A stretch of DNA of 64,000 nucleotides, taken from the NCBI GenBank assembly GCA_016932785.1, contig JAFGCJ010000002.1, positions 13,983 through 77,982 of the forward strand, read 5' to 3'. Positions 1-64,000 of this stretch are shown here, piece after piece. The position numbers and the translations under genes were made by a program. Position 1 is the first letter of the stretch. Each line of letters begins with the position of its first letter. The notes under the pieces were generated by a model. The model searched no databases, was not told where the DNA came from, and was given only the letters and a program-made list of their open reading frames with translations. Source of the stretch: Candidatus Dojkabacteria bacterium (GTDB lineage: Bacteria > Patescibacteriota > Dojkabacteria > SC72 > JAFGCJ01).

Positions 1-58
1 TGTTGCAGTAAGAAGTGTTTTAGATATTAAAGGTAGGAGTAATAATCAAGGTTCTGAC

Positions 59-916
59 ATGATTATTATGACGTCTGATGAAGATGTGTTGGGAATTGAT
101 GGTGTTCCTTCCTATCCGGGTGCAGTTTTTATGTTCAGGAGGAATGTCAAGACTGACTTGGTACAGGATTTTTTGTCTAAAGGCAGATCTGCCTATATTA
201 TGCCGACCGATGCAGAATGGGATGATGTGAAAAAATACTACTCTCGTGAACTAGTGGATTTGGGATGGACGCATGAACTGTCTATTGATTTTGGTGACGA
301 AAAAATGATGGATGGGGAGTATTACACTTTTGAACCAGATAGCGGTGTTGGTCAGGGGCTCAGAATTTATACGAAGTTTAATGATATATGGTATGAAACT
401 ATTACTGTGAGTGAGGCAAAGAGCGGTCTAGCTGACAGGTTTGCCCAAGAAAAGGAATTAGAGATGATAATTGAGATGAGTTCTGGAGATTCTCTTCCTG
501 ATAGCTATCCGTGGGCATTGGATTTCCCCAAAAAATGGAGCTATGAGATTAGAAAATCCGATCTACTTGATATCGAGCTCGTGGAATTTACCAGCAGTGA
601 CTCTGATGGGTCTCTTGTTATCGAACCTGTTGATTTTTCTAGTTTAGAAGGTCTTAAGACTATTGGAGTGTCTTTTGTTGAGGAGATCAATACCCACCGT
701 GATAGTGAGGATAAGTTTGAGATTGTTAGTGACAGTGAAATTGAGGTGGCCGATCAGGATGGTGTCTTTTTTGAATTAAGATCAAGTACAGGGGAAGGGC
801 GTTTGTGCGTAACGACTAATCCCAATAATGGAGTTGTTTATGCAATATTAACTTTGAATGGAGAAATAGGATTTTTCAATTATGTGCTTGATAATCTTGA
901 GATTACCGGGGACTAG
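59..916 (+). CDS. Hypothetical acidic protein (285 aa), no recognised domain
   Basis: Long ORF, D/E-rich. Overlaps the uvrC 3' end by 14 nt on the opposite strand. No motif recognised. Confidence 0.35.
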   Translation: MIIMTSDEDVLGIDGVPSYPGAVFMFRRNVKTDLVQDFLSKGRSAYIMPTDAEWDDVKKYYSRELVDLGWTHELSIDFGDEKMMDGEYYTFEPDSGVGQGLRIYTKFNDIWYETITVSEAKSGLADRFAQEKELEMIIEMSSGDSLPDSYPWALDFPKKWSYEIRKSDLLDIELVEFTSSDSDGSLVIEPVDFSSLEGLKTIGVSFVEEINTHRDSEDKFEIVSDSEIEVADQDGVFFELRSSTGEGRLCVTTNPNNGVVYAILTLNGEIGFFNYVLDNLEITGD

Positions 917-2474
917 AGACTTGTTTTTTCGAGCGACTGCGAAGATTTTTTCCGTTGTAATTGGCTATTGATTCTGCTACTGTTTTGTTGTTAACGACAT
1001 CGTTGATTTCCTCAAAGGATGCCATTTTTATCTTTGATATGGTTTTGAATTTTTTGATTAATTGTTTTTTTCTTCTAGGGCCGACACCTGGTATCTCATC
1101 GAGCCAGGATTTGGTTTGTAGGTATCGTTTCCCCTTTCTGTGGTGTTTTATTGCAAAGCGATGGGCTTCATCACGTAATAATTGGAATATAAACGGATTT
1201 TGGAATTTAAGTTTAACGAATTTTCCGCTAGGTTTAACTGTCCAAAACTCATCGAGCTGCTTTTTTCCTGCTCTTTTTAATCTTTTTCCTTTTGATATAG
1301 CGAGAAGACCAACTCCCTCAGGTACGATATCTTTGACGGCAGAGAGCTGGCTTTTTGCCCCGTCAAGAAGGATAAGGTCCGGCTTTTGCAGTAGGCTTTC
1401 ATTCGACTCCTTGTTGTCGCTGTTGAGGTATTTGATTCTTCTTCTCAGCACTTCGTTCATCATTTTTGTGTCGTCTGCTTTGCCTTCAATGTCGATTTTG
1501 AATATCCGGTATTGAGAATTTTCGATATTTGGACCAATTGATACGGTCATTGAGCCGTAGGCTACTTCTCCTGCCAGGTTTGACATGTCGTAGCATTCCA
1601 CCCTCATTTTCTTTAACTTTTCATCGGGAATATTGAGCGACAGTTTGCTCACGGCCTCCTTAAGGCCTTCGACGTACCTGATATTTCGAATTTTGTGAAA
1701 TTCTGACTCTGTGTCTCCGAAATCAATATCAATTCTTTGGCTCAAATATCTTAGATCTGAAATTTTGTCCCTTAATTCTGCAGCTTTCTCGAATTTCTGT
1801 GTTTTGGAATATTTCGCCATCTTGTCCTCCAGCTCTCTGATTTGGTTTTTCTTCTTTCCTTCTAGTGTTTTAATAAGATTTTTGATGTTCTTCTTGTACT
1901 CCTGAGAGGTAATTAGGTTGTCGCAGGGGCCTGAGCATGTGCCAAGATGATAGTAAAGACATATCCTATTGTTTTTTACTTCATCAGGTTTTCTTAGGGG
2001 GTAGAATTTCAGCTTGCAGTCGGCAAATGGATATAATTTACGTAAATATTTAAGCATCCTTTTCATTGGACGGCCATCTGGATATGGACCAAAATATCGT
2101 CCGCTTTTTCCTGGGTCGCGAGTAGTTCTCACCCTGGGAAAAGGACTGTATGTGTCAATGTAAATCCATGCATATCTCTTGTTGTCTTTTAATGAAGCAT
2201 TATACTTGGGTTGGTATTTCTTTATTAAGTTAGCCTCGAGAATAAGTGCCTCAATCTCATTTTCTGTTTCTATCGTTTTTACGTCAAATATGTGAGGTAT
2301 CATCTGTTGGATCCATGGTCTATCTGTGTGATTTGATGTGAAATAGCTTTTCACCCTTGACCTTAGACGGAGAGCTTTTCCAACATATAGTATCTTTTCT
2401 CTCGAATCTATGAATTGGTAAATGCCTGTTTTATTTTGTATCTGCTCGATCTTTTGCTGAAGTTTTTTATCCAT
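903..2474 (-). CDS. uvrC: Excinuclease ABC subunit C (UvrC), short form
   Basis: N-terminal GIY-YIG motif (GIYQFIDSREKILYVGKALRLRSRV). C-terminal helix-hairpin-helix region (LDEIPGVGPRRKKQL). 523 aa is shorter than the typical ~600 aa. Confidence 0.85.
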   Translation of the reverse strand: MDKKLQQKIEQIQNKTGIYQFIDSREKILYVGKALRLRSRVKSYFTSNHTDRPWIQQMIPHIFDVKTIETENEIEALILEANLIKKYQPKYNASLKDNKRYAWIYIDTYSPFPRVRTTRDPGKSGRYFGPYPDGRPMKRMLKYLRKLYPFADCKLKFYPLRKPDEVKNNRICLYYHLGTCSGPCDNLITSQEYKKNIKNLIKTLEGKKKNQIRELEDKMAKYSKTQKFEKAAELRDKISDLRYLSQRIDIDFGDTESEFHKIRNIRYVEGLKEAVSKLSLNIPDEKLKKMRVECYDMSNLAGEVAYGSMTVSIGPNIENSQYRIFKIDIEGKADDTKMMNEVLRRRIKYLNSDNKESNESLLQKPDLILLDGAKSQLSAVKDIVPEGVGLLAISKGKRLKRAGKKQLDEFWTVKPSGKFVKLKFQNPFIFQLLRDEAHRFAIKHHRKGKRYLQTKSWLDEIPGVGPRRKKQLIKKFKTISKIKMASFEEINDVVNNKTVAESIANYNGKNLRSRSKKQVSSPR

Positions 2475-2562
2475 TTATACCCTAAAGTATAAATCTTTTT
2501 GGGGTTTTAATAAAACAATAATGAAAAAACTGATGTGCGATATTTTGGTGAAGTTTTTCAGT

Positions 2563-5500
2563 CTACTCTATTCTAAAAGGCTCAATTATCTCTTTTACCT
2601 CGTCTGTAAGCTCGATACCACGTTTAAGCTGCATTGTTTTTACGTCATCTCCGTCGGGAATGGATATCATTACGGGTGTATCGCCGGGGTTTTCTTTTAA
2701 GGCTTGCTTAAGCCTCTTTATATCATCTTTGTTAGCGTTCGTAGGTATTCTCAAACTAAGTCCATCAGAAGACTTTGTAGCTTTGTCTAGATCAATGACT
2801 CTTAGCGAATCACAGATAATGCTTCTCGTTCCATCGCGAACATTAACCTTTCCTATAAATATGGTCGGAGTGCTCTCTTCAAGATTTTTTGAAAATTTTT
2901 CATACGTACTGGGAAAAAGAATTACCTCAATCTCACTGGTCTGATCTTCTATGAGGAGAAAGGCCATACGTTTATTTTCTTTCTTTGTCGAAATAGCTTT
3001 TATATTGGTTATAAGCCCGCATGCTTGTACGTGTGCATTTGGTTTCATCTGTTTTATTTCAGAAATATCCTTGACACCTATTGCTGAAAGGTATGACTTA
3101 ATTCTTCCAAGGGGATGGGCGGTAATATACATACCTAGAAGTTCCTTTTCCCATTCGATTTTGTTTGTGTCTGTGGCTGGCTCAACCTGTGGAAGTGGTG
3201 TCGGAGTAATCTTATGAGTCTGGCCTTCCTCTTTGCCCATAGAAAATATGTCAATCTGACCCTCTGCTTCAGAATTTTGTCTCTTCTTATAAGTCTCATG
3301 CATGGATGGGAGAGCGGCAAGTAGGCTGTTTCTTTCTCCAAAGTTGTCCAGAGCTCCTACTTGAACCAGATAGCTTATGGTTTTCTGGTTAATTTTATTA
3401 AGAGGAATTCGATACAGGAAGTCATCAAAGTTCTTGTATGGTCCGTCTTTGTCTCGAATATTTATGATAGTTCTGACTGCTGATTCACCGATATTCTTGA
3501 TTGCCGCCAGGCCAAATCTAATGTTGTATTTCTCTTCAATGGAAAAGCCAGATTTGCTTTTGTTTACGTCCGGAGGAAGGATGTTTATCCCTTTTCTGTT
3601 ACACTCCGCAATTATAAGAGAAATTTTATCGAAATCGTCGATTTCAGACTTGAGTAGTGCTGCCATAAATTCCACAGGATAATGAGTCTTTAGGTAGGCC
3701 GTTTGAAAAACGACTAGAGCATAGGATGCTGCATGTGGTTTGTTGAAAGCATAGTTTGTAAATGGAATGAATAGTTCAAACAGTGCCTCGGCTTTCTTTT
3801 CTGAGAGTCCGTTTTCCTCGAATCTCTTTAGTAGGTCGTCCTTCATATCAAACAATATCTCGGGTTTCTTTTTACCGGTAAACTTCCTCGCTTTGTCGGC
3901 TTCTGGCCAGGTCATTCCCGCAAGTGCTACTGTTGTCATCATTATATCCTCTTGATAAACAAGGAGTCCGTATGTAAGTGAGAGAAAGTCCTTCATTCTT
4001 GGATCAATGAAAGTAACAGATTTTTTCCCGGATTTTCTGTCGGCATATTCTTGTTGAAACTGGTTTGGTCCTGGTCTTACAAGAGCTAGAGATGCTGAGA
4101 TATCAAATATTGATTCTGGTCTAAGAACTTTCGCAGTGTTTTTCATGGGACCTGTCTCTAGCTGGAAGACCCCAAGAGTATCCAGATCTTTTATCAATTT
4201 GTATGTTGCTTCGTCATCAAGAGGGAATTTTGTTGGGTCAATATCAATTCCTCTTTCTTCTTTAATGATTTTTACTGATTCTGAAATAGTATCTAGACCG
4301 GTAAGACCAAGAAAGTCAACCTTGAGAAGCTTTAATTCCTCGAGTGAGTCCATTTCGTATTGAGTGATCATTCTGCCGTCTTCGCCTAGTGTTTTATCCC
4401 AGATTACAGGGCAATAGTCGACTATTGGTCCTGGCGTGACCAGGATTCCACATGCATGTATTCCCTGGCTTTTGGCGACACCCTCGATTTTTTTTGCGGT
4501 ATCTATCAATTTCGCCGCGTCGGGGTCTTGCTTGGTTAGCTCCTTTAATTCTGGAACTTCTCTTAGTGCCCTATCGATATCTACTTTTGCAAGTCCCTGT
4601 CCAGATGGCGGAATCAATTTTGCTATCCTGTCTACATATGCCAGGGGAAGTCCCAGTACTCGTCCGGCATCTCTTATGGATCCTCTGGCCTGCATTCTTC
4701 CAAAGGTAACAATATGGGCTACCGATTCTTTGCCATATAAATCTATAGCGTAGTTAATAACCTCTTCTCTTCTTGAGCTTGCTACGTCGATGTCAATATC
4801 CGGTGCTGACGGCCTTCCCTTGTAAAGGAACCGTTCAAAAGGAACCTGGAAATCCAGAGGATTTGCTGTGACTATACCTAGTATGTAGGATACGAAACTT
4901 CCCGCCGCTGATCCTCGAGTTGTGAAGGGAATATTGTTGTTCTTGATCCAATCTGTGAAATCCATGTTCATTACTATGTAGCTTGAGTACCCCATCTCAG
5001 AGATTACTTCAAATTCGTACTCTGCCCTCTTCTTCTCGTCTTTTGTTAATTCTCTATTGATTACTTTAGGAGCCCGCTGTTTTATGAGGTCGTACAGATA
5101 TTTGTCGTAGTCTTTTTTGTATGAATCCGGTATTGGAGGCTCAGGAAAAACCCAATCCTCAAATCCCAAATCAAAGACCTCGCACATATCTGTGACTTTC
5201 TGGGTGTTTTCTATGGCCTCAGGAATGTCTTGGAATAGCTCTTCCATTTGTTCAGGACTTTTGAGGTAGAATTCGTCTGTTTCCCTTGTCAGCCGCTGTT
5301 CATCCTCAAGTCTTTTCCCGGTATTTATGCACATAAGAACCTCTTGTGCCAGGGCATCCTCTTCTTTTATATAATGAACGTCGCAGGTTGCTATTAGTGG
5401 AAGCTCGAGATCTTCTGCTACCTGGATAAGGCCTTTATTTGCAACTTCCTGATCTTTCATACCGTTTCTCTGGAGTTCAACATAGAATCTATCCTTCCCA

Positions 5501-5991
5501 AATAGCTCCTTGTACCACTGTGCAATGTTGTGAGCATCTTTCAAATCTCCGCCGAAAACCTTTTTAGATATTTCGCCTGTGAGACATCCGGATAGTGCAA
5601 TCAAGCCGTCTTTATGTTTTTCCAGAAGCTCCTTGTCGATTCTAGGTTTGTAATAGAAACCGTCGATGTGTGATTTGGAAACAAGTTTGATCAGGTTGTC
5701 GTAGCCTTTTCTGTTTTCTGCAATTAGTACAAGATGATGAGGCTTTTCGTCTAGCTTTGCAATTTTTTGTGTGTGTTTTCTTGGTGCAACATATACTTCA
5801 CAACCTATGATCGGTTTGATATCTTCCTTCTGGCATTCTTTATGAAATTTGTGAGCACCGTACATTACTCCGTGATCGGAGATGCCGAGAGATTGCATGC
5901 CCAGTTCTTTTGCTTGAGGAATTAGCTTTTTAATTTTTGGTAATCCATCGAGTAAAGAGAACTCAGTGTGTACGTGCAGGTGGGTAAACAT
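2563..5991 (-). CDS. dnaE: DNA polymerase III alpha subunit (DnaE)
   Basis: N-terminal PHP domain (MFTHLHVHTEFSLLDG...GISDHG). 1142 aa with polymerase core and an OB-fold-containing C-terminal region. Confidence 0.9.
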   Translation of the reverse strand: MFTHLHVHTEFSLLDGLPKIKKLIPQAKELGMQSLGISDHGVMYGAHKFHKECQKEDIKPIIGCEVYVAPRKHTQKIAKLDEKPHHLVLIAENRKGYDNLIKLVSKSHIDGFYYKPRIDKELLEKHKDGLIALSGCLTGEISKKVFGGDLKDAHNIAQWYKELFGKDRFYVELQRNGMKDQEVANKGLIQVAEDLELPLIATCDVHYIKEEDALAQEVLMCINTGKRLEDEQRLTRETDEFYLKSPEQMEELFQDIPEAIENTQKVTDMCEVFDLGFEDWVFPEPPIPDSYKKDYDKYLYDLIKQRAPKVINRELTKDEKKRAEYEFEVISEMGYSSYIVMNMDFTDWIKNNNIPFTTRGSAAGSFVSYILGIVTANPLDFQVPFERFLYKGRPSAPDIDIDVASSRREEVINYAIDLYGKESVAHIVTFGRMQARGSIRDAGRVLGLPLAYVDRIAKLIPPSGQGLAKVDIDRALREVPELKELTKQDPDAAKLIDTAKKIEGVAKSQGIHACGILVTPGPIVDYCPVIWDKTLGEDGRMITQYEMDSLEELKLLKVDFLGLTGLDTISESVKIIKEERGIDIDPTKFPLDDEATYKLIKDLDTLGVFQLETGPMKNTAKVLRPESIFDISASLALVRPGPNQFQQEYADRKSGKKSVTFIDPRMKDFLSLTYGLLVYQEDIMMTTVALAGMTWPEADKARKFTGKKKPEILFDMKDDLLKRFEENGLSEKKAEALFELFIPFTNYAFNKPHAASYALVVFQTAYLKTHYPVEFMAALLKSEIDDFDKISLIIAECNRKGINILPPDVNKSKSGFSIEEKYNIRFGLAAIKNIGESAVRTIINIRDKDGPYKNFDDFLYRIPLNKINQKTISYLVQVGALDNFGERNSLLAALPSMHETYKKRQNSEAEGQIDIFSMGKEEGQTHKITPTPLPQVEPATDTNKIEWEKELLGMYITAHPLGRIKSYLSAIGVKDISEIKQMKPNAHVQACGLITNIKAISTKKENKRMAFLLIEDQTSEIEVILFPSTYEKFSKNLEESTPTIFIGKVNVRDGTRSIICDSLRVIDLDKATKSSDGLSLRIPTNANKDDIKRLKQALKENPGDTPVMISIPDGDDVKTMQLKRGIELTDEVKEIIEPFRIE

Positions 5992-6180
5992 AGCAATATT
6001 CTACAGAAATTAAACTTTAATGAAAATTGTGTTGTAGAAATAGTGTTACTATGGGTATTTTTTGTGTAGATGTATGGTGGGTGTTTGAATAGGTTTGCAT
6101 ATTTAATAAAGACGTTATTAATAGTATAATCCTATAGTAATAAGATTCTACCTAAGTATCTTATATTTGTTTAGAAATTT

Positions 6181-6681
6181 TTGGGAAAGGAACAATCAGA
6201 ACAATCAAAAGATTTTAGTCCCGAAGAGGCAGACGAAGTGGAGGCACAGATGTTGGCGACAATGGGCAATACTGCTATGACGGAACAGCTTTGCGCTGAT
6301 TTCGGAGTGCTCTTTGGAACTGTAAATATCCCGGCTATCGGTATATATAAAAATTGTGTATATGTTAAGGGCTCGGAAAAAGGAAAAGGACATTTCGCAG
6401 CATTGACTAATTATGCTGATAACGGGGCTTCTGCCAGAGTTGCGTTTTTATTTCCAAGTGAAGATTCAAAAGGTCCGTACAGGCCATTTGATTTATTTGT
6501 TACAGCTGTATTAGCGGCTGGGGCTAAGCACGACGTGAAGTTGGCATTTGTTCGGGTTGGGGATGTTGTTGCCGGGTGTAAGGATGATCCCTTTGGTCAA
6601 GGGGGGCCAGTAGAATGCTGGAGAAATTTGGGATTTGATATGTCGCCTGATGGGGATTGGTTGGTTAAGGCTGTGAAATAG
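6181..6681 (+). CDS. Hypothetical protein (166 aa), TTG start, locally GC-richer
   Basis: ORF with non-ATG start. No recognisable motif. Codon usage is G/C-richer than neighbouring genes. Confidence 0.3.
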   Translation: MGKEQSEQSKDFSPEEADEVEAQMLATMGNTAMTEQLCADFGVLFGTVNIPAIGIYKNCVYVKGSEKGKGHFAALTNYADNGASARVAFLFPSEDSKGPYRPFDLFVTAVLAAGAKHDVKLAFVRVGDVVAGCKDDPFGQGGPVECWRNLGFDMSPDGDWLVKAVK

Positions 6682-6776
6682 TCTATCGTGCCGTTGAATG
6701 AGAGCTACTCAGGCAGCGGCGTTTATGTGAATCATGATTTCATCGCAGCTGCCTGGGTTTTGTGATCTATGTATTG

Positions 6777-7112
6777 CTATTCGCTTGATGCAAGAGAGGC
6801 CAGATCCTCTATATTTTCAGCATTGCAAACATCACTCATCTCTACCTTGATTACTGTAAAATTTGATCCTTCCGGTGGAGATTCCAAAAGATCTGAGATT
6901 TCTTTTCCATTTTGGCACGTTGTTGAGCGGTTACCATTCGTCTCAACAATGACGTAAGTGAATGGATCGGTCTCGATCTCAAGTATTTTATTGTCCTCGA
7001 GTTTAATATAGTATTTAGGAAAGGCAATACTTCTTGCAAGAAATCCACATCCGAGTTGAGCTATACATAGAATCACAACTATGACTAAAGTGACCCTCTT
7101 CAAGTCAACCAC
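6777..7112 (-). CDS. Small secreted/membrane-anchored hypothetical protein
   Basis: N-terminal hydrophobic helix (LVIVVILCIAQLGCGF) consistent with a signal peptide or anchor. 111 aa. Confidence 0.3.
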   Translation of the reverse strand: MVDLKRVTLVIVVILCIAQLGCGFLARSIAFPKYYIKLEDNKILEIETDPFTYVIVETNGNRSTTCQNGKEISDLLESPPEGSNFTVIKVEMSDVCNAENIEDLASLASSE

Positions 7113-7231
7113 CTCCTTTTGAAGTGGAAACTATGATGTAAAGAGCTTCTTACATTTATATTTTACCCCAATTACCTGTCCTTTAACAGTCACGAATAAG
7201 TCACATATATATATTTCATGTAATTGCTAGT

Positions 7232-7957
7232 TTGAAATCCCCTACTCAATCAGCTAGACTGTATCTAATGCAAACCAAGACCCAGAAAATAATCAAAATA
7301 GTCTTTAGATTCCTTTGTCTTGCTGTGTGGCTTGCGTTCTTTGTCATATTGGTGAAACCTGAGATCGCAAAGTACGCTATACCCAAACTAATAAACTTCA
7401 CCGAAACCTATGCTGAATCCAATAGCGGTATCGATCTAGATCCGATACTTGCATCAAGTCTTGATGATTATTCTGGTCCAAGTTCTTCACTTTATGCTAC
7501 TAAGTTTGGCGATAGCAGCAGCGGCATATATGGTGACCTTGTTACGTCTGACACCAGGGTTATCGCTTTAAATAGGTTCTTGGTCGATTATGGCTCTCCT
7601 ATGGCGCCGTATGCTGAGACTTTTGTTACTTCAGCAGAAGATGTCGGGTTAGATTGGAGGCTTGTTCCCGCAATATCGGGTGTTGAATCGGCTTTTGGAA
7701 GAATTATTCCTTATAACTCATATAATGCCTGGGGATGGCGGGGAGGTGCTTATGGCGCGTTTAGCGAATTTGGTTCGTGGGAAAATGGTATAGAACATGT
7801 TACAACAAGAATAGCAGTTGGTTATGGTACTGATATTGATGTGTTTACCATGGAGCCAATTTATTGTCCTCCATGCGGGCAAAATCCACAGCATGCCTGG
7901 GCGAATGGTGTTGCGAGATATATGGCTGAGATCTCTGAATATAGGAAAAACCTTTAG
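7232..7957 (+). CDS. Membrane-anchored lysozyme-like (glucosaminidase/SLT-like) putative peptidoglycan hydrolase, paralog A
   Basis: N-terminal TM helix. C-terminal ~120 aa block SPMAPYAETFVTSAEDVGLDWRLVPAISGVESAFG...YNAWGW carries an E-S catalytic-type motif. Clear paralog of the CDS at 24543-25166. Confidence 0.45.
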   Translation: MKSPTQSARLYLMQTKTQKIIKIVFRFLCLAVWLAFFVILVKPEIAKYAIPKLINFTETYAESNSGIDLDPILASSLDDYSGPSSSLYATKFGDSSSGIYGDLVTSDTRVIALNRFLVDYGSPMAPYAETFVTSAEDVGLDWRLVPAISGVESAFGRIIPYNSYNAWGWRGGAYGAFSEFGSWENGIEHVTTRIAVGYGTDIDVFTMEPIYCPPCGQNPQHAWANGVARYMAEISEYRKNL

Positions 7958-7978
7958 AATATGCTATAATTTAGGTAT

Positions 7979-8284
7979 ATGATATTCAGAATTCTTGCAC
8001 AGATTTTTTATACGATACTTCTTATCATAGAGACTCTGATTTCTTTTCGCTTTATTTTTAAGCTTTTTGGTGCTAATCCTGATAATGATATAGTAAGGCT
8101 TATTTACGATTTAAGTTATATTTTTGTGAGGCCTTTTGTAGGAATACTAACTGGGGACTGGAAGATCGGAAGGTTTTATATAGATATTGATGCTGTTATT
8201 GCCCTGATTGTTTATATGATAATTGCTTTTGTTGTTGTTGAAATAATTAAGGCTTTTAGGCCTTCTGTTACCCGACGTGCATAG
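7979..8284 (+). CDS. YggT/Ycf19-family small integral membrane protein
   Basis: 101 aa. Hydrophobic N-terminus (ILLIIETLISFRFIFKLFGANPDN), central loop and C-terminal helix match the YggT pattern. Confidence 0.45.
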   Translation: MIFRILAQIFYTILLIIETLISFRFIFKLFGANPDNDIVRLIYDLSYIFVRPFVGILTGDWKIGRFYIDIDAVIALIVYMIIAFVVVEIIKAFRPSVTRRA

Positions 8285-8362
8285 ATTTTCAGTGTTTTTT
8301 TGTCTTAGATTACGATTTGCCTATAATTAAGGCAAAATTCCGTCTTATGCTATAATAAGGCC

Positions 8363-9133
8363 ATGGCGATGATCGATTTGAAAAAGTATTCAGGCCTTGC
8401 TTTGGCATTCGATGGCTCGAAGCTTCTACCTCAGGAGAATGGGATAGAAATCGGATCAAGGGATGTAGTCAATATTGGTGATGTCAGACCTCAGCTTCTC
8501 AACCCTGAGCTTACCTGCCCTACTGTTTTTTATTATATATTCTCAAATATCGACAGAAAGTCTCTTCTTAAGAGGAAACGTCTAAGATTTGACATGTATG
8601 TTATCCCACCCAATCTTGCCGGTATTGAGTATGTAAAGACACTCGGTACTTCTGCTGGGAAATACCCCCTTCTTTTGGAGGTTGTTCATGGTTATCTTAC
8701 TTTGCTGTTGCAGACTTCCAATGAGGAGCCCGGATCGATTCCTCAGGTTAAAACCACGACTATAAGGTTGAAGAAAGGTGAGAAATTGGTGATACCACCT
8801 AACCATGATTTTGTCTTTGTAAATTCCAGGCAGACTCTCTCGGTTGTTGCAATAATGTACAGCTCAAAGTGTAGAATGAAGAATATCTTCGACGATACTC
8901 GTGGAGCGGCAAGCTATGTTATAAGAAAGAACGCGCGATTGGAAACTGTGCTTAATCCTTCCTTCAGGAATGTCAGTATAGTTAAGCCCTGGAAACCTGA
9001 ATCAATTTATAAAGATTTTAACTTAACAGCAAAAACTCCTATTTTCAAACAGATTCTAAGAAAATACCAAAGATTTAAATGGCTTCATGATAATTCTAAG
9101 ATAGAATGGACTAATCTTCCAGGTTGTTACTAA
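8363..9133 (+). CDS. Cupin-fold protein resembling cupin-type phosphoglucose isomerase, with metal ligands not conserved
   Basis: Segments ...TLLLQT... and KLVIPPNHDFVFVNS...VVAIM resemble archaeal cupin-type PGI (MLLQT / VVYVPPYWAHRTVN). The GHFH metal-binding box is replaced by GTSAG. Confidence 0.35.
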   Translation: MAMIDLKKYSGLALAFDGSKLLPQENGIEIGSRDVVNIGDVRPQLLNPELTCPTVFYYIFSNIDRKSLLKRKRLRFDMYVIPPNLAGIEYVKTLGTSAGKYPLLLEVVHGYLTLLLQTSNEEPGSIPQVKTTTIRLKKGEKLVIPPNHDFVFVNSRQTLSVVAIMYSSKCRMKNIFDDTRGAASYVIRKNARLETVLNPSFRNVSIVKPWKPESIYKDFNLTAKTPIFKQILRKYQRFKWLHDNSKIEWTNLPGCY

Positions 9134-11056
9134 ATGTATTCCAAAATAATCAGACTCATTTCGAGAATATCTATTGCTATTGCAGGGGTTGCCTCAGCTG
9201 TTTTGTTTTTGTCCTCTAGTGTATGTGCTCTGGAAAAGTCTGATGTGACGTCTACTTTTTCCGCAGATTATAGTGTAAACGAAGAAAATGAGGCGGACGT
9301 CACTATAAGTATTATTTTCCACAATAACGCCGAAAACCCGACAATTCTTACTTCATATGATTTGAATCTTGGAAATATAAAGCCTGAATCTGTGAAGGTT
9401 TATCATAATAACAGTACTTTGAGTTATGAAGTTACTGAGGCTAAGGGGTATATCGTGACAATTCTTATTGGAGATGTTCTGTTAAGATCTGGTGCTGATT
9501 ATGAAGTAAAGGTCAGTTATGTACTGAAGCCTTTCTTTCATGAGAATGGAGGAGCATATGATGCCGGATTTCCTTTGTTCAAACTTAATAGCAAGTCGAA
9601 GCTGGATAAAATAGGGGTAAGCTATCCTGAGGTATATGGCCCAGTAAATTACTCGAATGCTATTTATGAAGCCGACTTGAATGATAATAGATGGGACATA
9701 GATTTTGAAGATTCTGATGAACTTTCCGATATATATTTTTCAGCTGGAAGTAAAAAATTCTTTAGTTTCACTTCAGAACGAAAATTGGTGAATGATCAGG
9801 ACGTATATGTTAATAAGACTGTCCTGCTTTTTCCCGATTTGACGAGCCAGTCTATTGTGATGTCCAGCATCTCAGAATATCCCGGCGATGTATATAAAAG
9901 CGATACCGACAATTATGTACTTACTTATGATGTGCCCCCGGAAGATGATCTTTGGGTAAGATTTCGTGGGTATATAGAGGTCTCCTTGCCGACAGAAGAA
10001 CAAAGATGGCTTTCTCTTTCACCGGCTGAAAAGACAGTCGCTTTGGATACTCAGCAGAAATGGTGGAAAATTTCTGACGATAAGATAATTAAAGACCTTG
10101 GCCAGGCAGAAGAAATGGAGTTCGAGAAAAAGCTAGAATGGATATATGGATATGTCATGGAAAGTCTTAACCTGAGTGGCGATTTTCGGACCCAGCATGA
10201 CACAGAATATAGGAAAGGTGCTAACGTTTCTTTGAGGACCTACAAAAACGCTACAGCTGAGGATTTTGCAGATGCGTATGTTGGTCTTGCCAGATATCTT
10301 AATATACCTTCTCGTGTTGTTGCCGGCTATGTGTTCCCCTACGCCGCATCTGGGGATATGATTGGAATGTTTCATGTTTGGCCTCAATATTGGGATCCAG
10401 ATCTTGGTTGGATTTCTGTTGATCCTGCATATGAAAAGTATACTGATTTGAATATGGAGTATCAGGTTGGTCTGAACCGTGTGATTACGATGATAGTAAC
10501 CGATGAATTGGATGAGTCTCTTTTTAGTGAAACGTCAAGTGAGATCTTCTTAACGAACGAGGAGATTGCAAAAACTGCTCACCTGGAGGCTGAAATCGAA
10601 ATCGATGATAAAATTTCAGCAGGTTTATCTCAAACAGGTGTTCTAAAGGTGAAAAATGATGGTAATACTATCCTCAGCGGCTTTAGTTTTACTGAGGAAG
10701 ATGCCGGGTTTTCTGTTGAAGTTGATGAAAACAACCTTAGAGATGTGATTCTTCCTGGTGAAGAGGTTGAATTCAAATTTAATGTTAAGATTGATAACTG
10801 GTATTGGTCCGGGGATAAGAAACTTAAATTCCTTGTTGTTGCAGAAGGCGCAGATAACACATTACGAACTGGTATAGAGAAAACCTTTGAGGTTAAGCCA
10901 TTGTGGTGGGCTGAACCTGTTACCTGGATTGTCACATTGCTTGTATTTGCTGTAATAACATTTTTGATGTTCCTTTTTTCCAAAATGGCAGTATTGTTAT
11001 TTCGTCGTGTTCAACCGTCAATAGCTAAGTTATGGCAAAGGATAAAAAAGAAATGA
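9134..11056 (+). CDS. Secreted, C-terminally anchored transglutaminase-like (Cys-less) surface protein
   Basis: Signal peptide. Transglutaminase-like core ATAEDFADAYVGLARYLNIPSRVVAGY...FHVWPQYWDPDLGWISVDP: His and Asp are retained but the catalytic Cys position is Ala. C-terminal TM helix (WIVTLLVFAVITFLMFLF). Confidence 0.55.
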   Translation: MYSKIIRLISRISIAIAGVASAVLFLSSSVCALEKSDVTSTFSADYSVNEENEADVTISIIFHNNAENPTILTSYDLNLGNIKPESVKVYHNNSTLSYEVTEAKGYIVTILIGDVLLRSGADYEVKVSYVLKPFFHENGGAYDAGFPLFKLNSKSKLDKIGVSYPEVYGPVNYSNAIYEADLNDNRWDIDFEDSDELSDIYFSAGSKKFFSFTSERKLVNDQDVYVNKTVLLFPDLTSQSIVMSSISEYPGDVYKSDTDNYVLTYDVPPEDDLWVRFRGYIEVSLPTEEQRWLSLSPAEKTVALDTQQKWWKISDDKIIKDLGQAEEMEFEKKLEWIYGYVMESLNLSGDFRTQHDTEYRKGANVSLRTYKNATAEDFADAYVGLARYLNIPSRVVAGYVFPYAASGDMIGMFHVWPQYWDPDLGWISVDPAYEKYTDLNMEYQVGLNRVITMIVTDELDESLFSETSSEIFLTNEEIAKTAHLEAEIEIDDKISAGLSQTGVLKVKNDGNTILSGFSFTEEDAGFSVEVDENNLRDVILPGEEVEFKFNVKIDNWYWSGDKKLKFLVVAEGADNTLRTGIEKTFEVKPLWWAEPVTWIVTLLVFAVITFLMFLFSKMAVLLFRRVQPSIAKLWQRIKKK

Positions 11057-11454
11057 TTCCTTTGATTATTGCATCAGTTGTTGCTGTTATACTTATCGTA
11101 GTCTTGGTTCTTTTGGGAGGAAGGCCAAATAAACAGGAAAGGGAAAATATTTACTCTTCTCTTAATGAATGTTTGGCCAAGCGCGGCGGAGGTGACGCTG
11201 AACGGCGGGATTGCATTATAAAGATGGATAACCTGCTTGGAAGAAGCATGAAATATGCCTTAGTCCGTGGTGAGACTGTTGGGGAAAGGTTGAAGAACGC
11301 TAAGACGCTTTTTAATCGTGATGACTACAATGGGATCTGGGAGGCACACAAACTTAGAAATAGAATTGTTCATGAGGATGTTGCTATGGCTAGCGGAGAG
11401 TTTGATCGTGCTGTAAAATATTTTCAACTAGCTATTAGGAGGTTGCTTAAATGA
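11032..11454 (+). CDS. Small N-terminally anchored hypothetical protein
   Basis: TM helix IPLIIASVVAVILIVVLVLLGG. Overlaps the previous gene's end. The true start may be an internal Met. Confidence 0.35.
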   Translation: MAKDKKEMIPLIIASVVAVILIVVLVLLGGRPNKQERENIYSSLNECLAKRGGGDAERRDCIIKMDNLLGRSMKYALVRGETVGERLKNAKTLFNRDDYNGIWEAHKLRNRIVHEDVAMASGEFDRAVKYFQLAIRRLLK

Positions 11455-12140
11455 AGAAAATATTAAATATATTAGTATTAGTGTTCTGCCTGACTTTAGT
11501 GGTTATACCTGTAAACGCTCAGGAGTCAGGTGAGGAAGATCTTCAAGAAGAAGATCTGAATACTGAAAAAAGTGATACCGTTGATAGTCAGAATGATGCT
11601 GATACCGTTGATGCTGAAGAAGATTTGGATTCTGAAGATACTCAGCAAGAGGGTGACTCTGAGGAGAAGGTGGAAACTTTTTTTGAGGTAGAATCTGAGA
11701 TTGGAACGCAGTCGGTTATTACCGGTGAGATTCCAATCTATTTATATCTGCGTCCTAAAATTGATTCTTCAAAAGCTCAACTGGAATGGAGTGTTCCGAG
11801 AGGACTTGAGGCTGGGTCATCAACAGAGGTTTGGTTTGAGATGAAGGAAGATGAGGGCAGAACTTTTGTTTTGTATGTTAAGCCTGAGGAGTCTGGTAAA
11901 TACAAAGTTACAGTGAACGTGACTGCTTGGCGGTATGATACGACGTATTTTGACTCAGCAGATGTAGAATTCGAGGTGGATGATAATCTTCTTGTAACTC
12001 CGCAGTCTGCTGAATATAAAAGAAATAAGATGTTTCTTGCTGTGGGATTAGTCTTGGGGGTTCTGGTTGTACTTTCAGGAAGTTTTTTCCTCATTAAATT
12101 CCTAATTGGAAAATTCAAACAATGGATGGCAGAAGATTAA
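11451..12140 (+). CDS. Secreted acidic protein with C-terminal membrane anchor
   Basis: Signal peptide (ILVLVFCLTLVVIPVNA), D/E-rich region, C-terminal TM (FLAVGLVLGVLVVLSGSFFLI). ATGA overlap with the upstream gene. Confidence 0.4.
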   Translation: MKKILNILVLVFCLTLVVIPVNAQESGEEDLQEEDLNTEKSDTVDSQNDADTVDAEEDLDSEDTQQEGDSEEKVETFFEVESEIGTQSVITGEIPIYLYLRPKIDSSKAQLEWSVPRGLEAGSSTEVWFEMKEDEGRTFVLYVKPEESGKYKVTVNVTAWRYDTTYFDSADVEFEVDDNLLVTPQSAEYKRNKMFLAVGLVLGVLVVLSGSFFLIKFLIGKFKQWMAED

Positions 12141-13093
12141 CAGTAAGAAGACCTTCGATAAAGGATAGGTTTCGTAAAATGTTGAAGAAAATTAGTCTGG
12201 GTAAGATTTTTCTTTTTATAGGTGGGGCGGTTGTCGTTGCCGGGTTCTGTTTCCTTGTTTATTATTTTTATGAAGACATACTTCTTCTTTTCCCTGGTTA
12301 TTACAATAATCGGGAGTACAATTCTTTGACTGCTGATAAAAATGATCTGATAGATGAAAATGCCCTTCTTCTTGAAAAGAATGACGCTTTAAATGAAGAA
12401 ATTTCCCAGCTTGGTACGTCATCTTCTGATTTTCAGAGCAAAGTAGATATAAACTTGGAGGTAACAGAAAATCTGGAAAAAATTGAGAATAACTTGGAGA
12501 AAATTGATGAATACAATGAGAAATTTACGAATATGCGGCTGCCACTGGTTATCGAAAGATATACCAAACTTTCTGCAGAGCTTGATGATGTTAGAAAAGA
12601 TATGATTTCAAAATCTAAGGAGATCGTTGCGGCCAGGATTGAGATGGATGAACTTAATAAGATGAGAGCGGAATTTGATGAATGTCTTGGAAAAATAAAC
12701 TGGAATAAACCCAATTCAGAAATAGCGTCTTCATTAAAAACATGTAATCAGAAGATTGATGACATGCAAAGTGAGATAGATGAGATGGAGAAAGATTACG
12801 ACGTCGAGCTTGATCAGCTCGATAATTACTTCAAAATTCTTGAGGAACAGTGGACTACAAGTGTCTCTTATCATGAAGCTTTGGCAAAAAAGAACTATAC
12901 GGAAGCGAACAAATTTGATTCGATTTATGCCGACAAGAAGAAGATTATCTCAGAAATGGATATTGCAGTGTTTAATGAATTTAATGGAGAAGCAATAGAT
13001 CATCTGATCGATGAATTTGAGAAACTTGCAGAAAAGGAAGTTGAAAAGGAGCAGGAAGCAAATAAGTGGTATGAGGACAATATTAGAAAGTAA
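12122..13093 (+). CDS. N-terminally anchored coiled-coil protein
   Basis: TM helix (IFLFIGGAVVVAGFCFLVYYF) followed by ~250 aa of heptad-like E/K/L/N-rich sequence. Confidence 0.4.
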   Translation: MDGRRLTVRRPSIKDRFRKMLKKISLGKIFLFIGGAVVVAGFCFLVYYFYEDILLLFPGYYNNREYNSLTADKNDLIDENALLLEKNDALNEEISQLGTSSSDFQSKVDINLEVTENLEKIENNLEKIDEYNEKFTNMRLPLVIERYTKLSAELDDVRKDMISKSKEIVAARIEMDELNKMRAEFDECLGKINWNKPNSEIASSLKTCNQKIDDMQSEIDEMEKDYDVELDQLDNYFKILEEQWTTSVSYHEALAKKNYTEANKFDSIYADKKKIISEMDIAVFNEFNGEAIDHLIDEFEKLAEKEVEKEQEANKWYEDNIRK

Positions 13094-13103
13094 CAGACTG
13101 AGA

Positions 13104-15014
13104 CTATATATCTTTATCTTTCACCCCGACTTTTTTAAGAGTGGCCAGGCAATCTGTAACATCAACTTTTAGAACTACATCCCCTAGCCCGTCCGTTGTT
13201 CCTAGTTTTGCAGATTCGATGAAAAGCCATAAGAGAATTGTTCTGGCATCTTTGCTTTCCATCCACTCTTTTCCGAATCTCTTCTGAATTGCTGCCTTTA
13301 TGGACATTTCTTTTGGTTTTGCATTTGCTTTGGAAGTACTTTTGGACTGGTCTTTTCTTACTATAAAGCTTCTTATATATCTCAATCCGTCGTCGGGACT
13401 GGGCGGACTTACTCTGTAGGAATAACCTGAGTCCTTTGACGAAACCTTGAGTCCCCTTTCCCTCCAGTCTTTTTCTTTTTCCCCAAGCTCCCATTTGGTT
13501 CTCCAGAGGAATTCTTCCTTGAGGTCACCTCTTTCCCCTTTGTCCCAGAGTTCGTCAAATTTCTTTCTTAGTAGAATTTGGGAGCGTGAAAATGGGGCCT
13601 GAGATCTGGTAACCCACGCTGAGAATAAATTGGGAAACTCTTTTCCATGGTATTTTTTCTTGTACGGAAGTTTGACCTTGCTGTAGAAATAGTCTTGAAC
13701 AATTTGTGTGTATACTTCTTGTACAGATTGGGCTACTCTTTTTTGGGTTCCCTCCGGTAAAACGGATGATTTTTCAGCCATTTCAATTAAAGTGTTAAAT
13801 ACTGCGTGTATTGATTCGTGTGCAAGTGTCGGGAGGTATTCGTCAAGAAGGTTGATCCGCGGTGTCATATATATAACTATTATTGATTCCCCGCTACTAT
13901 TTTTTGTTGTAGATTGAAGCGCTCTGGTCGCAGACGCCGGATGGGTAGGATTAAGTATTACATTTCGCGGGGATCTTTTCTTTGCAAGAGGGAGATAGTC
14001 ATAAAGAATCTCCTCCGCTTTCTTGATCATTTCCTTAAGCTCTTTTTCGGATCGTAGCCTTTTAGGACGTTTCTTCCTTCGTGCTTCTTCGGCGATAAGA
14101 TCACTGCTGTATATTACCCCAGTCTTTTTGTATCTGGAATAGGTTTGCGGTGCCTCATCTTCCATATGTTTTAGCATCTCTTTTGTTAGTTCTTTATCGA
14201 AAAGAAACTTTTCGAGCCCTTGAATTGTCTTCTGATGGTCAGGATAATCATAGAATTTGAGATAGCTGTCAATGTCTAGTCCAATTTCTCTGATGTCCTT
14301 CCATATTTCCCAGGCGATTTTTATTGCCATGAAATCAAGAGTCTCGTCTCTGGAGAGTATTCCAAGAATTTTTAGCATCTCATCCCGTAGGTCGTCAGGA
14401 ATGTCGCATGTATAGAAATAGTCTGTTATAAGTCCAGGACGTCCTCCTGTAAGCTTGTCGTATTTCTTTTTTAATTTGGTATAGTCTTCATTGTTAAATC
14501 TGGCATATTCTTTGATTGCGTAATCTACCCGGTTTAAAATATAGTCTGTGGGATCGACCTTGCCATCGTCTCTTTCTTCTTCTGTCCTTCCGGCAAGAGT
14601 ATCGGCGAGTCTCATGGGCTCAGTATCGTATCTTGCATTGATTGCGCAATCCAGAAGATAACGTGCGGATCTTCCCAGTTGGTCTTTGTAATCGGATTTT
14701 CTTAGTTTATTCCAATAAGTGTAGCTGTCTTTGAGGACCTGTTTAATGAAGGGATACTTTTCTTTGTAGGATTTGGGGAGGGATTTTACTTTCGTTTGGT
14801 AGGGTTTTCTTTGTGGATGGTATCGTAATTCTTGCCACTTTTTTTTGTTCAGGACTGCGTCGTATCTTATGGAAACAAGGTCCCACTGTTCTTCGGAGAC
14901 GTCTGTGAGATCGAGTAGAAGTTCCAGCCATTCTTTTCTGAAGTTTTTCTTGCCGTCACGAAGGTATTTCAGCTCACTTTGGTATTTTCTTGCAAGGGTT
15001 TGCACGAGTTTCAT
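13104..15014 (-). CDS. Large hypothetical protein (636 aa) with possible HExxH zinc-metallopeptidase motif
   Basis: LAHESIHAVFNTL contains HExxH. No other recognisable domain. Low-complexity basic C-terminal region. Confidence 0.35.
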   Translation of the reverse strand: MKLVQTLARKYQSELKYLRDGKKNFRKEWLELLLDLTDVSEEQWDLVSIRYDAVLNKKKWQELRYHPQRKPYQTKVKSLPKSYKEKYPFIKQVLKDSYTYWNKLRKSDYKDQLGRSARYLLDCAINARYDTEPMRLADTLAGRTEEERDDGKVDPTDYILNRVDYAIKEYARFNNEDYTKLKKKYDKLTGGRPGLITDYFYTCDIPDDLRDEMLKILGILSRDETLDFMAIKIAWEIWKDIREIGLDIDSYLKFYDYPDHQKTIQGLEKFLFDKELTKEMLKHMEDEAPQTYSRYKKTGVIYSSDLIAEEARRKKRPKRLRSEKELKEMIKKAEEILYDYLPLAKKRSPRNVILNPTHPASATRALQSTTKNSSGESIIVIYMTPRINLLDEYLPTLAHESIHAVFNTLIEMAEKSSVLPEGTQKRVAQSVQEVYTQIVQDYFYSKVKLPYKKKYHGKEFPNLFSAWVTRSQAPFSRSQILLRKKFDELWDKGERGDLKEEFLWRTKWELGEKEKDWRERGLKVSSKDSGYSYRVSPPSPDDGLRYIRSFIVRKDQSKSTSKANAKPKEMSIKAAIQKRFGKEWMESKDARTILLWLFIESAKLGTTDGLGDVVLKVDVTDCLATLKKVGVKDKDI

Positions 15015-15021
15015 TTGCCTA

Positions 15022-17943
15022 TTATTTAAGATGCTTTTTCAACGATTGACCAGTATGGCTTCTTTTAACTTTGATTAGATCTTCAACTGTTCCCTGGGCT
15101 ACGATTTCTCCGCCCTTCTCACCGCCTTCCGGTCCAAGATCTATTATCCAGTCAGATGATTTTATCACATCGAGATTGTGTTCGATCAGTATTACGGTGT
15201 GTCCTTGATCCACCAGACGGTGTAAAACCTGAATAAGCTTATCTACATCATGAAAGTGGAGACCGGTAGTAGGCTCATCCAGAAGATATACAGTATGCCC
15301 TCTTGGAACTTTTGAGAGCTCTGTTGCGAGCTTGATTCTCTGCGCTTCACCGCCTGAGAGGGTTGTGGCAGGTTGTCCTAATCTGATGTAGCCTAGTCCG
15401 ACATCGACCAGAGTGTCAAGCCTTCTTTTTACTCTTCCAAAGCTGCTGAAGAAATCCTGTGCTTCGGTAACAGTCATGTCAAGAACGTCCGAGATGTTCT
15501 TACCCTTGAAATCTACCTGAAGAACTTCTCGGTTATACCTTTTTCCATCGCATTCCTCACATTTTACGTACATGTCAGGAAGAAACTGCATCTCAATTTT
15601 TATTGCTCCGTCGCCCTTGCAGGTTTCACATCTTCCACCCTTGACATTAAAGCTGAATCTTCCAGGTTTATATCCCCTGGCCCGAGCTTCCTGTGTTTGG
15701 GAGAATAACTCACGTATTGGTGTGAATAGTCCTGTGTAAGTTGCCGGGTTGGAGCGCGGGGTTCTACCTATTGGGGATTGATCTATATTTATAACTTTAG
15801 TTATATTCTCTATTCCCTCAAAGGAGTCATGTTTTCCCGGTATTTGTTTACCATTTTGCAGCTCGTTAACGAGAATCTTGTATAGAGTGTCATTTACAAG
15901 TGTTGATTTGCCGCTTCCTGATACTCCGGTTACGCTGATCATCTTCCCAAGAGGGAATTCGGCTGTGATTTTCTTGAGGTTGTGCTCCTTGGCGCCTATT
16001 ATTGTGAACTTATTAATGCTTTTAGACTCCCTTCTATCTGGTCTATGGACCTCAAGTTTACCGGAAAGATATTTACCAGTCAGAGATTTGGGATCCTTTT
16101 CTATTTGCTTTGGAGTGCCCTCGGATACGATCTTTCCTCCATGTTCTCCAGCACCCGGTCCCATATCGATAATCCAGTCTGCTGTTCTCATTGTCTCTTC
16201 GTCGTGTTCGACTACAATTACTGTATTTCCGAGTTCACGGAGACCGGTAAGTGTATCGAGTAGCCGTCCCATGTCTCTGTCGTGAAGTCCGATCGAGGGC
16301 TCGTCTAGCACGTAAAGAACTCCGGTAAGGCCGGTTCCTATTTGGGAAGCAAGTCGGATTCTTTGTGCTTCGCCTCCTGATAATGTGTTGGCCTTTCGGG
16401 AAAGATTAAGATATTCGAGTCCAACGTTCTGCAGGAAGCTGAGTCTTAATGAAATCTCTTTTAGAATAGGTTTCGCAATGACTTTTTTCTGTGAGGATAG
16501 ATCTAGTTTTTTGATCCATTCCTGAAGATCCTTAATTGTCATGTCTTGAGTCTCAGAGATATTCTTTTTACCTACTGTTACGGCGAGGCTTGTAGGTCTA
16601 AGTCTCTTTCCCTCACACTCCTCGCAGAGAATATCTCGCATGTATTTTTCGTACTCATTTCTTGCATACTCAGAGTTTGTCTCACTGTATCGACGTTCAA
16701 TTTCGGGTATAACTCCTTCGTATTCTGTTTCATAGACCTGTTTTTTCCCAAATCTGTTCACGTACTCGATTGCGTATGGTGGTTTGCTGCCCTTTCCATA
16801 GAATATAAGGTCGAAGATTTCCTGGGGTAATTCCCCTATTGGTGTTCTTAAATTGAATCTGTGTTTTTTTGACACCGCCTCGAGTTTGCGGAGGGTCCAT
16901 GAGTCGGTTGTTGTCTTATTAGACCATGGGAATATGCCGCCTTCGGTGATGGACAGGTTGGGATTGTAAACAAGTTCGATTGCGACTCTTTTGATCTCTC
17001 CCAGGCCGCTGCAGTTTGGGCAGGCACCATGTGGCGAGTTAAAGGAAAATGAGTGCGGCTCGAGTTTTGGGAATGAAATGTCGCATACCGGACAACTGTT
17101 GTTCTCTGAATAAAAGAACTCTCTATCGTTGATAATAATCAGGGCTTCTCCTTCTGCGTTGTTGAGTGCCACCTCTAGTGAATCTGTTAATCTTTTCTTT
17201 GTGTCTTCTTTTTTCTCTTGGTTAGATGTTTTGCTGTATGTTAGACGATCAACAATTATTTCTATTGTATGCTTTTGGAACTTCTTAAGCTTAATGTCCT
17301 CTTCAAGGTTTCTTGTGTCGCCATCTACTCTTACCCTTATAAATCCCTTGGATAGTAAGCTGTCAAAAAGGTCTGAATATTCTCCTTTCCGTCCTTTCAC
17401 AATTGGTGAAAGGACTTGAACTTTAGCCTCGCCAGTTTTCTCTAGTCTTTGCAGAATGCTGTCTGTAATCTGCTGAACTGACTGTGCCTTTACCGGTTTT
17501 CCGCATTTGGGACAGTGAGGAATACCTATTCTTGCGTAGAGTAATCTCATGTAGTCGTTTATTTCAGTAATGGTTCCTACCGTTGATCTTGGGTTACGAC
17601 CAGCAGTCTTTTGGTCGATTGATATTGCCGGTGAAAGTCCTGTAATTAGGTCAACATCAGGCTTCTCCATGAGCTCGAGGAATTGTCTTGCGTAGGAAGA
17701 TAAAGACTCGACATATCTTCTCTGACCCTCTGCATAAAGAGTGTCAAAGGCAAGAGAGGACTTTCCACTTCCTGATACACCTGTTAAAACAACAAATTTG
17801 AATTTGGGTATCTTTACATTGATATTCTTTAGATTGTGTACACGTGCCCCTTTGATGAAAATCTCTTCATCACCGTGATTTATCGCAGAGGAAGCTTTAG
17901 TTTCGGCTTTTATTCGGTTGCTTTGGGTCTTTATTTTTGCCAT
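15022..17943 (-). CDS. uvrA: Excinuclease ABC subunit A (UvrA)
   Basis: Two ABC ATPase modules ([35 protein letters not shown]; second Walker [11 protein letters not shown]). Zinc-finger CxxC pairs. 973 aa. Confidence 0.9.
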
Positions 17944-17985
17944 TTGATTTATTTTAGGTCACAAATAAGTTATTTTAACAGAAGA

Positions 17986-18330
17986 TTATTGTTTTGGGGA
18001 AGGATCGGAGGACTGTATTCTTTCCTGAGGAATCTTTAGATAGTCCTGTATTTTATGGATTTCTGATAGCAGTTTTATTACTACCTGTTCCATCGCGGCG
18101 ATTCTTGTTTCAAGTTTGTACTCATTTGCATTGCTTTGGATAAAATAGTCAAGAGGTTTATTCAGTTCTTCAGCGATTCTTACAAGTGTCTCCAATGGAG
18201 GAATTGTACGTCCGGCTTCATATGCGCTGACCGCTTTGTCTGAAAGGCCTAGGGCCATCCCGAGATCCTTCTGGGAAATTGCCTGAGACTCTCTCGCATC
18301 TCTGATTTTAGTCCCTATTTCTTCAAGCAT
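17986..18330 (-). CDS. XRE-family helix-turn-helix transcriptional regulator
   Basis: ISQKDLGMALGLSDKAVSAYEAGRTIPPLETLVRIAEEL is a classic Cro/C1-type HTH. Confidence 0.6.
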   Translation of the reverse strand: MLEEIGTKIRDARESQAISQKDLGMALGLSDKAVSAYEAGRTIPPLETLVRIAEELNKPLDYFIQSNANEYKLETRIAAMEQVVIKLLSEIHKIQDYLKIPQERIQSSDPSPKQ

Positions 18331-18373
18331 GTATAGCGAGATTATACATAAACTACACTGGTATTAAAAGTGT

Positions 18374-19450
18374 TTAAAAAAATCTAGATAAAATATCTGC
18401 GACAAATCCTTTTGTTCTGCTACTTGTTGATGGTTGCTGCGGTTGTATCTGATCGGTAAATGTAGCCTTCGGCGGCTCCGGCGGGGGCATTTTTTCAGAT
18501 GTCAGTTCTGTTTGAGGTGGTTGAGTCTGTAGGGTTGGTTGGTCTGTTTGTGCAGGCTGCAATGTCTGAGGTGTTGGTTGGTTGGCTTGCATGTCCTGTG
18601 TCGGTTGTTGAGCTTGCTCAGTAGACGGCAGCTGTGGTGTAGGTTCTGCTGGTGCTGTTGTTTGCTGCGGTTGTAACCTTGTCGGCTGTGGTTTTGGTAA
18701 AAGATCTCTTTCCTCTCTTATCTTTTGGAGGTACTCGTTTTTTTCCTTTAGTAAATCGTTTAGCTCTCTGAATTCTTCAAGCTGATCTTTGATTTGTGTC
18801 TCGAGCATCTTACATCTAGATTGGAGTTGATCGCTTTGCGACTTAATTTTATTAAATTCTTGACCTTTTTCTATGAGTTCTTTATGTTCAGCCGAAGTTA
18901 ATAGTTGCTTCTTTATTTGCTCTTCATCAAGAGTGCTATATTTATAGTAGTTTATGTCTCTTGTATCCGGTTCTCTTCCCAACACTTCACTGTAAACAGT
19001 TTTTATCATCTGAATTCTCTCTTCAGGGGTGAGCCTTTTTTGCTGCTGTTGTTGACCATACATTCCGTTCATTCCTCCGAGATCTCCATATCCGCCAAAT
19101 CCTCCGTATGATCCGAATTCTCCAGGACTTCCATATTGATTTCCTCCTGTTTGCCAGGGGTTTTGTGTTGGCTGGGGAGGTTGTGCAGGCGGATTTGATT
19201 GTCGAGCTGATGAGCTGGAAGTTTGTTGTTGAGTGTTTTGAGTTTGCTTGGTTGTATTTGATTTTGGAGTGTCGGTCGGGATTTTGGCGATAGGTTTATC
19301 AGTTATCTTTGACTGAGATTTATGTGACTGAACTGGCGATTTAGTAGGATCGTTCTTTACGACCTTTTGATCATTATGTTTCTTCAAAGGAATAGTTTTG
19401 GGCTGTGCTGTATTGTTAGATCCCGTCTGTGATAGTGTTATTTCTGGCAT
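18374..19450 (-). CDS. Low-complexity Q/P/T-rich protein with central DUF4214-like and coiled-coil region
   Basis: TPEERIQMIKTVYSEVLGREPDTRDINYYK resembles the DUF4214 core. Flanks are Q/P/T-rich with G/Y/F repeats (GSYGGFGGYGDLGG). Confidence 0.35.
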   Translation of the reverse strand: MPEITLSQTGSNNTAQPKTIPLKKHNDQKVVKNDPTKSPVQSHKSQSKITDKPIAKIPTDTPKSNTTKQTQNTQQQTSSSSARQSNPPAQPPQPTQNPWQTGGNQYGSPGEFGSYGGFGGYGDLGGMNGMYGQQQQQKRLTPEERIQMIKTVYSEVLGREPDTRDINYYKYSTLDEEQIKKQLLTSAEHKELIEKGQEFNKIKSQSDQLQSRCKMLETQIKDQLEEFRELNDLLKEKNEYLQKIREERDLLPKPQPTRLQPQQTTAPAEPTPQLPSTEQAQQPTQDMQANQPTPQTLQPAQTDQPTLQTQPPQTELTSEKMPPPEPPKATFTDQIQPQQPSTSSRTKGFVADILSRFF

Positions 19451-19565
19451 AGTTGAGTGTTAGAGCTCTATAATGCTTATAATTGTACATTATGCTGGGT
19501 CGATTGTGAATGATAGGTTTTTGTTTCTAAGCAGGGAGCCTTGGTGGTCTTTTATTTTATGGATA

Positions 19566-20048
19566 CTATCCGAGTACCCCCTTATAAAAGCCTCCTATAC
19601 CAGCCATTAGGCAAATCTCTCCGGTGTGAAGCATAATTTGAGTGATCCCTTGCCATAATGCTAACTCCTTTGTCATCTCTTGTCCCCACTCGGTCTTGAT
19701 TGTGGTGTTGAGATCTTCGATGCTTAAATTTTCTATCTGAGAATTAGTCTGATCCAAGTTCTCCTGGATCATTTCAAGTGCCTGTTTAATTGTTTTTATT
19801 GTTGGCTCATCATAGTTTTCAATGCTCTTTCCCTCAGCGAGGTGTCCTATAAAGTAATATCTTTCGGTAGTTAATGTATGCGATATTACCTGGGCTATGT
19901 TTCTGTCGTATTCTTTTACCATATGTTTGAGATTTTGGTCTAGAAAGCTTTCAACTACCGAGTAAAGCTGACTGTGTACGTCATTGTTAACTTGAAGCAG
20001 CGATCTGTACGGATATTCTTTGGAAGAGACGTCTGGGGTGTTGAGCAT
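19566..20048 (-). CDS. DinB/YfiT-like (DinB_2 superfamily) four-helix-bundle putative metal-dependent protein
   Basis: Spaced His residues (ISHTL...; IMLHTGEI) in a 160 aa helical protein. Weak family assignment. Confidence 0.3.
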   Translation of the reverse strand: MLNTPDVSSKEYPYRSLLQVNNDVHSQLYSVVESFLDQNLKHMVKEYDRNIAQVISHTLTTERYYFIGHLAEGKSIENYDEPTIKTIKQALEMIQENLDQTNSQIENLSIEDLNTTIKTEWGQEMTKELALWQGITQIMLHTGEICLMAGIGGFYKGVLG

Positions 20049-20176
20049 TTAGGGCAAGGCTAAACTTAGTGTTGAAATATTATCCATAATTGTACAACAC
20101 TGTTGATTGAACGTTAATGTTGATTATATCGAATAGGCTTGAAATCTTGTATGATGCAGCCGAGGGTTATCAGATA

Positions 20177-20887
20177 TTACAGAACAATCTTCTCAAGCTT
20201 CTCGATGACGGTCTCAGCATTATCGAAAATTGTCCAATTTCGTTCTCGAGATATCCTCATCATGTCAGGATGATGGTCATTCTTTAAGACAAAGGCATGG
20301 TTCATTAGTTCAAGCATATGAATGTCTCCAGTGCTGTCACCGAAACCGACAGAAAAATAATCTTTCTGTTTTCCTGTTAGTTCATCTATGATCTTTACTT
20401 TCTCGTGTTCGTTTAGGATATGCGGGTTTTGACCTGTGAAAATACCATTCTGGGTTAAAATTTTTGTTGCAAATACGTTGTTTGCATCAAGTAGCTCTGA
20501 CACTTCTTTTACTACAGTATCTGGTCCAGCTGACACTAGAGTTATTTCGAAGTTGTTTTCCCGAAGATGATCGATTACCGGTTTGACCCATTCAAAGAAT
20601 ATCTGTGTTTTCCTCTGTAGTAGGTCTTTTACAGTCTGAGATACATAATCAACTGTTTTTCCCTGTAGTGATTCTGAGAAAAGGTTAAGCGTGCCTTCTG
20701 TTATCGTGGCGTAGTTGATCTCACCCTTTTGATATTTGTTTGCTAGTTTTTTAAACTCATCAGTAAGTCTTTGCGGTGAGGATTTCTCTTTCACTAGATA
20801 AAAGAGAAGCTCTGAAGCTGTATAGCCGTTATAAATAGTATTATCTACATCGAAAAAGGCATGTCGTTTAGTTTTTGTGGGTGTCAT
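20177..20887 (-). CDS. HAD-superfamily subfamily IB phosphatase (phosphoserine phosphatase-like)
   Basis: Motif I FFDVDNTIY (DxDxT). Motif IV GFGDSTGDIHMLE. Confidence 0.6.
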   Translation of the reverse strand: MTPTKTKRHAFFDVDNTIYNGYTASELLFYLVKEKSSPQRLTDEFKKLANKYQKGEINYATITEGTLNLFSESLQGKTVDYVSQTVKDLLQRKTQIFFEWVKPVIDHLRENNFEITLVSAGPDTVVKEVSELLDANNVFATKILTQNGIFTGQNPHILNEHEKVKIIDELTGKQKDYFSVGFGDSTGDIHMLELMNHAFVLKNDHHPDMMRISRERNWTIFDNAETVIEKLEKIVL

Positions 20888-20956
20888 AGTCGATAGCTGA
20901 GAGATTATGATAAGAAATGTCGTGCTGTCTGTTATTCGGCAGTCTCTAATCTAGGT

Positions 20957-21033
<77 letters not shown>

Positions 21034-21065
21034 TACAGAGAGCATTATATCATTGGATTTTCTGA

Positions 21066-22121
21066 TTACCAAGTTTCTATTATTCCTCCGCCGAGAACCA
21101 TTTCTTTGTCAAATATTACTAGAGATTGTCCTGGTGTTGGTGCCCACAGAGGTTTAAGGAACTTGATTTTTGAGTCAGCAATTTTACATGGGACAGGGAT
21201 TTGTCTGTATCTTGTTGAGGCTGATATAGAAGCAGAAATACTTGGGGTCTTGTTAATCCAGGTTAGTTGATCAACAGCAACTGTGTCGCTGAATAGTGAT
21301 GGGTTTTCTTTTCCCTTTGCGACGTAGAGTGTATTTGATTTTGCATCTATTTTGGCCACGAAGTACGGTTGTTCGGTTCCCCCTACTCTTATTCCTTCCC
21401 TTTGACCGAGAGTAAAATTCCAGACACCTTGGTGTGCTCCTACCTCTTTTTTTGTATCAATGTCTATTATTCTTCCTTGATGTGGAGCTAAGTCTTCTAA
21501 GAGAGTATTGTTGAGCTTGTTTCTCTTCAAGAAGCATATATCTTGACTCTCATCTCTGGCTTTAACTGGTAGGTTTTTCTGCGTTGCTATTTTCTTTACA
21601 TTCTCCTTGGTTAAGTCTCCTACGGGAAATATGGTTTTCGATAACTGTTTTTGTGTTATTCGGTAGAGAAAATATGATTGATCTTTTTTTGGGTCCAATC
21701 CTCTTAGTAAATCGAAAGAACCGGTCTTGTTTGTCCTTTTTCTTGCGTAGTGTCCTGTGGCAATATATTCGGCTCCGGTTTCCAGGGCTTTATCAAATAG
21801 TAATCCAAATTTGATTTTTTCGTTGCACAGCACGCAGGGATTGGGTGTTCTTCCCCGGCTGTATTCTGAAATAAAGTTTTCTACAATTTTGGCTTGAAAT
21901 TCTTTGGACAGATCGATTGTCTTTAGCGGAACTTTTAGAAAATCACATACCTTTTGGGCATTCTCTTTATCTTCTTGACTTGTGTATCCGGTCTCCATAA
22001 AAAGTCCTGTGACAATGAAGCCGGCATCTTTTAGTAGGTATGCTGATGTTGAGCTATCTATTCCTCCTGACATTGCAACAAATACGTTAGATTGTTTTGA
22101 AATTGATAAATCTGTCATCAT
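21066..22121 (-). CDS. mnmA: tRNA-specific 2-thiouridylase MnmA
   Basis: PP-loop SGGIDSS near the N-terminus. Conserved MnmA blocks (GHYAR, CFL). 351 aa. Confidence 0.85.
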   Translation of the reverse strand: MMTDLSISKQSNVFVAMSGGIDSSTSAYLLKDAGFIVTGLFMETGYTSQEDKENAQKVCDFLKVPLKTIDLSKEFQAKIVENFISEYSRGRTPNPCVLCNEKIKFGLLFDKALETGAEYIATGHYARKRTNKTGSFDLLRGLDPKKDQSYFLYRITQKQLSKTIFPVGDLTKENVKKIATQKNLPVKARDESQDICFLKRNKLNNTLLEDLAPHQGRIIDIDTKKEVGAHQGVWNFTLGQREGIRVGGTEQPYFVAKIDAKSNTLYVAKGKENPSLFSDTVAVDQLTWINKTPSISASISASTRYRQIPVPCKIADSKIKFLKPLWAPTPGQSLVIFDKEMVLGGGIIETW

Positions 22122-22585
22122 GCTAACTCGGATGTTTCGATTTTTATAATTTTAAATTTTTTACTGTTGACTTCAATTATATCTCCTATTTTCTTCTTGT
22201 TAATTTTCTTTCCAAGCGTCGAGTCTATTGAGAGCATTCTCTCCTGAGTAGTATTAATTTTGCTGCCTAGTATTTCGGTATCCGTTTCAGAACAAATATG
22301 TAGTATTAATGATGTTTCCTGATCGGTTTGGAGCGTAACTTTATGTCCTACATGGACACTTTTGTTGTCCTGAGGTTTTGAAAGTGGTTGGCTGGTGGCA
22401 TAGGTTTCCCTGAGTTCATCCAGAGTAATCTGTTTTGCTTCCTTCAGCTGTTTATTTGGATTATGCCAGTTATCTCCTCCGGTTTTGCTTTCGATTTCTC
22501 GAATTAGCTCTTCCTGGAACTCATTCTCCATGAGTTTTATTCTCTTCGAGATTTCTTCTATTGTAGAGTGAAATAGTTTACTCAT
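22118..22585 (-). CDS. greA: Transcription elongation factor GreA
   Basis: N-terminal coiled-coil plus C-terminal FKBP-like domain (VHVGHKVTL...ILGSKINTTQERMLSIDSTLGKKINKKKIGDIIEV). ATGA overlap with mnmA. Confidence 0.7.
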   Translation of the reverse strand: MSKLFHSTIEEISKRIKLMENEFQEELIREIESKTGGDNWHNPNKQLKEAKQITLDELRETYATSQPLSKPQDNKSVHVGHKVTLQTDQETSLILHICSETDTEILGSKINTTQERMLSIDSTLGKKINKKKIGDIIEVNSKKFKIIKIETSELA

Positions 22586-22830
22586 AATATATTTGGTAAA
22601 ACGTTAGATAAATGAGACTCGCTGAGCCTTTTCTGTAAGTTCCTGATTCTTGACTGGAATAGTATGGGCATTGGGGGGCCTGCTTTTCAATTAACTCTAT
22701 GGTCATATTGAAAAGTTTAGCCATAATGGGGCTGATTCTATCACACGTCGATTATGTATAACAAGGGGTCTTTCTAAGGTAGCCTTGGAAATCTCTTGAT
22801 AGAAAATTTCAGGTCAGCTATATTCATATT

Positions 22831-23403
22831 ATGTTATTTAACTGGAATCGACTTAAAAAAATAGTTCCGTTAATTGTTCTTGTTGTCGTTGTAACTGCAG
22901 GTTTTGCGTACTGGGAAAAGATTAGCGGAACTTTTAACTTTTTAAAGAATCCGTTTGAATTTTCTCGGAATGACAATAATGAGAAGGATTCTTCGGATGA
23001 TAATAAGAAAAAAGATGACAACGACTCTCTGCAGGTTGAGGTAGTGACTGATACTGATAGACTGGTTGTCAAAGTTGAGGAGGCGAGAACACCTGAGGAA
23101 CTTGGTCAGGGCCTGATGTACCGGGAGAACCTTTGTGAAAACTGCGGTATGGTTTTCTATTTCAAAACTGACAGAACTGGCGGTTTCTGGATGAAAAATT
23201 GTGAAATTCCTTTGGATATTATCTTCATTGATTCTGCTGGTGAGATTGTTGATATCAAACGGGATTTTGAGCCGTGTAATGAGGAAATTTGTCCGAGTTA
23301 TACCCCGATGAAGGTATACCGTTATGCACTGGAGGTTAATGCTGGATGGTGTGAGAAAAATGATGTCGAGGTTGGCGATAAGGTTGAGGGATTAGATCCT
23401 TAG
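22831..23403 (+). CDS. DUF192-domain protein with N-terminal membrane anchor
   Basis: GQGLMYRENLCENCGMVFYF...GGFWMKNCEIPLDIIFIDSAGEIV...YALEVNAGW matches DUF192 (GLM / FWMKN / LDIIF). Confidence 0.6.
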   Translation: MLFNWNRLKKIVPLIVLVVVVTAGFAYWEKISGTFNFLKNPFEFSRNDNNEKDSSDDNKKKDDNDSLQVEVVTDTDRLVVKVEEARTPEELGQGLMYRENLCENCGMVFYFKTDRTGGFWMKNCEIPLDIIFIDSAGEIVDIKRDFEPCNEEICPSYTPMKVYRYALEVNAGWCEKNDVEVGDKVEGLDP

Positions 23404-23545
23404 TGTTTCGTTTTAGTGAGTAATGCAGATTTTAATGAAGATTTCTTGTTTTAATAGTTTATCTGTTTTTTGCCCGTGTGCCGTTGCCATAAAAGCCTCT
23501 GGTTAATATAATTAATTAGAAGTTAAATTTAATCTTTCATTTTTA

Positions 23546-24403
23546 ATGAAATTTCCTAATGTTCTTGACGGTCTGAATCGTGTTCTCAGACTTTGGCCGG
23601 TTGCTCTTGCAGTGATTGTTTTCTTAGTGATTCTTAACTCCACAGTGTTTACAGTCAAATATGGAACTGTCGGTGTGGTTACCAGATTCGATCGGGTCAC
23701 CGGAGATGTTGTAAAGCCAGGCTTGCACGTGAAGATCCCTTTTGTCGACCGTGTAGTCCTCTATAGAACTCAGAAGGTGATATACGAGACATTGGAGCAA
23801 GGATCAACCTCGAATGCAGACTACACTGACTATCCGGTGGACACGACCACGAGTGACGGCCAGCAGGTTTCTATTAGATATACTGTCCGTTTTTCCGTTA
23901 ATCCTAAGAAGGCAACATTTGTAGCAAACAACCTTGGAACGGAATCAGAAGTTGTTGAGAAAATTGTTAAAACCGACTCAAGAATTCACGCGAGAAGTAT
24001 ACCGAGAAAGTACAAGGCAATAGATCTTTACTCAGGGAACGTGGAGGTAGTCCAGGAAGAAATTGAGGAAATTCTTAGGCCGTTGTTTGAGGAGAACGGC
24101 TTAATTCTTGATGAATTTGGAATTCGAAGTATTAATTTCCAGGATGAATATGTTACAGCCGTTGAGGAAAAACAGATCGAGAGTGAACGGGTAAAGACAG
24201 AGGAATACAGAGCGCAGCAGGAGGAGTACAAGAAACAGGCAAAAATAACTCGTGCTGAGGGTGATGCCGAGGCTCAGCGCTTGGTGCAGTCTACTTTGAC
24301 TGATGCAATGTTGAAGAAGTTGTATATTGATAAGTGGGATGGTATTTTGCCTGGTGTTGTGGCTGGGGATAAGGGTGTGATTTTGGATCTGGGATCGCTT
24401 TAG
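23546..24403 (+). CDS. SPFH/band-7 (prohibitin/HflKC-like) membrane protein
   Basis: N-terminal TM followed by an SPFH core (VFTVKYGTVGVVTRFDRVTGDVVKPGLHVKIPFVDRVVLY). C-terminal coiled-coil with E/Q/K-rich segment. Confidence 0.7.
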   Translation: MKFPNVLDGLNRVLRLWPVALAVIVFLVILNSTVFTVKYGTVGVVTRFDRVTGDVVKPGLHVKIPFVDRVVLYRTQKVIYETLEQGSTSNADYTDYPVDTTTSDGQQVSIRYTVRFSVNPKKATFVANNLGTESEVVEKIVKTDSRIHARSIPRKYKAIDLYSGNVEVVQEEIEEILRPLFEENGLILDEFGIRSINFQDEYVTAVEEKQIESERVKTEEYRAQQEEYKKQAKITRAEGDAEAQRLVQSTLTDAMLKKLYIDKWDGILPGVVAGDKGVILDLGSL

Positions 24404-24413
24404 GCTTATAGTT

Positions 24414-24543
24414 GGGGGTCTGACCCCCGTCAGGTTTGACCCCGTTCTATAACGGTTACGGTCTATTTTTTAATGAAAATTTTGTTAAAACCCCAAGGTT
24501 AAAGTGTTTTCTTTGGGGACAGACCCAACGCGGGTCAGACCCC
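24414..24543. repeat. 130 bp MITE-like element, copy 1, with 13 bp terminal inverted repeats (GGGGTCTGACCCC / GGGGTCAGACCCC)
   Basis: Begins GGGGTCTGACCCCCGTCAGGTTTGACCCCGTT and ends GGGGACAGACCCAACGCGGGTCAGACCCC. Each end carries two tandem ~12 bp GGGTCNGACCCC-type motifs. AT-rich core. Lies between convergent genes and abuts the stop codon of the CDS at 24543. Confidence 0.6.
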
Positions 24544-25166
24544 TAGATCTGGTTCATCAATGCATTGACCTTAGCACCCCAGGCATCTGGAGTTACCGGA
24601 TTATAAGTAGGTGCTATTGCATAAGGATTGCTTGTACCATATCCATACCGCAAACCATATCCAACCGTGTATATAGCCTCATTGAAACTGTTGAATCCCC
24701 TTTGACCCCATCCGAAAGGATTGTATGAACGGAAACAATGGATTCCACCTGAAGATTCAACTATAGAAATTGCAGGTAACAAACGGTAGTCAAGTCCGAA
24801 TAAGTCAGAGACTTCAACTATGTAGTAAGCATTGGCGGCCATAGGCGAATTCCATCTGGCGTAGAAATTTCTGACTCTCTGAGCCTTGGCTTCTCTATCA
24901 GCAATTTGTTTTAGCTCGATTCCATGATTTTTTGCAAGATCGGCTTGTTTATTAAGGTGCGCAACTGAGATTTGCTCCTGATTTTCAGTATAGGGAGTAT
25001 TAATTTTACCTCTTCCAATATCTGTAGAAAATGAGGCATGTGCCTGTTGGATTGAGCTGTAGCTTGAGAGAACTCTTGACCAGAGGAGAATAAATAATAC
25101 GCTGCCAAGCAGAATCTTTTTTGTAATGTCGATTAGCTTCGTAACGTTTTTCTTTTTGGATATCAT
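24543..25166 (-). CDS. Membrane-anchored lysozyme-like putative peptidoglycan hydrolase, paralog B
   Basis: C-terminal block NSPMAANAYYIVEVSDLFGLDYRLLPAISIVESSGG...YNPFGWGQRG is homologous to the CDS at 7232-7957. N-terminal TM. Confidence 0.45.
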   Translation of the reverse strand: MISKKKNVTKLIDITKKILLGSVLFILLWSRVLSSYSSIQQAHASFSTDIGRGKINTPYTENQEQISVAHLNKQADLAKNHGIELKQIADREAKAQRVRNFYARWNSPMAANAYYIVEVSDLFGLDYRLLPAISIVESSGGIHCFRSYNPFGWGQRGFNSFNEAIYTVGYGLRYGYGTSNPYAIAPTYNPVTPDAWGAKVNALMNQI

Positions 25167-25336
25167 TCATGATATCATCAATATTATTCCGGTTGATGCT
25201 GGGTTTCGTTGTTTCATTGAGTGTCCCAGCGGTCTTCCGGTAAAGTTGCCCGTTTTTGGCAACTTTGGTCATTTTGTCATTATCGAAGCAGAATTATATA
25301 TGTTATGGGATATAAATTCAAGACTAAGAAAAGACT

Positions 25337-25987
25337 ATGATAGGGGCAATAAAAGACTATTTAATCGAGATTATTGACGCAATAGGCTATTTGGGGGTAT
25401 TCATTACTATGACCTTAAGTTCATGCTTAATACCAATACCTTCAGAGGTAGTTTTACCTTTAACAGGGGCACTTTCATATGAGGGGAAAATGAATGTGCA
25501 TCTTGCGGTTTGGGTTGCTACTGCGGGAAATATGGTGGGTTCGCTTATTGCATATTGGATTGGCATTAAAATAAATGAAAAGAAGCTGGTTGAATTAATA
25601 AACAGGTGGGGGAAGTTTATTCTGGTAAGTGAGCATGAATATAATATTGCAAGAAAATGGGTAAAGAAATATGGGAATGGAGTGTCTTTCTTTGGGCGTC
25701 TTATTCCTGGAATCAGGACGATTGTCTCTCTCCCTGCCGGAGTTGTAGGTGTAAAGCTTGTCCCTTTTGTGCTCTACTCTTTTGCGGGTTCTGTTGTGTG
25801 GAACTACATTTTGGCATTTTTGGGATATAAATTCGGCGAAAAATGGGAGGATTTGGAAGTTTATTTTGAGAAGTTCGATATTGCAATACTGGTGTTAATG
25901 GTGCTAGCTGTTGGTTTTTATGTTTATAAGAAAATATCTGGTAGGAGTGCAAAGAATGCTACAAAGAGGGCTAGGAAAGAAGCCTAG
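25337..25987 (+). CDS. DedA/SNARE-associated (VTT domain) membrane protein
   Basis: YLGVFITMTLSSCLIPIPSEVVLPLTGAL...GRLIPGIRTIVSLPAG is the DedA family signature. Confidence 0.7.
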   Translation: MIGAIKDYLIEIIDAIGYLGVFITMTLSSCLIPIPSEVVLPLTGALSYEGKMNVHLAVWVATAGNMVGSLIAYWIGIKINEKKLVELINRWGKFILVSEHEYNIARKWVKKYGNGVSFFGRLIPGIRTIVSLPAGVVGVKLVPFVLYSFAGSVVWNYILAFLGYKFGEKWEDLEVYFEKFDIAILVLMVLAVGFYVYKKISGRSAKNATKRARKEA

Positions 25988-27525
25988 CGAATAAGGCTTT
26001 TTCCTGTGATTTGCTCTGGTTTATTAATGCCCATAATGTCCAATATTGTTGGCGTGACGTCAGATAAAGCACCACTTTCGAGCATTTCTCTTGTGGTAAT
26101 TCTTTTGGGGGTGGCGAGTATGAATGGGACTGGATTGATTGAGTGTTCGGTATCAGTCTCTCCGGTTTTCAGGTTTGTCATTTCCTCAATATTTCCGTGA
26201 TCCGCTGTTATTATGGCTGTTCCTCCGAGTGAGTGGGTCGCTTTGACGATGTGTTGGACACTTTTGTCTACAGTCTGCATTGCCTTTAAGCCGGCATCGA
26301 AGACTCCCGTATGTCCTACCATATCGCCGTTTGCTAGATTTACAAGAATGAAGTTGTAGATTCTAAGTGAAATCTTCTCAAGGAGAATTCTTGTTACCTC
26401 GGGTAAGCTCATTTCTGGCTTGAGATCGTAGGTTGCAACGTCCGGTGATGGAACTTCGACCCTATCTTCAGCTTGGAATTTGATCGATCTTCCTCCATTG
26501 AAGAAGTACGTGACATGGGGAAATTTCTCTGACTCTGCTATTCTTAATTGTCTTCTTCCATCTTCAGCGATGATTCTGCCAAGAGGAAGACTAATATTCT
26601 CTTTTGGAAATGCTATGTGTTGTGGGATTCCCTTAGCATATTGAGTCATTCCGACAAAAAAGAGGTTTTGTGGTACCTTTTCTCTTTTAAAATAGGTAAA
26701 TTCTGGTGCTATGAAGGCATAAGTTAGTTCTACGGCCCTATCTGATCTAAAGTTGAGGAAGACGAACGCATCGTTGTTTTCAATTGTAATAGGTGTTGAA
26801 GTGCTAGTTATTTGGGTTGGCTGGATAAATTCGTCGGTCTCGCCTCTTTGGTAGGCCTGGTCCAGAGCTTCTTGCCAGGTATTTGCCTCGAGTCCCTTGC
26901 CTTCTGTGAAAAGGTCGTAGGCTTTCTGAATTCTTTCCCAAACCTGGTTTCTATCCATACCGTAGTATCTTCCCCCGATAGTTCCAATTGTGCCGATTTT
27001 GTATTTTTTGAGGAATTCTTGTGTTCTTTTTAGATAAGTAGCGGCGGATTTTGGTGGCGTGTCTCGGCCGTCAGTAAATGCGTGAACGATTACGGGCTGC
27101 TGAAAGTTGTGAAGTGATAGGGTTTTTATGAAGGCCTCCAAGTGGTTGATTGAGCCGTGTACTTCCCCGTCACTGAGGCAAACTGCGACGTGAAGTTTAC
27201 TTTTGTTTTCGTTGGCGTGGTTTATTGCTTCGAGAAATTCCTGATTCTGGAAAAATTGTCCTTTCTGGATCGAGCGGTTGATTCTCGGAAGGTCTTGGTA
27301 GACGACTCTTCCGCTTCCAAGGTTCATGTGGCCGACTTCGCTATTTCCTTTTACTCCGGGGGGAAGTCCGACATATTCTTCAGATGCCTGGAGATATGTG
27401 TGAGGGTAGCTGCTCCAAGCTTTTTCAAGAAATGGTGTAGGAGCTTTGGTTACAGCGTTGCCGGTTGTGTTTGGGGCTATTCCTACTCCGTCGAGTATCA
27501 GTAGTACAACGAGGGTGTTTTCCAT
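25984..27525 (-). CDS. gpmI: 2,3-bisphosphoglycerate-independent phosphoglycerate mutase (iPGM)
   Basis: N-terminal LILDGVGIAP...GNSEVGHMNLGSGRVVYQDL. C-terminal ADHGN metal-binding block. 513 aa. Confidence 0.85.
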   Translation of the reverse strand: MENTLVVLLILDGVGIAPNTTGNAVTKAPTPFLEKAWSSYPHTYLQASEEYVGLPPGVKGNSEVGHMNLGSGRVVYQDLPRINRSIQKGQFFQNQEFLEAINHANENKSKLHVAVCLSDGEVHGSINHLEAFIKTLSLHNFQQPVIVHAFTDGRDTPPKSAATYLKRTQEFLKKYKIGTIGTIGGRYYGMDRNQVWERIQKAYDLFTEGKGLEANTWQEALDQAYQRGETDEFIQPTQITSTSTPITIENNDAFVFLNFRSDRAVELTYAFIAPEFTYFKREKVPQNLFFVGMTQYAKGIPQHIAFPKENISLPLGRIIAEDGRRQLRIAESEKFPHVTYFFNGGRSIKFQAEDRVEVPSPDVATYDLKPEMSLPEVTRILLEKISLRIYNFILVNLANGDMVGHTGVFDAGLKAMQTVDKSVQHIVKATHSLGGTAIITADHGNIEEMTNLKTGETDTEHSINPVPFILATPKRITTREMLESGALSDVTPTILDIMGINKPEQITGKSLIR

Positions 27526-27548
27526 GTTTATATATTAGCATAAGATTT

Positions 27549-27678
27549 GGGGTTTGACCCCCGTTGGGTTTGACCCCGTTTTATAAAGCAGAGGAAACGT
27601 TTTATAATGAATTTTTTGTTAATTCGTTGGAATAAAGGGATTTCTGTTGGGGACAGACCTAGCCGGGGTCAGACCCCC
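27549..27678. repeat. 130 bp MITE-like element, copy 2, same family as 24414-24543
   Basis: GGGGTTTGACCCCCGTTGGGTTTGACCCCGTT ... GGGGACAGACCTAGCCGGGGTCAGACCCCC. The ends are near-identical to copy 1, the core has diverged, and the length is the same. Sits upstream of gpmI. Confidence 0.6.
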
Positions 27679-27720
27679 AACTATAGGACTTGCTTATAGC
27701 CTTAACTCCCCCCGAGTTAC

Positions 27721-28476
27721 TTACTTCTTCAAAAAAGACAGGATTTTTGTGAAATCCCTTATAACAAAATCTGCGCTGTTTACATAGCTATCATTCAATC
27801 CCTCAGTCAAAACCCCAACACAAAGAATTCCTGCGGATTTTGCAGATGCTATGCCATTTCGCGAGTCTTCAAAAACAACTGCCTCCTGTTTATCTACCCC
27901 AACTCTTTCTACAGCAATATTATATATTTGCGGACTAGGTTTTCCTTCTGATACGTCTTCGGCCGTCAAGGTAAAATCGAACAGCTTTTCAAGATCAAAG
28001 TGTTTCAATATAAGAGTCGCAAATTCTCTTACCGACGATGTTGCCAGACATGTCGGGTAGCACCTGTTTTTAAGAAAATGCAATAGATCTGGGACGCCAT
28101 CTTTAAGTTTTATAACCTCATCGGGGTGATTTTCCAGGTTATACCGTTTGCCTTTTCTAAAGTCGGAAATTAGCTCGTCTACGTCGTATTCGCTGACTTT
28201 TCTGTCTGCTAAGACTCCATCAAAGCCCTCTTTTGTTCTTTTACCGGAGAAAAACCTTTGGTAATCATCATTACTTAGGTCAATGTTGAAGAATTTTTTT
28301 AGAGTGTCAGCGTAGCCTCGATAGTTTAGTTGTTCTAGATCAACAATTGTTCCATCCATATCGAATATGAATGCTTTTTTGCGTCGAATTTCTTCTTTAA
28401 TTCCTTCAGGAATTTCTTCATTAATATCTGCCATATTTTTTTCTGTTGGAGGTTTTCTTGTCATAAACTTAGTCAT
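27721..28476 (-). CDS. HAD-superfamily IA hydrolase (beta-phosphoglucomutase/phosphatase-like)
   Basis: Motif I FIFDMDGTIVD. Motif IV VVFEDSRNGIASAKSAG. Confidence 0.6.
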   Translation of the reverse strand: MTKFMTRKPPTEKNMADINEEIPEGIKEEIRRKKAFIFDMDGTIVDLEQLNYRGYADTLKKFFNIDLSNDDYQRFFSGKRTKEGFDGVLADRKVSEYDVDELISDFRKGKRYNLENHPDEVIKLKDGVPDLLHFLKNRCYPTCLATSSVREFATLILKHFDLEKLFDFTLTAEDVSEGKPSPQIYNIAVERVGVDKQEAVVFEDSRNGIASAKSAGILCVGVLTEGLNDSYVNSADFVIRDFTKILSFLKK

Positions 28477-28540
28477 TGTAGCAGAAAAGGCTGTGAGTTC
28501 CCAAATATAGGGTTTTATTCATTGACTACTTACCTGTTAT

Positions 28541-29227
28541 GTGTTATTTTTACCCGCGATGGATACGAATTTCATGAAGAAAGTTGAACAGGATACTGTT
28601 AAAAGAAATCTGGATGTGAGGCCTGGCGATACAGTCAAGGTTCATATTCTTATTAAAGAGGCCGGTAAGGAGAGAGAGCAGATCTTTGAAGGTGTTGTTC
28701 TGTCTGTTAGCGGTTCCGGTGCGCGTAAGACTTTTACGGTGAGGAAAATTAGTCACGGTGTAGGTGTAGAGAAGATTTTTCCCGTTAATTCTCCTTTGAT
28801 AAAGAAGATTGATGTTATGGAAAGGGGTAATGCACGGCGATCCAAGCTTTACTATATGAGAAAGAGGATTGGTAAGAGATCTTTGGATGTAAATCTTAAA
28901 GAGGGTTTTGAAGCTATTATTGAAGAGGAAGAAGTTGAGGAAAAACCGGAGAAGAAAGACGAAGAGCCTGCAGAAGAAAAGGTCGAGAAGAAGGCAGAAG
29001 AACCGGCCGAGGAAAAGGTTGAGAAGAAGACTCCCGCAGCCGAGGAAAAAGTTCCTGAAGCAGAAGAAAAATCCGGTGATGCTAAAGAGAAGAAGGCTCC
29101 TGCAAAAGCCAAAGCAGAACCTGAGAAAAAAGACGAGAAAAAAGAACCCAAGGATAACAAGAAATCCGCTGAGAAAGGATCTGAAAAGGCCCCTAAAAAA
29201 GACCCCCCAAAAGAAGCCAAAAAGTAA
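28541..29227 (+). CDS. rplS: 50S ribosomal protein L19 with ~110 aa K/E-rich C-terminal extension
   Basis: L19 core VRPGDTVKVHILIKEAGKEREQIFEGVVLSV...TFTVRKISHGVGVEKIFPVNSPLIKKIDVMERGNARRSKLYYMRKR. The tail contains EEPAEEKVEKKA twice (tandem 30 nt DNA repeat) and further KE/AP repeats. The true start is probably an internal Met near 28559-28574. Confidence 0.75.
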   Translation: MLFLPAMDTNFMKKVEQDTVKRNLDVRPGDTVKVHILIKEAGKEREQIFEGVVLSVSGSGARKTFTVRKISHGVGVEKIFPVNSPLIKKIDVMERGNARRSKLYYMRKRIGKRSLDVNLKEGFEAIIEEEEVEEKPEKKDEEPAEEKVEKKAEEPAEEKVEKKTPAAEEKVPEAEEKSGDAKEKKAPAKAKAEPEKKDEKKEPKDNKKSAEKGSEKAPKKDPPKEAKK

Positions 29228-29323
29228 TCTCCTACCCCGTTTGGCTATTTTTCAATCATTTATGTATCATTAGTTCGTGCCTAAAAAATTCATGTTTTAT
29301 TTTTCATAAAAAAATTAGCAGCC

Positions 29324-29989
29324 ATGACTCCTAAAGACTCAACAGCCAGGTTCAGCAATTTCTCCCTAGAATATGAATATCTAAGCAGTGGTTGTAAATA
29401 CGTTGCAGGTATGGATGAAGTTGGACGGGGGTGTCTGGCAGGACCTGTTGTTGCCGCTGTTGCGGTTATTTCAAAAGAGGATCAGTATATTCCAGGAGTT
29501 TGGGACAGCAAAACCATGACCGCAAAGAGACGGGAGGATGTTTACGATCAGCTTCTGGATACCGTAGATGCCTATGGAATTGGTGAGGCATCCTGTGCTG
29601 AAATTGATGAATTAGGAATTGGTCCGGCATCGTCTCTTGCTATGCAGCGTGCCTACGATGTTCTTGATATTAAGCCGGATATTGTACTTATCGATGGTGA
29701 AAAAGTACAGGCTCCGAATTTGCACAGTCGGCATCTTAAGCAGGGTGACCGCAAGCATTTCATTATTTCCGTGTCATCTGTCATAGCTAAGGTCTATCGT
29801 GACCGAATGATGATCAAACTAAGTAAACAGTATAGTGGTTATGGTTTTGAGAAGAACGTTGGGTACGGGACGAAGGAGCATCGGTTGGCCCTGGAGTCGC
29901 AGGGAGTTTGTGAAATACATAGGAAAACGTTTTCCCCCGTGAAGGATATTATTTCTAAGGGGAAATTTTATGAGAAAGGTTCGGGATAG
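29324..29989 (+). CDS. rnhB: Ribonuclease HII
   Basis: VAGMDEVGRGCLAGPVVAAVAVI (DEVGRG catalytic motif). 221 aa. Confidence 0.8.
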   Translation: MTPKDSTARFSNFSLEYEYLSSGCKYVAGMDEVGRGCLAGPVVAAVAVISKEDQYIPGVWDSKTMTAKRREDVYDQLLDTVDAYGIGEASCAEIDELGIGPASSLAMQRAYDVLDIKPDIVLIDGEKVQAPNLHSRHLKQGDRKHFIISVSSVIAKVYRDRMMIKLSKQYSGYGFEKNVGYGTKEHRLALESQGVCEIHRKTFSPVKDIISKGKFYEKGSG

Positions 29990-30377
29990 CAGTTTGTGGG
30001 GTGTCGGTCTGCGGCCAGATAGGAAAACTCTCGGTAAAATGTCGGAATCGCTTGTCGCTGAAAGACTGGAGGCTAAAGGGTTCAAGGTCGTTGCTCGAAA
30101 CTATTCCTGCAGATTCGGAGAAATTGATATTGTAGCAGTAAAGGATGGTGTTATCTGGTTTGTTGAGGTAAGGTCGAGATGGATTGGTGCCGGAGGCAAC
30201 TTGGCAGTGAAGGCCGTTGAGACCGTAGGGGCGTTGAAGTTGCAAAGAATATTGAAAACAAGTGATTTTTTTATACAGGAGCGAGGTTTAAGCAATATAG
30301 ATAGAAATGTTTTAGTTGTTGAGGTAAACTGGTATAATCGCAGTCGCGTTAGAGTGAGAATGATACCGGTTTACTGA
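29970..30377 (+). CDS. YraN-family (UPF0102) PD-(D/E)xK endonuclease-like protein
   Basis: GEIDIVAVKDGVIWFVEVRSR matches the YraN core. The likely real start is the Met at about 30033 (MSESLVAERL). Confidence 0.6.
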   Translation: MRKVRDSSLWGVGLRPDRKTLGKMSESLVAERLEAKGFKVVARNYSCRFGEIDIVAVKDGVIWFVEVRSRWIGAGGNLAVKAVETVGALKLQRILKTSDFFIQERGLSNIDRNVLVVEVNWYNRSRVRVRMIPVY

Positions 30378-30407
30378 GGTTCTTTTGATTTATTGATGTT
30401 TTGATGA

Positions 30408-30483
30408 GGGGCGCTAGCTCATCCGGTAGAGCAACTGGCTTTTAACCAGTAGGTGCGGGGTTCGAGTCCCCGGCGCCTCACCA
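30408..30483 (+). tRNA. tRNA-Lys (anticodon UUU)
   Basis: Manual fold: acceptor GGGGCGC/GCGCCTC, D arm GCTC-ATCCGGTA-GAGC, anticodon stem ACTGG/CCAGT with loop CTTTTAA (anticodon TTT), T arm CGGGG-TTCGAGT-CCCCG, discriminator A, encoded CCA. Coordinates are +/-1 nt. Confidence 0.85.
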
Positions 30484-30518
30484 CTTTTTATCGAGTTTTT
30501 TGGATTTTTCTGCTGTTA

Positions 30519-31322
30519 ATGTTATCTAAATATGCAATAAATAAGCAAAAGGGGAATATTGGAGAGGCATTTGTACAGTTTTTCTTATCTAGATTTGCGC
30601 TTGTTCATAAGGTGGATGGTGGAAATGATCTTGGTAATGATTTCTTCTGTGAACTATTTTTGGAGGAATATCCTACGAACATACTATTTTATGTACAGGT
30701 AAAGCTTTGGTGCTCTGAGCCTAGGGTTAAAGAATCTACAAAAGATTATTGGAGAAAGGCTCAGATACCTGTGTATTTATTCTGGGTGAAATGTGCAGGT
30801 AAAGAATTCGATGATATTGTTTTGGACGATGCTTTAGATGAAGCTTCATGGGTAGTTAAATATAAAAGAATGACAGCTGAGTTGCACAAAGAAAAGGCTG
30901 AAGGATTTGAAGATTTTGATTTGTTGAAATTTAAGAGAGATTTAATGATTGATTATGCTAGGTCGATGTTTATACGTGGTTTCACCCCTGTTTTTGATGC
31001 GGGAATGTTTTTCACAGAAAAGGAGAGAAGTAATCTTGACCTGGCTAGATTTCAAAATCCCGCGAGGAGCCTCATAAAGGAAGATCAATACGTAGAGACA
31101 GTACTTGATGAAAGCTGGTCTCATTTTATCTCTGTAGCACATTTGTTACATAGAATGTACAAAGAACTTAAGAAAGAAGAATATTTGAAAGGTGCTGAAG
31201 ACTGCATTAATCTTGCCGAAACATTATATGGAATATCTAATGTCACAGATGTTGATCATGTCTTGGCCTATTTATGGAGCGTAAAGAAAGAAATACGTAA
31301 TTCACGAAATCAGTTAGGTTAA
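30519..31322 (+). CDS. DUF4365-type PD-(D/E)xK nuclease-fold protein
   Basis: GNIGEAFVQFFLSRFALVHKVDGGNDLGNDFFCELF...ILFYVQVK reproduces the DUF4365 pattern (iGE...D.GxD...E...hVQVK, a restriction-endonuclease-like D/E-K core). The ORF-track GTG start at 30453 would overlap the tRNA-Lys 3' end, so the internal Met at about 30519 is preferred. Confidence 0.5.
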   Translation: MLSKYAINKQKGNIGEAFVQFFLSRFALVHKVDGGNDLGNDFFCELFLEEYPTNILFYVQVKLWCSEPRVKESTKDYWRKAQIPVYLFWVKCAGKEFDDIVLDDALDEASWVVKYKRMTAELHKEKAEGFEDFDLLKFKRDLMIDYARSMFIRGFTPVFDAGMFFTEKERSNLDLARFQNPARSLIKEDQYVETVLDESWSHFISVAHLLHRMYKELKKEEYLKGAEDCINLAETLYGISNVTDVDHVLAYLWSVKKEIRNSRNQLG

Positions 31323-31477
31323 AGGGTGCCTAATAAGTATTGATTGTCAATAATTTTCCTTGAAGCCAGATGAGAGAGCAATTCCTCACAGCAATGTTTA
31401 AAGCGATAGGCTGGGATATCAATAATGAACAAGGTTATGCAGAACAGTATAAAGAGGTTGTTCATGGAGACAAAGAG

Positions 31478-33049
31478 TTAATCCATATATTCTTTCAAAT
31501 ATTTTCTTAACCTCTTATCCACAACATACACATAAGTTCCACGAATGCCCCGTGTAAGCAATGTTTTGTAAATATTTTTAATGTAGCTTTCAAGCTCGTT
31601 CGGATCAGAAATAGCTCTTTTACCATTAAAATCAAGATATTTACTTTTGTCTATAACAATACTCTTTTTATCCTTGTCATATGAGATTTCCGGCCCAATA
31701 ATAACTCCAGCATAGTTAAGGTCATACCCCTGAATTGTATGGATGCAACCAACCTCATTTACGGCATTCTCTGAGTTGACCCAATCCTTTGTAACGCTGT
31801 TCCATCTTAACTTAACGTCGTCAATTTCTATATCGTAATCAATAGACTCATCTTTTTTGGTTTTCCATTCCCATGAGTACCCAGCTAATAGTCTTGAAAG
31901 TCCGATATTCTTGTCTTGTTCTTTTATGGCATCAACTAGTTCTCTTATATCGCCGAATAGCTTAAGTTCATATTCGTCGAATTTGACCTTCTCTTTCTGC
32001 TCGACATTGAGTATTCGTCTTATATATTCGATATAGTCCTGTCCGCCCCTCACTCTCATTTGGGAAATCAACGCGTATTCTTTCATCTTGTACTTTCTTA
32101 TATGGTGCTCCCTTATATCTGCTGGCTTAATGCTCTGATTTTTGTCGTAGAAAAGAACTTGATGTTTGGAGGAGTTAATAATCCAGTCTAGCTCAGTCCC
32201 CTCTTCTTTTTTGAGGCCTAAGGTTTTGTTTATCCTATCGAAGTCTCTGTAGTTAGTTAGGTTTACTCTTCTTTGTAATCTGTGCGCTTCATCAACAATT
32301 AATATGTCGTAATCGAATTTGATGACGTCGTTTGGTCCTATGACCATACCCGGATTTAATCCTTTTACTGATTTGAAGACTTTTTTTAGTGTTTTCCTTA
32401 GGGAAGTCATAGGAATTACCAAACCAATCCTGAGGTCTTGTGCCCAATCCTGTTCATATAGATATTTCATTAAGTATACCGCCACTATTGTCTTTCCGGT
32501 TCCTGGCTCTCCTGAAACAATACTGGTTTGGTGGCTGTCTTTTTTAATACTTTCCGTTATCTCCTGAACAACATTAAGCTGGTCTTCGCTAAGGCTTTTA
32601 TAGGGAGAATATTTAAACAAGTCACTATTTTCTATCTGAACAAGAGCTTGATTAGCCAGTTCTCTCTTTAGTAGTTCTTTCCATATAACTTCAAATTTTG
32701 CTTGATAACGTTCTCGGTCATAGTAGTCCGATTCTTTAACACCTGAATTACCGTTCTGGAGTAGATATTTGCCATCGCCGGACATGTATTTTATTAAGGA
32801 AGATTCAATGTCTAGAGTAGCCGATTTATTGTACTCGTCATCAGCAATTACATGTAAATTCTTCAGCCTTGCTCTTTCAGGATTTTCTATTTGTTGTTTT
32901 GCCCTATTATAAGCACTTACTGATTCTCCAACATATGCTTCTCTTCCATCTTCGATTATGTATACAATCGGCCAATTTAAGCCAAATCTGTAATCCTTAA
33001 TTTTCTGGATTGTGCTTGGAGTAAAACTGTATTTGGTTATCTCATACAT
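31478..33049 (-). CDS. GIY-YIG nuclease-like N-terminal domain fused to DUF2075 (Schlafen-helicase-like) P-loop NTPase
   Basis: N-terminal WPIVYIIEDGREAYVGESVSAYNRAKQ (GIY-YIG-like). Walker A IVSGEPGTGKT. Walker B/DEAH-like ILIVDEAHRL. The C-terminal region is typical of DUF2075 proteins. Confidence 0.6.
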   Translation of the reverse strand: MYEITKYSFTPSTIQKIKDYRFGLNWPIVYIIEDGREAYVGESVSAYNRAKQQIENPERARLKNLHVIADDEYNKSATLDIESSLIKYMSGDGKYLLQNGNSGVKESDYYDRERYQAKFEVIWKELLKRELANQALVQIENSDLFKYSPYKSLSEDQLNVVQEITESIKKDSHQTSIVSGEPGTGKTIVAVYLMKYLYEQDWAQDLRIGLVIPMTSLRKTLKKVFKSVKGLNPGMVIGPNDVIKFDYDILIVDEAHRLQRRVNLTNYRDFDRINKTLGLKKEEGTELDWIINSSKHQVLFYDKNQSIKPADIREHHIRKYKMKEYALISQMRVRGGQDYIEYIRRILNVEQKEKVKFDEYELKLFGDIRELVDAIKEQDKNIGLSRLLAGYSWEWKTKKDESIDYDIEIDDVKLRWNSVTKDWVNSENAVNEVGCIHTIQGYDLNYAGVIIGPEISYDKDKKSIVIDKSKYLDFNGKRAISDPNELESYIKNIYKTLLTRGIRGTYVYVVDKRLRKYLKEYMD

Positions 33050-33066
33050 AATTTTCGATCAGTTTT

Positions 33067-33423
33067 TTAGAGTTTTGTATATTTTTTGCTTGTTCCCTTA
33101 GCCTTCTCTACCGGGTATTTTTTGCTGTTTTGTTCGATTTTTTTTTGAACGATTTCGTCAATGTTAACATCGAGTGTTTCTGCTAGCAGTGCGATATATA
33201 TTAATATGTCGGCTAATTCCTCGATCACTTCTTTCTTGTCATACTTGGAGGTCCATTGAAAGCATTCTAGTAATTCTCCTGCCTCTATTGATATTGATTT
33301 GGCAAGATTTTCTTCTGAATGGAACTGTTTCCAATCTCTATCATCTCTAAATTTAATGAGTTTCTCTATGATTTCTCTTTTCATTAAAATTTCATTAAGA
33401 ATTGTTTTTTTTAATTCTAGCAT
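33067..33423 (-). CDS. MazG-like nucleoside triphosphate pyrophosphohydrolase
   Basis: EENLAKSISIEAGELLECFQW...EELADILIYIALLAETLDVNIDEIV carries the EExxE/D metal-binding helices of all-alpha NTP-PPase (MazG/HisE) proteins. 118 aa. Tail-to-head with the DUF2075 gene, 17 nt gap. Confidence 0.65.
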   Translation of the reverse strand: MLELKKTILNEILMKREIIEKLIKFRDDRDWKQFHSEENLAKSISIEAGELLECFQWTSKYDKKEVIEELADILIYIALLAETLDVNIDEIVQKKIEQNSKKYPVEKAKGTSKKYTKL

Positions 33424-33518
33424 AATGTGTGGGTTTACTAAACAAAGGAGATACAGTAATGAAGGTCTATCAGTTGTAATAGGTTAGCAAATATTCTCTC
33501 AACATGGTTCGATTTCTT

Positions 33519-33570
33519 TCCCCAGTTCCTACCCCTACCCCATCCCCACCCTCACCTCCGCTCCCCGCCC
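33519..33570. repeat. C-rich homopyrimidine tract; strong G-quadruplex motif on the minus strand
   Basis: Plus strand: CCCCAGTTCCTACCCCTACCCCATCCCCACCCTCACCTCCGCTCCCCGCCC. Minus strand: GGGCGGGGAGCGGAGGTGAGGGTGGGGATGGGGTAGGGGTAGG, with at least four G3-4 runs separated by 1-2 nt loops. Located in the divergent intergenic region between the MazG-like gene and the CDS at 33625. Confidence 0.6.
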
Positions 33571-33624
33571 AAATATTTTTCTATGCTACAATGAAGTTGT
33601 ACTAACCTAATCGCTTCACCCACC

Positions 33625-33939
33625 ATGAACAAAATCACTCTCGGTATTATCTGCGGACTAGCCTTTGGAATTCTCGATGTTCTCATAATGATCCCTATGC
33701 CTGAAAAAGATAAACGTAAAAAGACTGAAGCCATGATTGGAGCTTTCCTCGAGCGATTCATGGTCGGATTGATAATTCCGAATTTAAATCTCGGAACCGG
33801 ATACGTAGTTACTGGTATCATTGTTGGACTTGGGCTTAGTGTCCCTACTGCGGTTATTACTCGGGCTTATGCCCCTATCATCGGGATCGGCGTTGTTGGC
33901 GGTTTGATTATTGGGCTAATTTCTAATGCTGTAATATAA
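33625..33939 (+). CDS. Small glycine-zipper integral membrane protein
   Basis: 104 aa. Three hydrophobic segments rich in GxxxG (GIICGLAFGILDVLIMI; GIIVGLGLSV; GIGVVGGLIIGLI). Confidence 0.4.
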   Translation: MNKITLGIICGLAFGILDVLIMIPMPEKDKRKKTEAMIGAFLERFMVGLIIPNLNLGTGYVVTGIIVGLGLSVPTAVITRAYAPIIGIGVVGGLIIGLISNAVI

Positions 33940-33951
33940 CACGGTAATATA

Positions 33952-34209
33952 ATGCGGCAATATTCAAAGTTTACAGACAACAAGGATCCTGTAGTCGCTG
34001 TACTCCTTGATCGACTGTTTCAGGTTCTTGATGAAATCACGGGCGGTGAATATGAAGTGGAAGGTAAAAAACCTATCTCACTTATTGATGGAAAAGCTCT
34101 GGTGGATCGGACTCTAAATCATTTCTCGGAGATTGATACGAAGTATCAAAAGATAATTGGGGTTAAGGAGAAACAAGTAGCCATTGGTGACAAATTTGAA
34201 TTTGTATAG
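33952..34209 (+). CDS. Small hypothetical protein (85 aa)
   Basis: Compact ORF immediately after the membrane protein. No motif recognised. Confidence 0.3.
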   Translation: MRQYSKFTDNKDPVVAVLLDRLFQVLDEITGGEYEVEGKKPISLIDGKALVDRTLNHFSEIDTKYQKIIGVKEKQVAIGDKFEFV

Positions 34210-34235
34210 TACTCTAATTTAGTAGTATATAGATA

Positions 34236-34970
34236 GTGCAAAAATCTTACAAAAACCTAGCAAAATACTACGATCTCTGCTTTCAGCAAAAAGATTACCA
34301 GAAGGAGGTAGATTTCATATTGGAACTTGTTGATAAATATGGCATCAATAAAGAATCAATCCTAGATGTTGGTTGTGGGACCGGGACACATCTTTGCCTT
34401 CTGAAAAACCATTTTGACAATCTCTATGGCGTCGATTTAAACAAGGAAATTCTTGAAATCGCAAAAACCAAGGTTCCTGGCGCTCATTTTCTCAATGCAG
34501 GAATGTCCGACTTTAAGATTAAAGAGAAGTTTGATGTCATTACCTCTTTATATTCAGTTTTTAACTACAATAAAGATGTGGATTCTGCCACTAAGACGCT
34601 GCAGAATTTCCATAAGCACTTACAGGAAAAAGGAGTTGTAATAATTGCTCTGTATAACGAAAGAACTACTGATAAGAAAATTTCCCTTCATGTGGGTAAA
34701 GATGACGATACAAAAGTGGCAAAGATAGATCAGTTCAGGTATATACCTAAGGACAAAACTGTGAAATCCGAACATTTAGTTCTGATTAAAGACAATGAAG
34801 AGATAGATTTTGAAGTTGAGGATGATGATATTTATAGGATTTTTGATTTTGATGAAATAGAGAGTATGGTAAAGGAGTCAGGATTTTCGAATAGCGAGAT
34901 ATATGATAGGTTTTCGTTCGATAAAGCGGCAAATAAGTCTAAATTTCCTGTGTTGGTGTTAAGGAGGTGA
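34236..34970 (+). CDS. Class I SAM-dependent methyltransferase (TylM1/DesVI-like small-molecule N-methyltransferase family)
   Basis: YYDLCF...ILDVGCGTGTHLCLL (SAM motif I), GVDLNKEILEIAK, DVITSLYSVFNY. The overall layout matches sugar N,N-dimethyltransferase-like MTases. Confidence 0.6.
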   Translation: MQKSYKNLAKYYDLCFQQKDYQKEVDFILELVDKYGINKESILDVGCGTGTHLCLLKNHFDNLYGVDLNKEILEIAKTKVPGAHFLNAGMSDFKIKEKFDVITSLYSVFNYNKDVDSATKTLQNFHKHLQEKGVVIIALYNERTTDKKISLHVGKDDDTKVAKIDQFRYIPKDKTVKSEHLVLIKDNEEIDFEVEDDDIYRIFDFDEIESMVKESGFSNSEIYDRFSFDKAANKSKFPVLVLRR

Positions 34971-34979
34971 GTATGCACA

Positions 34980-35125
34980 TAACTCATCCCTCTCAAGATG
35001 TGTAATATCAAGGGCTTGGTTACAGAGGGCCCGTGCCTTTTGAGCAGTTATCCCTTTAAGTAGTTGTGAATATGGTAGTTGAAGATCAGCTATAGGTGAC
35101 GTGAATTAATTATATCATATGTAGC
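34980..35125 (-). pseudogene. Degenerate duplicate of the 5' end (first ~45 codons plus ~25 bp upstream) of the gene at 36876-37697
   Basis: About 88% nucleotide identity to 37560-37725 over ~145 bp. Start codon ATG is mutated to ACG. Reading frame is retained for ~45 codons (TSPIADLQLPYSQLLKGITAQKARALCNQALDITHLERDEL) before ending. Confidence 0.55.
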
Positions 35126-35316
35126 GAGTACATATTATAGGATAACAAAGTCTTTTGCTGATGGAAGTTCCTCTTTTGTGGTATAATGCACCAGTTCGAA
35201 ACAAAGTAGGACTTTTGTGAATTTGTTTGTCTCCCCTTCAGAGTAAATCTTAATTCCCAGGTAACTATTTTGGCATGACCGGAATTACCGGGAATTAAAT
35301 TCTACATAATAATACA

Positions 35317-36513
35317 GTGAGTAAATACAATTATAACCACAGAAATCGTGGATACAATGACTATGCAAAGCGAAACGGAAGACGTCGTGGGGGGCGTAAT
35401 AGCTTTCATGGGAGTAAGATTGATCCCAAAAAATATGTCTCAAGTGCTGAGGCTGGACCATCGTGCTCTATTTATCAGGATGACTGCAAATTTGAAGATT
35501 TCAACGTTGCTTCGGTGATCCAGTCGAATATCAGAGCTAAGAATTTCAGCCAACCGACAAAGATACAAGCCCAGGCAATTCCATATGTACTTTCCGGTAA
35601 GGATATTTTGGGATTAGCGGGAACTGGATCTGGTAAAACTGCGGCTTTTCTCGTTCCGATGATTGATAAGGCTCTCAAAGATCGTGGTCAGAAGATCTTG
35701 ATTGTCACTCCAACAAGAGAGCTTGCCGCCCAGATTAGAGATGAATTTGTTACTTTCTCAAAAGGAACGAATCTCAGGTCGGCCGTTGTTATCGGAGGTG
35801 CAAGTATGGGGAAACAAATTTCGGTATTGAAGCAAAACCCTCAGTTTGTTATTGCTACTCCTGGAAGATTGAAAGATCTTTCTCAAAGGGGGGTGATTCA
35901 TTTTGATGTATTTAACAATATTGTACTTGATGAGGTGGATAGGATGCTCGATATGGGTTTTGTCCATGAGATAAAGCAAGTTATTTCAAAATTGAGCCAA
36001 AACAAGCAGTCGATGTTTTTTTCAGCTACTATGAATCCTAAGATCGAGGAAATTGCCAGATCGTTACTTAGGGATCCTGTGAAAATTCAGGTTGAGAGGC
36101 TTTCTTTAAAGAGAAACGTGGAACAGAATGTCGTTAAAGTTAGACCAGAAGAGAAAATTGAGAAGCTCCATGATCTGCTGAATGGCGAAGATTTTCACAA
36201 AGTTCTGATCTTTTCGAGGACTAAATATGGCTCTGATAAACTTTCAAAGACGCTTTTAAAAAGAGGCTTTTGTGTAGATTCGATACATGGTGGCAAAACA
36301 CAGTCAAGAAGAGAAAGAGTAATACGTAAGTTTCGTCAGGATGAGATTAAGATTCTCGTTGCAACAGATGTTGCTGCAAGAGGATTGGATATTGACGATA
36401 TTACCCATGTTATAAACTACGACGAGCCGAATTGTTATGATGACTATATTCACAGGATCGGCCGTACTGGCAGAGCCGGGAAAAAAGGTAACGCGCTCAC
36501 ATTTGTTGGGTAG
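35317..36513 (+). CDS. DEAD-box ATP-dependent RNA helicase (motif II variant DEVD)
   Basis: Q motif, Walker A AGTGSGKT, PTRELA, VLDEVDRMLDMGF, SAT, HRIGRTGRAG. R/G-rich N-terminus. Confidence 0.8.
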   Translation: MSKYNYNHRNRGYNDYAKRNGRRRGGRNSFHGSKIDPKKYVSSAEAGPSCSIYQDDCKFEDFNVASVIQSNIRAKNFSQPTKIQAQAIPYVLSGKDILGLAGTGSGKTAAFLVPMIDKALKDRGQKILIVTPTRELAAQIRDEFVTFSKGTNLRSAVVIGGASMGKQISVLKQNPQFVIATPGRLKDLSQRGVIHFDVFNNIVLDEVDRMLDMGFVHEIKQVISKLSQNKQSMFFSATMNPKIEEIARSLLRDPVKIQVERLSLKRNVEQNVVKVRPEEKIEKLHDLLNGEDFHKVLIFSRTKYGSDKLSKTLLKRGFCVDSIHGGKTQSRRERVIRKFRQDEIKILVATDVAARGLDIDDITHVINYDEPNCYDDYIHRIGRTGRAGKKGNALTFVG

Positions 36514-36875
36514 ATTAATTGCTTGTATTTCCTATGTTGTTAAACCTTCTTGCAATAACCTCGAGATCATCGATGAGATAGATAACGGTGTTAGAGCCCG
36601 TTTTCCGGCGGGTCACCATTTCTCTACTTAGTGAAATTTGCTCAAAGAAGTAATTACTTATAGGGTATTTACAGCTCAAAGAGAGTCGAGAGAGACAATC
36701 AATACTGTAATTTTATTAGAGAACGGTCAATTAGTAGAAGACAGATCATCAGTAAAAATGAATCCTGGTTTTCGTGATGAACGAATTGTCGGTGGAGCAG
36801 ATGATGCCGTTGATTTCACAGAACGAATGGTTGAAAAACTAAAATCGATTGGTGCTGCTTAATACTTTCCGGGAT

Positions 36876-37697
36876 CTATTCAAACTCTCTCTCATAGGGT
36901 CTATTTTGCCTGATCCAGACTTCGGCCTCTCCGTCTCTGGTCAGGGGATCCTCGTTTAGAACAGCTTCAGCTGTAAGAGCGAGGTAATCCCTTACTCCCT
37001 CCGGCAGTACTTCACCTTCTGTTCGACAATCAAATTCCACTGAAAAATCTGCGTCAGCATCAAGAGTTGTAATGACTTCTGTTTTAATGCCGTCAATAGG
37101 AATTCCCAGTATTTTAGAAAATCTTGTTGCTACCTCTGTAGTGACGCGTTGAAATTGTTCGGTTTCTTTCTGTGATTCAGTCATATGTTCTGGACTAGAA
37201 ATTTCTCCGCTTAATAAATGAGCATTTGGAGAGAGAAAAAGTCTGATCTGGGGATTTCTTACTGCTGAGCCCCATCTACGCATTTCATCTTCTGTGAGTG
37301 TAGGAACTGGGTCTGGTGCGTCTTTTCTCCTTAGCATCCAAGCGGTTTCATCCCATACTCTAATGACGGTTCCTAGACCTGGGATTCCAGATTCCTTACA
37401 TAATTCCTGTATTTGTGTCCCAGCTGCGCTGATTTGTTCTTCGTTGGGACGAAAATCAACTCCTTCTTCATAAGTTCCGACACCCGCGGTTAGTTCTATT
37501 GCAAGAACTGTTCCGTCAGTTGCCTCTTTAGCTCCTTTCCCGACTCGTACCTCTCGATCATCTGGATCTAGCGTGTCTATTCCTAGCTCACGATGAGTTA
37601 TATCCAGGGCTTGGTCGCAGAGGGCCCGTGCCTGTTGTGGAGTTACCCCTTTAGGGAGTTGTGAATCTGGTAGTTGAAGATCAGCTATAGGTGACAT
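36876..37697 (-). CDS. Hypothetical protein (273 aa), locally GC-rich (about 47%)
   Basis: No recognisable motif. Codon usage is distinctly G/C-richer than surrounding genes. Its 5' end is duplicated as the pseudogene at 34980-35125. Confidence 0.45.
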   Translation of the reverse strand: MSPIADLQLPDSQLPKGVTPQQARALCDQALDITHRELGIDTLDPDDREVRVGKGAKEATDGTVLAIELTAGVGTYEEGVDFRPNEEQISAAGTQIQELCKESGIPGLGTVIRVWDETAWMLRRKDAPDPVPTLTEDEMRRWGSAVRNPQIRLFLSPNAHLLSGEISSPEHMTESQKETEQFQRVTTEVATRFSKILGIPIDGIKTEVITTLDADADFSVEFDCRTEGEVLPEGVRDYLALTAEAVLNEDPLTRDGEAEVWIRQNRPYEREFE

Positions 37698-37821
37698 GGT
37701 GCAATTATATCATAGGAGATAGAGTTTATGTTATGGGATAGTAGGGTTTTGGTTTGCGTGGGTTTGTCTTGTGGGGCGTGGCTGGTGTGTTGTAATTTTG
37801 CTTTCCACTATTTCGTATGTC

Positions 37822-38601
37822 TTAATTCAGCTTTGCAAGGATCTTGTTTAGTACTGTCTCGCTTTTTGCCATTACGACTGTTGGAAGTAACTTTATGAAT
37901 TTTTTAAACTCAAAGTTCTTGCCATCTAATGTCTTTATTTTGTATCCAAGCTCTTGTGCAAGAATTATTCCTGGTAGTAAATCCTCAGTTTCATTTTTTA
38001 TTGCCACTATTGCGTCTGTTTGTCCTCTAAGTAATAGGAGTGCATCGTATGATGGACACCATAGGGAGAGTATTCTTTTAAAGTCTTTTTTCAGTTTTTT
38101 CTTTGCTTTTTCCTGTTCTTTCTGAGCTGCGTATCCTCCTATTAACGATATAATACCTGTTTCCTTTGAATCGGGCTTTGTTGGCGATTTACCATTTATT
38201 GTAACGCCATCGTCTTTCACTGCTTGCACAAAAATATCTAGAATTGGGTAATAAAATGCAGAAAACCCAGTTCCGTTATCACCAATGAATGTTGCAGTAA
38301 TAGAAAATATAGGCAATCCAGCCAGATAATTGCTTGTTCCATCAAGCGGATCAAGCACCCACAGGTTATTTTGACCTTTTGAAAGGCCCATTTCTTCTGA
38401 ATAGATTGAGTCTTTAGGGAATCTCTGCTTTATTCCAGTTACTATTGTTTTTTCGGCATAAATATCTGCCTCTGTCTGTTGATTGAAGTTTCCTTTGTCT
38501 TTATATTCGTGAGGGAGACCAAACTGTGTGGCTATTTGGTCCCCTACTAATTTTGATATGTCATTAAATAGGCTTAATCTCTCTTTAATCTGTTCTATCA
38601 T
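37822..38601 (-). CDS. Inositol monophosphatase / FBPase-family phosphatase (SuhB/CysQ-like)
   Basis: WVLDPLDGTSNYLAGLP (DPxDGT motif). Upstream E...EE metal-binding motif. Confidence 0.7.
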   Translation of the reverse strand: MIEQIKERLSLFNDISKLVGDQIATQFGLPHEYKDKGNFNQQTEADIYAEKTIVTGIKQRFPKDSIYSEEMGLSKGQNNLWVLDPLDGTSNYLAGLPIFSITATFIGDNGTGFSAFYYPILDIFVQAVKDDGVTINGKSPTKPDSKETGIISLIGGYAAQKEQEKAKKKLKKDFKRILSLWCPSYDALLLLRGQTDAIVAIKNETEDLLPGIILAQELGYKIKTLDGKNFEFKKFIKLLPTVVMAKSETVLNKILAKLN

Positions 38602-38716
38602 GAGAATACTTTACTATCAGTGGTAGTTAATTTCAATACTTAATTTCTATTTTCAGTACTATCTGGAATCGTGCTATTATGAATAGTAATAAGATTAATT
38701 TATTAATCTAACTATT

Positions 38717-39034
38717 ATGCCCAAGACAAAATTAGGTAACTGGTCGATCGGACTTATAATCGCAATGCCCTTTTTGTTTCTTCTCGGCCGATTTTTTATA
38801 GATTTGTTTTACGAGTCGGTATCATCTGGAGATACTATTCTTGAGGATATTGCTAAGAGGCCCGCTTTGGGACTTTCGATGCTTGCTGGAATGGGTTCTG
38901 GAGTCTCAGCCTTTGTTACTGGGCTGATAGCGATCATAAAACAGAAGGAACGGGCGTTACTGGTCTTTGTGTCAACTGTGTTAGGTGCATTGGTGGTTTT
39001 ATTTCTCATAGCTGAAATAGTATATCCACACTGA
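38717..39034 (+). CDS. Small integral membrane protein
   Basis: Three hydrophobic helices in 105 aa. Confidence 0.35.
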   Translation: MPKTKLGNWSIGLIIAMPFLFLLGRFFIDLFYESVSSGDTILEDIAKRPALGLSMLAGMGSGVSAFVTGLIAIIKQKERALLVFVSTVLGALVVLFLIAEIVYPH

Positions 39035-39366
39035 TAGATCGCTACTAATAAATCGCCGGGAATTTATTCTGAAGTAGGTTTCACTTTTCGGCAGTGTAGA
39101 TGCAGTATTTGAACAGACCTCTTAGGGCTAAATTGTAGTACTCTACTCCATTGGTCACGTTGACGAAATACTTTATCAATCTGAGAAAGTTTACATTTTT
39201 GAATTGCATCTCGACGTGTTTGTGCAATCTAATGAATGATTTTGCTGCATTATACCTGATGTCTTACTCCTGAATATTTTTGTATCCAAATTGCATTGTT
39301 TGGACTATGTTGCATAAACAGTCGGGCCTATAGTGTAATCACCATTAAGAGCTGTGGTCATTAAAT

Positions 39367-39405
39367 AGCAACATTTGCTTTTAGCGAAGTGTTGCTTTTT
39401 GACTG
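39367..39405 (+). terminator. Candidate Rho-independent terminator / orphan hairpin in a 500 bp non-coding region
   Basis: AGCAACA-(16 nt)-TGTTGCT followed by TTTTT. Confidence 0.25.
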
Positions 39406-39567
39406 CTCTTTTACAATCAAAGGACAGTATGCTCTTCCTGATATTGAAATAATGGCCGTATTAAGTGGATATTTTTAATGTCTTCTTATATCGGTCATTA
39501 ATCGATTCAGAAGGAGGTGATGCGAAAAGAAAAGTTTTGTGGATGTTTTTGGGGTTACTAGAAGAAA

Positions 39568-40104
39568 GTGGAGGAAAAAGCTATGAAGAAATTGAAAATT
39601 GCGGGTTTGTTTTTTTTGATCCTTGCCGTGGCACTGGCATGTGCGCCTACCGGCGGTGGAGCAGAAGTTCCACCTACCGAGACGCCTGCACCGACTTTGT
39701 CTCCCACTCAGGCTCCGACATTGGGGCCACCTGCGCCCACAAAGGGGCCAGAGATTCAGACTCAGGAGGCAGAGAAACCGGTCGAGACCCCAGAAATTCC
39801 AGGCTATATGCAGACAATAGAGGCTGGGCATGATTTCATAATAAGCCGTAAGTGTCCTCCAGGCAGCGATTCAACTGCCATAGAGCTGTATATCAACTTG
39901 GACGGGTCTGGTCCCAAAGGGGCCAGTATCCGTGGGGTTGATGGTCTCCTCCAAGAAGGAGATGAGATCATCCGTGTCGTTAAATGTAACGATGAGGGAG
40001 AGGGGGTTCCATACCGATTCGGAATGATAATCGAAATTCGGTACAACTCCGTGGACGTCTGGGTATATACTCCCCCTCTACCTGTTCAAGGTTCAGACCT
40101 GTAA
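39568..40104 (+). CDS. Lipoprotein (lipobox LAC), GC-rich (about 55%)
   Basis: MKKLKIAGLFFLILAVALACAPTGG gives a signal peptidase II lipobox. P/T-rich linker followed by a globular domain. Confidence 0.5.
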   Translation: MEEKAMKKLKIAGLFFLILAVALACAPTGGGAEVPPTETPAPTLSPTQAPTLGPPAPTKGPEIQTQEAEKPVETPEIPGYMQTIEAGHDFIISRKCPPGSDSTAIELYINLDGSGPKGASIRGVDGLLQEGDEIIRVVKCNDEGEGVPYRFGMIIEIRYNSVDVWVYTPPLPVQGSDL

Positions 40105-40372
40105 ATCAGTATGTAAACCATTGGAAGTCGATCCCAAAACTTTCCCGCCTAGAGCGGATGAATTTGTCGCACTGTCCTTTGGTTTACTAAATCAATCGAA
40201 ATTTTGAGTTTTCTCAGGCCTTTTCCTGTTTCTATCAATTTCTGGAACTCCTCAGTAACATTTTCCTTTTCAAAAAAACTTCAGAGTTACATGCAAAATT
40301 ATAAGTACACTCTTCCCTGTGGTATTTGTGATATTACTTCAGCTATAATAGAGCATAAGTTATCCGGGAAGA

Positions 40373-41779
40373 TTGATTTCAAAAATGCAAGACTTGAAAG
40401 ATAAAATTGCAGACTTTTTAGAGAACGTTCCAATTTCGACAGAGCAGCCAGTTTCTTCTTCATCAATAGGCAAGGATTTGAAAGGTGAGACACTCCATTC
40501 TGTGATTGTCTTTTTACAGTTATTTAACTGTGTAGAAATTAAATCCAAAGGAAAGAAAGCGGGAGAATGGAAAGTTAAGTCGGTATCGCCTACCGCCGAT
40601 TATTTTCTCAGAAGTCTTGCGAGATACATCAGAAAAGAAAATTCCTTGATCAGCTCGTGGGCCAAACTTGGGACAACAGACGAGAAGGGTTCAATATTTG
40701 ATTGGGGGACCAAATATCTTGCTGAAATGGAGAAGCGGCGGACAGTGAAATTTAGTGATAAGTATCCAACGAGGCTGGTTTCAGTTTCACAAGCTATTAT
40801 AAAGGCCCGTGTAAAAGGATATGAGGAACCTCTTTTTCTTGTCCAGCTTGATGAAAAGATAGATCAGTACCAGTTCATTGGAGGCAGGAAAATTGGTTCT
40901 GATAAGGATCTTAAGGCAACTATTGAGAGGGAACTAAGTGAGGAGTTGTATAAGAATGACATGGTAAAAAAACATAATTACACGCTGGAACCTTTAGCTG
41001 AGAATATGAGGCATTATGAGATTTCTCCGACATTCGGAGCCTTTACTGAATATACCTTTTCTATCTATCAGATCATGTTTGCTGAGGAGGATATCAAGCT
41101 TGGCGGAGGAGACATATGGGTCTCTGCAAAAGAATTAGAAGCGGAGCAATCTTATGACGGAAAGCATATTAGGTTAACCTTCGAGCCGGAGAAAGTTATA
41201 GGAAAGACATATGATGAACTCCCCTTGTCCACTGTTCGGGTACAGCCGGAGTTTGCTAGAAAAAAGGCTGCCTCAAAAGATTCCACAGCGAGTGCCCAGA
41301 AGATACAGGATCTTATTTCTGAAGGTGAAAGTACTAATCTTGAATTTAAGGCTACAATTAGGTGGGATAAGAGGAGAAATCAGGTCAACAAAGATTTAGA
41401 GAAGGTTGTTGTCAAAGAAATATCGGCTTTTCTAAATTCCAAAGGAGGAACTCTTTTAATAGGTGTTGACGATGATGGGACTGTAATCGGATTAGGTGAT
41501 GATATCAAGACCCTGCGAAAACAGAATCTGGATGGTTATATGCAGGCTGTAGTTAGTCTTATTTCGGATAACATAGGTGTTCAATATTGCTCTAATGTGG
41601 ACGTTTCTTTTGAAAAAATAAATGGTGACGACATTTGCGTTCTTTCTATACGTAAAGCCTCGGGACCTGTGTTTGTGAAGAATAATGATAAAAAAGAGTT
41701 CTATGTTAGAAGGTCAAATACCTCTAGGCTTCTCGATAGTGAGGAAACTTATAACTATATCCTGCATACTTGGGGCTAG
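40373..41779 (+). CDS. Fusion protein: N-terminal region with degenerate Nudix-like box plus C-terminal AlbA_2 (Schlafen-box-like) putative DNA-binding domain
   Basis: C-terminus ESTNLEFKATIRW...VVKEISAFLNSKGGTLLIGVDDDGTVIGL matches the AlbA_2 signature (E..LEFK ... AFaNt.GG.lliGV.d.G.i.Gl). Mid-region YQFIGGRKIGSDKDLKATIERELSEELY resembles the Nudix box (GG...REL.EE) with the catalytic Glu positions substituted. Confidence 0.5.
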   Translation: MISKMQDLKDKIADFLENVPISTEQPVSSSSIGKDLKGETLHSVIVFLQLFNCVEIKSKGKKAGEWKVKSVSPTADYFLRSLARYIRKENSLISSWAKLGTTDEKGSIFDWGTKYLAEMEKRRTVKFSDKYPTRLVSVSQAIIKARVKGYEEPLFLVQLDEKIDQYQFIGGRKIGSDKDLKATIERELSEELYKNDMVKKHNYTLEPLAENMRHYEISPTFGAFTEYTFSIYQIMFAEEDIKLGGGDIWVSAKELEAEQSYDGKHIRLTFEPEKVIGKTYDELPLSTVRVQPEFARKKAASKDSTASAQKIQDLISEGESTNLEFKATIRWDKRRNQVNKDLEKVVVKEISAFLNSKGGTLLIGVDDDGTVIGLGDDIKTLRKQNLDGYMQAVVSLISDNIGVQYCSNVDVSFEKINGDDICVLSIRKASGPVFVKNNDKKEFYVRRSNTSRLLDSEETYNYILHTWG

Positions 41780-41821
41780 GTCTTTACTGCAAGTTCTAAG
41801 TATCCTATAATGGTTAATTAA

Positions 41822-42349
41822 ATGATATCAGGAAATGCTTCAAAACCAAAATTAAGAATACTTATTGTTGATGATGATAAGGGCTGGAGAGAAATTCTTT
41901 CTGATGTAGTCAGTAGAAAATTTTTAGAGTCAGAGTCCGCTGATAAGTACGAACTTGAATTAGTAGTCATCGAGCCTGGTGAAGGCGAAGGTAAACATAT
42001 GGAAGGACGAAAATATATAGAAAGAGCTAGAGATGTTTTGCGTGCAGGCGGTATTCATGGTGCTCTTATTGACTGGAATGTGGGTGATCAAGGAGATATC
42101 TTTATTCCTAAAGAAGATAAGGTCTATACTGGAGAGTTATTGAAGGAGGTTTATGGTATGCGTATCCCTTTGATAGCTGTAACCGGGAGTGGTAAATCGT
42201 TTACTAATTTTGAGGCTCAGTTAATGGAGCAAGGTATAGGACTTGATTCAATAAGAAAGAATACTGTTAGTACATCGGATCCTATTTTCCAGCAATTTAT
42301 TGAGGGAGCCATTTCGCTTTGTGATCAAGAGCTTAAGGGGGGGTATTGA
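41822..42349 (+). CDS. Stand-alone CheY-like receiver (REC) domain protein
   Basis: LRILIVDDDKGWREIL...HGALIDWNVGD...LIAVTGSGK: receiver-fold acidic pocket and phospho-acceptor Asp candidate (LIDW). No output domain. Confidence 0.45.
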   Translation: MISGNASKPKLRILIVDDDKGWREILSDVVSRKFLESESADKYELELVVIEPGEGEGKHMEGRKYIERARDVLRAGGIHGALIDWNVGDQGDIFIPKEDKVYTGELLKEVYGMRIPLIAVTGSGKSFTNFEAQLMEQGIGLDSIRKNTVSTSDPIFQQFIEGAISLCDQELKGGY

Positions 42350-42435
42350 AGGATCCGTTTCAAGTATTGAGAGTTAGTACTGCTCTTGAAGTTTTGTCTT
42401 AGAAGAAGTTCGAAATTTTTTGCCTGATTAGATTC

Positions 42436-42816
42436 TTATTCTTTATTTTTAAATTCCAGGGCTAAGGAGTTTATGCAATATCGGTGTCCTGTCGGCTCTG
42501 GGCCGTCGTCGAATTTGTGACCGAGGTGAGCTCCGCATTTTGAGCAGGTTACTTCTGTTCTATTCATGCTGTAGGAAGTGTCGGGCTGTTCTGTTACGGT
42601 GGCATTGTTTATTGGCTGAAAGAAACTTGGCCATCCGGATTTAGAGTCGTATTTGGCCTCAGACGAAAAAAGTTGCTGACCGCAGTTTACACAGCTATAT
42701 GTCCCCTTTTGGAAATTTTTATAATATTTTCCGCTTCCTGGTGGTTCAGTTCCTTTCAGAAAACAAATGTTGTACTGTTCGTCAGTTAGTTTGGGATTTG
42801 TCTTTCTCAGCAGAAT
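42436..42816 (-). CDS. msrB: Peptide methionine sulfoxide reductase MsrB (not in the ORF track; no canonical start codon)
   Basis: Manual minus-strand translation: ...LTDEQYNICFLKGTEPPGSGKYYKNFQKGTYSCVNCGQQLFSSEAKYDSKSGWPSFFQPINNATVTEQPDTSYSMNRTEVTCSKCGAHLGHKFDDGPEPTGHRYCINSLALEFKNKE*. Contains the CxxC...CxxC zinc motif, GWPSF, HLGH and RYCINS. The only in-frame ATG gives ~50 aa. Upstream to the in-frame stop there are only ATT/CTG/ATA codons. Confidence 0.6.
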   Translation of the reverse strand: MLLRKTNPKLTDEQYNICFLKGTEPPGSGKYYKNFQKGTYSCVNCGQQLFSSEAKYDSKSGWPSFFQPINNATVTEQPDTSYSMNRTEVTCSKCGAHLGHKFDDGPEPTGHRYCINSLALEFKNKE

Positions 42817-42961
42817 TGCTTGAAAAGTTATTTACCAATATTATTTGTTCATTTGTTGGGGGGTTATTGAATTCTTTCTTGTCCATAGTTACCGGATAGT
42901 AAGATGATTTTATCTATTGTAGAACTTTTATAAAAATAATTGAAGGATCTGTGCAGTAATA

Positions 42962-43771
42962 ATGATTGGTTCTGCTATAATCGATTCTGTGCAAAAAAAG
43001 AAGCTATCATACAAAACTGATGACGACATAGATCTAGTTGGAATTCTAACCAGGCCACCTACCCCTTCTTCTGAAAAGGGTTGTGTGATCATGTGTCATG
43101 GAATCACTGTCGACAAGGATGAAGGAGGCACTTTTGTTGGATTATCAAAAAGTCTATATGAGAATGACTTCTCTTCTTTTCGTTTCGATTATCGTGGACA
43201 CGGAGAAAGTGGTGGTAAGCCTGCGGAGATGACTATTACTGGGGAACACAGAGATCTTCAGGCTACAATCAGATTAGTTAGAGAATTGGGGTATCGGAAG
43301 CTATTTTTGCTTGGTGCGAGTTTCGCTTGCGGATCGGTGGCTTTGGAGCTTTCACAAAACGAGGATGATTTTGAGGCAGTTGTGTTGTGGAATCCTGTTG
43401 TGGATTATGAAAGCCTGCTTGAACCTAGATTACCTTGGTCAAAAAAATATTTCGGTCCTGTTGCTGAAAAGAGGGCCAAAGAAAAGGGATACACAAAGGT
43501 CGGCAGTCACGAATTTCCTGTAGGATATAAGCTCTTCAAAGAGATGAGAGAAATTAATCTGTGCGGTCTACTTTCAAGGGTAAGACTTCCGATTCTTTTT
43601 ATTCATGGGGATTGCGATACATATATTCCATATGAAGATACCAAAAAGTGTTCCGAGCTTGTTGAGAATGGCGAGTTATATATAGCTCAAGGTTCAGAAC
43701 ATGGATTTCACGATGAGAATATTCTGGCTGTAGTGATCAAAAAGACTGTGGGTTTCTTTGATATATCCTAG
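42962..43771 (+). CDS. Alpha/beta-hydrolase fold protein (dienelactone hydrolase / BAAT-like)
   Basis: Nucleophile elbow LLGASFACG (GxSxG). C-terminal D...H pair (HGDCDTY...EHGFHDE). Confidence 0.6.
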   Translation: MIGSAIIDSVQKKKLSYKTDDDIDLVGILTRPPTPSSEKGCVIMCHGITVDKDEGGTFVGLSKSLYENDFSSFRFDYRGHGESGGKPAEMTITGEHRDLQATIRLVRELGYRKLFLLGASFACGSVALELSQNEDDFEAVVLWNPVVDYESLLEPRLPWSKKYFGPVAEKRAKEKGYTKVGSHEFPVGYKLFKEMREINLCGLLSRVRLPILFIHGDCDTYIPYEDTKKCSELVENGELYIAQGSEHGFHDENILAVVIKKTVGFFDIS

Positions 43772-44348
43772 ATCTGGAAGTCTGAGAACTTATGCTTTTG
43801 TGTGTTTCAATCTTACCTCTTTATGTTATTATGGATTTAACGTGAGAAGAATTTTAGACCGAAAACTAGGAATGCTACGCAATGCAATATTCGGAGTACA
43901 AGATAGTCTTGGTTCGACTTGTGGTTTTTTGTCTGGTGTGGCAGTGAGTGGTGCAGAGAAGAGATATATCCTGGTTTCAGGAGTGGTTCTGATATTCGTT
44001 GAGGCTTTTTCTATGGCTGTTGGCACATTGATTTCTGAGCACTCGATTGAAGAATTTAATGAGAAAAAAAGCTTGAATATTTTTAGATCGATTAGAAACT
44101 CAGGTGTGATGTTTTTTTCGTATTTTGTTGCAGGGTTTATACCGCTTGTACCCTATTTGATTTTTGATGAGAGGATACGACTTTATATTTCTATAGTATT
44201 CTCTGTTTTGGTGTTGGTGTTATTGGCCATTGTTAATTCAAAACTTCTCGGGTTGAAGGTTGTCCATCATTTGATTGAAATTGTAGTTGTAGGATCGATA
44301 GCAATAGTTGCAGGAGTGATTATTGGGGGACTTGTTTCGGTTGGGTGA
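43758..44348 (+). CDS. VIT1/CCC1-family (vacuolar iron transporter-like) membrane protein
   Basis: FGVQDSLGSTCGFLSGVAVSGA...FVEAFSMAVGTLISE matches VIT-family helices. The probable true start is the Met at about 43873. Confidence 0.5.
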   Translation: MIYPRSGSLRTYAFVCFNLTSLCYYGFNVRRILDRKLGMLRNAIFGVQDSLGSTCGFLSGVAVSGAEKRYILVSGVVLIFVEAFSMAVGTLISEHSIEEFNEKKSLNIFRSIRNSGVMFFSYFVAGFIPLVPYLIFDERIRLYISIVFSVLVLVLLAIVNSKLLGLKVVHHLIEIVVVGSIAIVAGVIIGGLVSVG

Positions 44349-44585
44349 TTGTTTACTTCGAAACCTCTAGAATGTCCAATTGTTAAGAGAAATTCTTAAT
44401 AATGTAGTCAGGTTTATGCCCTTTTTTCTTTGTAAGCCTTTTTCCATCAGGATTAAACCAGGCTGTGTCTATCCCTACTTTCTGAATTTCAATATTTATA
44501 GTCTATCTTTTGGTCTGATTCAAATGTATTTTTAACCTTTTTAAGTGATTGACTTATATTGAGCTAAAATACTACACTTTAAGCT

Positions 44586-45266
44586 ATGGATTCAATTAAG
44601 GAAGCCGAGAAAAAATTAGCAGGAAGAAAGGCACCGGAATTTTTGAAAAATGGTATGGTCGTTGGATTAGGTTCAGGCAGTACCGTTCCCTACGCAATCG
44701 AACGGATAGCGGAGCTGGTCTCTCAGGGTTTACAGATAACGATGGTCTCGACTTCGAACAAGACTAGTGCCTTGGCAAAAAAGTGCAAACTTGAGATCTC
44801 CGGTATCGACTCTATAGATAGAATCGATGTGACAATCGATGGAGCCGACGAAGTAGATCCTAACATGCGAGGGATAAAAGGAGGAAAAGGTGCGCTTCTT
44901 TTTGAGAAAATTGTTGCCTCTATTTCGGATAAAAACATCTGGATTGTGGACTCAAGTAAACTTGTTGAAAAATTAGGTAAGTTTCCTTTATCGGTTGAGG
45001 TTGTTCCATTTGGTCTAAAGACTGTATTGGCAGAATTCCAAAGAAGAGGTTTTAAATCTGAGATTAGGGTACGTGAAGGAGAAAAATACTTGACTGATAG
45101 CGGGAATTATATTGTTGATCTTCATCTTGGCTCGATCGAAAATCCAGAAGAACTTGATGTGGAACTGAATATGATTCCAGGGGTTGTCGAGAATGGGTTG
45201 TTTGTTGGCTATGCTGATATGGTGATTGTTGGAAGGGGTAAGGAAACAGAGATTACTAGTCGCTAG
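44586..45266 (+). CDS. rpiA: Ribose-5-phosphate isomerase A
   Basis: GMVVGLGSGSTVPYAIERIAEL...IDGADEVDPNMRGIKGGKGALLFEKIVA (RpiA active-site blocks). Confidence 0.8.
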   Translation: MDSIKEAEKKLAGRKAPEFLKNGMVVGLGSGSTVPYAIERIAELVSQGLQITMVSTSNKTSALAKKCKLEISGIDSIDRIDVTIDGADEVDPNMRGIKGGKGALLFEKIVASISDKNIWIVDSSKLVEKLGKFPLSVEVVPFGLKTVLAEFQRRGFKSEIRVREGEKYLTDSGNYIVDLHLGSIENPEELDVELNMIPGVVENGLFVGYADMVIVGRGKETEITSR

Positions 45267-45320
45267 TGGCTGGATGTTTCTGTAGATCAATATTTTGATT
45301 AATGACTTCCAGTCTGATTC

Positions 45321-45959
45321 CTAGATCCTTCCGCCGCATTCCGGACAAAACTTCGTATCAGCTTCAATCTCTTTTCCACACTTGGGGCACTTAATAGTCG
45401 AAGACAATTTCTCACCACATTCTCCGCAGAATTTCGCGTGAGCCTCTATTGTTGCACCGCATTTGGGACAAGTCGCTACTTTAGCGTCGTCCCAGTCTTT
45501 TTCTGATAGATGTTTGTCTTTTTTTGCCATTCTTGCGTGTGCGAATGCCTCTTCCTTTGAATGTTGCGCTTGGGCGGCAGCCATCTCCTCCCCTAGTTCG
45601 GGTGCGCATTGTTTGCATAAACCCCTGTCCTCATTCCAGCAGACTTCTTTGCAAACCCACGTCCCACATCTTTTACACTGTGCAAATTTAGGACTTATTT
45701 CTTGTACAGCCTTCTTGAGTGCCTTGTCGTGCTGGGGTCCTGCGGCCATCCTGTGAATATCGTCTGATGTTGATGCTAAGTTTGAAGCTGTTCCACCAAG
45801 GAAACCTCCTACTATACCTAGTGCACCAGAGACCACACCTGTTGCCGATTTTTGAAATGTACTCATATAACCATTTCCGCACCTTTCACATATGAATTTG
45901 AATTGATAGCCTTTGTCGGTGGATAGGTCTTGGTAGTTATCTGTAAAGGGAATGTCCAT
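45321..45959 (-). CDS. Multi-zinc-ribbon protein
   Basis: Six or more CxxC pairs (CERCG; CKRCG...CKQC; CPKCG...CGECG; CPKCG...CPECG). Central hydrophobic/Gly-rich segment. Confidence 0.45.
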   Translation of the reverse strand: MDIPFTDNYQDLSTDKGYQFKFICERCGNGYMSTFQKSATGVVSGALGIVGGFLGGTASNLASTSDDIHRMAAGPQHDKALKKAVQEISPKFAQCKRCGTWVCKEVCWNEDRGLCKQCAPELGEEMAAAQAQHSKEEAFAHARMAKKDKHLSEKDWDDAKVATCPKCGATIEAHAKFCGECGEKLSSTIKCPKCGKEIEADTKFCPECGGRI

Positions 45960-46145
45960 TTTTCTAAGGGTAAAAACTTATCTAGCTCTTCGAAGAACTT
46001 AATTATTTATAGAATCGGCTAGTACAAAATATTTTATGTCATATGGCTCACTTCATCAATGGTCTGTTTTTTAATATTGTTCACACAATCTTCACAGGTT
46101 ATATGTTTTATTCATTGTTTGATCTCGTAAGGTGAATGTATTATT

Positions 46146-46835
46146 ATGAGTTTTATTATGAAGTGGAGATTTCTAACAATATTGACGGTTGCCATTGCTG
46201 GTCTCATTGCCCTTCCTGTGGCTGCTTTGGCATGGGACGACTGTCCTCATGGTGAGGTGAATGATGAGTATCCAGGTGACTGTCCAAGGTATGTAGATAC
46301 TGATGGTGATGGGATCTGTGATAGGAGCCAACCTGCTCCCGAGGACAGAGTTACTGAAGAGGAGACCTATGGGCAAGATATTGAAAGCACAACGGAGATT
46401 ATTGCGAGGCGAAATACAGATTCCAGTAATAATGAAACCTCCGATAGTTCTGCTGATTCTGGAAATAGCTCCTCGAGTAAGGGAAAAAAGTCTTCTCACT
46501 ATAATTTTGTAGTTCCCTTTTTTACGTCCTTGGTACTCTATCTGATTTCTTGGTATCTTGCTAAGAGTAAGAAAATTGAAAGATATATCATGCCTATTCA
46601 CAATGGGATTTGGAATACGGTTCTACTTGTCTCTCTCATTCCGTCGGTAGCATTTGGTTTTTATTTAGTGCTCCGATATGCCTTCCCTGAGATAAGGATC
46701 AGCTACTTTGATTTTCTGTATTGGCATGTGGAAGGTTCCATTGTCATGGGGACCGTGGCTATTATGCACCTCATTCAAAGGCTTACTACCTATATAGGAC
46801 AGTTAAAACTAGCTGGAAGACTGCTAGGAAAATAA
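46146..46835 (+). CDS. Secreted/membrane protein with Cys/Asp-rich metal-binding-like N-domain and C-terminal TM helices
   Basis: Signal peptide. DCPHGEVNDEYPGDCPRYVDTDGDGICD. S/N-rich linker. Three or four C-terminal TM segments. Confidence 0.35.
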   Translation: MSFIMKWRFLTILTVAIAGLIALPVAALAWDDCPHGEVNDEYPGDCPRYVDTDGDGICDRSQPAPEDRVTEEETYGQDIESTTEIIARRNTDSSNNETSDSSADSGNSSSSKGKKSSHYNFVVPFFTSLVLYLISWYLAKSKKIERYIMPIHNGIWNTVLLVSLIPSVAFGFYLVLRYAFPEIRISYFDFLYWHVEGSIVMGTVAIMHLIQRLTTYIGQLKLAGRLLGK

Positions 46836-46879
46836 GCATATCCTGTAAATTTGGCTGGAGATTTCTATCAAAGGTTTCT

Positions 46880-47137
46880 CTATGAGCCAGCCTCCTTTTC
46901 CATTTTGTCGAGTCTATCATAGTAATCTGGAAGTTCTTTAAGGTGTGCAAGTGCTATTTTACCTGTCATTATAAGATCGTCATTTGTTACATTTGTCTCA
47001 GGATCATGACTTCCGTGCTCAAGTTCGACGTTCATTCCCATGAGGAATTGTTGAAGATCGAATTTATCGAATGTAATGCCTAGCTGCTCTGCGACACTGG
47101 CGGCTTCTTCCTCGGTGATCTGTTTTGTGACGCTCAT
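46880..47137 (-). CDS. Small conserved hypothetical protein (DUF5661-like)
   Basis: GMNVELEHGSHDPETNVTNDD...KIALAHLKELPDYYDRL. Recalled only from memory as a family common in phages and small genomes. Confidence 0.3.
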   Translation of the reverse strand: MSVTKQITEEEAASVAEQLGITFDKFDLQQFLMGMNVELEHGSHDPETNVTNDDLIMTGKIALAHLKELPDYYDRLDKMEKEAGS

Positions 47138-47322
47138 CTTTATGATTGAATGAATTTATATAACTACATGATAACACTTATACTGGAGTTTTTGGTGAAG
47201 ATCTTATTGATTGGAACGGGAGGTAATTAAAACAAATACGGAGTTTGCCTCAAACAAAAACTTATGAGATTGTGCTATGATGAAATATCCTATCAATACT
47301 TAATTTTTAATTTCATTAATAA

Positions 47323-47886
47323 ATGAGTAAAAATAAGAAGACACTACTGGTTGTTTTGGTTACGGTGGCTCTTCTTCTAGGGGGAGCTATGCTTATGGTT
47401 CAGCAGGCGGATGCCGCGGTACCAGGAGACTTTCTGTATGGGGTTGACCGGGCATATGAGAGTTTTCAGCGAGGTATAAGGTTCTCCGATGAGGCAAAAG
47501 CAGATTTTGAGCTTGAGCTTCTATCTGAGCGGATGTCTGAGCTCGATGAGGTTAGTAAAAATGATGAAGATCTTGTCGATGAAGCTGTTGAAAATCTTGA
47601 TGATCAGCGTGTAAGGACCGAGGAATGTGTTCGCGAAATGGAGGATAATGAAAATTCTGATGAGGGAGAACTCGAGCGTATTAGAAATAGATATGAAGAA
47701 GAGGTTCAGGATCAGTATGAGAATATGGAACAGGTACAGGAAAAGGTTCAGAATAACGGTGATGAAAGCCAGATAGAAACAGTTAATAAGGTTATGGAGA
47801 ACTATAAGAAGGAAGTCGATAGTTTTGGGAATGGTTCTCAGAATAAGCAGAATGATAATGGTAAGGGTAATTCTGGTAGTGATTAG
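47323..47886 (+). CDS. Secreted acidic coiled-coil protein
   Basis: Signal peptide (LLVVLVTVALLLGGAMLMVQQADA) then an E/D-rich helical region. Confidence 0.35.
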   Translation: MSKNKKTLLVVLVTVALLLGGAMLMVQQADAAVPGDFLYGVDRAYESFQRGIRFSDEAKADFELELLSERMSELDEVSKNDEDLVDEAVENLDDQRVRTEECVREMEDNENSDEGELERIRNRYEEEVQDQYENMEQVQEKVQNNGDESQIETVNKVMENYKKEVDSFGNGSQNKQNDNGKGNSGSD

Positions 47887-48001
47887 TGTGACTGGTTTTT
47901 ACAATAAGAGCAGGTGATCTATGTTGTAGGTCTCAGTTTTTTGATATGTTTGACTTCATGATATATCTAGGTGGGTTAAGATATTCGTAGTAATCTTTTA
48001 G

Positions 48002-48442
48002 TTGCACATTTTGGATCATGTCGCAATAATGAAAAAATCCTGGGGGCTAACCCAGAAAATACTTAAGGGTGAGAAGACAATAGAAACTCGGTGGTATAGG
48101 AGAAGAGCTAGACCTTGGGATTGTGTAAGCAAGGGAGATACTGTTTACTTTAAAGACTCAGGAGAGTCTGTTTCCGTAAAAGCGGTGGTTGCAGATGTTG
48201 AGCAATATGAGGATCTAGATGAGGAAAAAATTTCGGGACTTCTTGAAAGGTATGGTGAGCGTGATCTTGGCACGACTCACATTTCAGACGAGATAAAAGA
48301 CTATGTTCGTCACAAGAGATATCTTGTTGTGATTCATCTTAAATCAGTGAGAAAAGTGAAGCCGTTTGATATTGATAAGAAGGGTTTCGGTATGATGTCG
48401 GCGTGGTTGTGTGTTGGAGATATTGACTCGGTCAAAACTTGA
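48002..48442 (+). CDS. ASCH-domain protein
   Basis: KKSWGLTQKILKGEKTIETRWYRRRARP (GxKxxExR ASCH core). Confidence 0.5.
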   Translation: MHILDHVAIMKKSWGLTQKILKGEKTIETRWYRRRARPWDCVSKGDTVYFKDSGESVSVKAVVADVEQYEDLDEEKISGLLERYGERDLGTTHISDEIKDYVRHKRYLVVIHLKSVRKVKPFDIDKKGFGMMSAWLCVGDIDSVKT

Positions 48443-48451
48443 GTGTGGATC

Positions 48452-49312
48452 TTATGATTTGAACTTTTGGGTTAGCTCTTTCATGAATTTGACAACAGCC
48501 TTTACCTCGTCTGTACCTTTTGTAATTCCCGGATATCTGTTTACCTCTAGTAGATAAGGTCTCTTTCGATTTTTATCAACAACTATATCGGATCTACACC
48601 AATTGAGATTAAGAGCCGTTGCTGCCTTCACTGCAATTTCCTTTACATTGTCTGGACATTCTTTAACGTCAACAAAGACTTCTTTGGCTCCATTACATGC
48701 ATTATTTCTAAATTCGCCTTTCTTTGGAAAGCTTTTCTCAGCTGCGACAACTTTTCCTCTTGATACAAGGACTCCCCAATCGTATTCATTAGGAATATAT
48801 TGCTGGAACATGAATTTATGGCCTTCTGGAAGTTCAAGTGTTGCTTTTTCTAGCTCTTTTCTGTTATGTACTAAATGCGAGTTTCTACCCCTGCAGCCCA
48901 TGGTGTCCTTAATCACCATCGGATATCCGCAGGTTTCTTCTGCCTCGTCTAGATATTTCTTTGGAATTGTCGAATTTCTAAAAAATGTATTTGGTGAAGG
49001 AATGTTGTTTAAGCTAAAAACCATGTGATCAACTATTTTGGAGCCGGCTCGTTTTACTTTTGTGTGAGGTATAGAATTTCTTTCTAGATATAAATGGAGG
49101 GCGTAAGCAAGATCCTGAGTTGTCCAGTATGACGATATCCATGCAAGGTCATAGTTTTTGCAGTCCATATCCTTATACAGGACCTTAGGGCCATTTTCTG
49201 TGAATATAAAGCGTAGATTATGTGAATATGTTTTATCAAAAACAATATCCTCAAAATGTTTCTCCACCAAATCGAAGTTTTCAATTGACGGTGAGATCAA
49301 TACCCGCATCAA
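48452..49312 (-). CDS. ATP-grasp enzyme (RimK/glutathione-synthetase-like ligase)
   Basis: C-terminal KKGEFRNNACNGAKEV...WCRSDIVVDKNRKRPYLLEVNRYPG matches the ATP-grasp Mg-binding EVN..PG block. Confidence 0.6.
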   Translation of the reverse strand: MMRVLISPSIENFDLVEKHFEDIVFDKTYSHNLRFIFTENGPKVLYKDMDCKNYDLAWISSYWTTQDLAYALHLYLERNSIPHTKVKRAGSKIVDHMVFSLNNIPSPNTFFRNSTIPKKYLDEAEETCGYPMVIKDTMGCRGRNSHLVHNRKELEKATLELPEGHKFMFQQYIPNEYDWGVLVSRGKVVAAEKSFPKKGEFRNNACNGAKEVFVDVKECPDNVKEIAVKAATALNLNWCRSDIVVDKNRKRPYLLEVNRYPGITKGTDEVKAVVKFMKELTQKFKS

Positions 49313-49460
49313 GGTCTTCCTTTTAACGTTAGTTTTATGCTGTTTTACTTTTGTGGTTTTGTGCCAAAAGTGGCACGGAAAGAGAACAGGGGTTGAGTGT
49401 GTTCTCTTATTAACAACATTATTATAGGATAATTATACAGTAATTGAGAATCTATGTAAA

Positions 49461-50996
49461 ATGTTCAATTTAACACAAGACGTATTTACTGGTATTATTT
49501 TTTTTATAATCTTAAATTTTTTTGCTATGAAGAAGGTTGTTATTATTGGAGCAGGCCTTGCTGGTCTTGCCACCTCTGCCCTATTAGGTAAAAAGGGATA
49601 TAGTGTTACTGTTATTGAGAAGAATGAACAGCCTGGCGGTCGTGCGCGGAAAGAATTGGATAACAGTTTTCTTTATGACATTGGTCCGTCATGGTACATG
49701 ATGCCTGAAGTCTTTGATAGATATTTTGAACTTTTTGGCAAAAAGACAAGCGACTTCTATAAATTGATCCGTCTTGATCCTTCCTATCGTATTTTCTTTT
49801 CTGATTCTGAGTTTTATGACATAAGAGCAAGGGTTGAGGATAATAAAGATGTATTTAATAAGCTCGAAAAGGACGGATACAATAAGTTCCTAAAGTATCT
49901 TGAAAAGTCAAAGTTCATTTATGAAAGTTCACTTGAGCATCTTGTGTATAAAGATTATGATGATCTTGGAGATATTCTGGATCCAAAGATTTTGGCGATA
50001 GTTCCTAAGCTTTCTCTTTTAAGTACAGTGCACAAAGAGGTCTCAAGGTATGTTGAAGATCCTCGTTTACAGAAATTGCTTGAATTTACTACAGTGTTCC
50101 TTGGGGCTTCACCTTATGAGGCCTCCGGACTGTATAGTCTTATTTCACATGCTGATTTCAATCTTGGAATTTGGTATCCGGATGGAGGTATTTGGAAGGT
50201 TGCTGATGCATTGTATAGGCTTGCACAAGATAATAATGTTGAATTTAGATTTAATGAACCGGTCACGGCTATATCTGTCAGCAATGGTAGTGCTGTTTCT
50301 GTTAAAACTGACCAAGATTCATACGATGCGGACATTGTTGTAAGTGGGGCGGATTATCCTCATACAGAGCTTGATCTTTTGCCTGAGGTATATCGAACAT
50401 ATGGAAAGAAATATTGGGAAAAGAGAAAACTATCTCCATCTTGTTTCAATATTTTTCTTGGTGTTGGAAAGAAAATAGAGAAACTAAGGCATCATAATCT
50501 CTATCTTGATCCAAATTGGGATCAGCACTTTGCAGATGTGCGTGATAATCCTAGATGGCCTGATAATCCATCCTACTATGTCTGTGCAACTTCGAAAACA
50601 GATAAAACTGTTGCACCGGATGGGTGTGAGAATCTGTTCTTTCTTGTGCCTGTAGCCCCCGGGCTCGATGATACTGACGAAGTTAGGGACCATATGTATC
50701 AAAGGACTATTGCCCACTTTGAAGAGCTAGTTGGACAAAAGGTAAGCGATTCAATTCGTAGTAAAATGATATTTGCTCAGAGAGAATTTAGAAGCTATTA
50801 CAATTCGTACAAGGGAACTGCTTTTGGCTTAGCACATACCCTGCTCCAGACGGCCATCTTCAGACCGAGAGTGAAAAGTAAGAAAGTTAAGAATCTGTAC
50901 TATACGGGACAGTTTACTCAGCCGGGCGTTGGGATGCCTATTGCCTTAATATCAGCTGAGATCGTTGCTAACAAAATATTGAAGGAACAAAAGTAG
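49461..50996 (+). CDS. CrtI-family FAD-dependent oxidoreductase (phytoene desaturase-like)
   Basis: Rossmann dinucleotide-binding KKVVIIGAGLAGLATSALLGKKGYSVTVIEKNEQPGGRA. ~490 aa layout and C-terminal YYTGQFTQPGVGMP typical of CrtI/amine-oxidase family. The likely start is the Met at about 49527. Confidence 0.6.
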   Translation: MFNLTQDVFTGIIFFIILNFFAMKKVVIIGAGLAGLATSALLGKKGYSVTVIEKNEQPGGRARKELDNSFLYDIGPSWYMMPEVFDRYFELFGKKTSDFYKLIRLDPSYRIFFSDSEFYDIRARVEDNKDVFNKLEKDGYNKFLKYLEKSKFIYESSLEHLVYKDYDDLGDILDPKILAIVPKLSLLSTVHKEVSRYVEDPRLQKLLEFTTVFLGASPYEASGLYSLISHADFNLGIWYPDGGIWKVADALYRLAQDNNVEFRFNEPVTAISVSNGSAVSVKTDQDSYDADIVVSGADYPHTELDLLPEVYRTYGKKYWEKRKLSPSCFNIFLGVGKKIEKLRHHNLYLDPNWDQHFADVRDNPRWPDNPSYYVCATSKTDKTVAPDGCENLFFLVPVAPGLDDTDEVRDHMYQRTIAHFEELVGQKVSDSIRSKMIFAQREFRSYYNSYKGTAFGLAHTLLQTAIFRPRVKSKKVKNLYYTGQFTQPGVGMPIALISAEIVANKILKEQK

Positions 50997-51000
50997 AACT

Positions 51001-51672
51001 ATGAGCACATACCTATTAATAAATATTGCTATTATTATATTTCCTTTGATTTTTACTGTTTTTGATAGGAAGAGAATACGCTTTGTTGATAAGCTGCCGG
51101 CTCTTTTGGTATCCATTGGAGTTGTGGGGTCAATTTTCGTTATCTGGGACATAATTGCTACCAATAGAGGTCATTGGGCCTTCAATCCGGATCATGTGGG
51201 GGAATTTCATTTGTTTTCGATTCCTCTAGAGGAGGTTTTGTTCTTCATTACTGTGCCGTTTTCATGTCTTTTCACCTATGAATCAATCAGGTACTTTGTA
51301 AAAGAATCCAGGAATTTTGTTTTGGGAAAATATCTGGTGCTGGTGTTTTGTATTGTCGCAGCTGCTTCAGCGGTCGTTTTTCATGGAGAGTATACCGTAG
51401 TCGTATCGGTAGTCTCTATTCTAACATTTGGAACTATTTATCTTGTAGAACGAGATTTTTTTGACAGTAAAATTTACTGGCTATTTGTGATGGTAACCTT
51501 TGGCCTATTTTTCATTTTTAATTACTTCTTAACGTCCATTCCCATTGTTACCTATGGGAATGAAATTATAGGATTGAGGATTACGACAATCCCTGTAGAA
51601 GATTTTGCTTATAATTGGGCAATGCTTTCTGCTTATCTTTTTGTCTACTTGAAAACGAAGAGCCTGTTATGA
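51001..51672 (+). CDS. Lycopene cyclase domain (CrtYcd-type) integral membrane protein
   Basis: Two ~100 aa hydrophobic repeats starting YLLINIAIIIFPLIFTVFDRKRIRF, characteristic of heterodimeric-type lycopene cyclase domain proteins. 5 bp downstream of the CrtI-like gene. Confidence 0.5.
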   Translation: MSTYLLINIAIIIFPLIFTVFDRKRIRFVDKLPALLVSIGVVGSIFVIWDIIATNRGHWAFNPDHVGEFHLFSIPLEEVLFFITVPFSCLFTYESIRYFVKESRNFVLGKYLVLVFCIVAAASAVVFHGEYTVVVSVVSILTFGTIYLVERDFFDSKIYWLFVMVTFGLFFIFNYFLTSIPIVTYGNEIIGLRITTIPVEDFAYNWAMLSAYLFVYLKTKSLL

Positions 51673-51687
51673 GATTATTGTCTCCTA

Positions 51688-52152
51688 ATGGATAATCAGG
51701 TATTCCTTTTCCCTCAGACTATCAGTTCTATTAAGAAAAGGATCAAAGATTTAAAGAAGGATTTCGAATTAGAGGATGGACAAGATCCAACAGGAAGCAA
51801 TACAAGACTTCTTGACCCTGGCAGGGTTTCGTTATTTGAGGAAATTTCGCAGCTTGATTCTTTAGTAAACACTGTAAAGGTCCTCCCTACTCCCAAGCAG
51901 AATGACAAAGCCCAAAAAGGACATTTTATTGAGGTTGAGGATTCTGCAGGAAGAGAACTCCAATTCCATTTATGTTCCGAGTACGATGTTAAGTATCACT
52001 CCGGTTTCTCAGGAATTTCTGGAAGACTGCTATCTGCGGATAGTCCTTTAGGCGGGATATTTATTGGGAAAAAAGTAGATGAAAATATTAAATACGGGCA
52101 ACAGGTTTTCAGAATAAAGAAAATCCGAGTGTCAAAGTATTTTGAGATCTAG
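51688..52152 (+). CDS. GreA/GreB C-terminal-domain protein (Rnk-like regulator)
   Basis: GHFIEVEDSAGRELQFHLCSEYD...ISGRLLSADSPLGGIFIGKKVDENIKYGQQVFRIKKI matches the Gre FKBP-like domain (SxxSPLG...GkkxGD). Confidence 0.5.
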   Translation: MDNQVFLFPQTISSIKKRIKDLKKDFELEDGQDPTGSNTRLLDPGRVSLFEEISQLDSLVNTVKVLPTPKQNDKAQKGHFIEVEDSAGRELQFHLCSEYDVKYHSGFSGISGRLLSADSPLGGIFIGKKVDENIKYGQQVFRIKKIRVSKYFEI

Positions 52153-52156
52153 ATTT

Positions 52157-52801
52157 TCATACAATCATTGAAACGATATTGTTGAGAGAATGAGCAACAA
52201 TTGGTGACCACATAGATTCTGTTTTCCTATATAGATATCCCCAGATTAGACTCACAAGAAAAATTGAGCCTGCTGCTTCCAATGAAATTCCGTCTCCCCA
52301 AATCAGCCATCCAGGAAAGTGAATTCCAACGAATAAGATAGAGGTTATGAGATTTGCGTAGAAGAAGTTCATATTGTCGCCAAGCTTTCTTAGGATTAAA
52401 CCTCTGAATACAACCTCTTCGATTAGTGGTGCAGCGATAGCAACAGATAGTAATCCTCTGAAGTTGAGATTAAAATTGAGCATTGAATTAGTGAGGATTA
52501 TGTTGTAGATCATATTTAGGACGAGGAGTGCTACTCCCAGGGCAACAGCATAGAGAATCCCCTTTCTGTTTTCTTTGAACTTCAGTAAATCTAGTATTTT
52601 TTCCTTGTAGACATACCTGAAATATATAAACGAAAATCCTATCCAGAAAATAAATTTAAGAGCGATGCTCAGAAGAGTTTTGAAATAGCCGGTAAATTGC
52701 ATGTCTAAGTGAATGTAGATATATTGGCGTATGATCCATAGAATAAAAAAGACTATGATAAATATTGAGGTTTTGAGTAGTTCCTTTGCTTTGTTCTTCA
52801 C
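52157..52801 (-). CDS. CPBP-family (CAAX/Abi) intramembrane metalloprotease
   Basis: EEVVFRGLIL (EExxxR motif), FVGIHF (H motif), HSLNN. Multiple TM helices. Confidence 0.6.
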   Translation of the reverse strand: MKNKAKELLKTSIFIIVFFILWIIRQYIYIHLDMQFTGYFKTLLSIALKFIFWIGFSFIYFRYVYKEKILDLLKFKENRKGILYAVALGVALLVLNMIYNIILTNSMLNFNLNFRGLLSVAIAAPLIEEVVFRGLILRKLGDNMNFFYANLITSILFVGIHFPGWLIWGDGISLEAAGSIFLVSLIWGYLYRKTESMWSPIVAHSLNNIVSMIV

Positions 52802-53277
52802 TGGGATAGGTCCTTATAGTATATGAGTTTTGCAACATTATTGTTGTAATAGTGCGGGATAAGACCTACTCTTTTATATCCTTGGTTTTTGTAGAACTTT
52901 CTCGTGTTTTTAGTGAGCTTATCATCGTGGGAGACGGTTTCAATATATAGTCTAGGTGATGAAGATCTACGGATTTGATTCTCGATGTATTTTAACAATG
53001 ATGTGCCAATGCCCTTACCTTGATGATATTTATCTACGGCAAACCAACTTAGAAACCAGATAGTTTTTGTGTCCCATGGTTGTGCATAGCTTATAAATCC
53101 CAGAATCTTGTTATTATCCATGGCAACGTATTTTTTGTAGTCAAGTTCCGATTTTTCCGAGAGTCTTTTCTCTATTACCTCGAGGTCTTCTTTCGAAAAC
53201 ATTTCTGGCGACTGTTTAAATATCTTTCGAATTGCTCTTTTCTTCTGGGGAGTTGGTTTGTATTCAATTATTTTCAT
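52798..53277 (-). CDS. GNAT-family N-acetyltransferase
   Basis: AVDKYHQGKGIGTSLLKYIE (Q/RxxGxG/A acetyl-CoA loop). 159 aa. ATGA overlap with the CPBP gene. Confidence 0.65.
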   Translation of the reverse strand: MKIIEYKPTPQKKRAIRKIFKQSPEMFSKEDLEVIEKRLSEKSELDYKKYVAMDNNKILGFISYAQPWDTKTIWFLSWFAVDKYHQGKGIGTSLLKYIENQIRRSSSPRLYIETVSHDDKLTKNTRKFYKNQGYKRVGLIPHYYNNNVAKLIYYKDLSQ

Positions 53278-53555
53278 TTAGATGTGAATAACAAGTTTAT
53301 ACATAAATAATATAGATAACGGTTGTAAACTGCAAAGAACCTCTTTTAGTAGGACAGTTACTTGCTGGCCATTGTTATGAGTTAAATAGATCGATATAAT
53401 AGCCTCATAGAAATGAACTAGAAGATTATCGAAGGAAGACGAATCAATCTTTATTCTTTGTTGTTAATTTCTTTGGTTTGCCTTTCCCCGATGAGTCTCT
53501 CCGTAGATTGGCTACGGTGTAAAAACAGGTATTTTCCTGTGGACTTTCGGAGGTT

Positions 53556-54833
53556 GTGCCTCGTGGCACAGCTCTTTTAAAAACCAAGGGGTATATAAAA
53601 ATGAAGGGAGAAAGTGAGATGAATAGAAGGCTATTGGTAATCGTTGTGGTGATCGGCTTGGTGATATTGTCGTTGATATTCGGTGCTTGTGTCTTTCCTT
53701 TCCTACCGGCGCCATGGAGCGAGTATTCCGTTATATACGGTGACTCGTTTGACTATAAGGTCACAGATATCATTACTGAGACGAATGTAATCGTAGTCGA
53801 TACACTTCCTGAGGGCTATGCAGGTCCTGAGGATTTCGCGTTCGATTTTGAGCGCGGAATAGGATGTACGGGCACTGAGACAGAAGCAGAAGGCGAGAAC
53901 GGAGTTCTCTGGTGTTACCAGGGAGGAGAACGCTATAAAATAGAGGACAATGAGTTTTCGCGTTTAACAGGGATGGCGTTTCTCCCGGGTGAGAGGATTG
54001 TTGCTGCCGACTTTTTGACCGGGACCCTCCTGATAGATATCAGTGAAGGTTTGTCGGTTAAGCCTCGCGTTAGTCACTTGGACTATGAGGTTGGAGTTGA
54101 CGGCATCGCTGTTAGTCCTGATGGCAAGAAGGTTTTCGTAACAGACGGAATTGAAGTGCAAATGGAGTGGAACGGAGCTCTGGGGAGCCAGCCACTCGTA
54201 ATGGAAGGATTCTTCCAACTTCGGATGAATTCAGGATCCGTGTCATCCATTGACTTGGAAACTGGAGTTAAAAAGCCATTGATCGGAGAACTTTATTTTC
54301 CTGCCGGACTTGCTGTCGGCTCCAGTGGGGACAAGCTCCTTGTCCCGGAGATGTGGAAGTGTGGACTGCGAGAATTTGACCCTAGTACGAGTACTTTCGA
54401 CAGAGTTCTCATCGAAGATTCCCCGTTCCAAATCGATGGGGTGAGCGTTGGCCCCAACGGAGAAATAGTCGTGGCGTTTGTGGAGCCTCGTGAGGGATTT
54501 TTCGAGTTTCTTCAAGTCCGGCCAACCCTTCGAGCTTTACTTTGGCCGGCCTTCATGGACGTCATCATGTCCATGGATCAGGAACAGGCAGCGAGCGGGT
54601 TTCTGATTCTGTCAGAAGAAGGCAATTTAATTGCCTTCTATCGAGACACTGACGGGTCCGTGGCGGACCATATTTCGTCGGCATACTTGATTACCGCCGA
54701 CGACTACAGAAGAATCTTCGATCCAGACTACAAAGGAACAGGCTGGATCGTGATCCTTGGAACAGTCAGCAAAGTCGATGGCAACAAAATCAAAGCAATT
54801 GCCATCGAGAACCTGGTCCCGGAACTAGACTGA
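53556..54833 (+). CDS. Secreted/anchored hypothetical protein, possibly beta-propeller (SGL/strictosidine-synthase-like); GC-rich
   Basis: N-terminal TM/signal (LLVIVVVIGLVILSLIFGACVF). Repeated D-G-x-x-hydrophobic blocks. About 50% GC. The start is probably an internal Met near 53601-53619. Confidence 0.3.
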   Translation: MPRGTALLKTKGYIKMKGESEMNRRLLVIVVVIGLVILSLIFGACVFPFLPAPWSEYSVIYGDSFDYKVTDIITETNVIVVDTLPEGYAGPEDFAFDFERGIGCTGTETEAEGENGVLWCYQGGERYKIEDNEFSRLTGMAFLPGERIVAADFLTGTLLIDISEGLSVKPRVSHLDYEVGVDGIAVSPDGKKVFVTDGIEVQMEWNGALGSQPLVMEGFFQLRMNSGSVSSIDLETGVKKPLIGELYFPAGLAVGSSGDKLLVPEMWKCGLREFDPSTSTFDRVLIEDSPFQIDGVSVGPNGEIVVAFVEPREGFFEFLQVRPTLRALLWPAFMDVIMSMDQEQAASGFLILSEEGNLIAFYRDTDGSVADHISSAYLITADDYRRIFDPDYKGTGWIVILGTVSKVDGNKIKAIAIENLVPELD

Positions 54834-54954
54834 AAATTTCTGTCTTCACCTATACCTCATTCCCTCAAACTTGTACCCCTTGGTGAAGACCTCTCCATTT
54901 ACAACCGATTTTCAGTTACGTTAAAATATGACAACAAAAGCTTGATAAGCGAGG

Positions 54955-56673
54955 ATGACGATTTTAAAAAATATTGTAAAACGGCTATATCCTGAGGCAT
55001 ACTCAAAGATATATGACTTTATAGACTCAGAACTTCAAAATTCTTCCATCAAGAACGATAATAAAGAATGGTATAAGGAGATGAATCTCTATGTTGTCTA
55101 TCCAGATTCATTTTGTGATGATAATAAATGTGACCTTTCTACCTTAGAAGGTAAAATACCCTACCTGAAAGATCTTGGATTCAATGCAATTCACGTACTT
55201 CCCTTTTTGAAATCCCCAATGATAGATATGGGGTTTGACGTATCAAATTATTTGAGTGTGAGGTATGAGATCGGTGGGAATGAGGCATTTGATAAATTGA
55301 TTGAGACTGCCCAACGGAATAATATTAATATTTTCGCGGATATTATCCTTAACCATGTTTCGTACAGGCATGATTGGTTTCAAAAGGCTGTTTCGGGTGA
55401 TCTTAAATATAGAGATTATTTTGCTTGGAGTAAGACGAGACCGGAATTCATCAAGAAATTTAAGGATGAGGATGGCGTTTGGGCAAGATATCTGATCGAC
55501 AATGAAGAGAGGGATATTTACGTTATTTTTCCCGAGCAGTGTGGAGAGATTCCCCATTGGTACAAAGCCGAAGATGGGAATTGGTATTACCATACTTTTT
55601 ATCCTCACCAGATAGATACAAACTGGAGCAATGCCGATGTCTTTCTTGAATATGCAAAAATACTTATGTATTGGGCAAGAAAAGGTGTTAGTTTCCGATT
55701 GGATGCGATACCTTTTATCGGAAAAGATATAAAGAATGGCTTATTAAAAGACGATAACAGAACCCACCTCATTGTTACAGCGCTGAATATTATAGTTAAG
55801 ACTGTGAATGAGCACTCGATCTTTCTTGCTGAGGCGTGTGTTCCAAGTCAGGATCTTAAAAAGTATTTCGAAACTGATGGTATTGTTGAGTCGGAGTGTT
55901 GTTATAACTTTGATCTTTCTGTTGCTCTCTGGATTGCACTTCTGACAGGCGAGACCAGTAAAATCTGGGAGGTACTGAATAAGCATTTGGAAGACATACC
56001 GGACTTTGCTTGTTGGGTGAATTTTCTGAGAAATCATGACGAAGTATCGCTTGAAGAGGTAGAGCCGGAGATAAGAAAAGAACTCTATGAAAAGATGGCG
56101 AAGGGCGGATTAGGATTTCGAGATGGCTTTGGTGTTTCCGGGCGTACTGCATCTTTTCTTGATGGAAATCCAGCAAAGATTGTATGTGCATATTTTCTGC
56201 TTGATTCACTACCTGGGGTTCCTGCTGTTATTTATGGTGATGAGATTGGCAAGGAAAATGACTTTGATTACATGAAATTGATGACTCAGAAAAAGATTGA
56301 AACTTCTGGTGACAAAAATATCAAGGACGACACAAGAGATATAAATCGTGGACAGATAAAGAATTCAGAACTTATGCAGCCGCACTCTCAGAAGATTTAT
56401 TCAGATTTTTGCAAGGTATTTAATGCACGGAACGAGTGTATAGATTTCTTCAATGTAAAACCGGAAAAGATTGAAACAAAAAAGGGAGTTTTTTCCTGCA
56501 TATATAAGGTCGAAAATAAAGAGCTCGTCGTACTGGTAAATCTAAATGATTATCCATTAGAACTTGAAGTCAATAATGGTTTGCACCTGAAAGCATCAAT
56601 TAATGGGGCGACTTATCAAAAAGGTGTGGTTCAACTATCACAGTATGGCGGTATCTGGTTGAGTAATTCCTGA
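54955..56673 (+). CDS. Glycoside hydrolase family 13 (alpha-amylase superfamily) enzyme
   Basis: GH13 conserved regions DIILNHVS (I), GVSFRLDAIPFI (II), FLAEA (III), FLRNHDE (IV). Confidence 0.7.
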   Translation: MTILKNIVKRLYPEAYSKIYDFIDSELQNSSIKNDNKEWYKEMNLYVVYPDSFCDDNKCDLSTLEGKIPYLKDLGFNAIHVLPFLKSPMIDMGFDVSNYLSVRYEIGGNEAFDKLIETAQRNNINIFADIILNHVSYRHDWFQKAVSGDLKYRDYFAWSKTRPEFIKKFKDEDGVWARYLIDNEERDIYVIFPEQCGEIPHWYKAEDGNWYYHTFYPHQIDTNWSNADVFLEYAKILMYWARKGVSFRLDAIPFIGKDIKNGLLKDDNRTHLIVTALNIIVKTVNEHSIFLAEACVPSQDLKKYFETDGIVESECCYNFDLSVALWIALLTGETSKIWEVLNKHLEDIPDFACWVNFLRNHDEVSLEEVEPEIRKELYEKMAKGGLGFRDGFGVSGRTASFLDGNPAKIVCAYFLLDSLPGVPAVIYGDEIGKENDFDYMKLMTQKKIETSGDKNIKDDTRDINRGQIKNSELMQPHSQKIYSDFCKVFNARNECIDFFNVKPEKIETKKGVFSCIYKVENKELVVLVNLNDYPLELEVNNGLHLKASINGATYQKGVVQLSQYGGIWLSNS

Positions 56674-57276
56674 AGACTCTTGGATTATGAAATTTTCTTC
56701 ATGTCCTGGATATGCCTGATATCCAGAAAATCTCTGAATTATCGTCTGTAGTGATTTTTCAAGCTGGGGTTTTGAACTGTATGAAAGATCAGTCCTCCCT
56801 ACTCCGGATTTAAAGATAGTGTCTCCGGTGAATACAATTTTCTCATTTTCGTTATAGAGACAGATGCTTCCGGGAGTATGGCCGGGAGTGTGTAGAACTG
56901 TGAGACTGGATTTACCGAATTCAATTATACCGCCATCTTCTAGTACATCATCTATGTTAGGCGGCGGTACATCAATTGTCATTTGAAGCCAATGTTGGGC
57001 TGAGGATTTCATTTTCGATAGTAGAACCTCGTCAGCTTTGTGTATGACAAATGGTATCTCAAAGGCCATTTGAAGCTCGTAAGCTGCCAGAACATGGTCG
57101 AAATGCCCGTGTGTTGCAATAACAAGATGAGGGCTAAGGTTATGTGTTAGGATATAATCGCTTATAACATCAGCACCATCGCCAGGATCTATTACAATGC
57201 ATTTTTGCGATTCTGGGTCACTTGCTATGTAGCAGTTGGTTTGAAGTTGTCCTGTAATTATTGTCTGTATTTCCAT
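56638..57276 (-). CDS. MBL-fold metallo-hydrolase (glyoxalase II-like)
   Basis: ATHGHFDHV (HxHxDH). Downstream HTPGHTPG and D...H ligands. Confidence 0.7.
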   Translation of the reverse strand: MEIQTIITGQLQTNCYIASDPESQKCIVIDPGDGADVISDYILTHNLSPHLVIATHGHFDHVLAAYELQMAFEIPFVIHKADEVLLSKMKSSAQHWLQMTIDVPPPNIDDVLEDGGIIEFGKSSLTVLHTPGHTPGSICLYNENEKIVFTGDTIFKSGVGRTDLSYSSKPQLEKSLQTIIQRFSGYQAYPGHEENFIIQESSGITQPDTAIL

Positions 57277-57312
57277 ATAGTAAAGTATCGTAAAGCGTAA
57301 GGTGTAAATCGG

Positions 57313-57921
57313 TCACGTGGCAATGTTCTTGACTAGAAGATTAGTGACTTCGAGAACTTCGAGTTTTAGTTTTCGTGCATTATTCTCATTAATTTTTGTA
57401 TTGTCAATTTCTATCTCGATTTGTCTTTTCACTTTTGAACCTCTGCTTACTAACGTAAAATCTACATGGCAGTAGTCGTATTGAAAAGTTGTTCGATCTT
57501 TTCTCGTAGCTGACCTAGGTAATGTCTCAGAATTCGTTGGTTGTGGAATTTCCTTTGATATGGAAATTCGTATGTGCATGTTTGAGCCCGAGATTTCGAC
57601 TCCGCTCTTTTTTAATTTCTTTTTCTTAACCGATTCGAGTATGTCGCCTTTGGGAGAGAATCTGGTCCGTATCCTGTTTCGCTTAACTTCAAAGAAGGTT
57701 GTTGTGAATTTTTTTGTGTACGTTTTGTCTTGTTCAACACTCTTTAGCAATCGGTTGAATAAAACTAATGGGAGGTTTGTTTCGAAGTATTTCCTGGTGC
57801 CCGATGTCTTTGCCTGCCCCAATCTGATTTCAAGCTCGAAGTTCTCTTCGTTTTTATTAATAATCTGAGTAAATGTGTCCAGTGTTTTGAATAGGTCTTG
57901 CTCTTCGATTGAGATAGACAT
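57313..57921 (-). CDS. Possible triphosphate-tunnel-metalloenzyme (CYTH/Cet1-like) fold protein
   Basis: N-terminal FELEIRLG (ExExK/R strand) and C-terminal RQIEIEID (alternating Glu strand), typical of TTM-family tunnel strands. Weak. Confidence 0.3.
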   Translation of the reverse strand: MSISIEEQDLFKTLDTFTQIINKNEENFELEIRLGQAKTSGTRKYFETNLPLVLFNRLLKSVEQDKTYTKKFTTTFFEVKRNRIRTRFSPKGDILESVKKKKLKKSGVEISGSNMHIRISISKEIPQPTNSETLPRSATRKDRTTFQYDYCHVDFTLVSRGSKVKRQIEIEIDNTKINENNARKLKLEVLEVTNLLVKNIAT

Positions 57922-57934
57922 GGCCTGGGCTTGG

Positions 57935-58708
57935 TTAGTTATTGTAGACAGTTCCCATCAAGGCTTCTAGTTGTGAGTTGTTTAGTTTCTCATTTCGAAT
58001 TCCAAAAATGTAACCACCAGCCGTAATCTGTCTTCCGAAGGCAACGAGGTCTATGTCTCTTGTTGTTCCATAAAAATCCAGACAGTCCTGATCCGGAATA
58101 TCTTTGATTTTTCGATAGTTTACTCCGGAAAAGGACACATTAGAGTACTGGGCGTCATTCGTACAGGCGTTAGCGGTCATGTTTGAAAGCATATTATCCA
58201 AAGTACCGGATGTTCTTACCCAAACAGCAAATACGTCTATTGATCCACCACCTTTAAACAAAATATCTATTTCGTTTGTAGCAGGATCAGTAACGATTTC
58301 TGTATAAGTAATGTCTACAGGATATTTAAATCCGAAATCCCACGTAGAGTTGTAGTATTCGCTCCAACCTTCTGTCATATCTGGCTCCTCTGTTTCTTCA
58401 GTTGTATCCTCTTGTTGTTCATCGTCTCCTGTCTGCTCTGATTCATCTTGACTATCGTCCTCCTCATCATCAGAGGTTTCTTCCTGGGTTTCCTGGTCTT
58501 CGTCTTCTTCGTCGTTACTATCCTGATTGCGAAGTAATAGCCAAGCCATAATAGATCCAACAGCAAGAAGAATTACGATAAGTCCTGTCATCATGAGTAT
58601 TATCATCTTTGATCTCTTGTTACCTGTCGGAGGTGATACTGACTCGACCTTAGTATTTTGCGGAGTGGGTGACTTGGGGGTACTTGCTGACATTTTAGGA
58701 ATCTTCAA
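57935..58708 (-). CDS. N-terminally anchored, D/E-rich secreted protein
   Basis: TM helix (MIILMMTGLIVILLAVGSIMAWLLL) then ~70 aa acidic low-complexity segment then a globular domain. Confidence 0.35.
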   Translation of the reverse strand: MKIPKMSASTPKSPTPQNTKVESVSPPTGNKRSKMIILMMTGLIVILLAVGSIMAWLLLRNQDSNDEEDEDQETQEETSDDEEDDSQDESEQTGDDEQQEDTTEETEEPDMTEGWSEYYNSTWDFGFKYPVDITYTEIVTDPATNEIDILFKGGGSIDVFAVWVRTSGTLDNMLSNMTANACTNDAQYSNVSFSGVNYRKIKDIPDQDCLDFYGTTRDIDLVAFGRQITAGGYIFGIRNEKLNNSQLEALMGTVYNN

Positions 58709-58829
58709 ATTTATATTCTTTATTTTAGCACTTTAGATTCTGAAATCGAAATTGGAGATAAGTGATCGTTATGGTGGGTTTTCCCTAGCCGTGCTATTAT
58801 GGTTATATATAATTTAAATATCTCCACCT

Positions 58830-59330
58830 ATGACCCACAAGGACGAAGAAGGAAATGAGGTGTGTTGTCCCAGATTTGATCCATCCCCTTGGGATGAAAA
58901 AATACATCACTGGGATAACAAACTTTTTATTAAGGACTCAGTACCACAATTTCTCCATATTCCTCTACCTATGATGTATTCGAAAAAAGTTAGTAAGATG
59001 TGGAATATGATTCAGGAGGCTCATGCCGATCCCGAAATCAAAGACTTTCTGCTTCTTGCCTATGACCCTTCACCGTGGAAATCTGAACTCTATATGTCTA
59101 CTACTAAAGAAGTCCCGGGTGCTGAAAATGTTAGATTATCAGGGACTTTTCTTACGAAGGTGTTTGATGGACCATACAATGCAGTACCTTCCTGGATTCC
59201 AGAGATGGACGAGTATGTAGAAAAACAAGGTAAGAAGGTAAAAAAATACTATCTTTACTATACTACATGTCCAAAATGTGCAAAAAAGTATGGACATAAT
59301 TATGCCGTAATGTTTGCTGAGATAGAATAG
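58830..59330 (+). CDS. Hypothetical Cys-containing protein (166 aa)
   Basis: CCPRFDPSPW...CPKCAKKYGH. No family recognised. Confidence 0.3.
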   Translation: MTHKDEEGNEVCCPRFDPSPWDEKIHHWDNKLFIKDSVPQFLHIPLPMMYSKKVSKMWNMIQEAHADPEIKDFLLLAYDPSPWKSELYMSTTKEVPGAENVRLSGTFLTKVFDGPYNAVPSWIPEMDEYVEKQGKKVKKYYLYYTTCPKCAKKYGHNYAVMFAEIE

Positions 59331-59435
59331 AAATTTGAGAACAGAGATAGTTGGGGTTATAATGAAATATTGAATGATCAAGTCGAAATGCTTCATGTTT
59401 TCTTGGTCATAAAGTAACTTAATGAAGACTTTACT

Positions 59436-59861
59436 ATGATTTCCAAATCAATTGCTGCCGTTTTTGTTTCTGTTGTGGTCTCTGCTGCCTTAGTAGTTTT
59501 TTGGATGATATTGATGTCTAATTATATTGGAGGAGGAGAACTTATTGTGCTTTTTTGGCTATTAACGTTTTTACTTGGAGGGGCTCTTGCTGTAATGACT
59601 TTCAGACAGAAAGTTAAAGGTACTATGAGAAGATTTCTATTGCTTACGGGTTTTTCAGCTGTGGGTTTTCCTCTTTTTGTTTTTGCCCATAATATGTTCT
59701 ATGCTTTGGCTATAGTATTTGAAGATTCTGATGTGCTTAGGACTATTTGTGAGGTCTTGGAGGTGTCGGGTTTTCTGATAGCTATATTTGCTTGTCCGAT
59801 TGGGTTTCTTGTGGGTGCGACTGGAGTGGGAGTTCTTCTTCTTAAGGGCAAAAAGAAGTAA
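59436..59861 (+). CDS. Integral membrane protein (4 predicted TM helices)
   Basis: Hydrophobic profile only. Confidence 0.3.
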   Translation: MISKSIAAVFVSVVVSAALVVFWMILMSNYIGGGELIVLFWLLTFLLGGALAVMTFRQKVKGTMRRFLLLTGFSAVGFPLFVFAHNMFYALAIVFEDSDVLRTICEVLEVSGFLIAIFACPIGFLVGATGVGVLLLKGKKK

Positions 59862-59946
59862 TAGTTTCTTTACTAAAAAGTTTTTCAGTTGACGGCCTTT
59901 GTATTTAACTGGACAATAGTCTTGGTTAAATTTTTTTGTTTGCCTT

Positions 59947-60663
59947 ATGAATAGCAATGCCATTATTCTCCACAAGTTTCAAAGAGATATTCTGAAAAAA
60001 ATGATTGTTAAGAGAGAATCGAGATTCAATGAGCTTCTTATTGATGGGTTGGCTAGTGAGCATGTGAACTATCATCTAAAGAAGTTAATTAGTTTTGGTT
60101 TAGTGGGTAAGATTTCTGGGAGATATGTCTTAACAGATATGGGTAAGGATTATTCAAACCTGATGGATGATGAGATTAAGATGATTGAAAAGCAGCCTAA
60201 AACATCTGTCGTTGTCCGTGCGGTTCGTGTTAATCCAGACACGGGAGAGGTAGAGCACTTGCTCAATAAACGACTTCGTGAGCCTTACTTTGGGAAGGTT
60301 GGTCACATAACGGGTAAGGTTAGATTTGGAGAAAAGATTGAAGAGGCCGCAGCCAGGGAGTTAATGGAAGAGACCGGACTTAAAGCTGGCCGGGTCGAAA
60401 TTGAAGGTATATATAGAAAGATGCGTCATCGTGAAGATGGTTCTTTTGTCCAAGACGTATTTTTTTACTGTTCGTTTGTTAAAGATCTCAGCGGAGAAAT
60501 GATAAAAAGAACGGAATATCAGGAGAATTTCTGGCTTTCTGAGACGGAGTATAAGAGAAGATATGACATTGATCTTTATGATGATTTTGAGTGGCATAAT
60601 GATGTTGAGTGTAGAAGCTTTGGATTTATTGAGAATGTTGATCAGGCTGAAGATGCTTTTTAA
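59947..60663 (+). CDS. Winged-helix DNA-binding domain fused to Nudix hydrolase domain
   Basis: N-terminal wHTH (NELLIDGLASEHVNYHLKKLISFGLV). Canonical Nudix box GKVRFGEKIEEAAARELMEETGL (Gx5Ex7REUxEExGU). Confidence 0.6.
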   Translation: MNSNAIILHKFQRDILKKMIVKRESRFNELLIDGLASEHVNYHLKKLISFGLVGKISGRYVLTDMGKDYSNLMDDEIKMIEKQPKTSVVVRAVRVNPDTGEVEHLLNKRLREPYFGKVGHITGKVRFGEKIEEAAARELMEETGLKAGRVEIEGIYRKMRHREDGSFVQDVFFYCSFVKDLSGEMIKRTEYQENFWLSETEYKRRYDIDLYDDFEWHNDVECRSFGFIENVDQAEDAF

Positions 60664-60722
60664 TATCGGCGGACATATTTATTATGCTATACTGTTTTAG
60701 AGTAACTTTTTATGTATAGCAT

Positions 60723-61055
60723 ATGAAGAAAGAGAAATCTGCTGACAACGATAGGTCAAAGCTGATTCTGAAAATAAGTATAATCGCTGGTGCTGTGTTG
60801 TTGATTTTGGGTGTTGTTGTTTTCCTTATATTGCGCTCTTCTTCTGGGGAATCCTCTACTCCGAGCGAGTCAGAGGAGGATAGCTTTGTTTCGTTTGTTC
60901 CTGTGTGGGCAGCTATTTTCCCTGCAATCTATGCTGGAAGAAAAAGAAAAGAAGTTGATGATAATTCGAGAAAGTGGTTGCTGATTTTTGTTGGGGTAAC
61001 CGCTCTTCTTGTAGTGATAAGTATTGTTGCGTGGATAATTTTTGCCTCGAGATAG
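60723..61055 (+). CDS. Small two-TM membrane protein
   Basis: Hydrophobic helices at both ends of a 110 aa ORF. Confidence 0.3.
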   Translation: MKKEKSADNDRSKLILKISIIAGAVLLILGVVVFLILRSSSGESSTPSESEEDSFVSFVPVWAAIFPAIYAGRKRKEVDDNSRKWLLIFVGVTALLVVISIVAWIIFASR

Positions 61056-61078
61056 GTATAACTTTTGATGTCTATTGA

Positions 61079-61669
61079 ATGAAAATTGGAGTAATATCAG
61101 ATGTACACGATAATGCGCATAATCTAGTACTTGCACTTGAGGAATTGGAAAGCCATAAAGTCGAGAAAATATGGTTTCTTGGTGATTTCGCTGGTGCTGC
61201 CATTTCAAGAATAATGATTTCATCTGTCATCCCGATTTTTGCAATCTGGGGAAATAATGATGGAGATAAGTCTTTGATTACGAAGTTTTCACTTGAGGAA
61301 GGAAGCAATCTTGAAGTAGGTTTTGCTACCTTTGATGTTGTGGAGGCTGATAAGAGAAAGGTGTTTCTTACTCATTTCCCGTTGATTGCTAAGTCTATGG
61401 CTAAGTCCGGGGAATACAATGCCGTTTTCTATGGTCATGATCATCTCAAACACGAGGAAAAGGTTGGTGATTGTCTTTTGATGAATCCCGGAGAAATTGG
61501 TGCGTATAAGACTGGTATTTGCAGTTATGCAGTCTATGATACGAAAGATAACATGGCTAAGACTTATATTGTTAAAGACTCGGTTACGACTAACACTGAG
61601 ATCTCAAAGAAAAAGTTCGAGGAGATAAAGTTTAGATGGAATTCTCTTAAGGGTCACAAACTTAACTGA
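61079..61669 (+). CDS. Calcineurin-like metallophosphoesterase (YfcE/MJ0936 family)
   Basis: MKIGVISDVHDN, LGDFAG, GNND, GHDH metal-ligand motifs in order. Confidence 0.65.
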   Translation: MKIGVISDVHDNAHNLVLALEELESHKVEKIWFLGDFAGAAISRIMISSVIPIFAIWGNNDGDKSLITKFSLEEGSNLEVGFATFDVVEADKRKVFLTHFPLIAKSMAKSGEYNAVFYGHDHLKHEEKVGDCLLMNPGEIGAYKTGICSYAVYDTKDNMAKTYIVKDSVTTNTEISKKKFEEIKFRWNSLKGHKLN

Positions 61670-61686
61670 TTTTCCAGTAGATCAAG

Positions 61687-62709
61687 GTGTCCCGCACTAT
61701 TTCAAGAAAAAAGTCTATTTCTGGTCTTGGCTTAAATCTTGTTACCCACACTAACGATCCGGTAAGAATTAAGAAGTATGTTGATTCTGTAAAGAAACTT
61801 AATGCCTGGATCAGGATGGAGTTTGATTTCTACAGATATGAAAAAAATCCTTCAGCTCAAATAGAACTTCTGGACTCCCTTGTGGGCAATTTTGCAGCAG
61901 CTGATATTCCGATTTTGGGACTTTTGTGCGGTAATACACCTGGGGACTTTTCGTCTCTGTTCTATCCTCAGTTGAAGTATCGATCTGTTGTAAACAGATT
62001 AAATAGCTTTCGTAAGTTTGTTAGGTTTTGCGTTAAAAGGTATGGGAATATAGTTTCACACTGGGAAATCTGGAACGAGCCAAATCTTAAGAGGTTCTGG
62101 GTGAAAAAGCTGGATTTCAGAGAGTATTCTGAAATGCTCAAAAAGGTTAGTGAAGATATTAGATCTATTCAATCTCAGTCTGTAATCGTCTGTTCCGGTA
62201 TGAGCGGAAACGACATGGATAACCTGCTTTGGTCCCCTAATTCATTGCTTAATTATAAGAAATACTTCAGCGGCATTATTGAGAATGATTACGGAAAATA
62301 TTTTGATGTAGCTAATTTTCATCCGTATTATATTCAGTGTTATGCCTCAGTTAGAAGAAGACAATATTTTGAAAAAAGATCAGTGGCAATTATTAGGGAA
62401 TTGAGATCAAGGGTAGCTGAATTAGTACCTGATAAGCCGATGTGGCTCACTGAGTTTGGAATTTCTACAACACTGAACCTTTTTTTGAGCCAGAAAGATA
62501 TCGCTAAGATTTATATTGAAGTAATAAAAGAATGTGTGAAAATGAATGTTCCTTTAGCTTTGTGGTGTCTTTATGATGAAAACAATAAAGGGTACGGGGT
62601 TACCAATCCAGAGAAGGGATTTAGTTTGTTGGATGAGGATTTAGTGCCAAACGCTATATATGATGAGCTGTTGAAGTTTGGCAGTGAAGCCTTGGGAGAG
62701 AGGAACTAG
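61687..62709 (+). CDS. Glycoside hydrolase clan GH-A (GH5/GH39-like) enzyme
   Basis: WEIWNEPNL (acid/base Glu in NEP) and MWLTEFG (nucleophile Glu), about 130 aa apart. Confidence 0.55.
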   Translation: MSRTISRKKSISGLGLNLVTHTNDPVRIKKYVDSVKKLNAWIRMEFDFYRYEKNPSAQIELLDSLVGNFAAADIPILGLLCGNTPGDFSSLFYPQLKYRSVVNRLNSFRKFVRFCVKRYGNIVSHWEIWNEPNLKRFWVKKLDFREYSEMLKKVSEDIRSIQSQSVIVCSGMSGNDMDNLLWSPNSLLNYKKYFSGIIENDYGKYFDVANFHPYYIQCYASVRRRQYFEKRSVAIIRELRSRVAELVPDKPMWLTEFGISTTLNLFLSQKDIAKIYIEVIKECVKMNVPLALWCLYDENNKGYGVTNPEKGFSLLDEDLVPNAIYDELLKFGSEALGERN

Positions 62710-62781
62710 ATGGTAGTTATAGAACATACCTTGTTGTAGTCCTAGTTCCTTCTCCTTGGGCAGTGTTGTTCTTTGCTCGAG

Positions 62782-63315
62782 TTATTTTCCGATAGATAGT
62801 AACATGTTCGCCAAAATTGCTGGTACGGAGACACATTCGTTCTGGGAGTCTAGGTTTCGATGTACACCCTTGATTTGTCCGATATCTCCAGACAGCTCGT
62901 GGGCCTGTTCCCAGGTTTGTGCATGGCCTTGCTTAATAAGCCAGTGCTCGAATGTCTGTGACCCGTTCTGTGTATAGAAATTCAACATGGTATTACCTAG
63001 TGTTGTCAGATTGCCTGCAGCATCAAGAATTCCTGCTGTCGACAGACGCAGGAGTGCTCTTGATAGAGCCTCCACTACAGCCGGATCCAGATCTAGACAC
63101 CTATCTGAGTTTGGATTACTCCCAAACCTCACAGGGTCCTGTGACGGAGATTGTGCCGAATTCGATTGGTTCGCCGGTTGGCTGGGTTGATTCAGCAGTA
63201 ACCAGCCTAGGGCACCTAGCATGATACAGATACAGATGCAAATGAATATCGACACTATGCGCGTGTTTACAAGTCTCAATTCCATTTTCGTCCTCCTTGT
63301 GATTGTATAGAGCAA
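62782..63315 (-). CDS. N-terminally anchored hypothetical protein, GC-richer
   Basis: TM helix (IVSIFICICICIMLGALGWLLL). No family recognised. Confidence 0.3.
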   Translation of the reverse strand: MLYTITRRTKMELRLVNTRIVSIFICICICIMLGALGWLLLNQPSQPANQSNSAQSPSQDPVRFGSNPNSDRCLDLDPAVVEALSRALLRLSTAGILDAAGNLTTLGNTMLNFYTQNGSQTFEHWLIKQGHAQTWEQAHELSGDIGQIKGVHRNLDSQNECVSVPAILANMLLSIGK

Positions 63316-63392
63316 AGAATCTTGGTGATTATACCAAACCCCATAGTAGAAGACTACTGTTTATATAGTGAAAAATCGGAAACAATAAAAAG

Positions 63393-63923
63393 CTACCCCT
63401 CCCTCATCTTTAAATACTCTTCCCTGCTCATAATCTTTTCCCAATCTTCAATCTTGTCTGTGAAAAGAATACCTTCAATGTGATCATTCTCATGCAGTAT
63501 TATTCTGGCAAGTAGTCCGCCTGATGGAATTTCAAATTTCTTCCCTTCTCTATCCAAAGCCATGGCAATAACCTCAGAGCTTCTTTTTACTTGTCCAAAG
63601 AAATTCCCGTTTGCGACGCTTCCACAGCCTTCGTAGTCTACGACCGTCTCTTTCGAAGCAGAGACGATTTCTGGATTTATAAAAGTAAGGATGTTAACAT
63701 CAGGCTTGTTTTTTTCATCGCGGCTTCTTACATCTTTGGCAACGAAAATTCTGAGATTTTCACCAATCTGAGGAGCTGCCAGTCCAACGAGCTTTGCTGC
63801 TTCCATTGTTTCGATCATGTCGTCAATCAAACTCTGAATGTCAGGTAATTGATTAAGATCGACCAGGGAGGATTTATTTCTTAGAATTTCATTTCCTGCC
63901 TGTACAACATTTTTTACTGCCAT
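63393..63923 (-). CDS. def: Peptide deformylase
   Basis: GLAAPQIG (motif 1), EGCGSV (motif 2), HENDHIEG (motif 3, HExxH). Confidence 0.8.
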   Translation of the reverse strand: MAVKNVVQAGNEILRNKSSLVDLNQLPDIQSLIDDMIETMEAAKLVGLAAPQIGENLRIFVAKDVRSRDEKNKPDVNILTFINPEIVSASKETVVDYEGCGSVANGNFFGQVKRSSEVIAMALDREGKKFEIPSGGLLARIILHENDHIEGILFTDKIEDWEKIMSREEYLKMREG

Positions 63924-64000
63924 AGTGTCTGATTATAGCAAAAAAGAGAGTGAAACTGGGGATTAAAGAAGGCTGCTGGAAAACATTACCAACTCATTAT

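Follow-up and report, generated by a model that had tools for sequence, protein, structure and literature searches.

The window analysed here, a 64-kb stretch of Dojkabacteria DNA, contains two short palindromic elements, copies A and B, each of which is probably a REP doublet (REPIN-like or BIME-like) that belongs to a widespread REP class, was spread by a RAYT and is now an old resident, the genes between the copies being ordinary chromosomal genes. The motif of which they are doublets flanks genes for REP-associated tyrosine (HUH/Y1) transposases (RAYTs) in other phyla, and the elements are therefore best read as old REPIN-like elements and not as the ends of a transposon with the three intervening genes on board. 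They are not a new kind of system. A preliminary description of this DNA had proposed two 130-bp MITE-like elements that bracket three genes; it placed them correctly but included one extra flanking base, since each is 129 nt long. The elements and the genes around them are as follows, loci of other genomes being given by L numbers.

23546..24403, + strand: Band_7/SPFH (prohibitin-family) gene, assigned by Pfam; copy A starts 10 nt past its stop codon
24404..24414, + strand: left outer extension of copy A, GCTTATAGTTG, a TAG-containing 'head', reverse complement of the right flank of copy B
24415-24543: copy A, palindromic repeat of 129 nt, sequence inspected directly
24415..24443, + strand: left REP module of copy A, GGGGTCTGACCCC-CGT-CAGGTTTGACCCC
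24444..24514, + strand: spacer/core of copy A, 71 nt, 28% GC, including the conserved TTTTTTAATGAAAATTTTGTTAA
24515..24543, + strand: right REP module of copy A, GGGGACAGACCCA-ACG-CGGGTCAGACCCC
24543-25166, - strand: 207-aa ORF between the copies, without Pfam support for 'lysozyme-like'
25337-25987, + strand: DedA/VTT gene between the copies, assigned by Pfam
25984-27525, - strand: gpmI between the copies, assigned by Pfam
27540..27548, + strand: left outer extension of copy B, ATAAGATTT; compare ATAAGTTGGG at the element ends of L245
27549-27677: copy B, palindromic repeat of 129 nt, sequence inspected directly
27549..27577, + strand: left REP module of copy B, GGGGTTTGACCCC-CGT-TGGGTTTGACCCC
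27578..27648, + strand: spacer/core of copy B, 71 nt, 27% GC
27649..27677, + strand: right REP module of copy B, GGGGACAGACCTA-GCC-GGGGTCAGACCCC
27678..27687, + strand: right outer extension of copy B, CAACTATAGG, inverted relative to 24404-24414

Both copies are built from a 13-nt near-palindromic, hairpin-forming unit, GGGGTCWGACCCC, which occurs twice at each end. Two units at a 16-nt period make an end module of 29 nt (13 + 3 + 13), and inverted modules stand on both sides of a 71-nt AT-rich core. Site 1 (GGGGTYTGACCCC) is followed by a 3-nt spacer, site 2 (nRGGTTTGACCCC) and the core, while the right half consists of the core, site 3 (GGGGACAGACCYA), a 3-nt spacer and site 4 (sGGGTCAGACCCC). 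The GC content is about 70% in the modules versus 27-28% in the cores. The central base of the sites is T in the left modules and A in the right ones, and the left and right modules are related as reverse complements. The terminal inverted repeats, first taken to be 13 bp, are in fact arms of 29 nt with 83% complementarity and 71 nt between them, which is the arrangement of a REPIN doublet, and the inverted repeat reaches beyond the modules into TATAGTTGGGGG on the outer flanks. Heads in these flanks are ATAG (left of copy A, right of copy B and in a copy found in the relative L122), CTAG (right of copy A), TAAG (left of copy B) and TTAG (L122 and L250); a strict GTAG head is absent from the 64-kb window, and (G/C)TAGGG is present in Actinomycetota doublets. 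Copies A, B and that of L122 have the same site offsets of 0, 16, 100 and 116 nt and are all exactly 129 nt long. Each end does carry the two tandem sites first reported, as a pair of 13-mers, but since the same 13-mer flanks RAYT genes in other genomes, REP units are a better reading of them than 'transposase-binding half-sites'.

The two-site degenerate pattern GGGTYTGACCNNNNNNNGGTYTGWCCC matches exactly the four ends in 64 kb and nothing in 100 shuffles. The single-site pattern, with up to two mismatches allowed, has 17 matches versus an expectation of 3.2, and copies A and B account for 14 of them. The two copies share 86-90% identity at their ends versus 58% in the core, as expected from the near-identical ends and diverged AT-rich cores first noticed; they differ at 7 of 58 end positions versus 30 of 71 core positions (Fisher p = 1.7e-4), and the cores bear out their direct orientation. 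In REPINs the spacer is less conserved, its length and the capacity to form a hairpin are critical, and compensatory changes are common (Bertels and Rainey 2011, PMC3116915). The elements behave likewise, with REPs more conserved than the spacer, a spacer length that is kept, and compensatory changes across the hairpin; the length is constant at 129 nt although the TTTTGTT core motif has moved by 10 nt in the L122 copy.

The whole element is predicted to fold into a long hairpin when single-stranded. Folds of the core-orientation strand reach -57 to -68 kcal/mol (z = -4 to -7), in agreement with the hairpin-forming potential first suggested, and double compensatory changes are found in 5 of 40 consensus pairs, some of them in non-site spacers. 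As single-stranded DNA, the 29-nt module has -7 to -9 kcal/mol and forms an imperfect-palindrome stem-loop within the 20-40 nt of REPs. Owing to G-U pairs, the core-orientation strand folds better than its complement in copies A, B and that of L122. Scanning the window at Rfam gathering scores gives two tRNAs only and no RNA family match to the elements, and a permissive scan (E <= 10) over the region gives only chance microRNA-hairpin matches on them.

These properties bear on another explanation, rather unlikely overall, in which the copies are resident host cis-elements, not mobile, whose fixed positions after Band_7 and 5' of gpmI are kept by selection. Either the 13-mers would bind a dimeric DNA-binding protein, with the AT-rich 71-bp spacer letting the DNA loop, or transcribed hairpins would terminate or stabilise mRNAs, and in both cases the sites would co-evolve with a trans-acting partner. 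Several features agree with this explanation: the exact 129 nt of three copies despite internal indels, the distances of 116 bp between sites 1 and 4 (~11 helical turns) and 84 bp between sites 2 and 3 (~8), and the better-folding strand, which is the Band_7 sense strand for copy A and the L122 copy. The inner sites of L122 have kept their sequence and not their complementarity, a pattern equally compatible with a hairpin and with a dimeric DNA-binding protein. However, the better-folding strand of copy B is antisense to both neighbour genes, no U-tract follows either hairpin, scans for promoters and terminators do no better than chance, and the genes of the window and the compared relatives include no conserved DNA-binding gene beside the elements.

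Copy A exactly fills the interval from the stop codon of Band_7 to the convergent stop codon of the 207-aa gene, and the final C of its right module doubles as the first base of that second stop codon, CTA (TAG). Copy B is located 3' of a HAD gene, confirmed by Pfam, and 5' of gpmI, 23 nt upstream of its start codon. Copy A and the L122 copy stand directly after the Band_7 stop codon, the extragenic, downstream location of REPs. The assignments of dedA and gpmI in the preliminary description are confirmed by Pfam, and that of the 207-aa ORF as a lysozyme-like hydrolase finds no support there; the view of the copies as short non-coding intergenic palindromes of the non-autonomous mobile-element kind is supported.

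Classical MITEs, which are deletion derivatives of DDE-type IS, would explain terminal inverted repeats of at least 29 nt with two repeated sites per end, a size of ~130 bp and an AT-rich core; on this view the tandem sites within the inverted ends would be where a transposase binds, and the two copies could at one time have carried the genes between them along as a composite. This origin is improbable. Direct inspection of the flanks of copies A, B and that of L122 found no direct repeats except a TAG at copy A, which coincides with two stop codons, so that the target-site duplications sought for such elements are missing. The GATCTGG present in both flanks of copy A was rejected as a duplication, its left occurrence lying within the Band_7 codons GAT CTG GGA. 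Neither the window nor its 10-kb flanks encode a transposase, and a cognate enzyme with matching terminal inverted repeats, for which the preliminary description suggested a search, is likewise absent from the window.

Comparison with relatives also argues against a composite. The gene order gpmI-VTT-207aa is kept in L118-L122, L245 and L249, whether elements are present or not, and is thus ancestral; since the three intervening genes are syntenic in relatives without elements, the copies do not bracket cargo. In L122, the Band_7 orthologue is followed by an orthologous element, also of 129 nt, which is a further copy outside the window. Band_7 of the window and of L122 are 76% identical, and the blastn alignment continues from the gene into the element. 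Four-fold sites are 31% identical versus 27% for random sequence, indicating synonymous saturation, and the modules keep 45 of 58 positions (p = 4e-11). With an orthologue at the same place in this synonymous-saturated genome, copy A looks like an old resident.

The same comparison weighs on a purely local duplication, in which A and B would be paralogous products of a segmental rearrangement of the Band_7/gpmI region and never mobile. In its favour, no more than two copies are visible, with 3.1 kb between them, and L122, which has Band_7 at a different position relative to gpmI and one element copy, fits duplication followed by loss. Nevertheless, the gene order of the window is the common one (L245, L247 and L249), L245 likewise has an element at each of these two positions, and conserved ends with a diverged core are left unexplained, which makes this origin very improbable.

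No GGGGTCWGACCCC sites are found in the close relatives L118-L121, L245 and L246-L249. At both orthologous positions, L245 carries palindromes of another family, with arms of GGGATACATGTATCCC, which have nothing in common with those of the window and L122 but the terminal ATA(A)GTTGGG and their overall geometry. One of its palindromic insertions lies inside an 11-bp direct repeat, AACTAGATTTG, and the sister genome L246 has an empty site with overlapping stop codons. These two facts would suit a MITE, but the repeat encloses a 208-bp segment and not the 109-bp palindrome itself. An 11-bp direct repeat is also atypical of Y1 transposition. For host cis-elements, the relatives point both ways. 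Both positions are filled in two genomes with saturated synonymous divergence (window and L245), copies from one genome resemble each other more than they do copies from other genomes, and conservation of the modules far exceeds that of neutral sites. Moreover, L247 and L249 have a canonical bidirectional terminator at position A, so the palindrome may do the same job. On the other hand, close relatives lack the element, including L246 with its empty site.

The link to RAYTs comes from other genomes. The same 13-mer is present in many phyla, and the end motif is found in at least hundreds of loci among the matches listed, in genome and metagenome pattern scans that are dominated by GC-rich taxa and give presence, not counts. 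Locus L014 has a dense population of the motif, with 15 sites in 8 kb, and perfect versions of the module read GGGGTCTGACCCC-GAA-GGGGTCTGACCCC. In ~1.5 Mb of motif-selected loci, hmmsearch identifies 14 RAYT-like ORFs, ten of which have sites at most 600 bp away, and in L084, L165 and L208 all sites of the locus flank the RAYT gene. Overall, direct flanking of a RAYT gene by the 13-mer is seen in at least 10 loci. Pfam Y1_Tnp is assigned to all four RAYT-like ORFs tested, and NCBIfam NF047646 (REP-associated tyrosine transposase) is the best match for all eight tested, with L084 above the cut-off; homologues carry the source name RayT. The protein P0121, which was picked solely as the closest homologue of the L084 RAYT, sits in L250, where the sole two sites in 5.4 kb flank its gene. 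The L084 REP, TAGTTGGGTCTGACCCCC, and the left end of copy A, TAGTTGGGGGTCTGACCCCC, have a common head; this TAGTTGGG head adjoins the RAYT gene in L084, and ATAG/TTAG heads are present in L077 and L250 as well. The 13-mer across many phyla, flanking RAYT genes, is a REP signature and not a lineage-specific operator, which weakens the case for host cis-elements; the same genome-wide occurrence in other taxa and beside RAYTs stands against local duplication, and the sole motif-associated protein found, a Y1/HUH RAYT, against MITEs.

Motif-flanked RAYTs have pairwise identities of 27-58%. A tight RAYT clade behind the common motif was considered and rejected, motif-flanked RAYTs being no closer than motif-free ones. 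That one 13-mer goes with such divergent RAYTs would not be expected should REPs co-evolve with their own RAYT. The one candidate-phylum RAYT seen, in the WWE3 locus L077, is flanked by a different hairpin, with GGGGTCTGACCCC hairpins nearby. There is no RAYT gene in the 64-kb window or within 10 kb past either end, and no further copies of the element in the window plus 10 kb on each side (~84 kb), where the two are visible. The end pattern has zero matches in viral contigs, and a literature search with the 13-mer returned only unrelated primers and virus sequences and not the sequence family.

REPINs and RAYTs were defined in Pseudomonas fluorescens SBW25 (PMC3116915). The elements resemble REPINs in having two inverted conserved REPs, an extragenic location, no target-site duplications and REP-flanked RAYTs, here in other genomes only. 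They differ in that each module consists of two 13-nt near-palindromes repeated in tandem with a 16-nt period, the host belongs to the candidate phylum Dojkabacteria, has a small genome and is not a proteobacterium, the 13-mer is common to several phyla and divergent RAYTs, and two copies are seen in ~84 kb whereas hundreds are typical of REPINs and classical REPs. REPs of GTAG families are 20-40-nt palindromes with 5-13-bp stems and flank RAYT genes (PMC3733652, PMC3479197); in their HH/TT dimers the spacers measure 20-100 bp and can be constant in length while varying in sequence (Di Nocera et al. 2013, PMC3733652; Messing et al. 2012, PMC3479197), and they are located mostly 3' of genes, with proposed roles in mRNA stabilisation and termination (PMC3733652, PMC3479197). 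Palindrome size, spacer, location and REP-flanked RAYT genes make the elements similar to these dimers and to E. coli REP/BIME with TnpA-REP (RayT/YafM), while their heads are ATAG, CTAG or TTAG and their stem has a central T-T (A-A) mismatch.

The elements share with ERIC/IRU, which are ~127-bp imperfect palindromes, and with Correia and RPE MITEs a length of ~130 bp, the form of an imperfect palindrome and an intergenic, probably transcribed, non-coding nature. Those families have their own unrelated sequences, and Correia elements create TA duplications; we know of no family of this type built of tandem 13-mers shared with RAYT flanks. IS200/IS605 PATEs have hairpins at both ends, both read on one strand, and make no target-site duplication, the Y1 transposase acting on single-stranded DNA. 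A PATE was rejected because the left and right modules are inverted and are not same-orientation hairpins. Tn3-family inverted repeats begin with GGGGTCTGAC, which resembles the ends and could favour a MITE, but the likeness is limited to 10 nt and a 38-bp inverted repeat is lacking. Judged by eye, neither the geometry nor the core motifs agree with integron attC or Xer/dif sites.

On the favoured REPIN-like reading, a RAYT acting on single-stranded DNA hairpins would have generated and spread the doublets, leaving no target-site duplications; such duplications are not expected of Y1 transposases. Neither copy would be a recent insertion; both would be old residents, copy A having probably been 3' of Band_7 before the split from the L122 lineage, since when the ends appear to have been retained and the spacer not. 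Speculatively, the hairpin of copy A could serve both convergent transcripts at their 3' ends, and copy B could act as a structure in the gpmI leader. A further proposal, an unlikely one, is that the palindromes are domesticated boundary elements which co-evolve with a trans-acting partner and whose positions are kept occupied in a clade of Dojkabacteria. It draws on the arms, GGGGTCWGACCCC in the window and L122 and GGGATACATGTATCCC in L245, which change in concert between lineages and would therefore imply such a partner, which may be a RAYT-like enzyme that has become a host factor or another DNA- or RNA-binding protein. This proposal implies that the partner co-evolves with few sites in a ~1-Mb genome and that the 13-nt recognition core spans phyla.

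To our knowledge, nearly all work on REPs and REPINs concerns Proteobacteria, and a literature search found no paper that ties them to the Candidate Phyla Radiation. If the REPIN-like reading is true, a REP class with one 13-mer spans from soil Actinomycetota to ultra-small Patescibacteria, and the association of this 13-mer with RAYTs that are ~30-60% identical would sit uneasily with the idea of one-to-one co-evolution between RAYT and REP. Annotation of the region as a composite transposon, or of gpmI and dedA as mobile cargo, would have to be avoided. Single copies would outlast synonymous saturation at an orthologous site, which would support REPINs as long-lived, vertically inherited residents.

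Elements A and B lie where the preliminary description had placed them, and direct reading of the sequence gives each a length of 129 nt:

24415-24543, element A, 129 nt
27549-27677, element B, 129 nt, in direct orientation relative to A

The outermost unit of both elements is a 13-nt near-palindrome, GGGGTCWGACCCC (single-site pattern GGGGTYTGWCCC), which is followed by a 3-nt spacer and a slightly degenerate second 13-mer, and these 29 nt form a module. The right end carries two 13-mers that are mirrored relative to the left end, the four sites start at 0, 16, 100 and 116 nt, and the modules enclose a core of 71 nt with 27-28% GC. In the 64-kb window, the matches to a degenerate two-site pattern are exactly the four ends of A and B, and 100 shuffled sequences give 0 matches. 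The terminal inverted repeats, described at first as 13 bp, are present and measure 29 nt with 83% complementarity, and on the outer flanks of the A-B pair the inverted repeat extends into TATAGTTGGGGG. The AT-rich cores have diverged, as had been noted, and are 58% identical between A and B, while the ends are 86-90% identical (Fisher p = 1.7e-4).

A Band_7/SPFH gene and a 207-aa ORF converge on element A, which takes up all of the space between their stop codons; its final C belongs to the stop codon of the ORF. The neighbours of element B are a HAD hydrolase gene and gpmI, the start of which is 23 nt away. The genes between the elements had been named as a lysozyme-like hydrolase, dedA and gpmI; Pfam confirms DedA/VTT and gpmI and gives no match for the 207-aa protein, whose lysozyme-like label is left without Pfam support. 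The order L19 ... gpmI - VTT - 207-aa gene ... DUF192 - mnmA is kept in six relatives without GGGGTCWGACCCC sites (L118-L121, L245 and L249), which rules out a composite transposon; gpmI, the VTT gene and the 207-aa gene are chromosomal residents. A and B are the only two copies visible in the window and 10 kb on either side, the same span contains no transposase gene, cognate or other, and no target-site duplications are found at the elements.

Other features of the window were also recorded. The L19 ribosomal protein (28541-29227) has a long Lys/Glu/Pro-rich C-terminal tail, which comes from 36-nt repeats (28928-29028). A second direct-repeat pair of about 130-150 nt (34992-35119 and 37587-37714), 86% identical and 2.6 kb apart, surrounds a DEAD-box helicase gene and is unrelated in sequence to A and B; the pair has a G+C-rich stretch (GGGCTTGGT..CAGAGGGCCCGTGCC) that may fold into a structure. 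Three genes directly after tRNA-Lys, in 30408-33423, resemble a small defence-type island at a tRNA gene:

30408-30483, tRNA-Lys
within 30408-33423, weak DUF4365-like ORF
31478-33049, Schlafen-group-3-type helicase
33067-33423, MazG-like pyrophosphohydrolase

A further copy is present in the relative L122 (gpmI 68% identical), which has one element of 129 nt with the four-site geometry of A and B. This element immediately follows the stop codon of the Band_7 orthologue (76% identity), in the same orientation as in the window, and the nucleotide alignment of the two loci is continuous from Band_7 through the element, which shows that A has an orthologue in L122. Four-fold degenerate sites are 31% identical between window and L122, near the random expectation of 27%, so neutral DNA is saturated between them. 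The modules are identical at 45 of 58 positions (p = 4e-11) and are either constrained or kept alike by other means. The L122 core has diverged with indels, and its TTTTGTT motif is displaced by 10 nt, with the total length still at 129 nt. At the inner sites of L122, sequence is kept rather than complementarity, a pattern compatible with a dimeric DNA-binding protein no less than with a hairpin. In the window (23546-28476), L245, L247 and L249, Band_7 and position A have DUF192 and the 207-aa gene as their neighbours, and in L122 (L122:1221-4559) Band_7 with its downstream element lies between L19 and gpmI, a local rearrangement in which gene and element moved as one unit.

The suggestion that the ends can fold is borne out, since A, B and the L122 copy are predicted to fold into long hairpins (core-orientation strand, z = -4 to -7). 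Of the 40 pairs in the consensus of these three sequences, 5 have changed on both sides in a compensatory way, and some of the 5 lie in the 3-nt inter-site spacers, outside the 13-mers. In all three copies the core-orientation strand folds better than its complement, by 4-23 kcal/mol, because the mismatches are G-U on that strand; it is sense to Band_7 in A and in the L122 copy, and in B it is antisense to both neighbouring genes. Of 32 windows of 2 kb, 28 have positive GC skew, which makes the + strand the probable leading-strand sequence and hence the lagging-strand template, on which IS200/IS605-type enzymes act.

The motif occurs at at least 116 loci in GTDB genomes and at least 120 in JGI metagenomes. 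Among the matches listed, the motif-bearing loci span 32-76% GC, Actinomycetota have the most matches, and the motif is also found in several Proteobacteria classes, Acidobacteriota, Planctomycetota, Elusimicrobia, Omnitrophota, Victivallales and candidate division WWE3. Complete genomes with the motif include those of Marinobacter (NZ_CP101118) and Parapusillimonas (NZ_CP197474). Typically the motif forms inverted doublets or a GGGGTCTGACCCC-GAA/GCA-GGGGTCTGACCCC hairpin whose centre has a T-T mismatch. The partner module of one Actinomycetes MAG has GGGGACAGTCCCC, in which T-A is flipped to A-T and the palindrome is kept, and the metagenome contig L145 (42% GC) has tandem sites with a 16-nt period at both ends of an AT-rich core, as in A and B. 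Seven Actinomycetes and Gaiellaceae MAGs (L001, L005, L006, L008, L035, L053 and L062) carry doublets of the form (G/C)TAGGGTCTGACCCC-GAA-GGGGTCTGACCC, a spacer of about 30 nt, then GGGGACAGTCCCC-TTC-GGGGACAGTCCCTA, whose partner module shows the T-A to A-T flip in compensated form. A longer conserved repeat (GCATCAGTCCGCC...CAGCCTTT) contains the hairpin in other Actinomycetota MAGs.

In other genomes the end motif is associated with genes of REP-associated tyrosine transposases (RAYT). Six-frame ORFs of all fetched loci were searched with E. coli YafM, which gave four matches adjoining the motif, all of them Y1_Tnp by Pfam. Their best NCBIfam match is NF047646, "REP-associated tyrosine transposase" (above cut-off for the RAYT of locus L084), and their database homologues carry the name RayT. 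A profile built from these first matches and run on about 1.5 Mb of fetched loci found 14 RAYT-like ORFs, 10 of which have motif sites at 600 bp or less. At loci L084, L165 and L208 all sites of the locus flank the RAYT gene. Protein P0121 was picked solely as the nearest homologue of the L084 RAYT, and the only two GGGGTCTGACCCC sites in the 5.4 kb of its contig, fetched afterwards, flank its gene. The L084 REP, TAGTTGGGTCTGACCCCC, and the left end of A, TAGTTGGGGGTCTGACCCCC, share their head. The motif-flanked RAYTs have 27-58% mutual identity and do not group more tightly with one another than with RAYTs that lack the motif. Locus L077, from a WWE3 genome of the Candidate Phyla Radiation, has a RAYT-like gene with a different hairpin, ATCACACCTCCAAGGTGTGAT, on both sides (3283-3310 and 4005-4030), and three intergenic regions close by (1916-1944, 2834-2846 and 6037-6065) hold GGGGTCTGACCCC hairpins whose heads are ATAG.

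Locus L245 (JGI Ga0072724_107293; Band_7 76% identical, gene order as in the window) is occupied, at the orthologous positions of both A and B, by a palindromic element of another family, about 110 bp long:

L245:8865-8973, palindrome at one orthologous position
L245:12105-12211, palindrome at the other, inverted relative to the first

The ends of these copies, with the terminal inverted repeat GAATAAGTTGGGATACAT..., are 88-95% alike, and only the terminal ATA(A)GTTGGG and the inner GTTGACC are common to them and the window elements. Copies are therefore more alike within a genome than between the two genomes, possibly because the positions were occupied ancestrally and changed in concert, because the copies co-evolve with a trans-acting factor or because the same hot spots were invaded repeatedly. 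This likeness, the occupancy of both orthologous positions and the canonical bidirectional terminator hairpins at position A of L247 and L249 keep alive the alternative that the palindromes are host cis-elements. The involvement of a duplication-generating transposase is a weaker alternative, to which the position A of L246 (Band_7 92% identical to that of L245) is relevant: it is empty, with overlapping Band_7 and 207-aa stop codons (TTAG; L246:1875-1890), while L245:8853-9084 holds a 208-bp insertion, including the 109-bp palindrome, within an 11-bp direct repeat, AACTAGATTTG, that looks like a target duplication.

REPs are 20-40 bp palindromes that carry a tag at one end and are found chiefly downstream of genes, and RAYT genes are flanked by them (Di Nocera et al., PMC3733652); REPINs are inverted REP doublets with a less conserved spacer, in which length and the ability to form a hairpin are critical and compensatory changes are frequent (Bertels and Rainey, PMC3116915). 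The long hairpins and double compensatory changes of A, B and the L122 copy match these published features, and the elements were therefore filed as REP doublets (REPIN-like). Unlike GTAG-headed REPs, the heads here are ATAG, CTAG or TTAG, and unlike REPIN systems with their RAYT, two copies are visible and the motif-flanked RAYTs are in other genomes. The earlier MITE-like reading is supported in part: A and B are palindromic non-autonomous repeats, which fit REP doublets better than DDE-type MITEs. The most likely mechanism, which we favour with moderate confidence, is that a RAYT acting on single-stranded hairpins would have generated and spread the doublets, which would then have resided for long and might have been used by the host as transcript-end or leader structures. 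The anatomy, the orthologue of A in L122, the conserved ends, the capacity for hairpins with compensatory changes and the motif's link to RAYTs in other genomes are shown by the data; that a RAYT moved the elements in this lineage, and whatever function they have now, are inferred. A literature search found no report of REP/REPIN-like elements in this phylum, to which A and B would extend a known class.

Follow-up and report, generated by a model that had tools for sequence, protein, structure and literature searches.

A variable region beside tRNA-Lys in a Dojkabacteria genome carries a conserved pyrophosphatase and nuclease-helicase gene pair, probably an undescribed defence cassette

The DNA analysed is a 64 kb stretch of a Candidatus Dojkabacteria genome, here called the window. 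Within it, housekeeping genes for iPGM, a HAD protein, bL19, RNase HII and YraN/UPF0102 lead up to a plus-strand tRNA-Lys(UUU) gene at 30408–30483 (ARAGORN; 64.8 bits to the Rfam tRNA model), which is the left boundary of a variable region. The right boundary is a truncated gene copy on the minus strand at 34992–35144. Six genes lie between these two, labelled A to F in the order of their coordinates. All of the features listed in the original prediction, being the tRNA, the left flank, genes A, B and C, a G4 motif, genes D-E-F and a degenerate gene fragment, were found where it had placed them. The GC content of the interval, 0.365, is the lowest of all windows of the same size in the 64 kb, and the deviation is modest because the mean of the whole window is 0.397. 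Ranked by GC among the 63 ORFs, gene C is the lowest, gene A the third lowest and gene F the fourth lowest.

Gene A (30519–31322, plus strand) encodes a stand-alone DUF4365 protein of 267 aa that is PD-(D/E)xK nuclease-like. The correct start codon is the ATG at 30519; the GTG at 30453 would overlap the tRNA. The protein scores 20.2 bits against Pfam DUF4365 (PF14280), which is under the cut-off of 24.3. There are 53 non-self homologues at 35–51% identity, PF14280 is found in 52 of these, and in 24 sequences the PD-(D/E)xK-type residues E16, D37, D41, E45 and Q60-x-K62 do not vary.

Between genes A and B, at 31364–31465 on the plus strand, a type IIG restriction-modification enzyme survives as 34 codons, cut short at both ends and matching positions 32–65 of the 1011 in the PADLOC REase_MTase_IIG profile (E=1.5e-5). 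There are in-frame stops upstream and the relic ends approximately 10 bp short of the gene B stop codon. It was considered as a full-length nuclease-methyltransferase and rejected, since only 34 codons are left. A type IIG restriction gene was formerly located between A and B.

Gene B (31478–33049, minus strand) encodes a 523 aa protein with a GIY-YIG nuclease domain at residues 1–130 and an SF1B helicase of the DUF2075/SLFN-g3 type at residues 150–523. The helicase assignment is based upon a match of 224.9 bits to PF09848 (cut-off 24; 2e-66) that spans profile positions 3–354 of 354. The Walker A (G180-PGTGKT187) and Walker B (D253-E-A-H256, DEAH) motifs are invariant or nearly so, and the top Foldseek matches are Dna2, RecD, Upf1, nsp13, RecD2 and SLFN14. 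The N-terminal domain of the window copy is unmatched by the GIY-YIG profile PF01541 at E≤1, while 19 of 21 homologue N-domains match it, the best at 1.8e-6. It has the GIY-YIG alpha/beta fold, with the UvrC N-domain and I-TevI among its structural matches, and the GIY-YIG catalytic Y, Y, R, E and N are present, with Y30, Y39, G41, R49, E82 and N99 invariant across 36 sequences. Among the closest relatives, about one in three has a C-terminal LexA/UmuD-type S24 self-cleaving domain. In one of these (P0048) it occupies residues 550–663, with the GDSM serine, a lysine and a UmuD-like Cys-Gly site.

Gene C (33067–33423, minus strand) is the first gene of the C-B operon, its stop codon being 17 nt from the start of B. 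It encodes a MazG-like protein of 118 aa, an all-alpha (d)NTP pyrophosphatase of the DCTPP1/RS21-C6 kind, matching PF12643 at 70.4 bits (cut-off 27; 1.6e-19), PDB entry 4qgp at 9e-21 and mouse dCTP pyrophosphatase 1 at 5e-16. In the alignment with 4qgp and mouse DCTPP1 the ExxE...ExxD metal-binding motifs are kept (EAGELLE and EELADILIY).

Homologues of C and B are adjacent in 13 of 13 loci at 34–71% identity, and in one of three at 28–29%. Among the 13 are loci of Dojkabacteria and of other candidate-phyla bacteria, others on Bacillus megaplasmids, and a few on viral contigs. The pair is also found on plasmids of Ligilactobacillus. The flanks differ everywhere, the gene order is swapped in some loci (L114/L115 and L119), and in other Dojkabacteria genomes the pair is at unrelated positions. 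The domain assignments, the intact catalytic residues of B and C, and the adjacency of the two across lineages are taken as established, and the pair, a two-gene minus-strand operon, is the sole conserved unit of the interval.

A divergent intergenic region of 201 bp upstream of gene C contains a C-rich tract (33518–33572), G-rich on the minus strand. Within it, at 33532–33551, is the only G4 motif found in the 64 kb by a regular expression scan. No such tract is present upstream of the MazG-like genes of 8 homologous loci. Beyond it, on the plus strand, are gene D (33625–33939; a 104 aa membrane protein), gene E (33952–34209; 85 aa) and gene F (34236–34970; 244 aa), arranged as an operon with spacers of 12 and 26 nt. 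D and E have no match in Pfam or PHROG. Gene F encodes a class I SAM methyltransferase closest to the sugar N,N-dimethyltransferases DesVI (3bxo; 3.6e-19) and TylM1 (3pfg; 2e-16). The resemblance is thus to small-molecule (sugar) N-methyltransferases rather than to DNA methyltransferases. No homologue of D, E or F was seen adjoining C-B homologues, and D-E-F is cargo unrelated to the pair.

The degenerate fragment is real. It is a truncated direct repeat (34992–35144) of the 5' end of the gene at 36876–37697, containing codons 2–37 and approximately 45 bp of upstream sequence, with the start codon lost. The identity is 81% over 36 aa by tblastn (E=2.5e-13), 82% over 154 bp by blastn against 37587–37740, and 86% as repeat family D1. 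Together with the type IIG relic, this truncated copy of a neighbouring gene marks past gene turnover. The interval had been described as an accessory island with nuclease, ATPase and NTP-pyrophosphatase genes. It is indeed accessory and variable, with many genes for nucleases, helicases and nucleotide hydrolases, and the low GC, the relic, the truncated paralogue and the variable sites of C-B elsewhere agree with this.

It had also been pointed out that the 3' flanks of tRNA genes are classic hotspots of integration, with the caveat that neither an integrase nor a repeat of the tRNA 3' end had been seen. The caveat was borne out: no ORF in 30.4–35.3 kb has an integrase domain, and the tRNA 3' end (20 and 26 nt) matches only itself in the window with up to 3 mismatches allowed. 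Integration at tRNA-Lys is unsupported, as neither an integrase nor an att-like repeat is present. A search for relatives near enough to show the site empty found none: the best RNase HII match is 46–50% and that of the DEAD helicase 64–70%, and synteny is lost. In distant relatives that retain the rnhB-tRNA-Lys linkage, the genes of the interval are absent 3' of the tRNA.

Genes A, B and C are physically adjacent in the window and all have nucleic-acid or nucleotide-hydrolase folds, as would be expected if the three made up a single defence system inserted at the tRNA. Comparison of neighbourhoods largely refutes this. Homologues of A are never beside a DUF2075 or MazG-like gene, no homologue of A is present in any B-C locus, and A and B are convergent, with the fragment of a dead restriction gene between them; these points, along with the lack of an integrase and of an att repeat, make a three-gene system very improbable. 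Gene A is instead a separate, stand-alone gene for a restriction-like nuclease, independent of the pair. Co-occurrence is retained for B with C and lost for A and for D-E-F. The island is a patchwork of accessory genes and not one module, C-B being the only part of it that is conserved. The interval from 30.5 to 35.1 kb is a low-GC composite variable region of independent pieces, not one system.

The known systems closest to C-B are the nuclease-helicase defence proteins Nhi and Nhi-like, Nhi being SERP2475 of Staphylococcus epidermidis (Bari et al. 2022) and the Nhi-like proteins those of Millman et al. (2022). These are proven anti-phage proteins that, like B, combine in one polypeptide a nuclease at the N terminus with a DUF2075 SF1-type helicase at the C terminus. 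Their nuclease is of the PD-(D/E)xK type, however, rather than GIY-YIG, and since this domain is absent from B, B is not Nhi. No partner gene is described for them, in contrast to the conserved MazG-like partner of B. The match of the PADLOC Nhi model covers the helicase core only (B residues 141–380 to profile positions 172–375 of 470; E=9.6e-12). The other matches are single-domain and partial, to PDC-S41 (residues 288–509; 1e-10), AbiO (residues 143–381; 9e-10) and, for the N-domain, PDC-S14 (8e-4). These proteins are different from B, and PDC-S41 and PDC-S14 have no more than candidate status. A search of defence profiles gave partial matches of B to Nhi, PDC-S41 and AbiO, and no complete PADLOC system in the interval.

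The N-domain of B shares catalytic residues with the UvrC N-domain, T4 EndoII, R.Eco29kI, I-TevI and PD-T4-3 (an anti-phage GIY-YIG nuclease specific for 5hmC according to its PDB listing) at 13–22% identity, but none of these is fused to a DUF2075 helicase. The helicase domain of the group III Schlafens (SLFN5/11/13/14), which act both in restricting viruses and in the DNA-damage response, shares PF09848 with B, and SLFN14 is among the structural matches. Schlafens differ in having an N-terminal AlbA_2-type RNase core and no pyrophosphatase partner. Gene C aligns over its full length with DCTPP1/RS21-C6 and the archaeal homologue 4qgp, with the ExxE and ExxD motifs conserved, and differs in being a 118 aa bacterial protein that is operon-linked to a nuclease-helicase; its (d)NTP substrate class is a prediction. 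The dCTP deaminase and dGTPase defences are described by Tal et al. (2022) as removing deoxynucleotides during infection. By analogy C may be a functional counterpart of these, although they have another fold and another chemistry and act alone.

Some of the genes found near C-B homologues are of defence or mobile-element type. These include RelB/ParE with PemK, Fic and RhuM at separate loci, HNH endonucleases and a zeta toxin on the Bacillus plasmids, and a type I restriction-modification system with an integrase at one locus of the family. Several contexts are plain housekeeping, which counts against a role in defence. Others have HhH-GPD and Pur_DNA_glyco glycosylases (L008) or a DNA_alkylation protein (L006), and these repair genes and the S24 fusions fit DNA-damage repair as well as they fit defence. 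A DNA-damage-response or repair module is a serious rival explanation, albeit a rather unlikely one. In such a module C would rid the pool of dNTPs that are damaged or non-canonical, B would excise or process lesions or stalled forks in the manner of UvrC or Dna2, and the S24-fused variants would be under RecA control, like UmuD and LexA. DCTPP1 is a pool-sanitising enzyme, Dna2, RecD and the UvrC N-domain are the best structural matches of B, the S24 fusions have the UmuD-like Cys-Gly site, and the pair is retained in small CPR genomes. Sequence conservation is also very high across phyla; the best non-self match of B is 71% identical, compared with 64–70% for the neighbouring housekeeping DEAD-box helicase, which is unusually high for a defence gene and counts against that reading. 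A repair role is harder to reconcile with the patchy occurrence of the cassette and its variable location, even within Dojkabacteria, or with its position beside restriction-modification, toxin and HNH genes on Bacillus and Ligilactobacillus plasmids. In the window its neighbours are the relic of a restriction enzyme and a gene for a restriction-like nuclease, and UvrC is already encoded in the same 64 kb.

The variety of sites bears also on whether C-B is a selfish mobile cassette, in which the GIY-YIG domain is a homing-type endonuclease that spreads the pair while the host gains nothing. A GIY-YIG domain is a typical feature of homing endonucleases, I-TevI is matched by B, and many unrelated sites are occupied without an integrase. 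In L004 the cassette interrupts the thrS-infC cluster, and here it lies within approximately 10 bp of a truncated restriction gene. Yet homing endonucleases lack an architecture of this kind, where the ATPase motifs of a large helicase are invariant and its enzymatic partner is conserved. Neither flanking repeats nor a conserved target sequence were seen, all three enzymatic modules are under strong purifying selection, and just 5 of 2.9 million viral contigs have the cassette. This explanation is considered improbable.

Overall, C-B probably constitutes a defence against viruses or plasmids that has yet to be described. This is consistent with the type IIG relic and DUF4365 nuclease in the window, the restriction-modification, toxin and HNH neighbours elsewhere, and the PADLOC matches of the helicase part to Nhi, PDC-S41 and AbiO. 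As no PADLOC system is complete here, the defence function is one that we infer. The fuller explanation, in which the variable region is composite and C-B is an Nhi-type cassette for defence, combining a nuclease-helicase with an added pyrophosphatase, is the best available and is held with middling confidence. In such a cassette the helicase of B would load on replicating or foreign DNA and translocate 5'-3', bringing with it the GIY-YIG domain, which would nick or cut the DNA. C would act on the nucleotide pool, where the analogy with DCTPP1 makes dCTP or 5-modified dCTP its most likely target, and the invader would either be starved of (modified) precursors or their incorporation would be prevented. 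The S24 domain in approximately one third of the closest relatives suggests activation of the family by RecA-ssDNA filaments.

Neither Nhi nor the Nhi-like proteins possess a GIY-YIG nuclease or a partner that is a pyrophosphatase. A nucleotide-degrading enzyme and a DNA-cutting motor protein stay linked in this family across very distant microbes.

The tRNA-Lys(UUU) gene at positions 30408–30483 of the window, identified with ARAGORN and Rfam, has housekeeping genes to its left, encoding iPGM, a HAD hydrolase, ribosomal protein bL19, RNase HII and a YraN/UPF0102 protein. To its right, the ORF calls identified gene A (30519–31322, plus strand), gene B (31478–33049, minus strand), gene C (33067–33423, minus strand) and genes D (33625–33939), E (33952–34209) and F (34236–34970), all three on the plus strand, followed by a gene for a CshA/RhlE-like DEAD-box RNA helicase (35317–36513). 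These ORFs match those described in the original prediction, in which A, encoding a DUF4365 protein, B, a fusion of a GIY-YIG nuclease and a DUF2075 helicase, and C, a MazG-like pyrophosphatase, were proposed to form one candidate defence island. The Rfam scan found nothing in the interval beyond the tRNA, and the promoter and terminator scan returned fewer sites than in shuffled sequence and is hence uninformative. Ribosomal protein bL19 (28541–29227, plus strand) continues past its Pfam L19 domain (residues 11–113) with some 110 C-terminal residues rich in Lys, Glu and Pro.

The GC content of the interval, 0.365, is the minimum among windows of the same size in the 64 kb, for which the mean is 0.397. 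Ranked from the lowest GC among the 63 ORFs, C is first, A third, F fourth and B tenth; the deviation is real but modest. Remnants of other genes are present at two places. Between A and B, 34 codons on the plus strand (31364–31465) match positions 32–65 of the 1011 in a PADLOC type IIG restriction-methyltransferase profile (E=1.5e-5), with stop codons just upstream and the match ending about 10 bp before the B stop codon. This truncated match indicates that a type IIG gene was destroyed between A and B. The degenerate gene fragment reported at the right edge of the block is indeed one: 34992–35144 is a truncated direct copy, 82–86% identical, of 37587–37740 (about 154 bp), which spans codons 2–37 and the upstream region of the gene at 36876–37697, whose product is not known. 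The copy is thus a pseudo-5' end of that gene, with its start codon gone, and it breaks off 22 bp from the F stop codon. Together the type IIG relic and the truncated copy show that DNA has been gained and lost here more than once. The two repeat copies bracket the DEAD-box helicase gene and the gene at 36876–37697.

Integration at the tRNA gene, suggested earlier from the position of the block, did not find support, since there is no integrase in the interval and no repeat of the tRNA-Lys 3' end was found that could represent an att site. A search for related genomes with RNase HII in 185,579 species genomes gave no close relative (best 46–50% identical), the YraN scan of metagenomes yielded only an unrelated high-GC contig, and the loci of the closest DEAD-box helicase orthologues (61–70% identical) share no synteny with the window. 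Two contigs from Dojkabacteria and one from Saccharibacteria (L021, 10706–12233; L023; and L056, 10663–13745) keep rnhB linked to tRNA-Lys(UUU); in these, gatA follows the tRNA gene at a distance of 2 bp to 1.6 kb, and the island genes are all missing. The gatA gene is not in the window. The region is best described as variable accessory DNA beside a tRNA gene rather than as a demonstrated integrative island.

The product of gene A scores below the cut-off for DUF4365 in Pfam, and this family (PF14280) is found in all but one of 53 non-self homologues of 35–51% identity. The invariant residues E16, D37, D41, E45 and Q60-V-K62 fit a PD-(D/E)xK-type active site. In the three contexts seen, homologues of A stand alone amid unrelated genes, in one case between serS and smc, and none has a DUF2075 or MazG-like neighbour. 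Likewise, no homologue of A occurs in the loci that carry C and B. A and the C-B pair are not linked in either direction, so the proposed module of three genes is unsupported and A should be seen as separate from C-B.

In the window, C precedes B on the same strand, with 17 nt between the two genes. A MazG-like gene is directly upstream of the B homologue, with a gap of 1–10 nt, in two other Dojkabacteria genomes (L001 and L004), in five metagenomic contexts (L006, L008, L011, L015 and L122), in an unverified 'Bacteriophage sp.' record, in a group of IMG/VR viral contigs (L111–L113) and in the plasmids p419 of Bacillus mycoides and pIS56-233 of B. thuringiensis, where B is 34–36% identical and its partner is annotated as a 'nucleotide pyrophosphohydrolase'. 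The order is swapped, with the genes still adjacent, in the IMG/VR contigs L114 and L115 and in a Ligilactobacillus salivarius plasmid (28% identity), where the pair is beside a type I restriction-modification system and an integrase. Swapped pairs (L114, 3188–5031; L115, 3520–5363; L119, 3390–5443) are separated by 2–6 nt. Two B homologues of 29% identity, carried by plasmids of Fructilactobacillus and B. cereus, lack a partner gene. Among all the homologous loci that could be reached, every one of the 13 with at least 34% identity has C and B adjacent, as does one of the three below this.

The sequences flanking C-B are different nearly everywhere among the compared loci. In L004 (JAFGMG010000005.1, 5690–10167) a 4.6-kb segment made up of the cassette and five small uncharacterised ORFs lies between infC and thrS, interrupting the canonical gene order thrS-infC-rpmI-rplT-pheST. 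The adjacency of C and B survives these differing flanks, deep divergence and inversion of gene order, which is strong evidence that the two are functionally coupled. The partner-less B homologue of F. sanfranciscensis pLS1 (L118, 205–2984; 29% identity) is directly downstream of genes for a cytosine deaminase and a cytosine permease, with genes for an HNH endonuclease and for a DNA adenine methylase in the vicinity, a context that is possibly coincidental.

None of D, E or F was found beside C-B homologues elsewhere. The three genes are separated by spacers of 12 and 26 nt; D is hydrophobic, and neither D nor E matches a Pfam or PHROG family. F was considered as the DNA methyltransferase partner of a restriction system and rejected, since it most resembles DesVI and TylM1, two sugar N,N-dimethyltransferases, and is by this similarity a small-molecule methyltransferase. 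C and D diverge from an intergenic region that holds the sole G4 motif of the window (33532–33551, C-rich on the plus strand). None of eight homologous MazG-like genes has such a motif upstream, so the idea that it is a regulatory element conserved with the cassette was rejected.

The product of B covers the entire Pfam SLFN-g3_helicase profile, formerly DUF2075 (2e-66). The full-length structural model (pLDDT 87) matches the SF1B helicases Dna2, RecD, Upf1, nsp13, RecD2 and SLFN14; at the sequence level, full-length B found no match in the PDB. Across 36 aligned family members, the Walker A residues G180 and P182–K186 and the DEAH-box residues D253-E254-H256 are invariant, as are Y30, Y39, G41, R49, E82 and N99, which make up the GIY-YIG catalytic set. 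The window copy does not match the GIY-YIG profile itself; the N-terminal domains of 19 of 21 homologues match PF01541 independently. A PDB search with the profile of this domain gave chance matches only. Its fold matches T4 EndoII, R.Eco29kI and I-TevI, with PD-T4-3 and an SLX1 homologue scoring lower, and the top match is the N-terminal domain of GrxS16, which we take to be a GIY-YIG domain too. The homologue matches, invariant residues and fold together make the GIY-YIG assignment secure. B is unusually well conserved, its best non-self match being 71% identical, compared with 64–70% for the adjoining housekeeping DEAD-box helicase.

Two other loci in the window have features in common with B. 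The 523-aa ORF at 903–2474 (minus strand) was tried as a second copy of B and rejected because it is UvrC, likewise a GIY-YIG protein and the same length as B by coincidence; with the gene for DNA polymerase III alpha (2563–5991, minus strand) it occupies the start of the window. The genome therefore also holds a canonical GIY-YIG repair nuclease. A 468-aa protein (40373–41779, plus strand) has a C-terminal AlbA_2 Schlafen domain (PF04326, 3e-21), which is the other half of eukaryotic Schlafens, and its gene is 7 kb away from B, where the Schlafen-type helicase is encoded.

The product of C matches the MazG-like family PF12643 (1.6e-19) and aligns end to end with an archaeal pyrophosphatase (4qgp, 9e-21) and mouse dCTP pyrophosphatase 1/RS21-C6 (5e-16), with both acidic metal-binding motifs retained. 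The substrates of DCTPP1 are dCTP and 5-modified dCTPs. In addition, 38 of the 120 closest homologues of B have an extra C-terminal Peptidase_S24 domain, as in L008 (6001–8031). In the B homologue P0048 this domain spans residues 550–663 and contains the GDSM serine, a lysine and a Cys-Gly dipeptide, which by comparison with UmuD and LexA is positioned as the UmuD cleavage site. These residues suggest that such homologues may undergo RecA-stimulated self-cleavage.

Among characterised proteins, B is closest to Nhi and Nhi-like, which are single-protein anti-phage nuclease-helicases with a DUF2075 helicase; viruses are restricted by these proteins and by their eukaryotic relatives, the Schlafens. 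The nuclease of Nhi and Nhi-like is of the PD-(D/E)xK type, whereas that of B is GIY-YIG, and the PADLOC Nhi model matches only the helicase core of B. B is therefore not a member of the Nhi family, though it probably acts in the way that Nhi and Nhi-like do. Phage escape Nhi-like through the loss of a DNA methylase, and DUF2075 NTPases have been noted beside modification-dependent restriction enzymes. Taken with the DCTPP1-like partner, this makes a possible link of C-B to modified cytosine an attractive hypothesis. The GIY-YIG-DUF2075 fusion has one passing mention in the literature searched, in which no paper was found pairing DUF2075 with MazG. Set against the PADLOC models and this literature, the C-B pair appears to be new as a GIY-YIG and MazG-like version of a nuclease-helicase (nuclease-NTPase) kind that is already known.

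The genes neighbouring the cassette are mixed. Some are of a defence or mobile-element type, namely toxin-antitoxin genes and those for Fic, RhuM, zeta toxin, HNH endonucleases and type I restriction-modification; others serve housekeeping or repair, among them genes for DNA glycosylases and for a DNA-alkylation repair protein. The chances that C-B is a defence cassette are about even, a DNA-damage-repair module is less likely, and a selfish homing-type element is improbable. A full HMMER scan of 1.84 billion cluster representatives places 476 clusters in the family at E<=1e-30, a number that rises to 2413 at E<=1e-3. The family is carried by 106 plasmids, 69 of them from Bacillus, and rarely by viruses (five of 2.9 million IMG/VR contigs and four phage records), and no PHROG family matches A, B, D or E. 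In its fullest form, the defence reading can be offered only tentatively: C and B would be an undescribed two-component anti-phage or anti-plasmid system, whose hundreds of clusters at 50% identity would range from bacteria of the candidate phyla radiation (CPR) to Bacillus megaplasmids. It would join the removal of (modified) deoxycytidine nucleotides to DNA cleavage driven by the helicase, and in a large subfamily RecA-stimulated self-cleavage of S24 would gate it. Such a system would be related to the Schlafen helicase module, as a bacterial form in which both the nuclease and the partner are new.

The almost invariable co-encoding of a DCTPP1-like pyrophosphatase with the GIY-YIG variant suggests that nucleotide-pool enzymology may be tied to DNA cleavage, which is directly testable, and the LexA/UmuD-type switch in many relatives points to RecA-ssDNA filaments as a possible trigger. 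The Bacillus plasmid copies of C-B, in cultivable hosts, are a tractable source. If the cassette is a repair module, it would represent a new SOS-linked nuclease-helicase pathway; if it acts in defence, it would add one more system to the small known repertoire of CPR bacteria.

Follow-up and report, generated by a model that had tools for sequence, protein, structure and literature searches.

The window, a stretch of 64,000 nt from a Candidatus Dojkabacteria contig, carries on its minus strand two closely spaced ORFs: a DUF2075 nuclease-helicase of 523 aa (31478..33049, as given in the ORF list) and a MazG-like ORF of 118 aa (33067..33423), separated by 17 nt (33050..33066, minus strand) between the stop codon of the MazG-like ORF and the start codon of the other. 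Both ORFs are real at these coordinates, and the sequence motifs quoted in the sequence-only reading that preceded this analysis, as well as the length of the spacer, were confirmed. That reading had placed the MazG-like gene downstream of the DUF2075 gene; as both genes lie on the minus strand, it is instead the upstream gene in transcription order. The length of 118 aa holds for the ORF but probably not for its product, since the identical NCBI protein (P0121, named 'nucleotide pyrophosphohydrolase') has 105 aa and close homologs have 104–106 aa; translation therefore probably begins at Met14 (33384), yielding a protein of 105 aa. A terminator scan of positions 31000–34300 identified no terminator-like site, and so none between the two genes, and neither gene has a second copy within the window. 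The earlier suggestion of a tight, co-transcribed pair gained support from homologous loci, where the gaps are short and the adjacency is kept (see below); the two genes form one operon.

The 523 aa protein consists of three parts, all encoded on the minus strand: a GIY-YIG nuclease domain (residues ~1–105; 32735..33049), a helical linker delimited by the secondary structure of the model (residues ~106–151; 32597..32734) and a DUF2075/Schlafen group-3 SF1B helicase-ATPase domain (residues ~152–523 plus the stop codon; 31478..32596). The Pfam SLFN-g3_helicase family (PF09848) matched residues 175–511 with an E-value of 2.3e-66 (224.9 bits vs a cutoff of 24) over profile positions 3–354 of 354, and the domain contains the Walker A motif GEPGTGKT (32489–32512, minus strand), the Walker B motif DEAH within ILIVDEAHRL (32282–32293, minus strand) and a motif V that reads IHTIQGYD. 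A model of the full protein (m1f41763376de; pLDDT 88.5, pTM 0.83) has helices at residues 112–128, 136–146 and 155–169 in the linker region, with a dip in pLDDT at residues 101–110. Foldseek searches of the PDB with the helicase returned Dna2 (6.9e-10) and SLFN11 (7zel, 5.7e-9), as well as Upf1, RecD/RecD2, nsp13 and Dda, the matches overall having E-values from 7e-10 to 1e-7. The DUF2075/Schlafen-type helicase proposed from the sequence is thus upheld both by the PF09848 match and by a two-RecA-domain SF1B fold, and its motifs are retained throughout the family, Walker A in 81/81 clusters, DEAH in 78/81 and motif V in 80/81.

The N-terminus was more elusive. While the GIY-YIG-like motif PIVYIIEDGREAYVGES was found in the 523 aa protein, Pfam's GIY-YIG family (PF01541) matched nothing in residues 1–164 even at E ≤ 10, and searching the PDB yielded nothing but noise with a profile of the N-terminal alignment and no matches with the complete 523 aa sequence. 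PF01541 was matched by other members of the family (32.8 bits for L020, 32.2 for L087 and 22.7 for P0048, vs a cutoff of 22.6), and one further member, L116, has a precomputed match. Because Pfam is blind to the domain in the window protein, the GIY-YIG claim required structural evidence there. In the predicted structure the N-terminal domain has the alpha/beta GIY-YIG fold, with a three-stranded sheet flanked by helices, and its best structural matches include UvrC and an SLX1 homolog. Alignments of 52 full-length and 23 N-terminal sequences show no variation at seven residues, Y30, Y39, G41, R49, E82, N99 and N101, their equivalence to catalytic residues being drawn from motif order and from the Pfam alignments of homologs rather than from residue-level superposition. 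The Y30/Y39-G41/R49/E82/N99 spacing resembles that of UvrC and I-TevI. The structure prediction and the presence of the catalytic residues together support the assignment of this domain as a GIY-YIG nuclease, which we predict to be a metal-dependent DNA nuclease.

As judged from its sequence, the upstream 105 aa protein is an all-alpha (d)NTP pyrophosphatase of the DCTPP1/RS21-C6 type, predicted to be catalytically intact. It matched the Pfam MazG-like family PF12643 (1.6e-19, 70.4 bits vs a cutoff of 27) and also PF03819 (7.9e-6), and PDB sequence searches identified the archaeal protein 4qgp (8.8e-21) and mouse/human DCTPP1 (6sqw/2a3q, 5.4e-16), with which it shares a single-domain all-alpha MazG fold family. 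The metal ligands E47, E50, E69 and D72 and the aromatic positions W31, H35 and W57 are 100% conserved among 72 partner MazGs, and the ExxE…ExxD metal site is kept in 73/75 partner MazG ORFs; with this intact site and the PF12643 match, the MazG-type assignment made at the outset stands, and catalytic residues are thereby conserved in all three enzymatic modules (nuclease, helicase and MazG). In our own alignment numbering, E47, E50, E69 and D72 align with E63, E66, E95 and D98 of DCTPP1, and W31, W57 and Y76 with its W47, W73 and Y102, and a C-terminal KYP…G…KY tail is common to both, although DCTPP1 is longer (170 aa vs 105 aa). DCTPP1/RS21-C6 enzymes are described as sanitising the dNTP pool and as having 5-methyl-dCTP hydrolase activity; DCTPP1 is a housekeeping enzyme of this kind with no nuclease partner, whereas the MazG-like gene of the window is tied to that of a nuclease-helicase. 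Less support was found for the idea that nucleotide-depletion immunity makes use of MazG-like enzymes. In a 2026 paper MazG appears in a list of predicted defence domains, 'none' of them 'experimentally validated', and PADLOC has no matching model: the window MazG matched none at E ≤ 0.01, and showed no homology to validated depletion enzymes of the dCTP deaminase/dGTPase type.

A MazG-like gene lies directly adjacent to the nuclease-helicase gene in 75 of the 78 assessable non-redundant homologous loci (96%), and in 71 of these 75 it precedes that gene in the same orientation. Gaps of −4 to +19 nt are usual, so that start and stop codons typically overlap or nearly overlap. The linkage is reciprocal, with 8/9 close MazG homologs adjoining a DUF2075 nuclease-helicase in at least one genome, and near-obligate across phyla: all seven genome loci from Caldisericia, Erysipelotrichia, Gammaproteobacteria, Bacillota, Saccharibacteria, Nomurabacteria and Bacteroidota were paired, and the pairing is kept at ~34% identity on megaplasmids of Bacillus mycoides and B. 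thuringiensis, where it was seen in independent RefSeq annotation. MazG is also paired with DUF2075 proteins that carry a PD-(D/E)xK-type nuclease, which is the architecture of the anti-phage enzyme Nhi. A mirror-tree comparison indicated that the two genes co-diverge (r = 0.49, a value reached by none of 999 permutations). Absence of enrichment of the pair in other genomes, absence of the GIY-YIG catalytic residues and absence of the MazG metal site would each have spoken against the sequence-only reading; all three were looked for and none was found. Exceptions to the usual layout were loci with the gene order reversed or the genes divergent or convergent, which were several, and two intact nuclease-helicases (L027 and L071) with no adjacent MazG. 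No third gene is conserved, the largest neighbour family occurring in 8/81 loci at varying positions. A G-rich tract upstream of the window MazG gene was considered as a conserved regulatory element and dismissed, as it is absent from 65 other loci; it also had no Rfam match.

Chance adjacency can be rejected on the frequency of linkage, the short gaps and the co-divergence. A related view, that the adjacency is meaningless since MazG is a housekeeping gene flanking an integration hotspot for DUF2075 genes, finds some encouragement in Clostridium thermobutyricum, where an identical MazG and a 152 aa ORF are constant and the cargo upstream of them is a DUF2075 protein, a type I R-M system or PglZ+GmrSD. 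Yet the linkage extends over many phyla with unrelated flanks, the start and stop codons of the two genes overlap or nearly do so, the genes co-diverge, the pairing holds at 34% identity and over two nuclease types, and neither gene is duplicated in the window; we regard this view as highly improbable and effectively refuted. We found no description of the pair in the literature, nor any paper connecting MazG to DUF2075, Nhi or Schlafen helicases, with the possible exception of Burroughs et al. 2015 (NAR), and the pair is absent from PADLOC. The 'MazG' candidate of DefensePredictor is a different system, composed of MazG and a MazG-C kinase with NMAD/UDG.

The surroundings of the pair vary from genome to genome. 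Genes of defence type among the neighbours encode RhuM, Fic, Mrr, a C5-methylase, zeta toxin, YhcG, NYN, EVE and AspBHI-N, with Lit, YobI and Mrr in some loci and RelB/ParE and PemK in others, these being the top families of bulk scans in a raw listing that is not background-corrected for defence-gene enrichment. When the same MazG has no DUF2075 neighbour, it is found beside type I R-M genes, PglZ+GmrSD or a SauUSI-like PLD-helicase-DUF3427 enzyme. Housekeeping neighbours are also many (e.g., ribosomal S7, ExoVII, sigma-70 and ClpP); along with the weakness and helicase-only extent of the PADLOC matches described below and the absence of a PADLOC match to MazG, they count against a defence role. 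Homologs from unrelated phyla are 55–70% identical and their contexts are non-syntenic, which together indicate horizontal transfer; moreover, the pair occurs on megaplasmids of the Bacillus cereus group, beside HNH nucleases and zeta toxin, and is kept in small CPR genomes. That this might be mainly a phage gene pair was rejected, as the DUF2075 protein occurs in 4/50,697 phage records and in five IMG/VR loci. The window copy of the pair lies in a stretch of lower GC adjoining a tRNA-Lys gene; a tRNA-Lys island with att repeats was rejected on finding neither an integrase nor a direct repeat derived from the tRNA, so that of this idea the GC dip alone remains.

A mobile two-gene unit that lacks a third partner, is carried on plasmids and often has toxin-antitoxin systems among its neighbours could be an addiction module resembling these systems, in which the nuclease-helicase would be a DNA-damaging toxin and MazG an enzymatic or binding antitoxin that silences it, e.g., through breakdown of a nucleotide that activates the toxin. 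The toxin would then be freed when the module is lost or host expression is shut off, and such a module may act by abortive infection, thereby overlapping with a role in defence. The position of the small gene, upstream in 71/75 loci at a spacing that implies translational coupling, fits this idea, as does the toxicity on induction reported for one Nhi homolog. We nevertheless consider it quite improbable: the reversed, divergent or convergent arrangements would be unusual for classical type II autoregulation, L027 and L071 are intact without an adjacent MazG, there is no DNA-binding antitoxin domain, and the complete conservation of its catalytic residues makes a purely binding antitoxin unlikely.

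Comparison with characterized systems brought us closest to Nhi, the S. epidermidis protein SERP2475 (Bari et al.), and 'Nhi-like' (Millman et al. 2022), both experimentally validated defences. Nhi blocks the accumulation of phage DNA, for which its nuclease and helicase activities are both required, and in Nhi and Nhi-like alike one protein combines sensor and effector. The sensor-effector pair suggested in the sequence-only reading is speculative. Nhi, Nhi-like and AbiO share with the window protein an N-terminal nuclease fused to a DUF2075 (PF09848) SF1B-type helicase, and with its family horizontal spread, frequent plasmid carriage and nearby defence genes. The nuclease of Nhi is however PD-(D/E)xK rather than GIY-YIG, and Nhi stands alone, its published neighbourhood having no MazG, whereas the family described here almost always has one. 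In PADLOC searches the helicase region of the window protein matched Nhi (9.6e-12) and AbiO (9.4e-10), with values for the family of about 1e-10 to 1e-16, although this likeness is weak and the Nhi model aligns with residues 141–380 only, i.e., the helicase core. That validated Nhi acts alone and that L027 and L071 lack an adjacent MazG sit uneasily with a two-protein defence. Two PADLOC candidates gave further matches: PDC-S14 models matched the GIY-YIG region, with E-values as low as 2e-9 among family members, and PDC-S41 matched the C-terminal part of the helicase as well as the PD-(D/E)xK-type DUF2075 proteins paired with MazG; both are single-gene candidates with no MazG component, and PDC-S14 is only ~300 aa. 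CMoRE/PD-T4-3 is a type IV restriction endonuclease with a GIY-YIG nuclease and specificity for 5hmC/5ghmC DNA, and its likeness to the window nuclease is limited to the general GIY-YIG fold. Human SLFN11 and the other group III Schlafens share the C-terminal PF09848 helicase, as reflected in the structural match to 7zel, but have an N-terminal tRNA-cleaving Slfn nuclease where the window protein has GIY-YIG, and the papers on bacterial Schlafen defence are about the Slfn RNase domain, not the helicase.

An additional feature of the family is a C-terminal self-cleaving domain of the LexA/UmuD type (Peptidase S24), present in 37 of 78 complete members (47%) with its Cys-Gly site, GDSM serine and lysine intact. 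The window nuclease-helicase has no S24 domain by Pfam and ends at residue 523. The S24 domain would fit a role in DNA damage or repair as well as one in defence. A possible but unlikely explanation is that the pair is a quality-control module for damaged DNA or the nucleotide pool. MazG would sanitise non-canonical dNTPs in the manner of DCTPP1 and E. coli Orf135, and the GIY-YIG helicase, resembling UvrC/SLX1, would excise or process DNA with incorporated non-canonical nucleotides or stalled at lesions, while in the S24 variants RecA* would tie this activity to the SOS response. Such a role would agree with the pool-sanitising and 5-methyl-dCTP hydrolase activities of DCTPP1/RS21-C6, the UvrC and SLX1 matches of the nuclease domain, the S24 domains themselves, some of the housekeeping neighbourhoods, the retention in small CPR genomes and one locus (L011) in which HhH-GPD and Pur_DNA_glyco glycosylases are encoded a few genes upstream. 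On the other hand, patchy, horizontally transferred genes with such identity between unrelated phyla and no synteny are atypical of core repair genes, and carriage on megaplasmids beside HNH nucleases and zeta toxin, repeated embedding among restriction, Abi and toxin-antitoxin genes, the PDC-S14 match of the GIY-YIG domain and the fact that the sister architecture of nuclease plus DUF2075 is a validated anti-phage enzyme all argue against repair.

Based on association and architecture, we hold with moderate confidence that the pair is a mobile, self-contained module against phages or other invading DNA, similar to Nhi but with a pyrophosphatase partner; it is most likely a previously undescribed relative of the Nhi anti-phage nuclease-helicases. 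In such a defence module the nuclease-helicase would load onto foreign or replicating DNA and translocate using ATP, after which the GIY-YIG domain would cut. Its MazG partner would, in the version we prefer, hydrolyse dCTP-like or base-modified dNTPs, and this may starve phages whose DNA is replicated with modified nucleotides, or else prevent such nucleotides from entering host DNA, leaving the chromosome untouched by the nuclease-helicase. As the nuclease-helicase protein contains no recognisable modified-base reader domain, the sole pointer to modified nucleotides is the similarity of MazG to DCTPP1, and we consider it rather doubtful that a MazG specific for base-modified dNTPs (5-hydroxymethyl-/5-methyl-dCTP, hmdUTP) supplies the self/non-self logic via the nucleotide pool. 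Were it so, this would amount to 'pool sanitation as immunity', unlike either methylation-based R-M or bulk dNTP depletion, and bacterial homologs of human DCTPP1 and of the SLFN11 helicase would be found working as a pair; in the S24-bearing half of the family, RecA*-triggered self-cleavage at the Cys-Gly site would provide an added DNA-damage switch.

As the pair occurs in cultivable strains of the Bacillus cereus group (H175_RS30570/H175_RS30565 on pIS56-233 of B. thuringiensis IS5056, EXW38_RS28525/RS28530 on p419 of B. mycoides), experiments on it are straightforward. If it acts in defence, the Nhi class would gain a GIY-YIG version, an obligate partner enzyme drawn from a nucleotide house-cleaning family that awaits validation in immunity, and, in about half of the family, a LexA/UmuD-type self-cleaving switch; this would also give a concrete, testable role to the small MazG/DCTPP1-like genes scattered over defence islands, plasmids and phages. 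If its role is in repair instead, the pair would represent a mobile 'pool-plus-DNA' sanitation unit of an unusual kind, kept even in reduced CPR genomes. And if the two activities are coupled in bacteria, the existence of human homologs, DCTPP1 and the Schlafen helicases, could raise the same question for human cells.

The two ORFs that the sequence-only reading had described were found at its coordinates, a MazG-like ORF of 118 aa (33067..33423) and a GIY-YIG–DUF2075 ORF of 523 aa (31478..33049), parted by a 17 nt spacer (33050-33066); a terminator scan found no terminator-like site between them. That reading had placed the MazG-like gene downstream, an order that is reversed: as both ORFs are on the minus strand, the MazG-like gene is the upstream one. 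Identical copies of both proteins were found in a Candidatus Dojkabacteria genome, where they are named 'DUF2075 domain-containing protein' and 'nucleotide pyrophosphohydrolase'; because the latter is annotated as 105 residues and its close homologs have 104–106, the true start of the MazG-like protein is probably Met14 (33384).

In all seven reference-genome loci (from Caldisericia, Erysipelotrichia, Gammaproteobacteria, Bacillota, Saccharibacteria, Nomurabacteria and Aquimarina) a MazG-like gene ends just 5' of the DUF2075 gene on the same strand. With 80 metagenomic and 5 viral-contig loci included, the set came to 92 loci, or 81 clusters at 90% identity. Flanking DNA sufficed for 78 of these clusters, and 75 of the 78 had an adjacent MazG gene (71 upstream and three downstream on the same strand, one downstream on the opposite strand), so the enrichment in other genomes on which the proposed two-gene unit depended is upheld. 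In one of the others the MazG gene lay 1 kb upstream, separated from the DUF2075 gene by that of a YhcG PD-(D/E)xK nuclease, and two clusters lacked it. At locus L077 a YhcG/DUF1016 PD-(D/E)xK gene (4919-5974, plus strand) between the MazG and DUF2075 genes has overlapping boundaries, making a three-gene operon variant. Gaps between the two genes were usually -4 to +19 nt, and the two proteins co-diverge (mirror-tree r = 0.49, a value that none of 999 permutations reached). Conversely, when nine close MazG homologs were sampled on long contigs, eight had a DUF2075 neighbor in one or more genomes. Some DUF2075 partners of MazG have a PD-(D/E)xK-type N-terminus, not GIY-YIG; from a 'RIDF…IVELKQWE' motif, those of L014 and L018 would appear to have the architecture of Nhi, a published single-protein anti-phage system. 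The pairing is kept at ~34% identity on megaplasmids of B. mycoides and B. thuringiensis, under independent RefSeq annotation. As the linkage holds across both nuclease types and distant relatives, the functional link is that of a MazG-like enzyme with a DUF2075 helicase module, whichever the nuclease. The pair shows an operon organization and a reciprocal, near-obligate linkage; that the adjacency is meaningless is effectively excluded, and a rival reading likens the two-gene unit to a toxin-antitoxin module whose antitoxin would be an enzyme.

Residues 175–511 of the 523 aa protein match PF09848 (SLFN-g3 helicase, formerly DUF2075; 2.3e-66) in Pfam, and an AlphaFold2 model built with 52 homologs was confident (pTM 0.83, pLDDT 88.5), its C-terminal part falling in Foldseek with SF1B helicases (Dna2, Upf1, RecD/RecD2, SLFN11, nsp13 and Dda). 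The protein has Walker A, DEAH and motif V, which are kept in 78–81 of the 81 family clusters. The N-terminal part had no Pfam match, and PDB searches by sequence and by profile gave nothing meaningful for it; the canonical residues Y30, Y39-G41, R49, E82 and N99 are invariant across the family, and several homologs exceed the Pfam GIY-YIG gathering score. The large protein belongs to the GIY-YIG and DUF2075/SF1B families. Its partner, which matches PF12643 MazG-like (1.6e-19, Pfam), shows clear homology with the archaeal pyrophosphatase 4qgp (8.8e-21) and with mammalian DCTPP1/RS21-C6 (5.4e-16), and falls in the MazG-like/DCTPP1 family. In the alignment with DCTPP1, E47, E50, E69 and D72 coincide with its conserved acidic residues and W31, W57 and Y76 with its conserved aromatics (E63/E66/E95/D98 and W47/W73/Y102 in our own numbering of the alignment); the four acidic residues, W31, H35 and W57 are 100% conserved in 72 partner MazGs. 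Neither the GIY-YIG residues nor the EExxE metal site, whose absence would have spoken against the sequence-only reading, are missing, and the catalytic sites of all three enzymatic modules are intact.

The GIY-YIG domain belongs to a specific subfamily of about 470 clusters at 50% identity (E ≤ 1e-10), whose full-length members are nearly always helicase fusions of 520–750 aa; a ~560 aa subclass of the family has an insertion following Walker A. About half of the complete GIY-YIG–DUF2075 proteins (37/78), including those of L005, L006, L011, L030-L041 and P0048 (residues 550-663), a homolog of the window protein, carry a C-terminal Peptidase_S24 domain with a UmuD-like Cys-Gly site, a GDSM serine and a catalytic lysine; the 523 aa protein has no such domain. 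These motifs suggest that the S24 variants undergo RecA*/ssDNA-triggered self-cleavage of the nuclease-helicase. Both they and the UvrC-like nuclease favor a rival reading of the pair as a module for SOS-linked repair and quality control of the nucleotide pool, which is weakened by the mobility of the pair and by its contexts.

These contexts are accessory or defense-like, with no conserved third gene beside the pair. The most recurrent families in 150 flanking ORFs were RhuM, Fic/DOC, C5 DNA methylase, Mrr_cat, YhcG, zeta toxin, NYN, Bro-N, EVE and AspBHI-N, with housekeeping genes interspersed; Lit, YobI-ATPase and Mrr lie near one locus, and HNH nucleases and zeta toxin near the megaplasmid pairs. 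In L011, from a CPR genome, HhH-GPD and Pur_DNA_glyco glycosylase genes (3082-5435, plus strand) lie a few genes 5' of a MazG/S24-DUF2075 pair, and RelB/ParE and PemK toxin-antitoxin genes 3' of it. In Clostridium thermobutyricum and relatives (L014-L017) an identical MazG-like gene (6001-6315) borders a variable hotspot whose content differs by strain: a DUF2075 protein of the PD-(D/E)xK type, a type I R-M system accompanied by a ParA-like gene, or PglZ together with GmrSD; a conserved 151–152 aa ORF with no Pfam match also flanks it. In Clostridium sp. C8-1-8 (L107; 292-4315, plus strand) a MazG-like gene with no adjoining DUF2075 gene lies 3' of a 1055 aa RE_NgoFVII/PLD, helicase and DUF3427 protein, whose architecture is that of SauUSI-like modification-dependent restriction, and overlaps a GNAT acetyltransferase gene by 4 nt. 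The pair is very rare among sequenced phages. High identity between unrelated phyla and flanks that are non-syntenic even between two Dojkabacteria genomes indicate that it is horizontally mobile.

Within the window, a stretch of lower GC (30600-35400; about 0.35–0.37 vs 0.43–0.46 upstream) starts right after a tRNA-Lys(ttt) gene (30408-30483, plus strand) and looks like a small acquired island. Besides the pair it comprises a DUF4365-like ORF, a SAM methyltransferase and two small ORFs; no tRNA-derived direct repeat (att) or integrase was found at this locus. The 289 aa DUF4365-like ORF (30453-31322, plus strand), convergent with the DUF2075 gene, weakly matches the restriction-endonuclease-like family DUF4365 (E 8e-4) and a PADLOC model for an Argonaute-associated REase (E 1e-3). 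As listed, it begins inside the tRNA gene, so the true start must lie further downstream, and it is not conserved beside the pair elsewhere. The class I SAM-dependent methyltransferase (34236-34970, plus strand) matches the PADLOC mad2 model of the MADS system (1.4e-17), although it may be generic. Upstream of the MazG gene, within the divergent intergenic region, a G-rich tract (GGGGATGGGGTAGGGG and surroundings; 33532-33553, minus strand) gave two pattern matches against 0.04 expected from shuffling and could potentially form a G-quadruplex; it was not found in 65 related loci and had no Rfam match. Outside this stretch, an ORF beside RNase HII (28541-29227, plus strand) with a ~110 aa low-complexity Lys/Glu/Ala/Pro-rich C-terminal tail was assigned by eye to ribosomal protein L19.

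PADLOC (2023) matched the helicase core alone, weakly, to Nhi/AbiO and the GIY-YIG region to the candidate system PDC-S14, and none of its models matched the MazG-like protein. DUF2075-GIY-YIG fusions receive only passing mention in the literature, and we found no report linking MazG with DUF2075 or Nhi, our coverage of the comparative-genomics literature being incomplete. DefensePredictor lists MazG as a predicted, unvalidated defense domain, although its candidate belongs to a different system. Nhi is a single PD-(D/E)xK and DUF2075 protein that destroys phage replication intermediates through its nuclease and helicase activities; the pair departs from it in two defining features, with a GIY-YIG nuclease in the window protein and a MazG partner beside it, whereas a similar way of working may be proposed. 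While the pair is well supported computationally as a conserved unit, its function is a prediction, and we infer a defense module related to Nhi. The kinship of the MazG protein with DCTPP1 suggests a substrate of the (modified) dCTP type, and GmrSD and DUF3427 enzymes, its occasional alternative neighbors, have modification-dependent restriction architectures. Against a role for modified nucleotides count the large protein's lack of an obvious modified-base reader domain and the fact that validated Nhi requires no partner. Under such a role, MazG would either destroy phage-specific modified dNTPs or prevent such nucleotides from entering host DNA, in which case the chromosome would be spared by the nuclease-helicase.

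Follow-up and report, generated by a model that had tools for sequence, protein, structure and literature searches.

In the window, that is, the whole 64-kb stretch of Candidatus Dojkabacteria DNA that was analysed, a short C-rich tract (33519..33570) lies in the intergenic region 33385-33624, between two genes that are read away from each other. To its left, on the minus strand, lies a gene for a MazG-like nucleotide pyrophosphohydrolase (33067..33384), followed on the same strand by a gene for a SLFN-group-3 (DUF2075-type) SF1 helicase (31478..33049), its conserved operon partner. To its right, on the plus strand, lies a gene for a 104-aa membrane protein with four helices (33625..33939). 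The exact flanking proteins were found in one NCBI MAG (Candidatus Dojkabacteria bacterium, JW710_00875, on a contig of 598,548 bp) and on one Logan contig. The host genome has a GC content of 40% and is 89% coding.

The start of the MazG-like gene was set to 33384, because NCBI annotates a protein of 105 aa and all homologues have a length of 104-106 aa. The longest open reading frame (33067-33423, 118 aa) was rejected as over-extended, and its extra 39 nt contain the gene's own promoter box, TGCTAGAAT. A sequence-only reading of the locus had placed the tract about 95 bp upstream of the MazG start, which assumed this longest frame with its start at 33423; counted from 33384, the distance is about 135 nt. 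The distance of 55 nt to the coding sequence on the plus strand, given in the same reading, was correct. A comparison of the loci L115-L123 identified the MazG-like gene (105 aa), followed after 5-17 nt by the SLFN-group-3/DUF2075 SF1 helicase gene (523-524 aa), as a conserved module that occurs in several unrelated contexts. MazG-like relatives carry a TGGTAAAAT box at a similar distance from the gene. The helicase also gave weak PADLOC matches to Nhi, AbiO, and PDC-S41, and the two genes could be a defence-type pair.

For the membrane protein, no family model was found in Pfam, NCBIfam, or PADLOC, and no sequence match in the PDB. Its AlphaFold model is confident (pLDDT 88), and a Foldseek search of this model against the PDB yielded no significant match. 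The protein is widespread in Bacteria and Archaea: homologues with 46-73% identity were found in MAGs of many bacterial and archaeal phyla, and closer relatives with up to 89% identity are located on metagenome contigs (family loci L003-L076 and L107-L114). Invariant residues include D18, E35, R44, P52, R80, Y82, and P84. The gene is usually solitary and often lies beside tRNA genes or defence and toxin genes (HEPN, MmeI-type, DUF5655, AbiEii, ParE), and it was absent from the viral contigs and phage records searched. As judged from these sequence comparisons, the membrane protein is a member of a widely transferred family to which no function has been assigned.

The tract and the genes on both sides of it lie in a mosaic segment of about 4.5 kb (30484-34991). 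On the left, this segment is bounded by tRNA-Lys(UUU) (30408..30483, plus strand), which forms the left flank together with genes for ribosomal protein L19, RNase HII, and a UPF0102-family protein. The candidate right boundary is an orphan degenerate copy of the promoter and 5' end of a 273-aa gene (34992..35119, minus strand), with 86% identity and ACG for ATG. The orphan belongs to a 128-nt direct repeat (86% identity) with copies at 34992-35119 and 37587-37714, of which the right one consists of the extended -10 promoter of the 273-aa gene (minus strand, 36876-37697) together with the first ~37 codons of this gene. Its left counterpart comes directly after a methyltransferase gene and is probably where a ~4.5-kb insertion adjoining tRNA-Lys ends on the right. 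Between the two boundaries are found a weak DUF4365-like ORF, the helicase/MazG-like pair, the tract, the membrane gene, an 85-aa ORF, and a gene for a SAM-dependent methyltransferase. The earlier proposal of an island at this place is thus supported by the tRNA-Lys on one side and the orphan 128-nt gene-start copy on the other, and the idea is made reasonable by the location of membrane-gene homologues beside tRNA genes and defence or toxin genes. In its longest version (289 aa), the ORF that immediately follows tRNA-Lys (30453-31322) shares about 30 nt with the 3' end of the tRNA; gene callers make it 267 aa long. It has weak DUF4365 and Aga-REase-like matches and may be a nuclease-like island gene.

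Promoters are predicted here from motifs, not from mapped TSS. Intergenic sequence of the window contains the extended -10 motif TGNTANAAT at 0.91/kb, genic sequence at 0.07/kb (13-fold enrichment), and most of the intergenic copies end 7-33 nt 5' of a start codon. An SD-like 4-mer was present at 9 of the 69 genes obtained by crude gene calls in the window. Because of the intergenic enrichment of TGNTANAAT, its short distance to start codons and the small number of SD-like motifs, the genome appears to rely on extended -10 promoters without -35 boxes and on leaderless or short-leader mRNAs. A generic sigma-70 and terminator scan was uninformative, since the promoters of this genome appear to lack -35 boxes. 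Frequently, TGNTANAAT ends just 7-14 nt before the start codon, as seen at 7962, 8348, 37712, 58730, 63336, and 63940. An extended -10 box, TGGTATAAT, at 35179 precedes the gene for a DEAD-box helicase (35317-36513) by about 130 nt; the leader of this gene is unusually long for this genome and typical of cold-shock-type DEAD-box genes.

The predicted promoter of the membrane gene is the extended -10 box TGCTACAAT (33584..33592, plus strand), which ends 32 nt 5' of the ATG at 33625. No match to a -35 box was found for this promoter; the sequence at 17-nt spacing is CCCGCC and lies within the tract. The predicted promoter of the MazG-like/helicase operon is the box TGCTAGAAT (33414..33422, minus strand), which ends 29 nt 5' of the ATG at 33384. 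A weak extended -10-like box, TGAGAGAAT (33493..33501, minus strand), 17 nt from the left end of the tract, might be a second leftward promoter at low confidence. The two extended -10 boxes are divergent and enclose the tract: the box on the plus strand is 13 nt away from it, the one on the minus strand about 97 nt. Neither predicted promoter transcribes the tract, as both predicted TSS lie outside. Assuming a TSS near 33599, the tract occupies the membrane-gene promoter from about -30 to -80, and a positional relation to a promoter, which the sequence-only reading had proposed, is thus present. Of the divergent-promoter placement proposed there, the location between two divergent boxes was confirmed, but an element shared with the MazG-like gene was overstated, because the tract is more than 95 nt away from the MazG-like -10 box and is positioned in the promoter of the membrane gene.

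Of the 52 nt of the tract, 34 are C (65%), 9 are T, 6 are A, and 3 are G (6%) on the plus strand. Its G+C content is 71%, and the spacer around it is AT-rich. The sequence that had been quoted for it was recovered at 33519/33520-33570, and an identical tract is contained in the independent Logan assembly of SRR13394437. Its description as a homopyrimidine C-rich run was right with regard to C-richness but not in the strict sense, as 83% of the bases are pyrimidines. Seven C-runs of 3-4 begin at 33520, 33532, 33538, 33544, 33549, 33563, and 33568, with a run-to-run spacing of 12, 6, 6, 5, 14, and 5 nt and a longest run of 4. A perfect 18-nt mirror repeat, ACCCCTACCCCATCCCCA (33531..33548), lies inside the tract, a possible H-DNA sequence that is broken by A/T.

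On the minus strand, the tract is G-rich and contains the core G4 motif GGGTGGGGATGGGGTAGGGG (33532..33551), with loops of 1, 2, and 2 nt. This agrees with the earlier claim of at least four G-tracts with 1-2 nt loops and with the canonical PQS definition of at least four runs of at least 3 G and loops of 1-7 nt. The complement on the plus strand, CCCCTACCCCATCCCCACCC (33532-33551), has four C-runs of at least 3 with short loops and is therefore an i-motif candidate by sequence. This core is the sole canonical (G/C>=3, N1-7)x4 motif on both strands of the 64-kb window. I-motif stability near neutral pH usually requires C-runs of at least 5, and C4 runs are usually unstable there, so that the tract with its longest C-run of 4 falls short in this respect.

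G4Hunter, which had been suggested as a check, scored the whole tract at -2.10 and the core at -2.85, and the best 25-nt window reached -2.48. Scores of at least 1.5 are classed as high and scores of at least 2.0 as 'very likely', and the tract belongs to both classes. The second-ranking site in the 64-kb window reached |1.72| and lies in coding sequence. In ViennaRNA, the MFE of the G-rich strand was -27.96 kcal/mol with G-quadruplex energies versus -1.6 without them (RNA parameters). The G4 and i-motif potential of the tract is thus high by computation. A minimal PQS also occurred in 49 of 300 dinucleotide-preserving shuffles and is therefore by itself unremarkable; |G4Hunter| values of at least 2.48 were reached in only one of the 300, and 7 runs or 34 of one base per 52 nt in none of them (shuffle maxima 6 and 30). 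Among unrelated loci amounting to about 400 kb, five 25-nt windows had a G4Hunter value of at least 2.0, with a maximum not above 2.36. The tract is real and beyond chance, and its composition is extreme. In a survey of 1,627 bacterial genomes with G4Hunter, just 86 sites had scores of at least 2.0 (PMC6539912).

The short units of the tract recur at -30 to -80 of a -35-less promoter that could need an activator. It was therefore considered whether repeated CCCC(T/A)(A/T) units form an operator that binds a C-/G-rich-strand protein or a transcription factor controlling the membrane gene. Among the 15 extended -10 promoters in the window, the membrane-gene promoter has the most C-rich upstream region (46% C and 7% G in 90 nt), and the runner-up, which lies on the minus strand at 37712, is also C-rich and G-poor upstream (39% C and 6% G). 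However, the two C-rich upstream regions have no clear common motif, the run spacing of the tract lacks helical periodicity, dyad symmetry is missing, and there is no adjacent regulator gene, which makes an operator of this kind unlikely. In 37713-37802, upstream of the promoter of the 273-aa gene, the sense strand is C-rich, G-poor, and CA-rich and is not G4-capable; this promoter is the sole other case of C-over-G upstream skew in the window.

Further copies of the tract were searched for in the window and beyond. With up to 3 mismatches, no second copy was found in the 64-kb window, and the best other Smith-Waterman alignments on both of its strands were at shuffle level. Viral contigs gave 0 matches to the tract, and metagenomes gave 0 matches to a flank-anchored pattern that was able to catch length alleles. 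Exact matches to the core 20-mer were present in 30 metagenome contigs, in which the flanks are unrelated and mostly GC-rich or eukaryote-like. With a single copy in the window and unrelated flanks in the metagenome matches, a dispersed repeat or the end of a mobile element was rejected. A low computed G4 score and a common dispersed repeat unrelated to promoters had been named as findings against the sequence-only reading; neither was obtained. A G-rich look-alike at 7731 was discarded as coding sequence (WGWRGGAYG).

The homologous loci gave a uniform result. None of 70 membrane-gene loci in genomes has a comparable upstream tract, and the same was found for about 12 further contigs with close relatives of the membrane protein (72-89% identity), including P0002, P0003, P0004, P0006, P0017, P0018, and P0025. 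Similarly, the tract was absent from all eight MazG-like loci, the nearest relatives of which are just 66-68% identical. Thus, none of about 90 homologous loci of both flanking genes carries such a tract, which provides no evidence of selection. The closest relative (L073), with an 89% identical membrane protein, has a different upstream gene. Its upstream region contains a pyrimidine-rich, T-rich block followed by TGGTACAAT 28 nt 5' of the ATG, and has no C-runs of 4. The similarity of this region to the window reached a local score of 18 compared with 16-20 for unrelated loci, which is at noise level. A co-inherited leader of ~155 nt common to L073 and the window was rejected on these grounds, and because the score is no better than for unrelated loci, homology is not claimed. 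Judged by these comparisons, the tract is lineage-specific, a one-off without detectable evolutionary conservation.

The lack of conservation speaks for a neutral junction remnant, an explanation that has a substantial chance of being correct and is nearly as likely as the DNA-level promoter element discussed below. The tract would then be a functionless, cryptically simple sequence at the seam of two mobile modules with incidental G4 potential, and would have originated from decayed CCCCTA/CCCCAT/CCCCAC hexamer-like units by slippage or import of foreign DNA. It is missing from every homologous locus of both flanking genes, and these are independently mobile, as the MazG-like/helicase pair occurs elsewhere and the membrane gene is found alone in many contexts, often near tRNA. 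With two independently mobile modules at its sides, the tract lies at their seam, in an island with tRNA-Lys at one end and an orphan gene fragment at the other. A quasi-6-nt register (CCCCAG TTCCTA CCCCTA CCCCAT CCCCAC CCTCAC) can be read in the tract, and the T-rich pyrimidine block of L073 resembles a C-to-T decayed counterpart. On the other hand, down to a score of 30 no tandem array was detected by TRF, and a tract with 65% C would be expected to decay fast in a 40%-GC, 89%-coding genome. Intact C4 runs would therefore imply either a recent origin or selection. Moreover, the placement exactly between -10 boxes (13 and 17 nt to the nearest) is tidy for a scar.

Simple repeats in promoters are known from phase-variable genes of Neisseria and Haemophilus, in which poly-C/poly-G or short tandem repeats lie between -35 and -10. 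Like these, the tract is low-complexity, C/G-rich promoter DNA of a membrane-protein gene in a variable genomic context; unlike these, it is not homopolymeric and does not form a perfect tandem array. As TRF with a minimum score of 30 detected no array in the tract, slipped-strand length switching is not expected there, and a phase-variable simple repeat was rejected, the hexamer units also being imperfect.

A function at the RNA level was considered as well. A comparison with Rfam gave no match at gathering thresholds, and none for the region 33380-33660 when E<=1 was allowed. As RNA, the C-rich strand would be unstructured (z = -0.86), with the tract unpaired in the MFE and centroid folds, and a known structured RNA was rejected on the basis of the null result in Rfam and the unremarkable fold. 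In the frame of a 33-codon ORF, MVRFLSPVPTPTPSPPSPPLPAQ... (33504..33605, plus strand), the tract would be translated into Pro, Thr, and Ser (...PVPTPTPSPPSPPLP...), including polyproline motifs of the stalling type. As a coding sequence or leader peptide, this ORF was rejected: it has no SD, contains the -10 box, was not called by gene finders, and is not conserved in L073. It is probably non-coding.

C-rich, G-poor RNA is typical of rut sites, and Pro-rich leader ORFs are known from the Salmonella mgtA/mgtCBR and corA leaders. By analogy, the tract might belong to a C-rich leader transcribed from a weak upstream promoter or by read-through antisense to the MazG operon. Its plus strand would load Rho in a rut-like manner and attenuate or insulate transcription of the membrane gene, maybe coupled to translation of the 33-codon Pro-rich ORF. 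Like rut sites and the Salmonella leaders, the tract is C-rich, G-poor, unstructured, readable in Pro codons, and located upstream of a membrane-protein gene. Its plus strand (65% C and 6% G over 52 nt, unpaired as RNA) has the composition expected of a rut site, and the polyproline motifs of the ORF at 33504-33605 could serve for stalling. A non-extended -10-like CATAAT is present at 33421-33426. However, this sole candidate is weak, as it has neither a TG extension nor a properly spaced -35, and the tract is followed by the strong extended -10 box, which is located within the ORF. As the best promoter is downstream, the tract is probably outside the mRNA. In addition, the ORF lacks an SD and was passed over by gene finders, its protein is not conserved in L073 and thus differs from the known leaders, and typical rut sites are longer than 52 nt. 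Because of the missing Rfam match, the unstructured RNA and the location of both predicted TSS outside the tract, readings at the RNA level are disfavoured, and a transcribed leader is improbable.

The island is mosaic and apparently recombinogenic, and the tract in it precedes a gene for a surface or membrane protein. This brings to mind the recombination initiator of pilE, and the core GGGTGGGGATGGGGTAGGGG resembles the short-loop pilE G4. A quadruplex of this type would nucleate nicking and recombination and lead to cassette exchange or rearrangement of the island. The G4 of Neisseria gonorrhoeae pilE with the gar sRNA is likewise a short-loop G4 in gene-free DNA upstream of a surface-protein gene and in opposite orientation (PMC3547852; PMC13463697). 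The pilE system depends on an adjacent promoter from which a cis RNA is initiated inside the G-rich sequence, the G-rich strand being the non-template strand (PMC3547852). In contrast to pilE, a motif scan found no convincing promoter within or into the G-rich strand of the tract: near the tract, the minus strand holds just the weak, non-extended -10-like hexamers TAGCAT, AAAAAT, and AATATT, and both good extended -10 boxes point away from it at the level of motifs. Furthermore, within 64 kb neither the membrane gene nor the tract was seen to have silent or donor copies. An initiator of the pilE type is therefore hardly to be expected.

The best explanation, although a tentative one, sees in the tract a DNA element that is specific to this lineage, is not transcribed, and makes up the upstream part of the membrane-gene promoter, where it would have a putative G4-based effect on polymerase access. 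It builds on the observed position, uniqueness, composition, and computed G4 potential of the tract and on the promoter type of the genome; from these, we infer that any effect of the tract would be exerted at the level of DNA. Divergent promoters build up negative supercoiling between them, as described by the twin-domain model. The duplex might thus be opened by negative supercoiling between the two divergently firing promoters, or by replication. In the opened duplex, the G-rich strand, which is the nominal template strand of the membrane gene, could adopt a short-loop quadruplex of very high stability, with G-runs to spare, and the C-rich sense strand could form a weaker i-motif. Folding would alter the access of RNA polymerase to a -35-less promoter that depends on the extended -10 box alone. 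The -35 position of the membrane-gene promoter, which falls within the tract at CCCGCC, supports such an effect.

Several points argue against this promoter element. Owing to its 71% G+C, the tract is harder to melt than any other part of the AT-rich spacer, and supercoiling would therefore open the flanks first. As no predicted promoter transcribes the tract, the R-loop route to a G4, as in pilE, is not available, and nothing was seen that opens the duplex. In addition, the tract is not conserved in relatives, and its C-runs are just 4 long. A regulatory role of the tract is plausible on the basis of its sequence and position. For the structural switch or recombination hotspot proposed in the sequence-only reading, the compared loci offer no support. 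A working non-B-DNA element, in the sense of a quadruplex that is triggered by supercoiling or replication and gates the -35-less promoter, or of a pilE-like initiator that reshuffles the modules of the tRNA-Lys island, is very unlikely. If true, it would be the first to be described in CPR/Patescibacteria; in the literature, no paper was found that combines Patescibacteria and G-quadruplex.

Promoter-proximal PQS in bacteria have been surveyed with G4Hunter (Bartas et al. 2019, PMC6539912), and examples cited there include a G4 upstream of nasT in Paracoccus denitrificans and promoter G4s in Mycobacterium tuberculosis. Like the surveyed sequences, the tract has at least four short-loop G-runs near a promoter, belongs to the rarest G4Hunter class (>=2.0), and was identified by computation. 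Unlike them, it is found in a reduced-genome CPR bacterium with 40% GC and is not conserved in any relative. It also differs in that it lies upstream of the transcribed region, with the G-runs on the nominal template strand, and is known from sequence alone. The tract is thus a further case of a known type of feature, the promoter-proximal putative G4, with an extreme score for a 40%-GC genome.

At present, the value of these results is mostly corrective and contextual: the start of the MazG-like gene was fixed, the promoters were located, the island was delimited, and the tract was recognised as a one-off. If the tract were functional, it would be the first G4-based control found for Patescibacteria, organisms with reduced genomes and an apparent dependence on extended -10 promoters, and would provide a simple, testable case of a quadruplex in place of a -35/UP region.
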